Origin: Thermoplasmata archaeon
GTDB lineage: Archaea; Thermoplasmatota; Thermoplasmata; Lutacidiplasmatales; UBA184
Direction: 5' to 3'
Assembly (NCBI GenBank): GCA_030037695.1
Contig: JASHQF010000040.1
Location: 1 to 41,696 of the forward strand
DNA length: 41,696 bases
In this document: one piece after another, positions 1-41,696 of the stretch
Position numbering within the stretch: position 1 is the first letter of the stretch
How the letters are laid out: the number at the start of each line of letters is the position of its first letter
Made by a program: the position numbers and the translations under genes
The notes under the pieces: generated by a model
Databases searched by the model: none
Seen by the model: only the letters and a program-made list of their open reading frames with translations
Told to the model about the DNA's origin: nothing

Positions 1-118
1 CGGGCGCTCTCGGCCCGCGACCACGCCAACCCCCGAACCGTCCGGGTCCGAGCGGCCCCGGAGCGCGGGAGTAGGGGACGCTCGAGCTGTCGGGGCGCGG
101 ATCGCTGAGCCGCTCCGC

Positions 119-2074
119 CTAGAGGGCGGCGGGCGGCGCGCTCGCCGTCGTCTCGGAAGGGACCGCCGGCACGGTGTGGGTGCGGGGGGCGCCGAACGGT
201 CGGAACGGCCGGCCGTTCCCCGTGTAGAACTTCGAGAAGTACTCCACGAACAGGAGCCGCGCTCCCTGGATCCCGGGCTCGAAGACGCCGAGGATCACGT
301 TGAACGTCTGGCCGACGACGAGCAGCAGGACCCCCGCGACGATCCCGACGGCCCCGCCGCGCACGAGCCCCCCCGCGACCGTGTTGATCACGAGGGCGAG
401 GATCACGCTCGCGAGCAGGATCCCCACGAGCCGCGTATAGGAGAGGATGTGGCTCACGATCTCGATCAGGCCGACCAGGAGGCCGTTCATCCCCTCGCCG
501 CCGACGATCAGGACGAGCCCGGAGGCGAGGCACGCGTACCAGAGCACGACGATCGGGTGGACCGAGACGCTGGTCGCGTGGTGGATCACGGCGAGCCCGA
601 AGAACGCGATCCCCCAGGCGAACAGGATCCCGCCCGATTTCGCGAGGACCCCGCGGCGGTGCCGCCGGAACATCTCCTGGACGGCCCCGAACAGGAACCC
701 GAGCGTGACCATCGCGAGGCCGATGAACCCCGCGACGAGGAGCAGGAGGCCCACGTCAGCGTCCGGCTTCAGCGGGGCGACGTAGCCGAACAGGTGGTGG
801 AACAGGCCGTAGCCGAAGAACTCGTCCCAGACGAGACCGAGGGCGATCGCGAGGGCGCACCCGGGGAGCAGCGTCCAGGCGAGCTGCTGCATCGCCTTCG
901 GGCCCATGATCTGACGGACGAACCGTCGGCCGAACGCCGGGAGGTGCCGGGCGCCGGGGAACCCCGCGATCATCCAGAGGGAGACGAGCAGGATGACGAG
1001 CCCGTACCCCCAGTCGCCGAGCATGAAGCCGAAGAAGATCGGGAAGACGATCGCGAAGACGAGCGTCGGGTCCCACTCCGTCGCCTGCGGCAGGGAGTAG
1101 AACCGGACGAAGAACTCGAACCGGCGGAACCCCGCCGGGTTCGCCATCATCGTCGGCGGTTCCTCGCGGGAGGGGACCTCGACGACGACGACCCTCCCCT
1201 CCGTCGCCCGCTCGACGGCGGTGCGCAGGCGCGGGACGTCCCGGGCCGGCACCCAGGCCTCGAGCGCGAACGCCGAACGGCTCGCGCCGAGCTTCGTGAG
1301 GAGCTCGCCCGCCCGGTTCTGGATCTCGAGCGCTTCGGCGATCGCCGCGACGGTGGGGTACCAGGCCGCAGCGAGCGCGGCGAGGCGTTCCCGGATCTCC
1401 CCGCGGCGCCGCGCGATCTCCGACCGCCGGGCGACGGCGCGGACCCGCTCCTCCGCGGCGGTCCCGTCCAGCGGGGGGACGGGGGCGAGGCGTACCCCGG
1501 ACCCCTGGGCGGCGGCCGCCACGGCGTCCGCCCGGGACGCGCGGGCCACGGCGACGAACGGTCGAGCCTCCGCCCCGGGCCCGAGCAGGAGCTCCCCGTC
1601 GGGGGCGAGGGCGGTCCGGATCGCCGCCAGCCCCTCCGGCCCGGCCGAGCCGTGGAGCGCGACGAGCGACGGCGAGCGGAACGTGTCGAGGCGCTCGGGG
1701 ACGAACGCGAGCTCGTCGAGCGCCCGCACCGTCTCGTCGATCGCGCGCGCCTCGCTCTCGAGGTGGTCGGCCTCCCGGACGAGCGCCCCGACCTCCGCGT
1801 CGATCGGGACCGTCCCCGCGGCCGCGAGGATGTCGGCGACCGAGTCGAACCGGCGGGGCGTCGGGGCCCCGACGGGCGGCAGCGCGCTGAGGAGGCCCCG
1901 GAACCGGAGCGCCTCGTCGCCGACCCGGCGCAGCGTCTCGGGTCCCCGCTCGGGGCCGAGCTGCGCCATCGTCTCGGGTGCGAGGGCCTCGACCTGGGCG
2001 AGCCGGAGGTCGTGGAGGACGGTGAGGATCCGCTCCTGGTCCTGGCGGAGGCCAAGGAGGGCGATCCGGGCCAT
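119..2074 (-). CDS. atpI: A1AO (V/A-type) ATP synthase subunit I (membrane a-subunit)
   Basis: Soluble helical N-terminal half followed by multiple hydrophobic helices (FFGFMLGDWGYGL, ILSYTRLVGILLAS with the conserved Arg, LLFVEYFSKFY). Start placed at ATG 2072-2074 (MARIALLGL...) because the 73 upstream codons of the track ORF are R/P/S-rich and overlap atpH. Confidence 0.9.
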   Translation of the reverse strand: MARIALLGLRQDQERILTVLHDLRLAQVEALAPETMAQLGPERGPETLRRVGDEALRFRGLLSALPPVGAPTPRRFDSVADILAAAGTVPIDAEVGALVREADHLESEARAIDETVRALDELAFVPERLDTFRSPSLVALHGSAGPEGLAAIRTALAPDGELLLGPGAEARPFVAVARASRADAVAAAAQGSGVRLAPVPPLDGTAAEERVRAVARRSEIARRRGEIRERLAALAAAWYPTVAAIAEALEIQNRAGELLTKLGASRSAFALEAWVPARDVPRLRTAVERATEGRVVVVEVPSREEPPTMMANPAGFRRFEFFVRFYSLPQATEWDPTLVFAIVFPIFFGFMLGDWGYGLVILLVSLWMIAGFPGARHLPAFGRRFVRQIMGPKAMQQLAWTLLPGCALAIALGLVWDEFFGYGLFHHLFGYVAPLKPDADVGLLLLVAGFIGLAMVTLGFLFGAVQEMFRRHRRGVLAKSGGILFAWGIAFFGLAVIHHATSVSVHPIVVLWYACLASGLVLIVGGEGMNGLLVGLIEIVSHILSYTRLVGILLASVILALVINTVAGGLVRGGAVGIVAGVLLLVVGQTFNVILGVFEPGIQGARLLFVEYFSKFYTGNGRPFRPFGAPRTHTVPAVPSETTASAPPAAL

Positions 2075-2105
2075 CCGGACGGGGCGGAGCGCCGTCGGCC
2101 CCTCC

Positions 2106-2468
2106 TCAGTCGCTCGCGAACCGGCCGAGCACGACCGCGAGGATCTCCTTGCGGCGCCCCTCGGCGAGCGAACCCTGACCCGCCCGGAGCTGTCGGGCCT
2201 CGGCCTCGCCGTCGTCGACGATCGTCCGGGCCTCGGTGTCCCCCTCGCGGCCGGCCCGGGCGGTCGCCTCGGCGCGTTCCGTCTCGACCGCACGGGCGAC
2301 CTCGTGGACCGACGCCTCCGCCGCGTCGCGGCGGCCGGCGAGGTCCTGGGCGGCCGCGGCCCGCGCGTCGGCGAGACGGCGGTCCCAGTCGGCCTCCGTC
2401 GCCTTCACGCGTCGCAGGGCGTCCAGGATCTCGGGACTGCCCGACGGGGGCGCCGCGGCGTCGCTCAC
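2106..2468 (-). CDS. atpH: A-type ATP synthase subunit H (small helical stalk subunit), tentative
   Basis: 120-aa Ala/Glu/Arg-rich helical protein directly upstream of atpI, which is the conserved archaeal H-I adjacency. GTG start at 2466-2468 is preceded by GGGGGA. No catalytic motif is available to confirm the call. Confidence 0.6.
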   Translation of the reverse strand: MSDAAAPPSGSPEILDALRRVKATEADWDRRLADARAAAAQDLAGRRDAAEASVHEVARAVETERAEATARAGREGDTEARTIVDDGEAEARQLRAGQGSLAEGRRKEILAVVLGRFASD

Positions 2469-2471
2469 AGG

Positions 2472-2603
2472 CTAGCTCCCCCCGAGGTACCGCGCGAGCA
2501 CGAGGAGGACGATCGCGATCGCCGCCGCCTTCCAGGCGACGCTCGCCGCCCAGAGGGCGACGACCCGCCGGGAGGCGAGGCTAGGCGGGTACGGCGCCCG
2601 CAT
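2472..2603 (-). CDS. 43-aa single-pass membrane micro-ORF inside the atp operon (not in the ORF track)
   Basis: The minus strand reads ATG-MRAPYPPSLASRRVVALWAASVAWKAAAIAIVLLVLARYLGGS-TAG. GGAGG lies 7 nt upstream of the ATG. The ORF overlaps the atpD 3' end by 23 nt and ends 3 nt before the atpH GTG. It contains one clear hydrophobic helix. Confidence 0.4.
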   Translation of the reverse strand: MRAPYPPSLASRRVVALWAASVAWKAAAIAIVLLVLARYLGGS

Positions 2604-3225
2604 CGCCGGCCTCCAGTTTGCGCTTGACGGTCTTCAGCATGCTGAACGCGTCCCGCTCCATCTCGTCGAACCGGAACTTGATGTAGCGCACGGTGGCGAC
2701 GAGCCTCGGGACCAGGACGTTCTCGATCGCGTTCGCCCGGCGCTTGGTCTTCTCGATCTCGCGCAGGAGGCGTCGCAGCGTGTTCTCCTTCTCGGCGATC
2801 TCGAGGACGAGGGCGTAGATCCCTTGGAAGTGCCGGATCGGTTCTCCGATCGACGTCGGCAGATCGAGCAGGGACGCCACCGCGACCGGGGCGAAGCCGC
2901 CGGCGTCGAGCCGGGGGGTCCGCACCCCCATCACGTTCTTCGTCGCGACCGTGACGTCGGGGAGGTTCGGCAGCAGCATCGAGATGTTCTCGAGCCGGGT
3001 CGGGCCCTCGATCGCCTCGGCGAGGCGGATCGCCTCGTACCCCGGCAGGAACCGGCGTCGCAGCTCCCCCCGCAGCTCCAGCGCGGCCTTCGAGACGCTG
3101 AAGAACTCCGCGATCAGCGCGGTCCGCTTGAGCTTGAGCAGGTTGAGGCCGCGCCGGGCGACCGCGATCCGGCGGCGGGTGCGCAGCAGCTCGAGGCGGG
3201 TCGGGCGGACGTTCTCGACGGCCAC
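2581..3225 (-). CDS. atpD: A1AO ATP synthase subunit D (central stalk)
   Basis: 214 aa. VENVRPTRLELLRTRRRIAVARRGLNLLKLKR at the N-terminus and IENVLVPRL...IKFRFDEMERD at the C-terminus are typical of V/A-ATPase D. GTG start has GGAGG 5 nt upstream. Confidence 0.9.
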   Translation of the reverse strand: MAVENVRPTRLELLRTRRRIAVARRGLNLLKLKRTALIAEFFSVSKAALELRGELRRRFLPGYEAIRLAEAIEGPTRLENISMLLPNLPDVTVATKNVMGVRTPRLDAGGFAPVAVASLLDLPTSIGEPIRHFQGIYALVLEIAEKENTLRRLLREIEKTKRRANAIENVLVPRLVATVRYIKFRFDEMERDAFSMLKTVKRKLEAGDAGAVPA

Positions 3226-3238
3226 GGACCCTCCGGCC

Positions 3239-4681
3239 TCACGACCCGACGACCGGGGGATGGGCCCGGTACGCCTGCACGAACTCGGGGCGGATCCGCT
3301 TGAGCTCGGCGTCGGGGAAGTCGGAGACGATCGCCCAAGCGAGCGCGAGGCTCTCGTCGATCGTCCGGTCCTCGTCGGGCCGCTGGTTGACGAACTCCTT
3401 CTCGAACCGGTCGGCGCCGCGCAGGTAGAGCCGGTCGATCGGGCTGAGCGCCTCCTCGCCGACGATCGCGGAGAGCGCCCGCTGGTCCTTCCCCGTCGCG
3501 TACGTCGCGAACAGCTGGTCGGAGACGCCGCGGTGGTCCTCCCGGGTCCGCTTCGGCCCGATCCCTTGGTTCATGAGGCGCGAGAGGCTCGGCAGGATGT
3601 CGATCGGCGGGTAGATCCCCTTGCGCTGGAGGTCCCGGCTGAGGTACATCTGCCCCTCGGTGATGTAGCCGGTGAGATCCGGGATCGGGTGGGTGACGTC
3701 GTCGGCCGGCATCGTCACGATCGGGAGCTGGGTGATTGATCCCTTCCGGCCGTGGATCTTGCCGGCACGCTCGTAGATCGTGGCGAGGTCGGTGTAGAGG
3801 TACCCCGGGTACCCCCGACGGCCGGGGACCTCCTCGCGGGCGGCCGAGACCTCCCGGAGCGCCTCGCAGTAGCTCGTCATGTCGGTCAGGATGACGAGGA
3901 CGTGCAGGTCCTTCTCGTAGGCGAGGTACTCGGCGGCCGTCAGCGCCATCCGCGGGGTGACGACCCGCTCCATCGACGGATCGCTCGACAGGTTGAGGAA
4001 CGCGACGGTCCGCTCGAGGGCGCCGGTCGCCTCGAACTCCTTCAGGAAGAAGTTCGCCTCCTCGCTCGTGATCCCCATCGCGCCGAAGACGACCGCGAAC
4101 CCCTCGGTCGAGTTGCGCAGCTTCGCCTGGCGGACGATCTGCGCGGCGACCTGGTTGTGCGGGAGGCCGGCGCCCGAGAACAGCGGGAGCTTCTGCCCCC
4201 GGACGAGGGTGTTGTTGACGTCGATCGTGGAGATCCCCGTCTGGATGAACTCGCTCGGTTCCTCGCGCGAGTACGGGTTCATCGCGTTGCCGACGATCTC
4301 GAGCCGGGTCTCGCTCACGATCCGCGGGCCGCCGTCGCGCGGCTCGCCGAGGCCGTTGAAGACCCGACCGAGCATCTCGTCGGAGACGGCGAGCGTCGCG
4401 ACCTCCCCGAGGAACTTCACGCTCGTCTCCTCGACGTTGATCCCGATCGTCGGGCCGAACACCTGGACGATCGCGAGCCCCTTGCGCGAGTCGAGGACCT
4501 GGCCCTGCCGGCGCTCGCCGCTCGGGAGCCGGATCTCGACGATCTCGCCGTAGGCGGCGTTCTCGATGTCGCGGACGAACAGGAGCGGGCCCGCGACCCG
4601 GTCGATCGTGCGGTAGTCGACCGGGACGGCGTCCTCGCGCGGTCGCCCGCCGGAGCGCGGGCCGGCCCCCTTCGCCGCCAC
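3239..4681 (-). CDS. atpB: A1AO ATP synthase subunit B (regulatory)
   Basis: 480 aa. [47 protein letters not shown] and [11 protein letters not shown] are characteristic B-subunit blocks. GTG start at 4679-4681 has GGAGGG upstream. Confidence 0.95.
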
Positions 4682-4770
4682 TAGCTCCCTCCGGCGGCGA
4701 CCGCGGCGACCGCCTCCGCCGCCTCGAGATCGAGCCGGTCGAACTCAGCGGCGAGCTTCGCCTCGGGGAT

Positions 4771-7700
4771 TCACTTCATCCGGGAGAGCTTCGTGCGCAC
4801 CGGCAGCTTCTGGAGGTCCGCGACGCTCGCCCCGCGGGCGACCGCCTCCTGGGCCCGGTCGGCGAACGCGAGGATCGCGCGGAGCATCCTCAGCTGCTTC
4901 TGGATCGACGTGTAGGTATCGACGTCGTCGTAGGCGCTCTGCTGGAGGTAGTCCTCGCGGAGCATCCGGGCCGCGTCGAGGGTCGCCTTCTCCCGCTCGG
5001 GGAGCGCGTCGACCCCGACCAGCTGGACGATCTCCTGGAGCTCCGACTCCTTCTGGAGGATCTCGAGGGCCCGCTGACGTAGCGCACCGAACTCCTTGGA
5101 GAGTTCGGCGGCATACCACGGCTCGAGGTCCCCGGCGTAGAGCGAGTAGCTCTGCAGCCAATTGATCGAAGGGAAATGGCGTCGTGCGGCGAGCGACGCA
5201 TCGAGGGCCCAGAAGACCCGGGCGACGCGGAGCGTGTTCTGGCTGACCGGCTCGGAGGTGTCGCCCCCGGGTGGCGAGACCGCCCCCACGACCGTCACCG
5301 AGCCGATCCGGCCCTCGGGCGAGAGCGCGACGACACGTCCCGCCCGTTCGTAGAACTCGGCGATCCGGCGCCCGAGGTAGGCGGGGTAGCCTTCCTCGCC
5401 CGGCATCTCCTCGAGACGGCCCGAGATCTCGCGCATCGCCTCCGCCCAACGGCTCGTCGAATCGGCCATCAGCGCGACGTCGTAGCCCATGTCCCGGTAG
5501 TACTCGGCGATCGTGATTCCGGTGTAGACGCTCGCCTCCCGCGCCGCCACCGGCATGTTCGAGGTGTTGGCGATCAGCACCGTCCGTTCCATGAGGGGTC
5601 GCTTCGACTTCGGGTCGACGAGGTTCGGGAACGTGGCAAGCACCTCGGTCATCTCGTTCCCGCGTTCCCCACAACCGACATAGACGACGACGTCGGAGTC
5701 GGCCCACTTGGCGAGCTGCTGCTGCGTGACGGTGTTGTGCAGGAGAAGCCCGCCCACCCCTCCCACGAAATTCCGGCCGTGCTCCGGGACCGAGACGTCG
5801 TAGACCTCGTACGGGCCGTCGCGCTCCTCCTGGACGTCGACGACCTCGTCGCAGGCGATCCAATCCAGCAGCTCGGTGAGACGTCGGGCGGCCAGCTCCT
5901 CCGGGACCGAGACGGGACCGTCGTCGCCAGCGTCCATAAACGTGCGAAAGGTGACCGCGCCCATGCTCTCCCGGTGGCCGATGTAGTTGTGGATCTCGAT
6001 GCCGTGCTTCCGCAGACCGGAGTACGAGTAATGCGCCCGGTAGAGCCGTTCGAGGAGCTCCGAAGCGACCGGCACCACGTCCGTCGCAGTGTAGCTGCGA
6101 GGCTGCCGCTCGACGTAGCTCCGGAGCGCCGCGATCTTGGGATGCGGCGAGGTGAGTGCCTGGTGCAGACGGTCTAGGTTGGCAACGCCCCGCACGTAGA
6201 TGCGGTAGTACAACTGATCGCCCACGGTCCGACGGGCCAGCGTGGAGAGGATGCCGAACCGGCTCAGCGCGTGGGCCAGACCGATCTGCAGCCGCTCGCT
6301 CGCGGTGCAGAACTCCACGACACCCCCGAAGAAGCCGCCGTCCCCGAGGTAGTACCCGCGAAGGAAGGCACCCAACGAGGGGTCCGTGGAGGCCAGTACC
6401 GACGGGGGGACCGCCTTCTGCGACGAGCCGTTCCCCGCGCCGATACGTCCCAGCAGTCGGACGAGCGAGACGCTATGGAGCAGGACGTTCGGGGTCTTGT
6501 CGCGTTGCCGCTCGATCCGACCGACGACCCCAAACAGCGAACGGGCGAGCTGGAGGAACCTCTCCAAGAGCCCCTCGTCCGAATTGGTGAAGACAACGGT
6601 ACCCCCGCCACGCAGGTAGCCTTCCGCAACATAGAGCCCTAGGAACTCGCCCAGGTCCGGGGTCATGCGGTCCGGAAGGCGGATGACGGTGCCCCGCCGT
6701 CGCAGCTCGGGCAGCTCGATACCGAGCGGGCTGTCCGAAGCTGGGGGAGGGAGTCGGCGCACGGCGGCGAGGTAGTCGCCCGGCCGTAGCTCCCCTGCCG
6801 GAGTCTCCCGAAGTCCACCGTCCGCTCGGACGGCGAACAGCCGATGCACCGGCGTCACTCGAACACGCCGCCCGCTGCGGGTCCTTACGGTGACCAGCGA
6901 ATCGCTTTTCCCTCGATAGAGGACGTTGGTCCGGCTCCGCACGATCCGGTTCCCTGAAAGGGAATACAGCGTGAGGGGGCGGTCCAGCCGAATCCACTCA
7001 TCGGCTCCGTCCACGATCGCTCGTCCAAGGGGTCGCGATCGCTCGTACAGTTCGGCGATCGGCACGATGGTCCCGTCGCCGAGGAACACCGGCGTCTCCC
7101 CGGCGACGCATTTCCCGCTGCCGAACGGACCGGGGATGCAGGCGGTCCCGCCCTTCGCGACGGGGAAGAACGAGTCGATGACGCGCTGGCCGGTGACGAG
7201 CGGGATGTCCGGGGGGAGCTTCTGCCCAACGGGGCGCGGGATACGGACGATCCAGCGATGGCTCAGGTAGACCGGCACCCGCTGCGCGCCCGAGCGGATC
7301 GTGCCGATCGGGTCGCGGATCGTGTACGTCCCGCTCGCGATCGCCTCGAGCGTCCCCGAGACGCCGGGCGGCACGAGGACCTTGTGGACGATCAGCGACG
7401 TCTCGGGGACGGTGCCGAGGATCGTGCCCGGAGTGACCTCGGTGCCGGGCTTGGCCGTCGCCGTGAACTCCCAACGGGCCGTCTCGCTGAGCGGGGGCGC
7501 GACGAACCCTCGAGCGATGAAATCCCCCGAGCTCTTCTGGATCACGTCCAGCGGCCGCTGGACCCCGTCGTAGATCGATTTCAGGAGACCGGGGCCGAGC
7601 TCGACGCTGAGCGCGAGGCCGGTCGACTCGACCGGATCGCCCGGGCGGATCCCGGTGGTGTCCTCGTAGACCTGGACGGTCGCGGTGCCGCCGACGAGCC

Positions 7701-7818
7701 GGATGATCTCGCCGACGAGCCCGAGCGTACCGACGCGGACGACGTCGTACATCTTCGCGCCCTGGAGGCCGTCGACCAGGACGACCGGTCCCGAGACCCT
7801 TGCGACGACCGCCGGCAT
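4771..7818 (-). CDS. atpA: A1AO ATP synthase catalytic subunit A, interrupted by an intein (exteins 7111..7818 and 4771..5733; 556 aa after splicing)
   Basis: The P-loop GPFGSGK|...|[10 protein letters not shown] is split by the insert. Downstream blocks are [28 protein letters not shown] and [22 protein letters not shown]. The ORF ends at TGA 4771-4773; see the finding on the in-frame continuation. Confidence 0.95.
5734..7110 (-). mobile_element. Full-length (459 aa) intein with LAGLIDADG homing-endonuclease domain in the atpA P-loop
   Basis: Cys1 codon at 7108-7110 follows GSGK. The C-terminus is ...GGLLLHN (Asn codon 5734-5736), followed by a +1 Thr that restores GKT. Two LAGLIDADG-like motifs are present ([22 protein letters not shown]), with terminal block [14 protein letters not shown]. 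The insert is visibly less GC-rich than the exteins. Confidence 0.9.
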
Positions 7819-7832
7819 CGTCCTTCGTCCTC

Positions 7833-8174
7833 CTAGGCCGCCGGAGCGGCGAGCGTGATGCCGAGGACCCGCTTGGCGAGCACGTTCAGGCTCTCGACCT
7901 CGTACTCCCCGGACGGCGCCGGCACGAAGACGACGAGCGGCCGCAGGGAGGCGTCGGCGCGCGCGCGTTGCGCCTCGGTGAGGCGGGCGCGTACCGTCTG
8001 GCTCGCGACGACGAGGCTGAACCGGCCGTCGGAGATCGCCGTGTCGAACTCGGCCGCGGCGGTCTCGGGAACGACCTCCACCACATCTTTCATCCCGATG
8101 AGACGGAAGCCGATCGCGAGCTCCCGCTCGCCGACGACCACCGTCCGGCCCGGCTCCGGTGCGCTCTCCGGCAC
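7833..8174 (-). CDS. atpF: A1AO ATP synthase subunit F
   Basis: 113 aa. [17 protein letters not shown]...LVVASQTV...PLVVFVP matches the small F subunit pattern. It is the first gene after a TATA-like box. GTG start at 8172-8174. Confidence 0.8.
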
Positions 8175-8198
8175 GGCGGAGTCGGCGGGATTCCCACC

Positions 8199-8205
8199 TA
8201 TTTAA
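8199..8205 (-). promoter_or_regulatory. TATA-like box (TTAAATA on minus strand) of the atp operon
   Basis: This is the only AT-rich heptamer in the region. It lies 24 nt upstream of the atpF GTG, which implies a leaderless or very short leader. It contains the TAA stop of the upstream SRPBCC gene. Confidence 0.45.
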
Positions 8206-8717
8206 GGCTGCCCGGCGCGACGCGCCGCCGAAGACGTGCGGGCGCGCCGGCGGGGCCGGAGCTCCCGGCCCATCGCGCGCGCGAGCCGACGCCAGAGCTC
8301 CCGATCCGCGCGCGCGGTCGCCCGGGCCTCCCGCGCGCGCGCCGACGCGCTGAGCGCACGACGCGGGCGCAGCACCTGGAGGCCGGTGAAGACGAGGCGC
8401 GAGCGGCTGCGTCCGACCGGTCGCAGTTCGTAGAGGAACTGGGAGAGCCGGGCCGGGCCCGCGAGGTGGGTGTTCGTCCAGGCCCGCCGCTCGGGCAGTA
8501 GGCGGACAAGCCGGGTCTTCGTGACGCGGTCCCGCCCCACGCCCGTCGTGTCTCTCAGCACGATCACGTCCTTCGCGAGCCTCGCGATACGTCGGCTCCC
8601 TACCTGCCCCATGAGGGACCAGTCGTCCGGCCGGTAGTCGGTCGCCCAGCGGAACGCGACGTCGGGCGGGGCGGGAAGGACGATCGAGAAGCGGTACCGG
8701 AACGTCACGAGCGGCAC
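8202..8717 (-). CDS. SRPBCC/START-like (polyketide cyclase/dehydrase fold) protein, tentative
   Basis: This is the C-terminal part of track ORF 8202..10484: [33 protein letters not shown]...[15 protein letters not shown]...[15 protein letters not shown], the typical SRPBCC pattern. GTG 8715-8717 has GAGG 6 nt upstream. The upstream portion of the track ORF is antisense to DUF72 and is rejected. Confidence 0.55.
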
Positions 8718-8725
8718 GGCCGGCC

Positions 8726-9004
8726 TCACTTGTACGTCGAGTGGTGGACGTGGCTCTCGTCGTCGGTGATCAGGATGCACTCCCCTTCGCACTCGAACAG
8801 GCACGCCTCGCAGACGATGCATTCGGGTCCGTTCACCGCGAGGGACTTCTCGCCTCGGAACTGGAACTTCGCGGCGACCGTCGGGTCGTCGACGACGTCG
8901 GGGATCTGATCGCGGGGACGCAGCTCGAAGACGTTGACGGGGCAGACGTCCCGGCAATGGGCGCAGCCGGTGCATTTCGCGATGTCGATGTCGACCTGGA
9001 CCAT
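8726..9004 (-). CDS. 2x[4Fe-4S] ferredoxin-like protein
   Basis: Start at ATG 9002-9004 ([11 protein letters not shown]...). Two cluster motifs are present: [12 protein letters not shown] and [11 protein letters not shown]. 92 aa. Confidence 0.8.
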
Positions 9005-9101
9005 GCTCCGCGCTCCCCGAGGGGCGGCGCCTCTTAGCGTTGCGCGACCTCCCGGGGGCCGGCTTAACCCGCCGGGAACGTTCCTCCGGACCCGGAGGTC
9101 C

Positions 9102-9869
9102 GTGGGCGAGATCCTCCTCGGCACCAGCGGCTGGGACTATCCGGAGTGGGTCGGCCGCGTCTATCCGCCCCGGGGGGCGGCCGACCGGCTGCGGTACTAC
9201 GCCGGGATGTTCCCGATCGTCGAGGTGAACTCCACGTTCTATCGGCTGCCGGCGCCGACGGTCGTCGCCTCCTGGGTCCGCCGGACGCCGAGCCGGTTCC
9301 GCTTCGCGGCGAAGTTCCCCCAGTCGATCACCCACGATCTCCGCCTGGTCGGCACCGAGGCGGAGCTCGCCCGCTTCCTGGCCGTGCTGCGGCCGCTCCG
9401 GGACGCCGGACGGTTCGCGGCGGCGCTGCTCCAGCTGCCGCCGAGCCTCCCGTTCGAGGCCGAGACGGTCCGGCGCTTCTACGCCTCCCTCCCCCCCGAC
9501 CTCCCGGTCGCGGTCGAGTTCCGCGAGCGCTCCTGGCTCGTGCCGACCTCGTACGCCCTCCTGCGGGAGTTCGGGCTCGCGCACGCGATCGTCGACGGCC
9601 CCCACCTGCCCGTCGTCCCGGAGGTGACCGCCCCGTTCGCCTACCTCCGCTGGCACGGCCACGGCTCGCCGCTGTGGTACGACTACACCTACTCGCCCGA
9701 GGAGCTCGCGGCGTGGGTCCCGCGGGTCCGGGAGCTCGCCGGGCGCGTCGGCACGGTCTACGGGTTCTTCAACAACCATTTCCGGGGGGACGCGGCGGTG
9801 AACTGCCGCACCCTCGCCGAGGAGCTCGGCGTCCGATCGACGATCCCCCGCTCCCCGCTCGACCCGTAG
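9102..9869 (+). CDS. DUF72 (UPF0759/YecE-like) family protein
   Basis: LLGTSGWDYPEWVGRVYP...YYAGMFPIVEVNSTFYRLP...WVRRTPSRFRFAAKFPQSITH...FNNHFRG is the characteristic DUF72 pattern. GTG start at 9102, in frame with track ORF 8934. Confidence 0.85.
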   Translation: MGEILLGTSGWDYPEWVGRVYPPRGAADRLRYYAGMFPIVEVNSTFYRLPAPTVVASWVRRTPSRFRFAAKFPQSITHDLRLVGTEAELARFLAVLRPLRDAGRFAAALLQLPPSLPFEAETVRRFYASLPPDLPVAVEFRERSWLVPTSYALLREFGLAHAIVDGPHLPVVPEVTAPFAYLRWHGHGSPLWYDYTYSPEELAAWVPRVRELAGRVGTVYGFFNNHFRGDAAVNCRTLAEELGVRSTIPRSPLDP

Positions 9870-9957
9870 CGTCCGGGCGCGGCACGACGGGCGGCCGCTC
9901 TGAGCGCCCGGCCGGAACGCCCTGTCCCGGCGTGTTTCAACCGCCCCCGCGCCGCCG

Positions 9958-9968
9958 CTTTTGCGTTT
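9958..9968 (+). promoter_or_regulatory. T-rich TATA-like element (CTTTTGCGTTT)
   Basis: Lies 27 nt upstream of ATG 9996, the first gene of the RadB-like/PolB operon. Confidence 0.3.
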
Positions 9969-9995
9969 CCCGGGGCGTTGCGCCCCGCACCGTCG

Positions 9996-10859
9996 ATGGT
10001 CGAGCCGTTCCTGGCCGAGCCGGAGCTTCCCCCGGAGGAGGTCCTCCTCCCGCCCGAGGAGGTCGCCGCGGCGTCGCCGCCCCCTTTCCTCGCCCGGTCG
10101 CGGCTCTTCCCCCGGCCCCGTCCGGGACCCGCCGTCGCCCCCGTCCTCCCGGCCGCCCCGGCGCTGTTCCCCTGGCTCGCCCGGAGCCTCACCCCCGGCG
10201 AGGTGACGCTCTGGTGCGGCCCCCGCCTCGCGGTCGATCCGATCCTCGAGACGCTCTACGCCGGGAGCGCCCTCGCCCGGGGCCGGGTCTCCCTCCTCGA
10301 GGGCGGGAACCGGTTCCATCCGTACCGGATCGGCGAGCGCGGACGGGCGCTCGGGGTCGCCGCCGGCGAGACGCTCCGGAGGGTCCGGCTCGCCCGCGGG
10401 TTCACCTCCCACCAGGTCGTGGCGCTCGTCGAGGGGTGGGCCCGCGAGGTCCGTCGTCACCGCCCGACCCTGCTCGTCGGCCACGACCTCCCGGCCCTGT
10501 TCTGGGACGGGGAGACCCCGGACGACGAGCGGGACGCCCTGCTCCGGCGGAGCGCCCGCGCCCTCGCCGCCCTCCTGCGGGAGCTCCCGCTCCCGCTCGT
10601 CCTCACGCTCGGACCGGAGGGGACGGCGAGCTTTCCCGGGCTCGCCGACGAGGGGCCCCGCTGGTCGGACTACGTCGCGTTCGTCCGCGGGCCGACGACG
10701 CTCCGCCTCCGCGCGCTGCGGCGCGACGCCCGCCTCACGCTCGTCGCCCGTGCGCCGGGCCAGCTCGGGATGGAGGCGTTCGACGGCGGGTCCGCCGGGG
10801 AGGTGATCGCGTGGGACGCACCGCCCCGACGTACCGTCAGGCGCTCGAGGAGCGGATGA
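9996..10859 (+). CDS. RadB-like RecA-superfamily protein with degenerate Walker A/B (predicted non-ATPase)
   Basis: Colinear with archaeal RadB. TPGEVTLWCGPRLAVDPILETL sits where RadB has ...G.VTQVYGPxxSGKTTL. RVSLLEGGNRFHPYRI corresponds to VAYVDTEGGFSPERL, and PTLLVGHDLPALFW to ALVVVDSITAHYR. The N-terminal 65 aa are Pro/Glu-rich with a tandem PPEEV. The stop overlaps the next start (ATGA). Confidence 0.55.
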   Translation: MVEPFLAEPELPPEEVLLPPEEVAAASPPPFLARSRLFPRPRPGPAVAPVLPAAPALFPWLARSLTPGEVTLWCGPRLAVDPILETLYAGSALARGRVSLLEGGNRFHPYRIGERGRALGVAAGETLRRVRLARGFTSHQVVALVEGWAREVRRHRPTLLVGHDLPALFWDGETPDDERDALLRRSARALAALLRELPLPLVLTLGPEGTASFPGLADEGPRWSDYVAFVRGPTTLRLRALRRDARLTLVARAPGQLGMEAFDGGSAGEVIAWDAPPRRTVRRSRSG

Positions 10860-11065
10860 AACGCTGGGACGCGTTCGCCCGCCTGCTCCCGACGCCCGAG
10901 GAGCGGGCCGCGTTCGAGCTCCTGCGCACCGGGGCGCGGCGCTACGTCGCCCAGGCGACGTACGTCGGGAGCCCGGACCTCCTCGAGTCGATCGTCCTCT
11001 CCGTCCTCACCGATCTCGCGGTCCGGCTCCGCGCGGACGGGAACGCCCGGCCGACCTCCCGGTGA
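10856..11065 (+). CDS. small (69 aa) helical protein of unknown function
   Basis: MKRWDAFARLLPTPEERAAFELLRTGARRYVAQATYVGSPDLLESIVLSVLTDLAVRL... The ATG overlaps the upstream TGA, and its own TGA overlaps the polB GTG (GTGA). An alternative GTG at 10811 would add 15 aa. Confidence 0.45.
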   Translation: MKRWDAFARLLPTPEERAAFELLRTGARRYVAQATYVGSPDLLESIVLSVLTDLAVRLRADGNARPTSR

Positions 11066-13386
11066 GCCCCGCGGCGGACGGCCTCGCGCCCGACGGCTGG
11101 CTCCTCGAGATCACGGAGAGCGGCGACGGCCGTTCGGTCGTTCTCTGGACGAAGGAGCGTCGCTCGGGCCGGGTCCACCGCGCCGCGGTCCCGTACCGGC
11201 CCCCGTTCCTGGTCGCCGGGGCGCGGGCCGATCTCGCCGACCTCGCGCGTCGCCTCACCGGGCGGGCCGACGTCGCGTCGACCGAGCCGGTCGTGCGGCG
11301 GCCGTCGCCGTTCGATCGTCGGGCGCGCACGATGCTCGCCGTCACCCCCGCGCACCACCGGCTCCGTCGCCGCCTCGCCGGGACGATCGACGCGCTCGGC
11401 GGGTACGAACGGTTCGCGCTCTTCGACGTCGACCTCGCGGTCCCCCAGCTGTACCATCTCCACCACGGCCTCTACCCGTTCGCGCCGGTCGTCGCCCGCG
11501 ACGGCGGGCTCGTCGCGACGGAACCGGTCGCCACGATCGACTACGCCCCGCCCCCCCTCGTCGTCGCCCGCCTCGAGGTCCGTCTCACCGGGATGCGCCC
11601 GGGCGGGCTTCCCCCGCCGGACGGCCGGATCGGGTCGGTGCGGCTCGGCGGGGTGACGCTCGAGGGCCCCGAGGACGACCTCCTCCGCGCGCTCGCGGGG
11701 GAGCTCGCGCGGAGCGACCCGGACCTCCTGCTCACGGACGGCGGGGACGCGTTCGACCTCCCCTGGCTCTACCGGAGGGCGAGGGCGGTCGGCCTCGCTC
11801 CCGAGGAGTTCGTCCTGGGCCGGGAGCCGGCCCCGTTCGGCCCGAGCCGGCCGGCCCGCTCGTTCGCGTCGTACGGCCGGGTCCTCCACCGGGACGCGAC
11901 GTTCCCGCTGCCCGGCCGGTTCCACGTCGACCGGGAGAACTCGTTCCTCTTCGACGACGCGGCGGTCGCGGGGCTCGTCGACGCGGCCCGCCTCGCGCGC
12001 CTGTCCCTGCAGACGGTCGTCCGGCAGTCCCCGGGGACGTGCTTCACCGCGATGGAGATGGCCGAGGCGCTCGCGAGCGGCGTCCACGTGCCGTGGAAGA
12101 AGAACCGCCCCGAGACGTTCCGACGGGGGGACCACCTCGTGCGCTCCGACCGCGGCGGGGTGATCTTCCTCCCCCCGGTCGGCGTCCACGACCGGATCGA
12201 CGAGTTCGACTTCGCCAACCTCTACCCGCACCTCATGGTGCGGCGGAACCTCTCCGCCGAGACCCTGGACTGCCGGTGCTGCCCCGCGAGCCCGCTCCGG
12301 GCCCCCGGCCTCGGCTACCGGTCCTGCGAGCGGACGGTCGGCCTGATCCCGCGGACCCTCGGCCCCCTCCTCGCGCGCCGGCTCGCCTACAAGGCCCGGC
12401 TCCGCCGGCCCGGGCTCGCCCCCGACGTCCGCGCGAGCCTCGAGCACCGCGTCCGGATGCTGAAGTGGATCCTCGTCACCGCGTTCGGCTACCAGGGGTA
12501 CCGGAACGCCCGGTTCGGCCGGATCGAGTGCCACGAGGCGATCAACGCCTACGCCCGCGAGCTGCTCGCGACGCTCGTCGCCGAGGCAGAGCGCGCGGGG
12601 TACCGGACCGTCCACGGGATCGTCGACTCGCTCTGGCTCCGCCCGAGCCCGCCGGACGGGACGGTCGACCCCGAGGGGTTCGCCCGGGCGATGAGCGAGC
12701 GTCTGGACGTCCCGCTCGGCTACGAGGGTCGGTACCGCTGGATCGTCTTTTTGCCGGCCGTGACGCACGGCCTCGGGGTGCCGAACCGGTACTACGGGCT
12801 GTACGCGTCGGGGGCGTTCAAGCTCCGGGGGATCGGGGGCCGCCGCCACGACACCCCCGGGGTCCTCCGCCGCCTGGAGGCGGAGGTCCTCGAGCTGTTC
12901 CGCCGGGCGGACGGCGCCGCGGGGGTCCGCGCCCTCCTCCCCCGGGCGCTCGCGCGGACGGACCTCGTCGCCGCCCGGCTCCGGGAGGGGGGATGGCCGC
13001 TCGAGGAGCTCGTGATCGCCCACCGGATCGGCCAGCCCCCCGGGGCGTTCGTCACGTTCACCGACTCGCTCGCGGCCGTCCGCCAGCTCGCCGAGGCCGG
13101 CGTGGCGCGAGGGGCGGGAGAGACGGTCCGCTACGTCCTCCTCGACCGCGCGAGCCGCTCGTTCCGCCACCGGGTGCGGCCGGCGGAGCTGCTCCGAGGG
13201 GACGAGCGGTACGATCCCGGAGCGTACCTCGAGCTCCTCGCCCGGGAGGCGGAGACGCTCCTCGCCCCGTTCGGGGTCGAGCGGGCCGCCCTCCTCGCGC
13301 GGTGGGGCGCCCCGGCGCGGGCGGAGCGGGACCCCTACCGCTCGCCGGAGCGGACCGAGCAGCGCCCGCTCCCGGCCAACTTTTAG
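11062..13386 (+). CDS. polB: Family B DNA polymerase, accessory PolB2-like type with degenerate exonuclease/polymerase motifs
   Basis: Colinear with archaeal PolB. LFDVDLAVPQLYHLHHGLYPF corresponds to YDIPFAKRYLIDKGLIP. DRGGVIFLPP is the Y-GG region. Motif A is DFANLYPHLMVRRNLSAETL, followed by GLIPRTLGPLLARR. Motif B is KWILVTAFGYQGY and motif C is HGIVDSLW. Confidence 0.85.
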   Translation: MSPAADGLAPDGWLLEITESGDGRSVVLWTKERRSGRVHRAAVPYRPPFLVAGARADLADLARRLTGRADVASTEPVVRRPSPFDRRARTMLAVTPAHHRLRRRLAGTIDALGGYERFALFDVDLAVPQLYHLHHGLYPFAPVVARDGGLVATEPVATIDYAPPPLVVARLEVRLTGMRPGGLPPPDGRIGSVRLGGVTLEGPEDDLLRALAGELARSDPDLLLTDGGDAFDLPWLYRRARAVGLAPEEFVLGREPAPFGPSRPARSFASYGRVLHRDATFPLPGRFHVDRENSFLFDDAAVAGLVDAARLARLSLQTVVRQSPGTCFTAMEMAEALASGVHVPWKKNRPETFRRGDHLVRSDRGGVIFLPPVGVHDRIDEFDFANLYPHLMVRRNLSAETLDCRCCPASPLRAPGLGYRSCERTVGLIPRTLGPLLARRLAYKARLRRPGLAPDVRASLEHRVRMLKWILVTAFGYQGYRNARFGRIECHEAINAYARELLATLVAEAERAGYRTVHGIVDSLWLRPSPPDGTVDPEGFARAMSERLDVPLGYEGRYRWIVFLPAVTHGLGVPNRYYGLYASGAFKLRGIGGRRHDTPGVLRRLEAEVLELFRRADGAAGVRALLPRALARTDLVAARLREGGWPLEELVIAHRIGQPPGAFVTFTDSLAAVRQLAEAGVARGAGETVRYVLLDRASRSFRHRVRPAELLRGDERYDPGAYLELLAREAETLLAPFGVERAALLARWGAPARAERDPYRSPERTEQRPLPANF
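13380..13386 (+). promoter_or_regulatory. TATA-like CTTTTAG containing the polB stop codon
   Basis: Lies 22 nt upstream of the GNAT GTG at 13409. Confidence 0.3.
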
Positions 13387-13408
13387 CGGACCGGCCCGTG
13401 GGCACCGG

Positions 13409-14383
13409 GTGTCGGGGACCGCCGGGCGCCCGGGCGACGCCGTCGGGGCGGTGCGAGAGCTCCGGGCCCGGGACGTCGCGCGCCTGGTCGAGCTCCTCCG
13501 GAGCGCGTCTCCCGAGGAGGAGGAGCTCCTCGGCACGCGCCCGGAGGAGATCGCGGCGATCGCCCGCCGACTGTTCCGCTGGGACGCCCGCCTCCTGCTC
13601 GGGCTGCTGCGCCTGGTGGGAGCCTCGCCGGCGCGGTTCCTCGTCGTCGAGGCCGATCGACGCCTGGTCGGCACCGCGCTCCTCAGTTTCCCGGCCCGGG
13701 CCGGGTTCGTGAGCATGGTGACGGTCGATCCGGCGTACCGCCGACGCGGCTACGCGCGCCGCCTCTTGGCGGCCGCCCGGGCGCTCACGCTCCGTCGCGG
13801 CCGCCCGCACCTCGCCCTCGACGTCCTCGCCACCAACGCCCCCGCCCGGGCTCTCTACACGTCGCTCGGATTCCGCCCCCTCCGCGCCTCGGCCTACTTC
13901 GCCCTCGACCTCGGGGCGGCGCCGCCCTCCCGGCGGAGCGACGGCGCCGTCCGCCCGCTGACGACCCAGGACGCCCCGGCGATCGCCCGGATCGCCGACC
14001 GCGCCCTCCCCTCGGAGGTGCGCGAGGTCCTGCCGATCCGGGCGGGGGATCTGCTCGGGAGCCGTTGGACGGACCGCGCGCTCGCGTCCGAGTCGGCCGG
14101 GTGGGTTTACGACCGAGGGCGCGGACCCGAGGCGGCGGTCGGGGCGACCGTCGGCCGGGCCACCGTCGCGGGCCACCTCTCGACGCCGATCGTCGGGTCG
14201 GAGCTCCCCGCCGAGGCGACGGCCGAGCTCCTCGGCGAGGCGCTCGCCTGGCTCGCCTCGCACGGTGCTCCCCGGGTCCTCTCCCGTGCGGCCGACGACG
14301 ACCGGAACGCCGTGGAGGCGCTGGGAGCGGCTGGGTTTCGGCCGGCGCTGCGCCTCGTCACGCTCGCGCGGCCGGCGGCGTGA
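13409..14383 (+). CDS. GNAT-family N-acetyltransferase (two GNAT-like halves)
   Basis: VSMVTVDPAYRRRGYARRLLAAA...LDVLATNAPARALYTSLGFR is the acetyl-CoA binding motif A (R-x-x-G-x-A). The second half is more divergent. Confidence 0.8.
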   Translation: MSGTAGRPGDAVGAVRELRARDVARLVELLRSASPEEEELLGTRPEEIAAIARRLFRWDARLLLGLLRLVGASPARFLVVEADRRLVGTALLSFPARAGFVSMVTVDPAYRRRGYARRLLAAARALTLRRGRPHLALDVLATNAPARALYTSLGFRPLRASAYFALDLGAAPPSRRSDGAVRPLTTQDAPAIARIADRALPSEVREVLPIRAGDLLGSRWTDRALASESAGWVYDRGRGPEAAVGATVGRATVAGHLSTPIVGSELPAEATAELLGEALAWLASHGAPRVLSRAADDDRNAVEALGAAGFRPALRLVTLARPAA

Positions 14384-14394
14384 GCTTCCCGACG

Positions 14395-15666
14395 ATGCGT
14401 CGGACCGACGTCGACGTCTACCTCTTGCCTACCGTGCTCGGGGGCGGGATCGGCGACGTCGAGCAGGTCCTCGCGGCCGGTCGTCGCCTCGCGCGGGCCG
14501 GCCTTCGGGTGCAGCTCTACCGCAAGGACGGCCGGGCCCTCCCGCCTGGGGTCGCCGGGCCCTGGGGATGGCCTCCGACCGATCGGCTCGACCGTCTCGA
14601 ACCCAGCGATCGGGCGGCGATGACGATCGGCTCGTCGTGGGGCGTGACCTCCGTGCCCGTCTCCCCCGGCACGGCCCGACGGCCGGGGCCGTGGAGCGAG
14701 GAGGTCGCCGCGATCGAGCGGGCCCACGGCCCGGACCGCACCCTGCACGTGAGCCTCGAGGAGTTCGCGAGGACGCTGACCCCGCGCCAGGAGACGATCG
14801 AACGGTATCGCGAGGGAGGGATCCGCTCCCGTGAGCTTCCCCAGCGGCTGGCCGCCGCGCGGGACGCCGGCGAGCTCGGGGCGTTCGAGGCGGCGTACCG
14901 GGATGCCCGAGCGCTCGACCGACCGAACGTCATAGCACTGTATACCACGTTCCGGCGGAGCGCCACGTTCGCGCGGGCGTTCCCCGAGGCGGTCCAGGCC
15001 GGGCCGATCTGGCCCGCGAGCTACGGCGGACGGCGCTCCCTGCGGAGGCACTCGGGGTCGTGGGTGTGGTACGCGAGCCCGGCGAGCGCGGAGCGGATCT
15101 TCCCGTCGGTCGTCGAGGGGTTGTCCCGCGCGGCCGACCGCCCCCGCCTGTTGGTGCGGGCGGGGAGGCCCTGGTCCGCACGGGCGCTCCCTCCCGGGAT
15201 CACCGTGCGGACGCGCCCGCTGGGCCGAGCGGGCTGGCAACGGCGGTTCTCGGACGCCGACGTGCGGATCGTGACGGGGAGCCGCTCGCTGCTCGAGGCG
15301 CTCGAGGTCGGGGGCCCGTTCCTCTACTTCAACGGCGTCCTGGGGCGGGGCGCGGGCCGCCGACGCCACCGTCCCGAGAAGATCGCCTTACTGCTGGCCG
15401 AGGCGCGTCGCCAGGGCTGGGGGGTCTCGCTGCGGCGCGACCTCGCCGACTTCGCCCGGGGTCGGCGGGTGGCCGAGATCGTCCGCCGGGCGGCCGAGCG
15501 TCGTAGGCCGTGGGGCGCGCCGTTCCCGCCCCTGGTCCCGAAGGGGTTCCGGCCGCCGTTCGACGACGCGGGCCGGGTCCTGGTCGACCTGATTCGGGCG
15601 CTCGCGGCCCCCGGGGCACGGGCCGCGGCGGTCGCCTCCGAGCTCCGACGACGGTCGAACCGTTAA
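14395..15666 (+). CDS. hypothetical 423-aa protein, possibly GT-B-fold glycosyltransferase-like
   Basis: The N-terminal GGGIGDVEQVLAAGRRLARAGLRV resembles the GxxGD...L...G.V loop of GT1/GT28 enzymes. The C-terminal VRIVTGSRSLLEALEVGGPFLYF resembles the GT-B donor-binding half. Start is ATG 14395, or GTG 14380 overlapping the GNAT stop. The functional guess is weak. Confidence 0.35.
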   Translation: MRRTDVDVYLLPTVLGGGIGDVEQVLAAGRRLARAGLRVQLYRKDGRALPPGVAGPWGWPPTDRLDRLEPSDRAAMTIGSSWGVTSVPVSPGTARRPGPWSEEVAAIERAHGPDRTLHVSLEEFARTLTPRQETIERYREGGIRSRELPQRLAAARDAGELGAFEAAYRDARALDRPNVIALYTTFRRSATFARAFPEAVQAGPIWPASYGGRRSLRRHSGSWVWYASPASAERIFPSVVEGLSRAADRPRLLVRAGRPWSARALPPGITVRTRPLGRAGWQRRFSDADVRIVTGSRSLLEALEVGGPFLYFNGVLGRGAGRRRHRPEKIALLLAEARRQGWGVSLRRDLADFARGRRVAEIVRRAAERRRPWGAPFPPLVPKGFRPPFDDAGRVLVDLIRALAAPGARAAAVASELRRRSNR

Positions 15667-15668
15667 GC
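15662..15668 (+). promoter_or_regulatory. TATA-like GTTAAGC containing the upstream TAA stop
   Basis: Lies 24 nt upstream of ATG 15693. Confidence 0.35.
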
Positions 15669-15692
15669 GAGCGAGCCGTCTCGAACCCCACC

Positions 15693-16802
15693 ATGGCCGC
15701 GGAACCGGGGGCCACGTCGGCGGTCGCCCGTTCGCTCGTCGGGAACGCCCTGCGCCTGCGACGCGGGGAGCATCTCGTCGTCGCGTCGTGGAACCACACG
15801 CTCCCCTGGGCCGCCGCGGCCGTGGCGGAGGCTCGTCGGATCGGGGCGGCCCCCTCGCTGCTGCTGGAGGACGAGGGAGCGTTCTGGCGGAGCATCGAGC
15901 TCGCGCCCCGGACGCGCCGCTGGGCCGAGCTCCCCCGCACGTCGCACGCCGCCCTGCGCCGGGCCGACGCCGTCCTCTACTTTCCCGGACCGGCGGACCG
16001 TCCCCGCCTGCGACGGTTGCCGACCGACGTCCGCGCCCCGTTCCGGGACGAGGATGATCGGTGGCTCCGGAGGATCCGGACGGCGGGAGCGCGGGGAATC
16101 CGGTGCCTGCTCGGGTACGCCTCCGATGCGCAGGCGGAGGTCTGGGGTGTTCCGGGCCCGCTCTGGAGGAACCAGCTGATCCGGGGGATCGTGCGCGCGG
16201 AGCCGGACCAGGTCGCTCGCGACGCCCTCCGCGTCGCGCGGCAGTTGGGCCGGGGACGCGAGCTCCGGGTGACGAGCGACCAAGGGACCGATCTGCGGCT
16301 GCGGCTCCGGGGGCGCACGCCGTGGATCGACGACGGCCGGGTCGATGCGGACGACCTCCGTCGCGGCCGGGCGGTCGCCACGGCGCCGGCCGGGTCGGTC
16401 GTGGTCGCGGTCGACGAACGATCGGCCAGCGGGGTCGCGATCGCGAGCCGACCGAGCTACCTCGCGGAGGGGCGGACCGAAGGGGCGCAGTGGGAGATCG
16501 AGGGGGGCCGGCTTCGCAACTACTGGTACCCGGAGGGCGGCGAGGCGTTCGACGCGGGGTTCGCGAAGGCGCCTGCCGGGCGGGAGACGGTCGCCCTCGT
16601 CAGCCTCGGGCTCAACCCGGCGCTCTCCGCCGGGGTCCCCCAAGCCGAGGACGAGGAGGAGGGCACGGTGACGATCGCGATCGGCGGCAACACGTTCTAC
16701 GGGGGGCGCAACCGCTGCGCTTTCCTCTCGTGGCTCACGATCGGGCAGGGGTCCGTGGCGGTCGACGGGGCGCCCCTCTACGATCGAGGGAAGCTCGTCT
16801 AG
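15693..16802 (+). CDS. Peptidase M29 (aminopeptidase T/AmpS)-like protein, possibly non-catalytic
   Basis: N-terminal ARSLVGNALRLRRGEHLVVASW...EARRIGAAP and C-terminal EEEGTVTIAIGGN...VAVDGAPLYDRGKL follow the COG2309 pattern. Positions I expect to be His/Asp metal ligands read T, L and L. Confidence 0.55.
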   Translation: MAAEPGATSAVARSLVGNALRLRRGEHLVVASWNHTLPWAAAAVAEARRIGAAPSLLLEDEGAFWRSIELAPRTRRWAELPRTSHAALRRADAVLYFPGPADRPRLRRLPTDVRAPFRDEDDRWLRRIRTAGARGIRCLLGYASDAQAEVWGVPGPLWRNQLIRGIVRAEPDQVARDALRVARQLGRGRELRVTSDQGTDLRLRLRGRTPWIDDGRVDADDLRRGRAVATAPAGSVVVAVDERSASGVAIASRPSYLAEGRTEGAQWEIEGGRLRNYWYPEGGEAFDAGFAKAPAGRETVALVSLGLNPALSAGVPQAEDEEEGTVTIAIGGNTFYGGRNRCAFLSWLTIGQGSVAVDGAPLYDRGKLV

Positions 16803-16806
16803 GGCC

Positions 16807-17364
16807 GTGCTCGAGCGCCGGATCGGCCGCCCGTTCTTCGATCGACCGACGGCGGCCGTCGCCCGGGAGCTCCTCGGCACCCGACTCGAGGTGCACGGGA
16901 CCGGGGCGACCCGGCGCGCCCGGATCGTGGAGACCGAGGCGTACGTCGCGCGGGACCCCGCGAACCATGCCTGGGGCGGTGCGACCCGGAGGAACCTCGC
17001 GATGTTCGGCGCGCCCGGGACCCTCTACGTCTACCGGATCCATCAGGTCGTCTGCGCGAACCTCGTCACGCGACCCGGGCAGGCGGTCCTGCTGCGGGCC
17101 GCCGCACCGCTCCCTCCCCTCGTCGTGGAGCTCTCGGGGCCGGGGCGGCTCTGCCGGGGGCTCGGGATCACGATCGCGGACAACGGCCAGGACGCGGCGG
17201 CCGGCCCCCGGTTCTCGCTCCTCCCCCGGGCCGGGTCCGTGGGACCGATCGTCGTGGGCCCGCGGGTGGGGGTCCGCCAGGCCACGGCTCGCCCGCTCCG
17301 TTTCGCGCTGGCGGGCGAGCCCGCCGTCTCGCGGCCCCGGCCCGGTGGCCGCTCGGGCGGCTAG
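16807..17364 (+). CDS. mpg: DNA-3-methyladenine glycosylase (Mpg/AAG family)
   Basis: FFDRPTAAVARELLGTRL...RIVETEAYVARDPANHAWGG.TRRN..MFG.PGTLYVYRIHQ..CANLV...GPGRLCRGLGI is the diagnostic AAG-family pattern. GTG start. Confidence 0.85.
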   Translation: MLERRIGRPFFDRPTAAVARELLGTRLEVHGTGATRRARIVETEAYVARDPANHAWGGATRRNLAMFGAPGTLYVYRIHQVVCANLVTRPGQAVLLRAAAPLPPLVVELSGPGRLCRGLGITIADNGQDAAAGPRFSLLPRAGSVGPIVVGPRVGVRQATARPLRFALAGEPAVSRPRPGGRSGG

Positions 17365-17522
17365 CGCAGCTTCGCCCAGTCGTACCCGCGGCGTCGCGCC
17401 GTGGCCCCGAAGCCGCACGAGGCGCAGACACCCTTCTGCCGATGGAACGCGTGGCGCCCGCACCGACGGCAGATCACGTGCACGATCTTGCCGCCGCGCC
17501 GAGCCGGAGTCCCCTTGCCCAC
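17361..17522 (-). CDS. rpl37e: 50S ribosomal protein L37e (not in the ORF track)
   Basis: The minus strand reads GTG-GKGTPARRGGKIVHVICRRCGRHAFHRQKGVCASCGFGATARRRGYDWAKLR-TAG, 53 aa with the C4 zinc ribbon of L37e. GGGG lies 5-6 nt upstream. It is directly downstream of the Sm gene, a conserved archaeal pair. Confidence 0.9.
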   Translation of the reverse strand: MGKGTPARRGGKIVHVICRRCGRHAFHRQKGVCASCGFGATARRRGYDWAKLR

Positions 17523-17531
17523 GGTCGCCCC

Positions 17532-17744
17532 CTACGGCGAGACGAAGACGACGGAATCGCCGCGCACGAGGGTGAGCCCCGGCCGGGGGGTCACCGTCTC
17601 GTTGACGACCTCCTCGGCGGAGGAGAGGACGAGGTTGAGGTGCTGGTCGAACGCATCCAGGAGGCCCCGGAACGAGCGGCCCCCCCGAAGCTCCACGAGG
17701 ACCCGCTTGTGGAGCGACTGCTGGAGGGCGTCGAGCGGCTTCAT
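17532..17744 (-). CDS. Sm-like archaeal protein (LSm/SmAP)
   Basis: 70 aa. Sm1 is VLVELRGGRSFRGLLDAFDQHLNLVL and Sm2 is LVRGDSVVFV. Confidence 0.9.
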   Translation of the reverse strand: MKPLDALQQSLHKRVLVELRGGRSFRGLLDAFDQHLNLVLSSAEEVVNETVTPRPGLTLVRGDSVVFVSP

Positions 17745-17772
17745 CGAGGGGAGGGGCCGAGACCGGGTCCGC

Positions 17773-17779
17773 TTCTTAA
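17773..17779 (-). promoter_or_regulatory. TATA-like TTAAGAA (minus strand) for Sm-L37e
   Basis: Lies 28 nt upstream of ATG 17744. It contains the TAA stop of the upstream P-loop kinase gene. Confidence 0.4.
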
Positions 17780-18564
17780 CGGTTCCGAGAACGCCGGCGG
17801 GGGTGCGACCGGCGGGCGTCCCGGCGCGTCGCCCCTCGCGCGGACGGCCCGAGATCGAGGAGGTCGGCGAGCAGCGAACGCGATCGCGCCGGCGCGGGCG
17901 CGCCTACGCACCGGGAGCCCGCGATGCGCGCGATCGTCGCGAGGACCCGCGCCAGGGGCCGGTCGCTGCGGACCTCGCGGTACCGGGGTCCGAGCCGTCG
18001 GCGAACGGCGGTCCGGTAGAATCGTCCTTCGAGGGCTCCGACCGCCGCATGCTGGCCCCGCAAGGACGGAGGGTGCCGCTCGGGGTCCCGGCTCGCGCGT
18101 GCCCGACGGCGACCGGGCGGGCAGACGAGGTAGATCACGAGGTCCGGCACGCCCCACCGTCCGGCGCGTCGCAACCGTTCCGTCTCACGGACGAGCGTCC
18201 GCAACGCCCGGGCCGGCGCGGCCCCGAGCGCGACGAGCCCCCGCGTGTAGGTGAGCGGTCCGAGGAAGCCGGTGTCGGCGAGCACGGTCCTCCCCCGGGC
18301 CGCGAGCGAGCGGGCCTGGCGCCAGCGGCGGGACTCCTCCGCGAGGAGCGCGCGCTCGGTCGCGAGGAGCTCGGCCTCGGTGGGGACGAACAGGCTCGGT
18401 CGAGGTTCGAGCCGATCGTACGCTTCGGCGAGCGGTACCCACCCGGCCGCGCGCGCGAGCGCGGCCGTGGTCGTGCTCTTCCCCGCGCCCGACGCCCCCT
18501 CGAGCGCGACGATCCGGCCCGGCCGACGGCGGCGTCGGGTCGAGGCGGAACGAGCGGCGGGCAC
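17776..18564 (-). CDS. P-loop nucleoside/nucleotide kinase-like protein
   Basis: Walker A is IVALEGASGAGKSTT, and VLADTGFLGP has an Asp in a Walker-B-like position. The size and layout resemble the dNK/Tmk-like kinase fold. The Arg-rich C-terminal ~50 aa are of doubtful significance. Confidence 0.55.
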   Translation of the reverse strand: MPAARSASTRRRRRPGRIVALEGASGAGKSTTTAALARAAGWVPLAEAYDRLEPRPSLFVPTEAELLATERALLAEESRRWRQARSLAARGRTVLADTGFLGPLTYTRGLVALGAAPARALRTLVRETERLRRAGRWGVPDLVIYLVCPPGRRRARASRDPERHPPSLRGQHAAVGALEGRFYRTAVRRRLGPRYREVRSDRPLARVLATIARIAGSRCVGAPAPARSRSLLADLLDLGPSARGATRRDARRSHPRRRSRNR

Positions 18565-18660
18565 GGGGCCGGCGGACGGGAGCGCGAGGGATTACGCTCG
18601 CGGCCCAGCCCCCGGCCGGCCCCCGGGCGAGGTTTTGGGGAACGCCCCCCTCGACGGTGC

Positions 18661-19998
18661 GTGACGGATCCCGTCCGGCCCCATCGGTTCGCGGCCCGGG
18701 TCCTCGACTGGCAGACCCCGGCCGAGATCGCGAGGGAGCTCGAGGCGACCGACAGCGATCCCGAGGGGGTCGGGATCATGGCGCGCAAGGGGAGGATCTA
18801 CCCGGTGCGCCTGGACGACGTCTCCCTGCGGGCCGCCCCGCTGCTGAAGCAGGAGGTCCTCGCGGTCGGCGGCGATTCGGCGCACGCGCGGGGGATCGCC
18901 GACCACTCCGCGGCGTCCTCCCCGGTCGTCCTGATCGCGACCTGGGGCCAGTACCAGCACCTCCTGCCGAAGCTCCGCCGCCAGCCGTTCCGGCTGAGCG
19001 AGCTCGCCGACGAGATCGAGGAGGCCCTCCGGGCGGCGACCGTGCGCGGCCCCCGCACGGTCCGGGGAGCCCATCGCTCGTTCGTCGTCGGGGACCGGCC
19101 CCGCGTCCTCGGCGTCGTCAACGTCACGCCCGACTCGTTCTCGGACGGGGGCCGGTACCTCGAGCCGGCGGCGGCGGTCGCCCAGGCCGAACGCCTCGTC
19201 GCCGAAGGGGCCGATGCGATCGACGTGGGAGGGGAGTCCACGCGCCCCGGGGCCGAGCCGGTGTCGCCCGACGCCGAATGGGGCCGGATCGCCCCGGTGC
19301 TCGAGCGCCTGGCGGGCCGCCTCGCCGTCCCGATCTCGGTCGACACCCGGCACGCGGAGGTCGCGGCGAAGGCGATCGCGGCCGGCGCGGACGTCGTCAA
19401 CGATGTCGAGGGGTTGCGCTCGGAGGCGATGCGGCGGGTCGTCGCCCGCTCGGGGGCCGCGGCGATCGTGCTACATATGCGGGGGGAGCCCCGGACGATG
19501 CAGCAGGAGCTCTCCTACGGGGACCTGCGCGGCGAGCTGTTCCGCGCGCTCCAGGCCGCGACGGACCGAGCGATCGACGACGGCATTCCGGCCGACCGGC
19601 TCCTCGTCGATCCCGGCCTTGGCTTCGGGAAATCCCCGGCGCAGTCGCTCGAGCTCCTGCTCCACCTCGCCGAGCTGCGGAGCCTCGGCTTCCCCGTCGC
19701 GGTCGGCGCCTCGCGTAAGTCGTTCCTGGGCTGGGCCCTGGGCGGGGGAGCCCCGGACGAACGCCTGGAGGCCGGCCTCGCCGCCGCCGTCCTCGCGGCC
19801 GAGCGCGGCGCGGACTGGATCCGGACCCACGACGTGGGGCCGACGGTGCGCGCGCTCGCGCTCGTCGCCCGGGCGCGGGCCCGGTCCGTCGACCGGACCG
19901 AGGCGGACGGAGGGCCGGCCGCGGTCCCCGCTCAGGGCGGGGCGTCGCCCGACCCCGACGTCGGCAGCTCGGTCTCGAAGACGAGCGAGCCGACGTAG
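18661..19998 (+). CDS. folP: Dihydropteroate synthase with ~140-aa N-terminal extension
   Basis: VLGVVNVTPDSFSDGG, ADAIDVGGESTRPGA, ISVDT, VNDV, DPGLGFGK and GASRKSF are the canonical DHPS blocks. GTG 18661 is in frame with track ORF 17401; the upstream part of that ORF is rejected. Confidence 0.85.
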   Translation: MTDPVRPHRFAARVLDWQTPAEIARELEATDSDPEGVGIMARKGRIYPVRLDDVSLRAAPLLKQEVLAVGGDSAHARGIADHSAASSPVVLIATWGQYQHLLPKLRRQPFRLSELADEIEEALRAATVRGPRTVRGAHRSFVVGDRPRVLGVVNVTPDSFSDGGRYLEPAAAVAQAERLVAEGADAIDVGGESTRPGAEPVSPDAEWGRIAPVLERLAGRLAVPISVDTRHAEVAAKAIAAGADVVNDVEGLRSEAMRRVVARSGAAAIVLHMRGEPRTMQQELSYGDLRGELFRALQAATDRAIDDGIPADRLLVDPGLGFGKSPAQSLELLLHLAELRSLGFPVAVGASRKSFLGWALGGGAPDERLEAGLAAAVLAAERGADWIRTHDVGPTVRALALVARARARSVDRTEADGGPAAVPAQGGASPDPDVGSSVSKTSEPT

Positions 19999-20114
19999 TC
20001 GCAGGCGGCGCAGCGGTAGACCTGCCCCACGATCGAGCCCGCGATCAGGGCGATCCTCGGCGAGCCGCACTTCGGGCAGAGCAGGACGGTCCTACCGCGC
20101 GCCCGCCGCCGCAT
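19932..20114 (-). CDS. small Zn-ribbon protein (60 aa)
   Basis: CPKCGS...17 aa...CAACDY is a four-Cys ribbon. The ATG overlaps the gyrA 3' end by 23 nt. The 3' end overlaps the convergent folP tail by 67 nt. Confidence 0.5.
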
Positions 20115-22725
20115 CGTCCGGCTCCGCCTCGTCCTCGTCGTCCGGCTCGGTGTCGGGAGGAGCGTCGGGCCCGTCGCCCTCTTCCTCCTCGTCCGCGGGG
20201 CCCCCGTCGAGGGCAGGAGGGCCGGGCGCCGGCGGCTCCGCCGCTCGGGGCCCCCCCTCGCCGGCCTCCTCGGCGGGCAGCTCCCGCACCACCGCGTCGC
20301 GCACGAGGTCCCCCTCGTCCAGGCGGATCACCCGGACGCCGAGGGTGTTGCGCGCCTGGGAGCGGATGCCGTGCACCGCGGCCCGGATCGTGATCCCCCG
20401 CTGGGTCGTCACGAGGACCTCGGAGGCGTCGGTGGTCGGGAGGATGGCGACGACGCCGCCGTTCCGCCCGCCGGTCCGGATCGTCCGGACCCCGTGGGCC
20501 CCGCGTCGGGTCCGGCGGTAGTCGTCGGTCGGGCTCCGCTTACCGTACCCCGTCGTCGTGAGGGTGAGCAGGGTCGGGAACCGCGCGCTCGCGGGGGCCA
20601 TCGCGACGACCCGGTCGTCCTTCGCATCGGAGAGCCGCACGCCGATCACCCCGTGCGTCGCCCGGCCCATCGGTCGCAGCTCCGCGAGCGGGAACCGCAC
20701 GAGCTGGCCCGCGAACGTGGCGAGGAGGATCTCCGTCGCCTCGTCCGCGACGAGCGCGACGTCGACGAGCTCGTCCCCCTCCTCGAGGAGGATCGCCTGG
20801 ATCCCGCTCGTCCGGATGTTCTGGTACTGATCGAGCTCGGTGCGCTTCACGAGGCCCCGGCGCGTCGCGAAGACGAGCGAGCCCGGGGCCGCGAGGTCGT
20901 GGAGCGGCAGGAGGGTGCGGACCTTCTCCCCGTCCTTGAGGCGCGGGAGGAGGTTGATCACCGCCTTGCCCTTGGAGTGGCGGCTCCCCTCGGGGAGCTC
21001 GTAGGTCTTGAGACGGTAGACGCGGCCGAGGTTCGTGAGGAACAGCAGCTCGTCGTGCGTCCGGGTGACGAAGGTGCGGATCACGACGTCCTCCTCCTTC
21101 GTCTCCATCTGGACGAGGCCGCGACCGCCGCGCCGCTGCCGGCGGTACTGGTCGAGCGGCAGGCGCTTCACGTAGCCGTCGCGCGTGACGAGGACGACCA
21201 CGTCGGCGTCCGGGATCAGGTCCTCGAGCGAGCGCTCGGTGAACGCGGGGACGAGCCGGGTCCGCCGCGGGTCGGCGAACCGTTGCTTGAGGTCCGCGAG
21301 CTCGTCGGCGATCAGCCGGTCGAGCGCCTTCGGCGAGGCGAGGATCCCCCGGAGCGTCTCGCGGAGCGTCTCCTTCTCCCCCTTCTCCCGCTCGAGCGCG
21401 TCGCGTTCGAGCCCGGTGAGTCGGGCGAGCCGCATGTCGAGGATCGCCTTCGCCTGCTCGGCGGAGAGGAGGAACTTCCCGCGCAGGCTCGCCTCGGCCG
21501 CGGCCGGGTCCCGCGAGCGCCGGAGGATCCGGACGACCTCGTCGATATGGTCGATCGCGGTGAGGAACCCCTCGAGGAGGTGGAGGCGCTCCTCGGTCTT
21601 CCTCAGGTCGAACTCGGTCCGGCGGGTGAGGGTCGTCCGACGGTGCTCGAGATGGATCTCGAGCAGGCCCTTGAGCCCGAGGACGACGGGGCGGCCCCGG
21701 ACGAGGCAGAGGTTGATCACGCCGAAGCTCGTCTCGAGGGGCGTGTGCTCGTAGAGACGGTTGAGCACGATCTCGGCCGGGGCGTCCCGGCGGAGCTCGA
21801 GGACGACGCTCGTCCCCGACCGGTCCGACTCGTCGCGGAGGTCGGTGACCCCGTCGAGCTTCTTCGCCTTCACGAGGTCGGCGATCAGCTCGAGCAGGGC
21901 GACCTTGTTGACCTCGTAGGGGATCTCGGTGATCACGATCTCGTCCTTGCCCCCCCGCTCGCGGATCTCCGCCTTCCCCCGCAGGTGGATCGTGCCGCGG
22001 CCGGTCGCGTAGGCGTCCCGGATCCCCTCGAGCGACGCGAAGCCGCCGGTCGGGAAGTCCGGACCCGGGATCGCGCCCATCAGCTCGTCGAGCGAGGCGT
22101 CCGGGCGTTCCAGCAGGAGCAAGAGGCCGTCGACGACCTCACCGAGGTGGTGGGGCGGCATGCTCGTCGCCATGCCGACCGCGATCCCGGCGGACCCGTT
22201 GACGAGAAGGTTCGGCAGCTTCGACGGCAGGACCGTCGGTTCCTTGAGCGAACCGTCGAAATTGTCGATCCAGTCGACGGTCTCCTTCTCGAGGTCCTGG
22301 AGGCTCTCCTCGGCGAGCGAGGCGAGCCGCGCCTCGGTGTACCGCATCGCGGCGGGGGCGTCGCCGTCGAGGGAGCCGAAGTTCCCCTGGCCGTCGATGA
22401 GCGGGTAGCGTAGGCTGAACGGCTGGGCCATCCGGGCGAGCGCGTCGTAGACGGCGAGGTCCCCGTGGGGGTGGTACTTCCCGAGGACGTCCCCGACGGT
22501 CCTCGCGCTCTTGCGATGCGGCCGGTCGTGGGTCGCTCCGCTCTCCCACATCGACCAGAGGATCCGTCGCTGGACCGGCTTCAGGCCGTCCCGGCCGTCG
22601 GGGAGGGCCCGCCCGACGATCACGCTCATCGCGTAGTCGAGGTACGATCGATGGAGCTCCTCCTCGAGCGGGCGGTCCCGGACCCGGTCGACCGTCGCGG
22701 GCGGGGTCGCCGGGGCCGCGCTCAT
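20092..22725 (-). CDS. gyrA: DNA gyrase subunit A
   Basis: Start at ATG 22723-22725 (MSAAPATPP...). [38 protein letters not shown], the active-site [10 protein letters not shown], and GyrA-box/beta-pinwheel repeats are present, with an acidic C-terminal tail. The upstream 433 codons of track ORF 20092..24024 are a false extension through recJ. Confidence 0.95.
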
Positions 22726-24116
22726 CCGCCGACCCCCGGGGGCCCGAGCTGCCGACCGATCTCGCGGTTCGCCGCCTCGAGGAACCGATCGCGGGCGCCG
22801 GGCGGGATCGTCGCGCCGCTCGCGACGCGGTGGCCGCCCCCCTCGCCCCCGACCTCGGCGGCCGCGGTGCGCAGCGCGCTCGCGAGATCGAGCCCCCGGT
22901 CGACCTGCTGGCGGAGGCCGCGCCCGCTCACCTTGGTCGGCTCGGTCCCTGCGTCGGAGAAGACGAGCACCGGGAGGTCCGGCGGCAGGAGGTAGTTCAT
23001 GGCGAGCCCGGCCTGGGTCCCCGCGAGCGGTAGCTCGGGGCTCTCGAACCAGCGCAGGGCGCTCATCGAACGGACCCCACCGTCCTCGATCCGGCCGAGT
23101 CCCCGGAGGACCCCGGCGCGCCAGTCCGCCTCGGCCTCGGCGGCCCGGCTCCGCGCCCCGGGGTCCCCGAGGGCGAGCGCGACCCCGACGCCCGGGATGC
23201 CGGCGCGGCCCGCCGCGTTCTGCAGGTTGGAGAGCTCCTCGGCGTCGGTCGCGAGGTCGGGGAGGTACCATCGCTCGCCGCCCACCATGCCGACGAACTC
23301 CGGCAGGACGCCCGCCCCCTCGAGGCGGCGGCGCAACGCCCGTTCGAGGCGCTCGGCGGCGTCGGCCGCGAGCTCCGTCGGCCTCGTCCCGGGCGCGATC
23401 GCCAGCTCGCGGAGGAACGCCTCGGCCGCGTCGGGCCTTCGGGAGAGCCCGCGGACGTACGGGTCGACGCTCCCGGCGAGCGCCTCCCGCAGCGTCGGGC
23501 CGAACAGCGGGAGGCCCCGACGGGGACGCACGAGGGAGCGACGGGCGGCCTCGGCCACGAGCGTGCCGTTGAGGCCCCGGAACCCCCCCACGTGCTGGCG
23601 GTCGTGGATCGCACCGGAGAGGCCCCACGGAGCGTTGTCCCAGTTCGCGGGGTCGAGGAACACCGTGAACAGCCAACTGAGGGTGGCGGCGGAGAGCTCG
23701 GTCGCCCCGTCGACCCCCCAGTCGAGCGGGTTGACGAACGCGACGTGATCGGGGAGGCGCGGGGGTTCGGGGACCCCGGGGTACCGGTGGTGGTCGAGCA
23801 CGATCACCGGGTGGTCGTGCTCGGCGAACCGGTCGAGCCAGCTCGCGCCCGTGTCCGCGACGAGGACCGGTCCGGGGGTCGCCCGGAGCAACGCCGAGAT
23901 CCGCGCGCGCTCGACGCCCGCGAGCGGCGTCGCCTGGGCCGGATACCCGAGCCGCGCGAGCGCCCGCAGGAGCGCGGAGGCGCTCCCGACCCCGTCCCCG
24001 TCGTAGTGGTAGACGACCCGCCAACGGCGCGGGGTCCCGAGCAGGAGGCCCCGTGCGCGCGCGAACTCCTCGCGGTACCGGGGGTGGTCGACGAGCCCGT
24101 CCGGACCCGAGGGCAT
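22722..24116 (-). CDS. recJ: DHH-family RecJ/GAN-like phosphoesterase (nuclease)
   Basis: [11 protein letters not shown] (DHH motifs I/II), VADTG, VLDHH (motif III) and [13 protein letters not shown] (DHHA1 GGGH) are present. The ATG overlaps the rps15 TGA, and the stop overlaps the gyrA ATG (ATGA). Confidence 0.85.
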
Positions 24117-24571
24117 CACTCGACCTGGAGCGCGGCGCCGGCGGCAGAGTACCGCCAGCCCTCCGGGATCCGGCGGTGCTGCCGGTAGTAGCGGGCCAGT
24201 CGGCGGATCCGGGCCTCCATCAGCGTGAGACCCCGACGGTTCGACCGGTCGTTCGGGTGGGTTTCGAGGTGGCGCTGCAGGTGGACGACGCGTTTGAGGA
24301 GCGCCTGGAGATCGTCCGGGATCTCGGGCCGTATCCCCTGCTCGGCGAGCAGGGCCCCGAGGCGCCGGCCCGTGACGGCGCGGGAGGACGGAACGGCGTA
24401 GCTGTCGCGCAGGACCTGACCGACCTGCGCGGCCGACCGGCCTCCCTTCGCGAGCTGGACCGCCTGCGCCACGACCTCTTCGGCGGACGCGGTGACCCAC
24501 CCCGGCCGGACGGTCGGGTACGGGCGGTGCGAGCCCGCCTTCCCCTTTCGTCCGGAGTGGATCCTGGACAT
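24116..24571 (-). CDS. rps15: 30S ribosomal protein S15 (uS15; S13e-type)
   Basis: 151 aa. [17 protein letters not shown]...[55 protein letters not shown]. Confidence 0.95.
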
Positions 24572-24595
24572 GGAACGCCGCTGACGAGGGTTCGG

Positions 24596-24602
24596 TACTT
24601 AA
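24596..24602 (-). promoter_or_regulatory. TATA-like TTAAGTA (minus strand) for rps15 operon
   Basis: Lies 24 nt upstream of ATG 24571. Confidence 0.45.
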
Positions 24603-24646
24603 CGGTTCGCCGGACGACGGGTTTTCTCGAGGGCCGGGGGGCCTTC

Positions 24647-24988
24647 CTAGGCGATCCGGTCGGTCTGGTGGACCGCGTCCAGGAGGAACTGCTTGCCCTG
24701 CGCGGTGATGCCGTACCGGGCCGGTCCCCGGACGCGCGGCGTCTTCGGCGAGGGGGCCCCGAGCTCGGCCCGGACGAGCCCGTTGCGCACGAGCAGGCCG
24801 AGGGCGTGGGGCAGCCGGACCCCGCGCTCGTCGACCGCCCAGAACTTCCGCAGGTTCCGCTCGAGATCGTCGAGCGCGAGCGTCTGCTCCCGGGCGTTCC
24901 CCTCGTGGAGCGACTCCGCCCGGTTGAGCTGCTGAAGGATCGCGACGAACGTCGCCCGGACCGGGTCCGGGCCGTCCGGCGCCTCCAT
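24647..24988 (-). CDS. hypothetical winged-helix-like protein
   Basis: 113 aa. The C-terminal LPHALGLLVRNGLVRAE...YGITAQGKQFL resembles a wHTH recognition helix plus wing. A TATA-like box lies upstream. Confidence 0.45.
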   Translation of the reverse strand: MEAPDGPDPVRATFVAILQQLNRAESLHEGNAREQTLALDDLERNLRKFWAVDERGVRLPHALGLLVRNGLVRAELGAPSPKTPRVRGPARYGITAQGKQFLLDAVHQTDRIA

Positions 24989-25014
24989 CGGCCGTGACTC
25001 TGGTCGGTCCCCCT

Positions 25015-25021
25015 ACATAAA
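25015..25021 (-). promoter_or_regulatory. TATA-like TTTATGT (minus strand)
   Basis: Lies 26 nt upstream of ATG 24988. Confidence 0.4.
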
Positions 25022-25075
25022 CTCAGTTCGGCGGGGACGCGGGACCGACGCGGCCGGCGTTCGGGGGCCCGCGCG

Positions 25076-25082
25076 CTTTTAG
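25076..25082 (+). promoter_or_regulatory. TATA-like CTTTTAG
   Basis: Lies 25 nt upstream of ATG 25108, divergent from the box at 25015. Confidence 0.4.
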
Positions 25083-25107
25083 CCGCCGGGAGGCCCTACC
25101 CCCCTCG

Positions 25108-25416
25108 ATGGCCTGCACCTGCCGCAGTCCCGCCCGCTGCCCGGTCTGCAACGCCCAGGTGCGGGTCCCCCTCTCCAACCTCGAGAACGCCGCCGGTGCG
25201 GCGATCCTGGTCGACCGGTTCGCGCGGCGCGACTCGTCCTCCTCGCGCGAGGGCCTCCGGCGCCTGATCGAGGGGACCGCGACCTGCCCGGCGTGCGGCC
25301 ACTCGATCTACTTCGAGCATTCCCGGATCTGCGTATCGAGCGCCCTCACGAGCGCGGGGGTCCCCCCGATGGAGCGCGAGGCGATCCTCGCCCGGATCAC
25401 GTTCCCCGAGGCGTAG
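25108..25416 (+). CDS. hypothetical Cys-rich (CPVC...CPACGH) zinc-binding protein
   Basis: 102 aa with two CxxC pairs 60 residues apart. Lies 13 nt upstream of trpS. Confidence 0.4.
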   Translation: MACTCRSPARCPVCNAQVRVPLSNLENAAGAAILVDRFARRDSSSSREGLRRLIEGTATCPACGHSIYFEHSRICVSSALTSAGVPPMEREAILARITFPEA

Positions 25417-25429
25417 CGGACCCACAGCG

Positions 25430-26578
25430 ATGCCCGGGCCCGAGGAGTTCGTCGTCACCCCCTACGAGGTCCGGGGCCGGATCGATTACGACAAGCTGCG
25501 CGAGCAGTTCGGCACCCAGGCGATCACCGCCGAGCTCCTCGCGCGGCTCCGCCGGCTCGCCGGAGGCGAGCTCTCCCCGCTGCTCGCCCGGGGGATCTAC
25601 TACTCCCATCGGGACCTCGGCGCGCTCCTGGACGGGTTCGAGCACGGGCGGCCGTTCTTCCTGTACTCGGGACGCGGGCCGTCCGGCCCCCTGCACACCT
25701 CGCACCTCGTGCAGTTCGAGCTGTGCCGCTGGATCCAGGAGCGTTTCCGCGTCCCGATGTACATCCAGATCACCGACGACGAGAAGTTCTGGGCCCGCAG
25801 CGGGCTCTCCCGCGAGGAGATCGCCCGCTGGGGGCTCGAGAACCTCTACGACATCCTCGCCCTCGGCTTCGATCCGAAGCGCACGCACGTCTTCTTCGAC
25901 TCCCGCTCGATCGCGGCGCTCTATCCGCTCGCGATCCGGGTCGCGCGGAAGATCCCGTACTCCACGGTGAAGGCGGTCTTCGGCTTCGAACCGTCGACGA
26001 ACATCGGTCTCGTCTTCTACACCGCCCTCCAGTCGGTCCCGTGCTTCTGGCCGTCCTGGGCCGAGGGGAAGGAGGTGCCCTGCCTCATCCCCTGCGGCGT
26101 CGACCAGGACCCTCACTTCCGCGTGACGCGCGACGTCGCCGAGGGGCTCGGCTACCCGAAGCCGGCGCTCCTCCACAGCCAGATGATCCCCGCGCTCACC
26201 GGCGACGGGGCGATGTCGACGACGGGGAGCCCGGCCGACGCGGCCCTCTTCCTGGACGACCCTCCCGCGGTCGTGGAGCGGAAGGTCCGCAACGCGTTCA
26301 CGGGGGGCCGGGCGACCGTCGAGGAGCAACGGCGGCTCGGGGCGACCCCCGAGATCTGCTCGATCTGGGCGCTCTGGCGGACGCGGTTCGCCGAATCGGA
26401 GGCGAAGTTCCAGGAGGTCACCGCGGGCTGCCGCTCGGGGTCGCTCCTCTGCGGCGAGTGCAAGGCGTCGCTGCTCGAGAGGATCCGACCGTTCCTGCGC
26501 ACCCACGCCGAGGCGCGCGAGCGGACCAAGGCCTGGGCCGAGTCGACGATCGTGACCGAGGCCCCGCGGCCCCTCTAG
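25430..26578 (+). CDS. trpS: Tryptophan--tRNA ligase, archaeal/eukaryal type
   Basis: FFLYSGRGPSGPLHTSHL (HIGH region), YIQITDDEKF, PCGVDQDPHFRVTRD, TGGRATVEEQRRLGATPEICS and GSLLCGECK are present. The KMSKS-equivalent reads GAMSTT. Confidence 0.9.
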   Translation: MPGPEEFVVTPYEVRGRIDYDKLREQFGTQAITAELLARLRRLAGGELSPLLARGIYYSHRDLGALLDGFEHGRPFFLYSGRGPSGPLHTSHLVQFELCRWIQERFRVPMYIQITDDEKFWARSGLSREEIARWGLENLYDILALGFDPKRTHVFFDSRSIAALYPLAIRVARKIPYSTVKAVFGFEPSTNIGLVFYTALQSVPCFWPSWAEGKEVPCLIPCGVDQDPHFRVTRDVAEGLGYPKPALLHSQMIPALTGDGAMSTTGSPADAALFLDDPPAVVERKVRNAFTGGRATVEEQRRLGATPEICSIWALWRTRFAESEAKFQEVTAGCRSGSLLCGECKASLLERIRPFLRTHAEARERTKAWAESTIVTEAPRPL

Positions 26579-27339
26579 CCGACCTCGGGCCGGCGCGGTC
26601 GCCGCACCTCAGGGCTGGGCGCGGGCGGGGCGGCGGGGCCGGGGATCCCCGGCAGCGGCACGTCGCCGCCCTCCACGGCCGTGAGCAACCGCAGCATCGC
26701 GGGGAACAGCGAGTGGCGGGCGCGTTCGGGGTCGAGGGTGTACGCTCGCTCGTAGGCGGCGATCGCCTCTTCCTGGTCGCCGAGGGAGAGGAGGGAGAGC
26801 GCGAGATCGAGCCAGCTCTTCACCTCGCGCGCGCCCTCGCGGGCCCCCCCCTCGTCGACGTGGTCGTCGAACCGTCCGCCCGCGAACGACGGGGTCGCGA
26901 GCGGCCGGGCCCCCGTCTCGCGCTCGGCCGGCACCTCGCGGGAGAGGACCAGCGCGCGCTCGAACGCCGACGAGGCGCCCCGCTCGTCCCCGGACTCGGC
27001 GAGGGCGACCCCGAGGCGGTGCCAGGCGACGACGTCGTCCGGCGCGATCGCGACCGCCCGCCGGTACGCCTCCGCGGCGTCCTTCCACTCGTCCTGCTGG
27101 GAGCGGGCGACCCCGAGGTGGAACCAGGCCTCGGCGTTGGACGGAGCGAGGGCGACCGCCCGGGCGAGCGCCGCCTCGGCGTCGTTCGCCCGGCCGAGGT
27201 GGGCGAGCGCGATCCCGTAGTACGACCAGGCGGCCGCGTGCGTCGGGGTCTCCCGGATCACCTCGAGGAACGCCCGGACGGCGGGCTCGTACTCCCGGTT
27301 CCGGAACCGCTGGAGGCCGACATCGAAGCGGCTCGTCAT
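26575..27339 (-). CDS. TPR-repeat protein
   Basis: At least four 34-aa repeats with the W/Y-x-x-G-x-A...A-x-x-A/Y...A-x-x-x-P pattern (AAWSYYGIALAHLGRANDAEAALARAVALAPSNAEAWFHLGVA...). Confidence 0.8.
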   Translation of the reverse strand: MTSRFDVGLQRFRNREYEPAVRAFLEVIRETPTHAAAWSYYGIALAHLGRANDAEAALARAVALAPSNAEAWFHLGVARSQQDEWKDAAEAYRRAVAIAPDDVVAWHRLGVALAESGDERGASSAFERALVLSREVPAERETGARPLATPSFAGGRFDDHVDEGGAREGAREVKSWLDLALSLLSLGDQEEAIAAYERAYTLDPERARHSLFPAMLRLLTAVEGGDVPLPGIPGPAAPPAPSPEVRRPRRPEVG

Positions 27340-27366
27340 CCCGGCGGCGGGGGGTGCGCCCCGGGC

Positions 27367-27374
27367 AAGAAAAG
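27367..27374 (-). promoter_or_regulatory. T-rich TATA-like CTTTTCTT (minus strand)
   Basis: Lies 27 nt upstream of the TPR gene ATG at 27339. Confidence 0.3.
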
Positions 27375-27586
27375 CCTGCCGCCCGAGAGGGCGCGGCGAC
27401 CGGGGGCCGCCCGCGGGGCCCGCGAGGGTTATATCCCCGTGGCTCCGTCGGTCCCCAAGGAATCCGCGAGTCCGGCCCGATCGAGCGTCCTGCCCGTCCT
27501 AGTTCTGCGACGAGTGTTCGCACGAGGCGAGACCCCTCCCTGATTCCGAAGCGAACCGAAACGCAGACCAAGGGGCGAGACGAACG

Positions 27587-28081
27587 ATGGTGGACAAGCC
27601 GTTGACCAAGGTGCGAGACCTAACGCCGAACTCGAAGCAAGTGAACGTGCTCGCGAAGGTGATCAACATCGGCGAGGCGAAGGAAGTGATGGGCAAGTTC
27701 GGGGACCCGAGGAAGGTCTGCGAAGCCGTCGTCGGCGACGACACGGCGACGATCATCCTCTCCCTCTGGAACGAGCAGATCGGCTCGATCGCGAAGGACG
27801 AAGTCGTCCTCGTCGACAACGGCTACGTCTCGCTCGTCCGCGGCCACATGCGCCTCAACGTCGGACGCTACGGGAACCTCTCGAAGTCGTCCGAGGCGCT
27901 CGGGGAGATCAACCAGTCCCTCGACATGAGCCAGCAGGAGTTCGAGAGCGAGCGCCGCTCGTTCGGCGGCGGCGGCTACCGCGACCGGGGCGGAGGCTAC
28001 GGCAGCCGCTACGGGGGCGGCGGCGGGGGCGGCGGGGGGAGCGGGGGGCGCGAGCGCTCCGACTCCTACAAGCGCTACTAG
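27587..28081 (+). CDS. ssb: Single OB-fold ssDNA-binding protein (crenarchaeal/Sulfolobus-type SSB) with RGG/Gly-rich tail
   Basis: KVRDLTPNSKQVNVLAKVINIGEAKEV...CEAVVGDDTATIILSLWNEQIGSIAKDEVVLVDNGYVSLVRGHMRLNVG is colinear with Sulfolobus SSB (NLKPNMESVNVTVRVLE...[29 protein letters not shown]). The tail is GGGGYRDRGGGYGSRYGGGGGGGGGSGGRE. Confidence 0.85.
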   Translation: MVDKPLTKVRDLTPNSKQVNVLAKVINIGEAKEVMGKFGDPRKVCEAVVGDDTATIILSLWNEQIGSIAKDEVVLVDNGYVSLVRGHMRLNVGRYGNLSKSSEALGEINQSLDMSQQEFESERRSFGGGGYRDRGGGYGSRYGGGGGGGGGSGGRERSDSYKRY

Positions 28082-28108
28082 CGCCCGAACGCGACGCGCG
28101 GGGCCCGA

Positions 28109-28130
28109 ACCCTTTCCTCCCTTTCCCTTC
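28109..28130 (+). terminator. pyrimidine/T-tract candidate terminator after ssb
   Basis: ACCCTTTCCTCCCTTTCCCTTC begins 28 nt after the ssb TAG. Short T-runs like this are very rare in this genome. The archaeal oligo-T terminator model applies only weakly, since the runs are T3. Confidence 0.25.
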
Positions 28131-28148
28131 GACTCGACCGAGATTGCA

Positions 28149-28155
28149 TTAAATA
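28149..28155 (+). promoter_or_regulatory. TATA box TTAAATA
   Basis: Same heptamer as the atp promoter. Lies 27 nt upstream of ATG 28183. Confidence 0.5.
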
Positions 28156-28182
28156 GCCCGCCCGCTCCGCCGACCGCCGACG

Positions 28183-28863
28183 ATGGCCGACGATCCCCGG
28201 GAGCTCACGCTCTACGTGCAGTCGAAGAAGGCGGTGACGACGTTCTACCGCCCCGCCGCCCCCGCGACCCCGATCCCCGGCGGCCCGATCCACGTCGGGG
28301 CCGCCCCGTCGAACCTCGAGGGGCCGGCGGAGGGGGACAGCGCCCCGGTCTACTTCCTCTCCGACGACCAGTCCCGCTGCTGCGCCCTCGTCGAGGAGCT
28401 CGTGGCCCACCGCGGCTACAAGCTCAAGGTCGTCGACATCGAGAAGGTCGGCCGCCTGGAGCGGCTCGTCACGGAGCACCTGCGGGGGGTCCAGACGTTC
28501 CCCGTCCTCGTCGCTCCGAACGGCCAGCGCCTCCAGGGCACCGAGCAGTTCACCGAGGAGAACCTCGCCGCGTTCATGCCGACGGAGCTCCGCAGCGTCC
28601 GGGCGATGACGTACCTCAAGATCCGCGGCGGCGACATGGACCACATCCGCCGGATGCTGGAGGGCCTGCCCGAGGTCAAGGAGCTCCACTTCCTCACGGG
28701 CGACTGGGACATCCTGGTCGTCCTCGAGTTCCCCCCGGCGTCCGGGAACAAGCGCCGGGTCCTCGACTTCGTCACCGAGCGGATCCGCGGGATCCCCCAG
28801 GTGGTCGATACCTCGACCGTCGTCCCCGAGTTCACGGTGACGAAGTTCCCGACGTCGGCCTAG
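28183..28863 (+). CDS. Fusion protein: thioredoxin/glutaredoxin-like fold (no CxxC) + Lrp/AsnC-type RAM (ligand-binding) domain
   Basis: The N-terminal half, PVYFLSDDQSRCCALVEELVAHRGYKLKVVDIEK...FPVLVAPNGQRLQG, has the Grx-like beta-alpha-beta...cis-Pro layout. The C-terminal half, AMTYLKIRGGDMDHIRRMLEGLPEVKELHFLTGDWDILVVLEF...FVTERIRGIPQVVDTSTVV, is the AsnC_trans_reg pattern. No HTH is present. Confidence 0.6.
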   Translation: MADDPRELTLYVQSKKAVTTFYRPAAPATPIPGGPIHVGAAPSNLEGPAEGDSAPVYFLSDDQSRCCALVEELVAHRGYKLKVVDIEKVGRLERLVTEHLRGVQTFPVLVAPNGQRLQGTEQFTEENLAAFMPTELRSVRAMTYLKIRGGDMDHIRRMLEGLPEVKELHFLTGDWDILVVLEFPPASGNKRRVLDFVTERIRGIPQVVDTSTVVPEFTVTKFPTSA

Positions 28864-31800
28864 CGTCGCGCGGGACGGCGCGCGCGGCGGCGACGGGGGA
28901 CGACCGGGATCCGTCGCCGCGCCGGCTCGGTCTGCGCGGGGGCCCCGGGCTCGGGGGTCCCGTAGAGCGGCTCCACCGTGAGCGGGTGGTCCTCGAGCCA
29001 GGCGACGCCCTCGACGTAGGCGGAGAACGCCTCGAGGCTCGTGAACAGGGGGATCCCGAGCTCCACCGTTCGCCGCCTTAGGACGTACTCGTCCTCGAGC
29101 ATCCGCTCGAGCTTCTCCTGGGTGAGGGAGAGGGGAACGTTGAGGAGGAGATCGATCTCGCCGCGGTCGAGCGCCTCGAGGACGTTCGGGTGACGGTCCG
29201 GTTCGGAGACCTTGTGGAGGACCCGGACCGCGCGGAGCCCGCGCGCCGCGAGGAACGCGCCCGTGTCCTCGGTCGCCGCCAGCTTGTGCCCGAGCTCCCG
29301 CAGGCGACGCGCGACGGGAAGGAGCTCCTCCTTGAGGTGGGGCCCGCCGACCGAGAGGAACGCGGTCCCGCCGGGCGGGATCAGGCGGACCCCGGTCGCG
29401 ACCAACGCCTTCACGAGCGCGTCCGGGAACGTCGGGCCGAAGCAGGCGACCTCGCCGGTCGATTGCATCTCGACGCCGAGCAGGGGGTCGGAGCCGCTCA
29501 GCTGCAGGAACGAGAACTGCGGCACCTTCACCCCCCAGCGGCCCGGCGGGAGCTCCGCGACCCCCTCGCGGCGGAGCGGACGGCCGAGCATCGCCCGGGC
29601 CGCCTCGCGCAGGAACGGGACGCCCGCCGCCTTCGTGAGGAACGGGAGGGAGCGGCTCGCCCGCAGGTTGAGCTCGATCACCTGGAACGCCGCCCCCTGG
29701 ACGAGGAACTGGACGTTGAACGGGCCGAGGATGTGCAGGGTGCGGGCGAGCCGGCCCGCGGCGTCGACCAGGGCCGCCTGGACGGCGGGCGGGGTGTGGC
29801 GGGGCGGCAGGCAGAAGATCGCGTCCCCGGAGTGGACGCCGGCCTGCTCGACGTGCTCGAGGATCCCGGCGACGAGCACCCGCTCGCCGTCCGAGATCGC
29901 GTCGAGCTCGACCTCGTCGGCCCCCTCCACGAACTTCGTGATCACGACCGGATGCTCGGGCGAGACCCGCGCGGCCCGGGAGAGGAACCGGGCCAGGTCG
30001 GCGCGCCCGGCGAGGACTCGCATCGCTTGGCCGCTCAGCACGTACGATGGGCGGACGAGGACCGGGTAGCCCACGCGGTCGGCGAACCGTTCGGCCTCCT
30101 CGATCGTCGTGAACGCGTTCCACGCCGGCTGGGGGATCCCGAGCGTCTCCAACAGACGACCGAACCGGGCCCGGTCCTCCGCGGCGTCGATCGCGTCGGG
30201 CGAGGTCCCGAGGACCCGGATCCCGCAGGCGGCGAGGAGCGGCGTCAGGTTCTGCGCGAGCTGGCTCCCGACGCAGGTGACGATCCCGTCGAACGTTTCG
30301 AAGTCGTGGAGGTCGCGGATCCGCTCGAGCGTGATCTCCTCGAAATAGAGCCGGTCCGAGCGGTCGTAGTCGGTCGACACGGTCTCCGGGTTCGAGTTGA
30401 GGAGGGCGACCCCCGCGACCCCTTCCGCGCGGAGCCCGTCGACGAGGTTCATCGTCGACCAGTCGAACTCGACGCTCGAGCCGATCCGGTACGGCCCGGC
30501 CCCGACGACGAGCGCGGAGCCCCGCGGCATCGGGGCGACGTCGTCCGCGTCCCCCCGGTAGGTGAGGTAGAGGTAGTTCGTCCGCGCCGGCCACTCCCCG
30601 GCGAGGGTGTCGATCATGCGGACCCGCGGGCGGATCCCCGCGGCGAGCCGGAGCCGGCGCACGCTCTCCTCGTCGAGGCGCACGGCGCGCCCGATCGCTC
30701 GGTCGGAGAAGCCGAGCTCCTTCGCGTCCCTCAGTAGCCCGGCCGGGATCGCGCCGCCCGGGACCGCGGCGAGCCTCCGATCGGTCGCCTCGACGTCGGC
30801 GAGGGCGTCGACGAACCACCGGTCGATCCAGGAGGTCGCGCTCACCTCGGCGGGGTCGAGCCCGCCGCGCAGCGCCTCGAGGACGACGGAGAGGATCTGC
30901 GGGGTCGGTGCGGCGAGGTCGGCGAGGATCGCCGGACGCTCCCGGGTCTCCCGAGGGGGCAGGAGGTCGGCCCGGGGGTCGGCCATCCGCACCGCCTTCG
31001 CGAGCGCCTCGGGGAACGACGCGCCGATCCCCATCGCCTCCCCGACCGACTTCATCGACGGACCGAGCCGGCGGTCGGCGCGCTCGAACTTGTCGAGGTC
31101 CCAGCGCGGGAGCTTCACGACGACGTAGTCGAGCGACGGTTCGAAGCAGGCGGTCGTCACCCCGGTGATCCGGTTCTTGAGCTCGGGGAGCGTGTAGCCG
31201 AGCGCGAGCTTCGCCGCGACGTAGGCGAGCGGGTAGCCGGTCGCCTTGCTGGCGAGCGCGCTCGATCGGCTGAGGCGGGCGTTGATCTCGATCGCGTAGT
31301 ACTCCTCGCTCTCGGGGTCCAGGCAGAACTGGATGTTGCACTCCCCGACGATCCCGCACGCCGCGACCGCCCGCAGGGCGGCCTGGCGCAGCCGCTGGTA
31401 CTCGGCGTCGGTGAGCGTCTGGCTCGGGGCGATGACGATGTTGTCGCCCGTATGGACCCGCATCCCGAGGACGTTCTCCATGTTGCAGACGGTGAGCGCG
31501 TTCCCCCGGGCGTCGCGCACCACCTCGTACTCGATCTGCTTGAACGTCCCGACGTACCGCTCCAGCAGCACCTGGCCGACCGGGCTGGCCCGGAGCCCCC
31601 GGGCGACCGCCTCCTCGAGCTCGGCCCGGTCCCGGGCGACCCCGCCTCCCTTGCCGCCGAGGGTGTAGGCGACGCGCAGCATCACGGGGTAGCCGAGCTC
31701 CTCGGCCGCCGCCCGCGCCTCGTCCAGGGAATAGACCGCGTGGCTCGGGAGCGTCGGGACCCGGGCCCGCGCCATCGTCCGCACGAACCGCGCCCGATCC

Positions 31801-32177
31801 TCGGTCGCGCGGATGCCCGCGAGCGGCGTCCCCAGCACCTTCGTGCCCGAGCGGGAGAGCGCGCCGCGATCGGCGAGATCGATCCCGCAGTTGAGGGCGG
31901 TCTGGCCGCCGAACGACAGGAGGAGGCCGTCGGGCCGCTCCGCCTCGAGGATCGGGGCGACGAACTCGGCGAGCAGCGGCTGGAAGTAGACCTTCCCGTG
32001 CCGCGGCGGATCGGTCTGGAGCGTGGCGATGTTCGGGTTGACCACGACGGCGTAGACGCCGTCCTCCTCGAGCGCTTTCAGGCACTGGCTCCCGGAGTAG
32101 TCGAACTCCCCCGCCTCACCGATCTTGAGCGCTCCGCTGCCGAGCAGCACCGCCTTTGCGGGGAGCGACGGGGTCAT
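28860..32177 (-). CDS. carB: Carbamoyl-phosphate synthase large subunit
   Basis: Start at ATG 32175-32177 (MTPSLPAKAVLLGSGALKIGEAGEFDYSGSQ), overlapping the carA TGA. Duplicated ATP-grasp halves are present (IVIAPSQTLTD..., ECNIQF, GVHSGDAI) with an MGS-like C-terminus. 1105 aa. Confidence 0.95.
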   Translation of the reverse strand: MTPSLPAKAVLLGSGALKIGEAGEFDYSGSQCLKALEEDGVYAVVVNPNIATLQTDPPRHGKVYFQPLLAEFVAPILEAERPDGLLLSFGGQTALNCGIDLADRGALSRSGTKVLGTPLAGIRATEDRARFVRTMARARVPTLPSHAVYSLDEARAAAEELGYPVMLRVAYTLGGKGGGVARDRAELEEAVARGLRASPVGQVLLERYVGTFKQIEYEVVRDARGNALTVCNMENVLGMRVHTGDNIVIAPSQTLTDAEYQRLRQAALRAVAACGIVGECNIQFCLDPESEEYYAIEINARLSRSSALASKATGYPLAYVAAKLALGYTLPELKNRITGVTTACFEPSLDYVVVKLPRWDLDKFERADRRLGPSMKSVGEAMGIGASFPEALAKAVRMADPRADLLPPRETRERPAILADLAAPTPQILSVVLEALRGGLDPAEVSATSWIDRWFVDALADVEATDRRLAAVPGGAIPAGLLRDAKELGFSDRAIGRAVRLDEESVRRLRLAAGIRPRVRMIDTLAGEWPARTNYLYLTYRGDADDVAPMPRGSALVVGAGPYRIGSSVEFDWSTMNLVDGLRAEGVAGVALLNSNPETVSTDYDRSDRLYFEEITLERIRDLHDFETFDGIVTCVGSQLAQNLTPLLAACGIRVLGTSPDAIDAAEDRARFGRLLETLGIPQPAWNAFTTIEEAERFADRVGYPVLVRPSYVLSGQAMRVLAGRADLARFLSRAARVSPEHPVVITKFVEGADEVELDAISDGERVLVAGILEHVEQAGVHSGDAIFCLPPRHTPPAVQAALVDAAGRLARTLHILGPFNVQFLVQGAAFQVIELNLRASRSLPFLTKAAGVPFLREAARAMLGRPLRREGVAELPPGRWGVKVPQFSFLQLSGSDPLLGVEMQSTGEVACFGPTFPDALVKALVATGVRLIPPGGTAFLSVGGPHLKEELLPVARRLRELGHKLAATEDTGAFLAARGLRAVRVLHKVSEPDRHPNVLEALDRGEIDLLLNVPLSLTQEKLERMLEDEYVLRRRTVELGIPLFTSLEAFSAYVEGVAWLEDHPLTVEPLYGTPEPGAPAQTEPARRRIPVVPRRRRARRPARR

Positions 32178-33319
32178 GCCTTGCGCCTCACCTTGCGGGC
32201 GAACTCGTCGAAGACGAAGCCGGCCTCCTGGGGCCCCGGATGCCCCTCGGGATGGCCCTGGAGCGCGAACGTCCTCCCCCGCCGGTCCCGCAGGCCCTCG
32301 AGCGTCCCGTCGTCCGGGTTCGACGCCCACGGTTCCAGCCCGGAACCGCCGAGCGAGGCGGGGTCGACGGCGTAGCCGTGGTTCTCGCTGACGATCAGCG
32401 CCCGACCGTCCGGGAAGCAGATCGTCTTGTTCTGGCCCCGGTGGCCGTACTTGAGCTTGAACGTCGAGCCGCCGCGCGATAGTGCGATCAGCTGGTGGCC
32501 GAGGCAGATCCCGAGCGTGACGAGCTCCCGGTTCGAGGGCCGACGCAGCTCCTCGACGACCGGGGCGAGGACCGAAGGGTCCCCCGGCCCGTTGCCGACG
32601 AGCAATCCCCGGACCGGACGGCCGTGCCAGCGCGCCGGTACCTCATGGTCGTGCGGCAGGCGGAGGACGCTCAGGCCCCGGTCGAGCAGCGCCCGGACGA
32701 TGCTCGACTTCACGCCGCAGTCGATCACGGCGACGAGCGGGCCGCCGTTGCGCGCGAGGAACGTCGGGCGACGGGGGGAGACCTCCCCGACGAGGTCCTC
32801 CTCGGCGTACGCGGGCGCCCGCGCGAGCTCCGCCCGGAGCTCCTCGTCCGTGGGGCGGCGCTCGGAGCGACCGACGTCGAGGACCGCGCGCAGGACGCCG
32901 CGCGCCCGGAGGTGCTCGGTGAGCCGACGGGTGTCGACCCCCCGGATCCCGGGGACGCCGGCGCCGCGCAGCCAGTCGTCGAGCGACCGGTCCATCGCCC
33001 AGTGGTGGGGCCGCGTCGTGCCCCGCACCACGACCCCACGCACCTGGAGCTCCGGGCTCTCGAGGAGCGGGAGGCCATCGTGGTCCCGCGAGGCCGGCGA
33101 CGGGACCCCGTAGTTCCCGAGGAGGGGATAGGTGAACGCGAGGATCTGCCCCCGGTACGACGGATCGGTGAGCGCCTCGGGATAGCCGACCATCCCCGTG
33201 GAGAAGACGGCCTCCCCGGTCCGACGCGTCGTCGCCCCGAAGCCGATCCCCTCGAACCGCGTGCCGTCCTCGAGAAATAGCGTCCCCCGCAGCGGCGCGT
33301 CGACCGCGTCGGCGGGCAC
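32174..33319 (-). CDS. carA: Carbamoyl-phosphate synthase small (glutaminase) subunit
   Basis: LFLEDGTRFEGIGFGA, FTYPLLGNYG, the catalytic GICLGHQL and a HGHRG.N...H.Y-type triad (YGHRGQNK...ENHGYAV) are present. GTG start at 33319. Confidence 0.95.
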   Translation of the reverse strand: MPADAVDAPLRGTLFLEDGTRFEGIGFGATTRRTGEAVFSTGMVGYPEALTDPSYRGQILAFTYPLLGNYGVPSPASRDHDGLPLLESPELQVRGVVVRGTTRPHHWAMDRSLDDWLRGAGVPGIRGVDTRRLTEHLRARGVLRAVLDVGRSERRPTDEELRAELARAPAYAEEDLVGEVSPRRPTFLARNGGPLVAVIDCGVKSSIVRALLDRGLSVLRLPHDHEVPARWHGRPVRGLLVGNGPGDPSVLAPVVEELRRPSNRELVTLGICLGHQLIALSRGGSTFKLKYGHRGQNKTICFPDGRALIVSENHGYAVDPASLGGSGLEPWASNPDDGTLEGLRDRRGRTFALQGHPEGHPGPQEAGFVFDEFARKVRRKA

Positions 33320-33465
33320 GTCCGTCGGGAACCCGACGCGTGCGAGGAGGTCCGCGGTCCTTAACGCTTGCCGTCGCGCCGGTCCCGCGCCGGGCCCGGA
33401 GCCCGGGCCGGGGCGTTCCGCGCCCCGGGCGAGCCATCAAATCTCCCGCTCGGCGTGCGACCCCC

Positions 33466-34461
33466 GTGACGGGGCTGCCCCGCCTCAAGGACTCGTACGA
33501 CTTCGTGATCCTCGGCGGGGGTCACGCGGGGCTGCAGGCCGCGGTCAAGGCCGCGCTCCTGCGCAGAACGGCCGCGGTGATCGATCGCGGGCCGAAGTAC
33601 TCGCGTTCGTACTACGCCCCGAAGATGGCGAACATCCCGGGCTTCCCGGAGGGGATCTCGGGCCACGAGCTCCTGGACCGCCAGCTCGCGGCGGCGCGGG
33701 GCCTCGGCGACTGGATCGACCTGTTCTCGCCCGGGGTCGCGCTCGGGGCCGAGCGCGCCGACGACGGCTTCCGCGCGTCGTTCGACTGGCTGCGGCAGCG
33801 GCTCGTCGCCCGGGGCCGGGCCCTGGTCCTCGCGCTCGGGGTCGTCGACCGGATCCCCGAGGTCGGGGGCAAGATCGACCCGATCTTCCCGTGGGCGAAC
33901 CAGGCGATCGTCGACTTCTGCATCCTCTGCGACGGCCACGACCTCGCCGGCCGGTCCGTCGGGGTGATCGGCCACGACGCGTTCGCGGCGCGCACGGTCC
34001 TGGACGTCCTCGCGTTCGCTCCGAGCTCCGTCGAGCTGCTCACGCACGGTCGGCCGTTGTTGGACGGCGCCGACGAGACGGAGCGCGGGCAGCTCGCCGG
34101 GGAACTCGCCCAGCGCCGGGTCCCGATCGTCCCGGCCGAGATCGTGGGGTTCGACGAGATCCGGGAGCACCGGTTCGGGGTCCGGTTCGCCGACGGGAGC
34201 CATCGCTCCTACGATCGGGGCTTCTCCGCGCTCGGCTGGTACGAGCGGCACGCGGCGGTCCCGCGCTCGCTCGGGGCCGCCTTCGACGCGGACGGCTACG
34301 TCCTCACCGACGACGACAGCCGGGTCTTGAGCGCCGGGGACGGTCGGCCGATCCCGGGGCTGTACTGCGCGGGGGACCTCGCCCACGGCTGGAACCAGAT
34401 CCCCGAAGCGTGGGCGGCCGCGGAACGGGCGGTCATCCACGCGTGGGCCGACTTCCTGTAG
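33466..34461 (+). CDS. Thioredoxin-reductase-like flavoprotein disulfide oxidoreductase
   Basis: The FAD motif YDFVILGGGHAGLQAA, the redox-active CILCDG (TrxR has CATCDG) and the C-terminal YCAGDLA are present. GTG 33466 is in frame with track ORF 33340. Confidence 0.8.
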   Translation: MTGLPRLKDSYDFVILGGGHAGLQAAVKAALLRRTAAVIDRGPKYSRSYYAPKMANIPGFPEGISGHELLDRQLAAARGLGDWIDLFSPGVALGAERADDGFRASFDWLRQRLVARGRALVLALGVVDRIPEVGGKIDPIFPWANQAIVDFCILCDGHDLAGRSVGVIGHDAFAARTVLDVLAFAPSSVELLTHGRPLLDGADETERGQLAGELAQRRVPIVPAEIVGFDEIREHRFGVRFADGSHRSYDRGFSALGWYERHAAVPRSLGAAFDADGYVLTDDDSRVLSAGDGRPIPGLYCAGDLAHGWNQIPEAWAAAERAVIHAWADFL

Positions 34462-34470
34462 ACCGGACGG

Positions 34471-35214
34471 TCACGCCGCGCGGGCGGCCCGCAGGACGCC
34501 GAGCCGCTGCGCCAGCTCGGGGAGGTCGCGGGTCACGGCCGAAGCGCCCGCGGCGAGGAACCGCTCGGCGGAGCTCCCCGCGTCGCGGCCCTCGCCGGGG
34601 TCCGGGAGGACGGCGTAGAAGCGGACCCGGGAGCGGGCCGCACATTCCGCGTCGATGAGGTGGTCTCCCACGTACAGGGCCCGGTCCAGCGGGACGCCCA
34701 TCTCGTGGAGGAGGGAGAGGAGCGCCTCGGGGGACGGCTTCGCCGGACCGGGCGAACTGCGACTCCTGAGGTACGCGAAATAGCCGTCCAGGCCCGTGGC
34801 GCGCAGCGCCGCCCGCGCGAACGACTCCGAGCTCCGCGTGAGCAAGCCCGTGCGGAACCCGCGGCGCACGAGCTCCGCGAGGAGCTCCGGGGCGCCGGGC
34901 CGGGCCACGGTCCGCGGGAGCGCCTCCATCTCGATCGCGTCGATCGCCCGCGTGTACTCCGCCTCGAACCGCCAGATCTGGCCGTCGGGGGCCCCCGCGA
35001 CGCGAAGGTCCTCCCGGGCCCCTTCCACGATGCGGTGGATCGGAAGGTCGAGCGTGAGCCGCCCGGGCGCCACGCCGTGCCGCTCGGCGAGGCGGATCAC
35101 CTCGGCGCGCATCCGGCGGAAATCGTGGCGCGAGAGGACGAGGGTCCCGTCGAGATCGAAGACGATCCCGAGGAACGACTCGAGGTAGGCGGGTTCGGTG
35201 GTCCGGGCCGTCAC
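34471..35214 (-). CDS. HAD-superfamily hydrolase (phosphatase, PGP-like)
   Basis: Motif I is IVFDLDGTLV, motif II is GLLTRS and motif III/IV is YVGDHLIDAECA. Confidence 0.8.
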   Translation of the reverse strand: MTARTTEPAYLESFLGIVFDLDGTLVLSRHDFRRMRAEVIRLAERHGVAPGRLTLDLPIHRIVEGAREDLRVAGAPDGQIWRFEAEYTRAIDAIEMEALPRTVARPGAPELLAELVRRGFRTGLLTRSSESFARAALRATGLDGYFAYLRSRSSPGPAKPSPEALLSLLHEMGVPLDRALYVGDHLIDAECAARSRVRFYAVLPDPGEGRDAGSSAERFLAAGASAVTRDLPELAQRLGVLRAARAA

Positions 35215-35285
35215 GGTAGGGCCCCCGTCCCCCGTGCGGGGGGACCCCCGTTAAGAGTTTGCCTCGAGCGGAAGTCGGCCCCGGC

Positions 35286-35576
35286 TCACGGGCCCTGGTG
35301 GTAGGCGAGCCCGAACCAGGTCCCCTGCGCCCGATCGAACGTCGTGCCGCACTGGTAGCAGAAGAAGACCCGGGCGGGCGGCTCCTTGGGCTCGAACTCC
35401 ATCGCCCGGCCGCACACCGGGCAGGCGAGCTGGGTCCCGATCTCGCCGAGGCCGTGCCAGAGGTCGCGCCGGCGATCGAAGACGACCCCGTCGAGGGCGC
35501 AGACGAAGATCGGGTACGGCACGTCCGGGGAGGCGGGGCCGACCATCGGACGCGCGCAGCGGGGGCAGAACACCAC
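35286..35576 (-). CDS. small double zinc-ribbon protein
   Basis: 96 aa with CPRC...C, CPVCG and CYQCG. GTG start lies 28 nt downstream of the methyltransferase stop. Confidence 0.45.
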   Translation of the reverse strand: MVFCPRCARPMVGPASPDVPYPIFVCALDGVVFDRRRDLWHGLGEIGTQLACPVCGRAMEFEPKEPPARVFFCYQCGTTFDRAQGTWFGLAYHQGP

Positions 35577-35604
35577 CGACCCGAGCGCCCGTCCCGCGAA
35601 GAGC

Positions 35605-37107
35605 CTAGCGGCGGCGGAGGGTCACGACCGATTCCCGTAGCTCGAAGCTGCGCCGCTGGCCGCTCCGTCGCCGGCGCGCCACGTCGACCGCCTCGATCTC
35701 GAGGCCGAGCCGGGCCCCGATCCGGGCGAGCAGGAGATCGCCCGGGACGTACGTGCCCGCGAGCAGGGAGTCCCCCAGGACGATCACGAGCCGACCTCCG
35801 GTCGAGAGCGCGTCGCGCAGGCGGGCGAGCACCGGCAGGAGATCGTCGAAGTACTTGCGCACGACCGCGTGCATGTCGTCCCGGCGGTACGTCCCCTTGC
35901 GTCGGACGTTGTCGCGGATCCGCGAGAGGATCGTCCCGAGCCACGGGTCCGGCGCGCCGGCGAGGCCGAGATGCGCCGCCGTCTCCGAGCGGGGGAGGTT
36001 GTCGCAGGCGACCTCAACCCGGCGGAGCGCCGCCAGGTCGGCGTACGAGTGCGCGTAGCCGAGCCAGGCGAGGTCGAGCTTGTAGTTCATGACGTAGTCC
36101 ATCCCGTTGACGTACGGCGGGCTGGTCACGACCAGATCGACCGACCCGGGGGGCAGCTCGAGCGAGCGGGCGTCCTGGGCGATCAGGCGGGCGGGGGGAC
36201 CCCACCGCGCGCGGTCCGCGCCGAGTGTCCGCAGGTCGTCCCGCATCTCCCCGATCCGCCGCTCGAACCGCGCGATCGGGGCGATCGTCTCCGCCGGCGG
36301 GCCCCTCGCGTAGCCGAGGCAGGGGGACCGGTGGAGGCGGCTCGAGGGGATCAGGATCCCCCCGAAGGCGACGCGGACCGCCTCGGCGACCGGGGTCCCC
36401 TCGGGGGGGAGCGCCCGCCGGAGGCGGAGCAAGCCGCGCAGGGCCCGGGGGTCGAACTGCTGCGCGGTCCGGTGGAGGAACGGCGCGGGGTCCGCGGGGC
36501 CGCGCTCGGCCGCCCGGATCGTGCGGCGCGCGGCGGACACGAGCGCCGTCGGAGAGAGCTCGAAACGGCTCTTGACCCGAGCGGCGAGGAGCGCCGGCGG
36601 GAGGATCTCCACGCCGATCGCGCGGGCCCCGGCCCGGCGCGCTTCGACGACCGTTGTCCCGCTGCCGGCGAACGGGTCGAGCACGGTCCGCCCGCGGATC
36701 TCCCCCCCGTGGACGAGCACGCCGCGGACGAACTCGGCCGAGAAGCCTTGGACGTACGGCCACCAGCGATGGACGGGCTCGGTCTCGTTCGACCGGAACG
36801 TGATCGGTCCGTCCCAACGACCGAGCCGAACGCCGTTCTCCCGGAGGAACCGCTGCTCGTACGTGCCGGGGCCCTCGAAGTCGTCCCGCCCGACGAGATC
36901 CTCGTAGGCCCGCAGCATCCACAGGCCCCGCCCCACCCGAAGGACCTCCCCGCGGACCGCGAGCTCGTCCAGGGCGGCCTCGATCGGTCCCGGCGCGGAC
37001 GCTAGTCGCGTGGCGAGCTGTCGGGCGGTAGCGCCGAGGGCGCCGCTCTCCACGAGCGCGCGGCGGAGCGCGACCGGGAACGCGCCGGATCCGGAACGGC
37101 TAGGCAT
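35605..37107 (-). CDS. Site-specific DNA methyltransferase (N6-adenine/N4-cytosine class) with N-terminal winged-helix domain
   Basis: The AdoMet motif I is VLDPFAGSGTTVVEARRAGARAIGVEI and the catalytic motif IV is VVTSPPYVNGMDY, about 180 aa downstream (order I -> IV). The N-terminal ARQLATRL...LDELAVRGEVLRVGRGLW is wHTH-like. Start at ATG 37105-37107. Confidence 0.7.
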   Translation of the reverse strand: MPSRSGSGAFPVALRRALVESGALGATARQLATRLASAPGPIEAALDELAVRGEVLRVGRGLWMLRAYEDLVGRDDFEGPGTYEQRFLRENGVRLGRWDGPITFRSNETEPVHRWWPYVQGFSAEFVRGVLVHGGEIRGRTVLDPFAGSGTTVVEARRAGARAIGVEILPPALLAARVKSRFELSPTALVSAARRTIRAAERGPADPAPFLHRTAQQFDPRALRGLLRLRRALPPEGTPVAEAVRVAFGGILIPSSRLHRSPCLGYARGPPAETIAPIARFERRIGEMRDDLRTLGADRARWGPPARLIAQDARSLELPPGSVDLVVTSPPYVNGMDYVMNYKLDLAWLGYAHSYADLAALRRVEVACDNLPRSETAAHLGLAGAPDPWLGTILSRIRDNVRRKGTYRRDDMHAVVRKYFDDLLPVLARLRDALSTGGRLVIVLGDSLLAGTYVPGDLLLARIGARLGLEIEAVDVARRRRSGQRRSFELRESVVTLRRR

Positions 37108-38008
37108 GCGGAGTGCCTCCCGGCGGCCCCGAGGGCTTGTCCACCGCACGGGCGGGGAGCGCCGGGCGGGCGAGATGCCCCCGGACCCTCGCGCGTTCCC
37201 CCCGCCGGCGGGCCCGGAGGCGGCGGGCGACCGCCGAGGCCTCGAGCCCGGGCGGCAGGGTCGCGAGCGCCACGTCGAGGTCGTGGATCCGGCCGAGCCG
37301 GTCCTGAAGCCCCTTCATCCCGTCCGATCGTGCCCGATGCCCGGGAGAGCCGAGCGCCCCGGCGAGGCTCGTGAGCTGGCGATGCTGGCGGATCCGGATC
37401 CGCAACCGATGCAGCCGATCCGGGGTCGGGGTCTTCTGCGCGCGTCGCAGCGCCTTGCGCAGCTTGCGCTCGAACGCGGCCGCTTCCCGCTCCCAGCCGC
37501 GAGGGACCTCCGCGCTCGCTCCCCGACGGAGCGGCCGCGCGAGGGCGTCGCGGGCTTGCCCGAGCGCGCCGGCCCCCCGCGCGGTGTGAAGGTAGGCCTT
37601 CAGGAGCTCGCGCGCGGTTCGGGCGTCGTCGCGCATTCGGGCGAGGAATCGCTCCAGCCGTCGCCGCTCCCCGGCCGGGGCGGCCCGAGGGAGCTCCGAC
37701 ACCAGGAGCGCGGCGGTCACGTCCCGGTCGCGCACGCGGCCGACGAGGCGTGCGAGACGGCGCAGCCGCTTCACGACCGGTCGGGTCCGCGTCGCGTCCA
37801 CGGGGGGAAGGAACCTCGCGAAGATCCCGAGGGAGATCGCCAGTCGGCGCATGTCACGGTGCAGGTCGTGGAGCAGGGCCGGGCTCGGGTGCGCCTCGTG
37901 GATCGTCCGGCCCACGAGCTCCTCGACCCGATCGACGAGCCCCTCGACCTCCTGGCGGACCCGCAGGGAAGCGACGGGCCGCGGGGGGGCCCGGGGCGCC
38001 GCGGGCAT
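37100..38008 (-). CDS. CHAD-domain protein (polyphosphate-associated)
   Basis: All-helical and Arg/His-rich, with repeated CHAD signatures LHDLHRDMRRL, VGRVRDRDV, LHRLRIRIRQHR and LGRIHDLDV. Start at ATG 38006-38008. The stop overlaps the methyltransferase ATG by 8 nt. Confidence 0.75.
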   Translation of the reverse strand: MPAAPRAPPRPVASLRVRQEVEGLVDRVEELVGRTIHEAHPSPALLHDLHRDMRRLAISLGIFARFLPPVDATRTRPVVKRLRRLARLVGRVRDRDVTAALLVSELPRAAPAGERRRLERFLARMRDDARTARELLKAYLHTARGAGALGQARDALARPLRRGASAEVPRGWEREAAAFERKLRKALRRAQKTPTPDRLHRLRIRIRQHRQLTSLAGALGSPGHRARSDGMKGLQDRLGRIHDLDVALATLPPGLEASAVARRLRARRRGERARVRGHLARPALPARAVDKPSGPPGGTPHA

Positions 38009-38083
38009 CGAACCCCCTCCCACCCGAGCCGGCAGGTAAGCGATTCGGTCCGCCGCCTCGCCCGAGACGGCCCGGGCGAACGG

Positions 38084-38090
38084 GTTTATC
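38084..38090 (+). promoter_or_regulatory. TATA-like GTTTATC for the ppx operon
   Basis: Lies 20 nt upstream of GTG 38111, in the 102-nt divergent CHAD/ppx intergenic region. Confidence 0.35.
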
Positions 38091-38110
38091 CCCGACGCCG
38101 CTCCGGCATC

Positions 38111-39667
38111 GTGGCCCGCCGCGCCGTCCCGGCCCCGGCCGTCCGGGTCCGCTCCTCCGCCGCACCCAGTACGATCGGCGTGATCGATCTCGGGTCGAAC
38201 ACCGCGCGGTGCGTCGTCTTCGAGACGTCACGGGCGCGCACCGTCCGGGCGGTCTTCGAGACGAAGGAGGCGCCCCGGCTCGGTCTGGACACACGCTCCG
38301 ACGGCGCCCTCGCGCCGGCCGCGGTCGCCCGAGGGCTGAGCGCGATGCGGAAGTTCTCCCGCACCTTGCGCGTGCTCGGCGTCCCCCGCACGATCGGGGT
38401 CGCGACGAGCGCCGTGCGGGACGCGCCGAACGGGCCCGCCTTCGTCCGTCGCGTGGCTACGGCGACCGGGGTCTCGCTCCGGATCCTGTCCGGGGCGGAG
38501 GAGGCGCGGTACGCCTACCTCGGGGTCGCCGGATGGAGCGAGCTCGGGGACGACCTCGTCTGCGATCTCGGCGGAGGCTCGCTCCAGCTGATCGCCATAC
38601 GCCACCGGGTCGCCGACGGCTCGGTCAGCCTGCCGCTCGGATCGCTGCGGCTCTCCCGGCGGTTCCTCGATCACGACCCGCCGAAGCGACGGGAGCTCGA
38701 TCGGCTGCGAGCGCACGTACGTCGCACCGTCCGCGACGCCGTCGAGGCCCTCGGAGGCCGGGCGGACCGGTTGTTCGGCGTCGGCGGGACGGTGCGGGCG
38801 CTCGCGCGGGCCTCGATCGAGCTGCGGGGGTTCCCGGTGCGGCGGGTCCACGGCTACCGGCTCTACGGCCACGACCTCGAGGCCCTCGACGAGCTCCTCG
38901 GCCCGATGCCGGCGGCGAAGCGCCGCTCGGTCCCGGGGATCGGGGGGGACCGGGCCGACGTCGTCCTCGCCGGCCTCGTGGTGCTCGAGGAACTCATGCG
39001 GGCGGTCGGCACCGACGCTACCGTCGTCTCGGGGGCCGGTATCCGCGAGGGGATCGCCCTCGAGGCGATCGGGGCCTCCCTGCCGGCCGCGGCGGAGGAG
39101 CTCGTCGAGCGGTCGGTGACCGCCGCGGCCGAGGCGCTCTCGTTCCGTCGGGACCACGGCCGGACCGTCGCGGAGGCGGCCCTGGCGCTGTTCGACCTCT
39201 TGCGGCCGCAGCACGGATGGGGCCGCAGCGAGCGGCTCGCCCTACGGGCGGCCGGAGGGATGCACGATGCCGGGATCGCGGTCGACCTGTGGAACCACGC
39301 GCAACACTCGTCGTACCTGCTCCAGAACTACCCGGTCGCCGGGCTCGATCCGCGCGAGGTCGTGCTCGCCGCCATGGCCGCGTACCTCCACGAGGGCGGC
39401 GAACCCCCGTCGGACTGGAAGCGCCGGTACCTCCCCGTCCTCGTACCCGCGGACCTCGAGGTCGCCGTCCAGCTCGGGGCGATCCTCCAGCTCGCCGAGC
39501 TGGTCGGCGGGGCCCGTCCGCGGTTCCGGCTCCGGCGGGGGGGTCGCACGCTGTCGGTGGGCTTTTCTGCGGGGTCGGGCTCGGCGCCGTCCTCGCGATG
39601 GCTGGAGAAGGCGCGCAAGCCGATGGAGCGGGTCTTCGACCTCGAGGTGGTCCCGCGTGAACGCTGA
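38111..39667 (+). CDS. ppx: Exopolyphosphatase, Ppx/GppA family
   Basis: The ASKHA phosphate loops IGVIDLGSNTARCVVFE, GVATSAVRDAPNG, ILSGAEEARYAYLGV, DLGGGSLQL and GVGGTVRALA are present, followed by an HD-like helical C-domain. GTG 38111 is in frame with track ORF 37010. Confidence 0.9.
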   Translation: MARRAVPAPAVRVRSSAAPSTIGVIDLGSNTARCVVFETSRARTVRAVFETKEAPRLGLDTRSDGALAPAAVARGLSAMRKFSRTLRVLGVPRTIGVATSAVRDAPNGPAFVRRVATATGVSLRILSGAEEARYAYLGVAGWSELGDDLVCDLGGGSLQLIAIRHRVADGSVSLPLGSLRLSRRFLDHDPPKRRELDRLRAHVRRTVRDAVEALGGRADRLFGVGGTVRALARASIELRGFPVRRVHGYRLYGHDLEALDELLGPMPAAKRRSVPGIGGDRADVVLAGLVVLEELMRAVGTDATVVSGAGIREGIALEAIGASLPAAAEELVERSVTAAAEALSFRRDHGRTVAEAALALFDLLRPQHGWGRSERLALRAAGGMHDAGIAVDLWNHAQHSSYLLQNYPVAGLDPREVVLAAMAAYLHEGGEPPSDWKRRYLPVLVPADLEVAVQLGAILQLAELVGGARPRFRLRRGGRTLSVGFSAGSGSAPSSRWLEKARKPMERVFDLEVVPRER

Positions 39668-40358
39668 GCGCCCGAGCCCGTTCCACGGCTACCCCGGCCG
39701 GCTCCTCGTCTTCGAGGGGCTGGACGGCAGCGGTAAGTCGACGCAGGCGGCGCTGCTCGGCAAGTGGCTCTCCGCGCAGGGCTACCGGGTCTTCTTCACG
39801 GAGTGGAACTCCTCCGACCTCGTCTCGAGCGTGATCCGGCGTGGGAAGAAGAAGGGCCTCCTGACCCCCACGACCTTCAGCCTCCTCCACGCCACCGACT
39901 TCGCCGACCGGTTCGAGCGGAAGATCCTGCCGCCGCTCCGAGCGGGGTACCTCGTCGTCTGCGATCGGTACGCCCACACCGCGTTCGTCCGGGACGCCGC
40001 GCGAGGGTGCGATCCGGACTGGGTGCGCACGATCTACTCGTTCGCTCCGCGGCCCGACCGCGCGTTCTACTTCCGGGTCCCGGTCTCGGTGACGCTCCGC
40101 CGCAAGCTCGCTTCCCGCCTCAAGATCAACTACTACGAGGCCGGCATGGACCTCGGCCTCGCCGACTCCGTCGAGGAGAGCTACGAACGGTTCCAGAGCC
40201 GGCTCAAGCGCGAGTACGACCGGATCGCCGAGGTCGACCGGTTCGCGGTCGTCGATGCCATCCGGCCGGTCGAGGCGGTCCAGGCGGAGCTCCGCGCGAA
40301 CCTCCAACCGCTGCTCGCGAACTTCCCCACCGGGGCGGACCTGATGCATGACGGCTAG
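39657..40358 (+). CDS. Thymidylate-kinase-like P-loop kinase, paralog 1 (candidate polyP kinase subunit)
   Basis: LLVFEGLDGSGKSTQ (Walker A), LLHATDFADR and VVCDRYAHTAF (DRY/H motif) are present, plus an extra segment INYYEAGMDLGLADSVEESYERF. GTG 39657 overlaps the ppx 3' end by 11 nt. Confidence 0.8.
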   Translation: MNAERPSPFHGYPGRLLVFEGLDGSGKSTQAALLGKWLSAQGYRVFFTEWNSSDLVSSVIRRGKKKGLLTPTTFSLLHATDFADRFERKILPPLRAGYLVVCDRYAHTAFVRDAARGCDPDWVRTIYSFAPRPDRAFYFRVPVSVTLRRKLASRLKINYYEAGMDLGLADSVEESYERFQSRLKREYDRIAEVDRFAVVDAIRPVEAVQAELRANLQPLLANFPTGADLMHDG

Positions 40359-41109
40359 GACGTACGGTACCGGGCTGCCGGGGATGCCGCAGGGCACGCT
40401 CGGCGGCAAGCTGATCGTGATCGAGGGGGCCGACGGCTCCGGGCGGACCACCGAGGTCGCCCTCCTCAAGGACGCGCTCGAGGTCGAGGGCCACGCGGTC
40501 GTCGACACCGGTCTGCGTCGCTCCGACCTCGTCAGCGCGGAGATCGACCGGGCGAAGCAGGGGCACACGCTCGGGGCGACGACGATGGCGCTCCTCTACG
40601 CGGTCGACTTCGCCGACCAGCTCGAGAACAAGATGATCCCCGCGCTCGCGGCGGGGAGCACGGTCCTCGCGGACCGGTACATCTACACGCTGATGGCGCG
40701 GGCGATCGTCCGGGGCGCGTCCCGGGAGTACGCCCGGGAGCTGTACGGCTTCGCGCTGCAGCCGGATCTGGTCGTGTTCCTCGACGCCCGGCCCGAGATC
40801 CTGCTCCACCGCGCGATCGGCAAGTACGGGAGCCTCGACTTCTGGGAATCCGGCATGGACCTGTCGCTCTCCCGCGACCTGTTCGAGAGCTTCTTCCTCT
40901 ACCAGGCCCGGCTCTCGCGGGAGTTCGACTGGATGCGCGAGGAGTACGCCTTCCACCGCGTCGACGCGAACCGGGGACCCGAGCTCGTCCACGAGGAGGT
41001 GCGGCGGCTGGTCGCGCCCCTGTACGGGATGAAACCCCCGCCCCGGCCCGTCGGGCGGGAGCCGCGGCCTACGGGCGACCGCGCTCGTCGGCGAGCTGCT
41101 TCCTCGTAA
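40348..41109 (+). CDS. Thymidylate-kinase-like paralog 2 with Walker A Lys->Arg (candidate non-canonical/regulatory subunit)
   Basis: LIVIEGADGSGRTTE, LLYAVDFADQ and VLADRYIYTLMA are present, with the same extra segment LDFWESGMDLSLSRDLFESFF. The ATG overlaps paralog 1 by 11 nt. Confidence 0.75.
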   Translation: MTARTYGTGLPGMPQGTLGGKLIVIEGADGSGRTTEVALLKDALEVEGHAVVDTGLRRSDLVSAEIDRAKQGHTLGATTMALLYAVDFADQLENKMIPALAAGSTVLADRYIYTLMARAIVRGASREYARELYGFALQPDLVVFLDARPEILLHRAIGKYGSLDFWESGMDLSLSRDLFESFFLYQARLSREFDWMREEYAFHRVDANRGPELVHEEVRRLVAPLYGMKPPPRPVGREPRPTGDRARRRAASS

Positions 41110-41608
41110 GCAGCCAGACGAGCCGACCGGCGCCCGGCTTCACGCCGTCGGGGAACTCGAGGCACGCCGCCCCGCCCTTCGTGAAGTGGACGGCCGAGAT
41201 CCCGTCGCCCGCGATCGCCATGCCGACGAACTCCGCGAGCGTGGGCTCGTGGCCGACCAGCATCACCCCACCGCTCGGGGTCAGTCGACGCAGCCGCTCG
41301 AAGATCGGCTCGGGAAGTCCTCCGGGGGCGAGCTCGGGCCACGTCTCGAGCCGGGGCGTCGGGGCCAGGGTCTCGCGCACGATGCGGGCCGTGGCGAGGG
41401 CCCGCTCGGCCTCGCTCGTCGCCATCCGGCGCACCGGCGTCGCGACCCGGGCGAGACCTTTCGCGGCCCGCCGGGTCTGGCTCTGCCCCTTCGAGGTGAG
41501 GGGCCGTCGGTCGTCGTCGGGCCAGCGCACCGGGTCCCGGTCCTCCGCGGGGCCGTGCCGGACCAGGGTGACCCTCACGTTGCGAACCTTGCGGGCGGGG
41601 GCAGACAT
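41069..41608 (-). CDS. sixA: SixA-like phosphohistidine phosphatase (histidine phosphatase superfamily, branch 1)
   Basis: VTLVRHGPAE (RHG motif), RPLTSKG, and LVGHEPTL (the second catalytic His) are present. 179 aa. Overlaps the convergent Tmk-like paralog 2 by 41 nt. Confidence 0.8.
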   Translation of the reverse strand: MSAPARKVRNVRVTLVRHGPAEDRDPVRWPDDDRRPLTSKGQSQTRRAAKGLARVATPVRRMATSEAERALATARIVRETLAPTPRLETWPELAPGGLPEPIFERLRRLTPSGGVMLVGHEPTLAEFVGMAIAGDGISAVHFTKGGAACLEFPDGVKPGAGRLVWLLTRKQLADERGRP

Positions 41609-41696
41609 CGAGGCTCCGAGGGGGGGTCCCGATGGACTTCTCCCCTTAAAGGGTGCTGTCCGTAGGAGTGCGTAATCTCCGTAGCGAGGCGACCGT

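Follow-up and report, generated by a model that had tools for sequence, protein, structure and literature searches.

A probable PPK3-type polyphosphate module with a thymidylate kinase-derived protein pair adjoining ppx in a Thermoplasmata archaeon

RESULTS

Organization of the Locus

The window, the whole stretch of 41,696 nucleotides that was analyzed, belongs to a Thermoplasmata archaeon that is known only from metagenome assemblies (MAGs) and has a G+C content of ∼74%. It encodes GyrA and an A-type ATPase, in agreement with the gyrase-containing, probably euryarchaeal genome proposed in the initial annotation. Five families meet at the locus under study: a CHAD-domain protein, the exopolyphosphatase Ppx, a catalytic and a regulatory PPK3 subunit of the thymidylate kinase (Tmk)-like type, and a SixA-like histidine phosphatase. 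The ppx gene (38111..39667, plus strand) starts with GTG and encodes 518 amino acids. Its stop overlaps by 11 nt with the start of the cPPK3 orthologue, Tmk-like 1 (39657..40358, plus strand, GTG start, 233 amino acids), whose stop in turn overlaps by 11 nt with the start of the rPPK3 orthologue, Tmk-like 2 (40348..41109, plus strand, ATG start, 253 amino acids). The CHAD gene (37100..38008, minus strand) is transcribed divergently from ppx and encodes 302 amino acids from the ATG at 38008. With this start, the intergenic region (38009..38110) measures 102 nt; an upstream GTG at 38023 is an alternative, and the first possible start gives 37100..38023 on the minus strand. Independent gene calls on the identical NCBI contig (L001) gave the same starts and lengths, and together with the open reading frames they bear out the layout, coordinates and overlaps given in the initial annotation. 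The SixA-like gene (41069..41608, minus strand, 179 amino acids) lies beyond the end coordinate chosen there. This fifth member of the module runs convergently to the rPPK3 gene, with a 41-nt overlap at the 3′ end of the latter. The rest of the window was found to encode neither PPK1 nor PPK2 nor a third Tmk; the absence of PPK1 and PPK2 had been noted before.

The CHAD protein matched PF05235 with an E value of 2.7e-22 (80.3 bits, cut-off 25.6). It has a pI of 11.9 and is predicted to bind polyphosphate (polyP). Ppx is a long-form enzyme, in which Ppx-GppA domains I/II (PF02541, E 2.3e-54) are followed by domain III (PF21447, E 1.2e-10). Its best NCBIfam match was TIGR03706 "exopolyphosphatase" with 264.8 bits, which is under the cut-off of 307 for that family, compared with only 109.6 bits for the GppA equivalog. 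The SixA-like protein matched PF00300 (E 8.7e-10) and, with 76.6 bits, TIGR00249 sixA (cut-off 74.5). In the intergenic region a TATA-like box, TTTAT, occupies 38085-38089 and precedes the ppx GTG by 22 nt. Most Thermoplasmata-type loci have an AT-rich box (TTTA, ATTAG, ATTAA or TTTTA) ∼22-28 nt before the predicted ppx start despite the G+C content of ∼74%. The box may therefore be an archaeal promoter, in which case the ppx-cPPK3-rPPK3 transcript would be leaderless or nearly so.

Relationship of the Tmk-like Proteins to PPK3 and Canonical Tmk

The initial annotation had cited a pair of Tmk-like proteins encoded beside ppx in Sulfolobus as a polyP kinase, PPK3, and had assigned the pair in the window to the same type. 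The Sulfolobus system is published and agrees with that description (PMC12995831). In Sulfolobus acidocaldarius, Saci_2019 is the catalytic subunit cPPK3, and Saci_2020 is the regulatory subunit rPPK3. Saci_2019 forms polyP from ATP and also ATP from polyP and ADP. Saci_2020 is inactive alone, which was ascribed to the loss of the DRX arginine, and raises the activity of Saci_2019 ∼10-fold. The SaPPK3 complex is an α2β2 heterotetramer, and dTMPK activity is absent from both subunits. The enzyme strongly favors the direction from polyP to ATP, where its specific activity is 50-fold higher, and net polyP synthesis occurs only at a high ATP/ADP ratio (PMC12995831).

A neighbor-joining (NJ) tree was calculated from 87 sequences, including seven canonical Tmks (225 columns, 200 bootstraps), which provides the comparison with canonical Tmk and Sulfolobus PPK3 that the initial annotation had suggested. 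Canonical Tmk and PPK3 were split with a bootstrap value of 97.5%. Tmk-like 1 was placed in the c clade (90%), and Tmk-like 2 in the r clade (86.5%) together with Saci_2020 and the r subunits of M. sedula and S. tokodaii. For both predicted models, the best structural match was ST1543/5h70 (TMt 0.88-0.94), with canonical Tmk behind (0.77-0.89). By tree, sequence and fold, both proteins belong to the PPK3 clade and not to canonical Tmk. The extra segment of ∼35 amino acids described for both proteins in the initial annotation is real and family-specific, but the true insertion relative to the seven canonical Tmks comprises only ∼12 residues after the lid helix. It is also found in STK_15430 and Saci_2019. 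The residues of the canonical dTMP site are replaced in both window proteins.

Both genes might instead encode ordinary thymidylate kinases, a housekeeping tmk and a duplicate located beside ppx by chance. Both proteins match PF02223 (E 2.2e-26 for Tmk-like 1 and 1.2e-17 for Tmk-like 2), and Tmk-like 1 exceeds the cut-off of the NCBIfam dTMP-kinase equivalog TIGR00041 (97.6 bits versus 83.25). In addition, the named database relatives are all labeled "dTMP kinase," as is the deposited STK_15430. However, neither protein retains the dTMP-contact motifs of canonical Tmk (REPGG, the stacking Phe and the "ADRxxH" Arg), both cluster with the dTMPK-negative Saci_2019 and Saci_2020 apart from the canonical enzymes, and Tmk-like 2 has no Walker-A lysine. 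Furthermore, the ppx-c-r linkage is kept over many phyla; housekeeping tmk does not show such linkage and adjoins holB in the bacterial replicons examined. This explanation is considered very improbable.

The Catalytic Subunit

Tmk-like 1 is identified by homology as the cPPK3 orthologue, the predicted catalytic polyP kinase subunit with a Tmk fold. It is 50% identical to Saci_2019 and 46% identical to STK_15430. Among PDB entries, STK_15430 (2plr/5h70) was matched with an E value of 9.7e-60, whereas the best canonical Tmk reached 1.6e-17. The predicted model (pLDDT 90.4) had 5h70 as its top fold match (TMt 0.94, rmsd 1.6 Å). The P-loop (GSGKS), the DRY motif and the lid residue R149 are intact, and all seven basic residues found only in c subunits are present (K36, R61, R62, K65, K66, R85 and R154). 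EWNSS, H78 and F82 stand in place of REPGG, F and R of the canonical dTMP site.

A further possibility is that the pair acts as a polyP- or ATP-dependent kinase on another acceptor, such as AMP, another NMP or NDP, or a small phosphorylated metabolite, and that the module only consumes polyP. The 50-fold preference of SaPPK3 for ATP formation would fit, as would the two-domain PPK2 class II enzymes, in which a protein with a dead domain phosphorylates only AMP (PMC12995831). On the other hand, the c-specific basic residues as well as all acceptor-side motifs (TEWNSS, KKK and TPTTFSLxHATDFADR) are invariant between Tmk-like 1 and the polyP-synthesizing Sulfolobales enzymes, and no further polyP-forming enzyme is encoded within the window. 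We therefore regard a different acceptor as improbable.

The Regulatory Subunit

Tmk-like 2 is assigned as the orthologue of the regulatory subunit rPPK3. The assignment is based on the tree and on common signature residues, because raw similarity is slightly closer to Saci_2019 (34% identity, E 7e-40) than to Saci_2020 (31%, E 8e-29). Identity to STK_15430 is 32-33%, and the predicted model (pLDDT 86.0) had ST1543 structures as its top fold matches (TMt 0.88-0.93). The r signatures Y78, ADQxEN and TG[LI]xxS are present. Both Tmk-like proteins had been described as keeping the P-loop and DRY motifs. This holds for DRY in both, but the P-loop is kept only in Tmk-like 1; in Tmk-like 2 the Walker-A lysine is replaced by arginine (GADGSGRTT). 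In P-loop kinases, replacement of this lysine normally abolishes phosphotransfer, and Tmk-like 2 is probably non-catalytic. Since it keeps the DRX arginine, this reading is drawn solely from the Walker-A Lys → Arg exchange.

Both subunits could also be catalytic or ligand-binding, the r subunit of the majority type, to which that of the window belongs, providing a second phosphate or nucleotide site that senses ATP/ADP or carries out a second phosphotransfer step. DRY is kept in 74/74 r-type proteins outside the Sulfolobales, and an independent sample clustered at 50% likewise shows it in the majority of its r-type representatives. The lid residue R149, D23, R112, R116, the invariant r-only R52 and the Walker-A Arg, which is itself invariant in 74/74 r-type neighbors, are also kept, and the N-terminal motif [RK]-x-[YF]-G-x-x-[LI]-P, which Saci_2020 lacks, is conserved among these proteins. 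Against a competent r subunit stand, besides the lost lysine, the absence of basic residues from six of the seven positions that are basic only in c subunits, the occurrence of C, L, S, V, M, Q or H at the Walker-A position of other r-type representatives, and the inactivity of Saci_2020. Competence of the r subunit thus appears unlikely. It would be a variant of the best explanation and not an alternative to it.

Conserved Synteny and Distribution

The module was found in 28 Thermoplasmata-type species genomes. In these loci ppx is followed by the c-type gene in 28/28 cases and the c-type by the r-type gene in 27/28, so that the linkage of the pair with ppx extends to relatives and goes beyond a chance arrangement. 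CHAD is present in 24 of the 28 loci and divergent upstream of ppx in 19; SixA is present in 23 and directly follows the r gene in convergent orientation in 21. Among 52 loci of other phyla, 36 have ppx immediately before the c-type gene, and in 50 the c-type gene is followed by the r-type gene. Genes of related loci commonly overlap by 4, 8 or 11 nt, where the start codons are estimates. Natural c-r fusion proteins (e.g. P0122) speak for a physical association of the two subunits. A cPPK3 relative was detected in at least 557 GTDB species genomes.

The main text of PMC12995831 names the Sulfolobaceae, the Nitrososphaeraceae and a few bacteria as PPK3 carriers and does not mention the Thermoplasmata. 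An extended distribution, as claimed initially, is therefore confirmed beyond the groups named in that text, although horizontal spread of PPK3 over both domains had already been described there. PPX, SixA and CHAD are also typical PPK3 neighbors in bacteria and archaea (PMC12995831). The second claim, an extension of the module by CHAD, did not stand; the composition is not extended, because the S. acidocaldarius operon already holds CHAD (saci_2021) and SixA (saci_2017).

DISCUSSION

Taken together, the stretch probably carries a complete PPK3-type polyP module with a Tmk-derived kinase pair adjoining ppx; judging from sequence, we give this reading a probability of ∼0.85. The system itself is known, having been described from Sulfolobus in 2026; the locus clearly adds a member to it and does not represent a new kind. 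Gene anatomy, orthology, motif states, fold and conserved synteny are established by the present analysis, whereas the activity of the enzymes, their oligomeric state, the in vivo direction of flux and the use of the promoter are inferred as follows. The ppx, cPPK3 and rPPK3 genes would be co-transcribed from the TATA-like promoter and translationally coupled via the 11-nt overlaps. By homology with SaPPK3, the c subunit would bind ATP/ADP by the intact Walker A, DRY and lid, bind polyP in a basic cleft found in place of the dTMP site, and move phosphate in either direction between ATP and the end of the polyP chain. The r subunit, which has neither a Walker-A lysine nor a basic cleft, would activate the c subunit, probably by heterotetramer assembly. 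Ppx would degrade polyP to Pi, and the very basic CHAD protein would bind polyP.

Compared with SaPPK3, the window holds the same five families as the operon saci_2017-2021 (SixA, Ppx, cPPK3, rPPK3 and CHAD), and in both the c gene runs directly into the r gene, the two overlapping at their ends. All motif states agree between the c subunits. Y78, ADQxEN and TG[LI]xxS recur in both r subunits, which have likewise lost the basic residues of the cleft. In the window, however, CHAD is divergent and SixA convergent, whereas Sulfolobus has one co-directional operon, SixA-ppx-c-r-CHAD. The window r subunit combines GSGRT with DRY, where Saci_2020 has SSGKT and DGY and the M. sedula and S. tokodaii proteins have GSGRT and DGY. 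Unlike Saci_2020, it also has a 19-residue N-terminal extension with the conserved motif and a basic C-terminal tail. The window Ppx, with domain III, is longer than the 411-420 amino acids of the Sulfolobales proteins.

STK_15430 (ST1543) of Sulfurisphaera tokodaii (PDB 2plr, 4nzy, 4rzx and 5h70) was deposited as a dTMP kinase and is today viewed as a homologue of cPPK3. Both window proteins match it best in sequence as well as in fold; its crystal structure represents the c subunit alone and not the heteromer. Canonical Tmk (PF02223/TIGR00041) shares with the window pair the P-loop kinase fold, the Walker A region, DRY and the lid arginine. It differs in the dTMP-binding residues, the 12-residue insertion, the clade and the gene linkage, which is with replication genes for canonical tmk and with ppx for the pair. 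The two-domain PPK2 class II enzymes (e.g. P. aeruginosa PA3455) resemble PPK3 in combining an active P-loop unit with a degenerate paralogous unit, which in PPK2 class II is needed for oligomerization and activation, and both favor polyP-driven nucleotide phosphorylation (PMC12995831). PPK2 class II is nevertheless another P-loop kinase family that is not derived from Tmk. Its units are fused domains, whereas those of PPK3 are separate subunits, although c-r fusions exist, and the ADP and polyP sites have exchanged places between the two systems (PMC12995831).

Gene organization of the polyphosphate module

The gene for the CHAD protein (37100-38008, extending to 38023 if the first possible start is used; minus strand; Pfam CHAD, E = 2.7e-22) is separated by a gap of 102 nt from ppx (38111-39667, plus strand; Pfam Ppx-GppA, E = 2.3e-54, and domain III, E = 1.2e-10). 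Two genes for thymidylate kinase (Tmk)-like proteins follow on the plus strand: Tmk-like 1 with 233 aa (39657-40358; Pfam Thymidylate_kin, E = 2.2e-26) and, directly adjoining it, the paralogue Tmk-like 2 with 253 aa (40348-41109; Pfam Thymidylate_kin, E = 1.2e-17). The ppx/Tmk-like 1 and Tmk-like 1/Tmk-like 2 junctions each overlap by 11 nt. A convergent minus-strand gene for a SixA-like histidine phosphatase (41069-41608; TIGR00249, 76.6 bits against a cut-off of 74.5) sits just past the end coordinate that the initial annotation had assigned to the module, and the Tmk-like pair is flanked by the polyphosphate (polyP) genes CHAD, ppx, and SixA-like. Independent gene calls at an identical locus in NCBI assembly GCA_030046495.1 (L001) gave the same starts. 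The CHAD protein scored 80.3 bits with PF05235, for which the gathering score is 25.6, and is predicted to bind polyP. Assignment of ppx as GppA was considered and ruled out, as it scored 264.8 bits with the exopolyphosphatase model and 109.6 with the GppA equivalog.

A TATA-like AT box precedes the predicted ppx start by ~22-28 nt in most Thermoplasmata-type loci; in the window this is TTTAT at 38085-38089. The position of the box suggests a leaderless transcript spanning ppx and the two Tmk-like genes. On the same strand as CHAD, a gene for a 500-aa methyltransferase-like protein (35605-37107, minus) starts 8 nt within the end of the CHAD gene; the protein gave only short N6_N4_Mtase and UPF0020 matches near residues 147-184. 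At least 14-17 Thermoplasmata-type loci share the order CHAD, methyltransferase, small open reading frame (ORF), HAD hydrolase, so CHAD may be transcribed together with genes for which no link to polyP is known.

Relation to the published PPK3 system

The initial annotation had referred to a polyP kinase made of two Tmk-like proteins and encoded next to ppx in Sulfolobus acidocaldarius. The reference is accurate, and the system has been published (J Biol Chem 2026; PMC12995831). In this organism, the catalytic subunit Saci_2019 (cPPK3) synthesizes polyP from ATP and catalyzes the reverse reaction, from polyP and ADP to ATP, at a much higher rate, whereas the regulatory subunit Saci_2020 (rPPK3) is inactive alone and activates Saci_2019 in an alpha2beta2 complex, whose model has an r-r dimer at its core; the one true dTMP kinase is Saci_0893 (PMC12995831). 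The same study gives the operon order as SixA-ppx-cPPK3-rPPK3-CHAD. We confirmed all five families in the fetched S. acidocaldarius locus and found the same layout in M. sedula and S. tokodaii. The further proposal that CHAD extends the composition of the module had to be dropped, since the S. acidocaldarius type operon already contains both CHAD and SixA.

According to PMC12995831, the PPK3 clade consists mostly of bacterial dTMPK paralogues, its neighborhoods contain PPX, SixA, CHAD, PstS/C, and Nudix genes, and the family has spread horizontally. The window module is a member of this family; the module itself, the exaptation of a Tmk to a polyP kinase, and the PPX/SixA/CHAD neighborhood were all already published in 2026. 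The name PPK3 is ambiguous, because it is shared by this Tmk-derived family and, in an earlier use of ppk3, an enzyme of the PPK2 family from Ruegeria pomeroyi (Q5LSN8; PMC13318637).

Tmk-like 1 as the putative catalytic subunit

Against PDB sequences, Tmk-like 1 matched the S. tokodaii cPPK3 homologue STK_15430 (2plr/5h70) over its full length with E = 9.7e-60, compared with 1.6e-17 for the best canonical Tmk, and its identity with Saci_2019 was 50%. The AlphaFold model (pLDDT 90.4) had 5h70 as its best fold match, with a TMt of 0.94 and an rmsd of 1.6 Å. For the comparison of motifs, 81 c-type and 74 r-type proteins from 80 loci were aligned. Tmk-like 1 carries every feature that is invariant among the 81 c-type sequences, namely GSGKS (within GLDGSGKST), TEWNSS, KKK, TPTTFSLxHATDFADR, DRY (residues 103-105), and R149, so that the motifs for ATP/ADP binding and catalysis (Walker A GxxGxGK[ST], the DRX arginine, and the lid arginine) are intact.

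Positively charged residues of the polyP cleft are conserved in cPPK3 and not in rPPK3 (PMC12995831). We defined c-only basic positions as those with a basic residue in at least 80% of the c-type and less than 40% of the r-type proteins. Tmk-like 1 is basic at all seven (K36, R61, R62, K65, K66, R85, and R154), whereas the corresponding residues of Tmk-like 2 are D, D, R, Q, G, Q, and Y, leaving it without six of the seven. At these alignment-derived columns the window pair displays the charge contrast expected of PPK3. Taken together, the sequence and fold comparisons identify Tmk-like 1 as a cPPK3 orthologue.

Separation from canonical dTMP kinases

A neighbor-joining tree (Kimura distances, 87 sequences, 225 columns, 200 bootstraps; not maximum likelihood) included seven canonical Tmks, from T. 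thermophilus, E. coli, Bacillus, Ruegeria, Nonomuraea, Anabaena, and a haloarchaeon, with outgroups drawn from plasmid or chromid records. The split between canonical Tmk and PPK3 received 97.5% bootstrap support. Tmk-like 1 fell into the c clade together with Saci_2019 and STK_15430 (90%), and Tmk-like 2 into the r clade with Saci_2020 and the other Sulfolobales r subunits (86.5%), in agreement with the initial reading of the pair as PPK3-type. The Thermoplasmata sequences formed a single clade in each subtree (100% for c, 94% for r). Branching between phyla was poorly resolved and differed between the subtrees, with Acidobacteriota, Proteobacteria, and others as sister group of the Thermoplasmata in the c subtree and Sulfolobales and Nitrososphaerales in the r subtree.

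A segment of ~35 aa had been described as additional to housekeeping Tmk. The family-specific conserved stretch is real, but the true insertion relative to the seven canonical Tmks comprises only ~12 residues within it, located after the lid helix and present in both subunits and STK_15430 (…EAGMDLGLADSVEE…). Canonical Tmks carry T-R-E-P-G-G, a base-stacking Phe, and the Arg of 'ADRxxH', which we take to be their dTMP contacts. The equivalents are T-E-W-N-S-S, H78, and F82 in the c subunit and T-G-L-R-R-S, Y78, and F82 in the r subunit. The replacement of these motifs in both window subunits agrees with the published observation that PPK3 has not retained the dTMP contacts of dTMPK (PMC12995831). 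Neither the canonical dTMP site in the alignment nor a placement among canonical Tmks in the tree was found for the window pair.

With the NCBIfam model TIGR00041 ('dTMP kinase'), Tmk-like 1 scored 97.6 bits, above the cut-off of 83.25, and Tmk-like 2 scored 77.9, below it. The model evidently also captures cPPK3, since Saci_2019-type proteins are themselves named dTMP kinase in the databases, and because it admits cPPK3, all named relatives bear this label. The labeling of cPPK3 relatives is a systematic mis-annotation. A tblastn search of the plasmid collection with Tmk-like 1 retrieved no PPK3 module, only canonical tmk genes with at most 33% identity.

Tmk-like 2 as the putative regulatory subunit

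STK_15430 was also the best match of Tmk-like 2, both among PDB sequences (E = 9.6e-32) and by fold (TMt 0.88-0.93). Y78, ADQxEN, and TG[LI]xxS are common to Tmk-like 2, Saci_2020, and the r subunits of M. sedula and S. tokodaii, and on these features Tmk-like 2 is assigned to the r type.

The initial annotation had described the P-loop as kept in both proteins and read the pair as a PPK3-type kinase. Orthology, motifs, fold, and synteny fit this reading, but the P-loop of Tmk-like 2 is not intact, as the Walker A lysine is replaced by arginine (GSGRT). The same arginine occurs in all 74 r-type neighbors and in the r subunits of M. sedula and S. tokodaii; the Walker A sequence of Saci_2020 is SSGKT. 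The inactivity of rPPK3 has been explained by the absence of the catalytic DRX arginine (PMC12995831). However, Tmk-like 2 has DRY, as do all 74 r-type proteins outside Sulfolobales, whereas DGY was found in all three Sulfolobales r subunits and only there. An independent sample of homologues (150 representatives at 50% clustering) gave the same picture for proteins with Y78, which had R (or C, L, S, V, M, Q, or H) at the Walker A position and mostly kept DRY. Because DRY is kept outside Sulfolobales, the published replacement of the DRX arginine is not general; judging from the alignment, it seems to be particular to Sulfolobales and not to define the family, and loss of the Walker A lysine is the wider hallmark of the r subunit. 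This loss combined with a retained DRY is the better diagnostic.

Tmk-like 2 further carries the N-terminal motif RTYGTGLP (residues 4-11; window 40357-40380). The pattern [RK]-x-[YF]-G-x-x-[LI]-P is conserved in r-type proteins outside Sulfolobales, with the Gly and the aromatic residue each in 72 of 74, and is absent from the c-type proteins and Saci_2020. In the monomer model the motif had a pLDDT of 40-64, as would be expected of an interface or docking peptide.

DRY, the lid arginine, the r-specific invariant R52 (Tmk-like 1 numbering), the Walker A arginine, and the N-terminal motif are all kept in the common r form, which is that of Tmk-like 2, of all 74 r-type neighbors outside Sulfolobales, and of the majority of metagenomic representatives. 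This form is perhaps not a dead scaffold like Saci_2020. It could instead contain a site that senses nucleotide or phosphate and, depending on energy charge, steers the enzyme toward polyP synthesis or toward ATP regeneration, or even a second phosphotransfer site. We consider this unlikely on present evidence. If it were true, PPK3 would be a widespread polyP kinase family, in at least 557 species-level genomes from many phyla, whose typical regulation is unlike that of the single studied example.

Distribution and synteny

One genome per GTDB species was scanned with an alignment of Tmk-like 1 and STK_15430 as query, yielding at least 557 confirmed loci with cPPK3 relatives. Taxa and synteny were counted in the best 80 of these. 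They comprised 28 Thermoplasmata-type loci (64-86% identity, one labeled 'bacterium'), 14 from Nitrososphaerales and relatives, 12 from Nitrospira/Nitrospirae, 4 from Planctomycetota, 3 each from Acidobacteriota, Proteobacteria, and Firmicutes, 2 from Methanocella(ceae), 2 from unclassified bacteria, and 1 each from Conexivisphaerales, Binataceae, Myxococcales, Omnitrophica, Sumerlaeota, Patescibacteria, Caldisericota, FCPU426, and Chthoniobacterales. The locus labeled 'bacterium' (L015; DAIDCO010000074.1) belongs to a metagenome-assembled genome and has the same CHAD/ppx/c/r/SixA layout at 82% identity; mislabeling or a mixed bin is the probable cause.

Within the same best 80 loci, ppx directly preceded the c gene in 28/28 Thermoplasmata-type and 36/52 other loci, and the c gene was directly followed by the r gene in 77 (27/28 and 50/52, respectively). 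SixA was present in 23 of the 28 Thermoplasmata-type loci, convergent as in the window in 21, and in 24 of the 52 others. The corresponding figures for CHAD were 24 of 28, divergent as in the window in 19, and 3 of 52. Overlaps of 4, 8, or 11 nt were common at both junctions, with start codons estimated. In the independent sample, P0122 (460 aa) joins a c-type and then an r-type domain in one chain, the r half having a degenerate Walker A (SGH); natural fusions of this kind lend indirect support to a physical association of c and r. PPK3 domains also occur in the fusion proteins P0127 (696 aa), P0148, P0151, P0214 (1610 aa), and P0268 (2575 aa), several of them much longer and multi-domain.

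Thermoplasmata are not named in the main text of either version of PMC12995831. Relative to that text, the distribution is extended, as had been anticipated, by a Thermoplasmata lineage (28 loci among the best 80) and by the at least 557 species genomes. A whole Thermoplasmata lineage has the module, and PPK3 is distributed far more widely than in 'a few bacteria'.

Genomic context of the window

G+C content is ~74% across the whole window. Close relatives of the Tmk-like genes are labeled 'Thermoplasmata archaeon', and an archaeosine tRNA-ribosyltransferase gene lies downstream in L001; the euryarchaeal host proposed initially was right on both grounds. No PPK1, PPK2, or third Tmk is encoded within the 41.7-kb window. 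Its other genes encode A-type ATPase subunits, PolB, GyrA, ribosomal protein S15, an aminoacyl-tRNA synthetase, CarA, CarB, a thioredoxin-reductase-like protein, a HAD hydrolase, and the methyltransferase-like protein. The catalytic subunit A of the ATPase (4771-7818, minus) is interrupted by an intein (Intein_splicing, residues 247-695) that carries a LAGLIDADG homing-endonuclease domain (LAGLIDADG_3, residues 484-551), and is adjoined by subunits B (3239-4744) and I (119-2404). The family-B DNA polymerase ORF (11062-13386, plus) matches Pfam only weakly and in part (E = 7e-13, residues 364-512) and is preceded by a 329-aa ORF (9870-10859, plus) without a Pfam match.

Proposed function and comparison with SaPPK3

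By homology, the c subunit would catalyze reversible phosphotransfer between ATP and polyP in an active site of the Tmk type, whose acceptor pocket has presumably been turned into a basic cleft for polyP. The r subunit would be non-catalytic, as the Lys to Arg change suggests, and would activate c through assembly of a heterotetramer. Ppx would hydrolyze polyP, CHAD would bind it, and the SixA-like protein may contribute a regulatory step. We infer the activity, stoichiometry, and flux direction of the window pair by homology with the characterized complex. Thousands of 'dTMP kinase' entries from Thermoplasmata and many bacterial phyla are probably PPK3 subunits. Surveys of polyP metabolism based on PPK1 and PPK2 alone would wrongly score soil Thermoplasmata as unable to make or use polyP, and the same risk applies to many Nitrospira, Nitrososphaerales, Planctomycetota, Acidobacteriota, and others.

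The window module has the same five-gene composition as the SaPPK3 operon of S. acidocaldarius. It differs in its regulatory subunit, which is of the typical form: this form has lost a catalytic residue other than the one missing from Saci_2020 and bears a conserved N-terminal motif.
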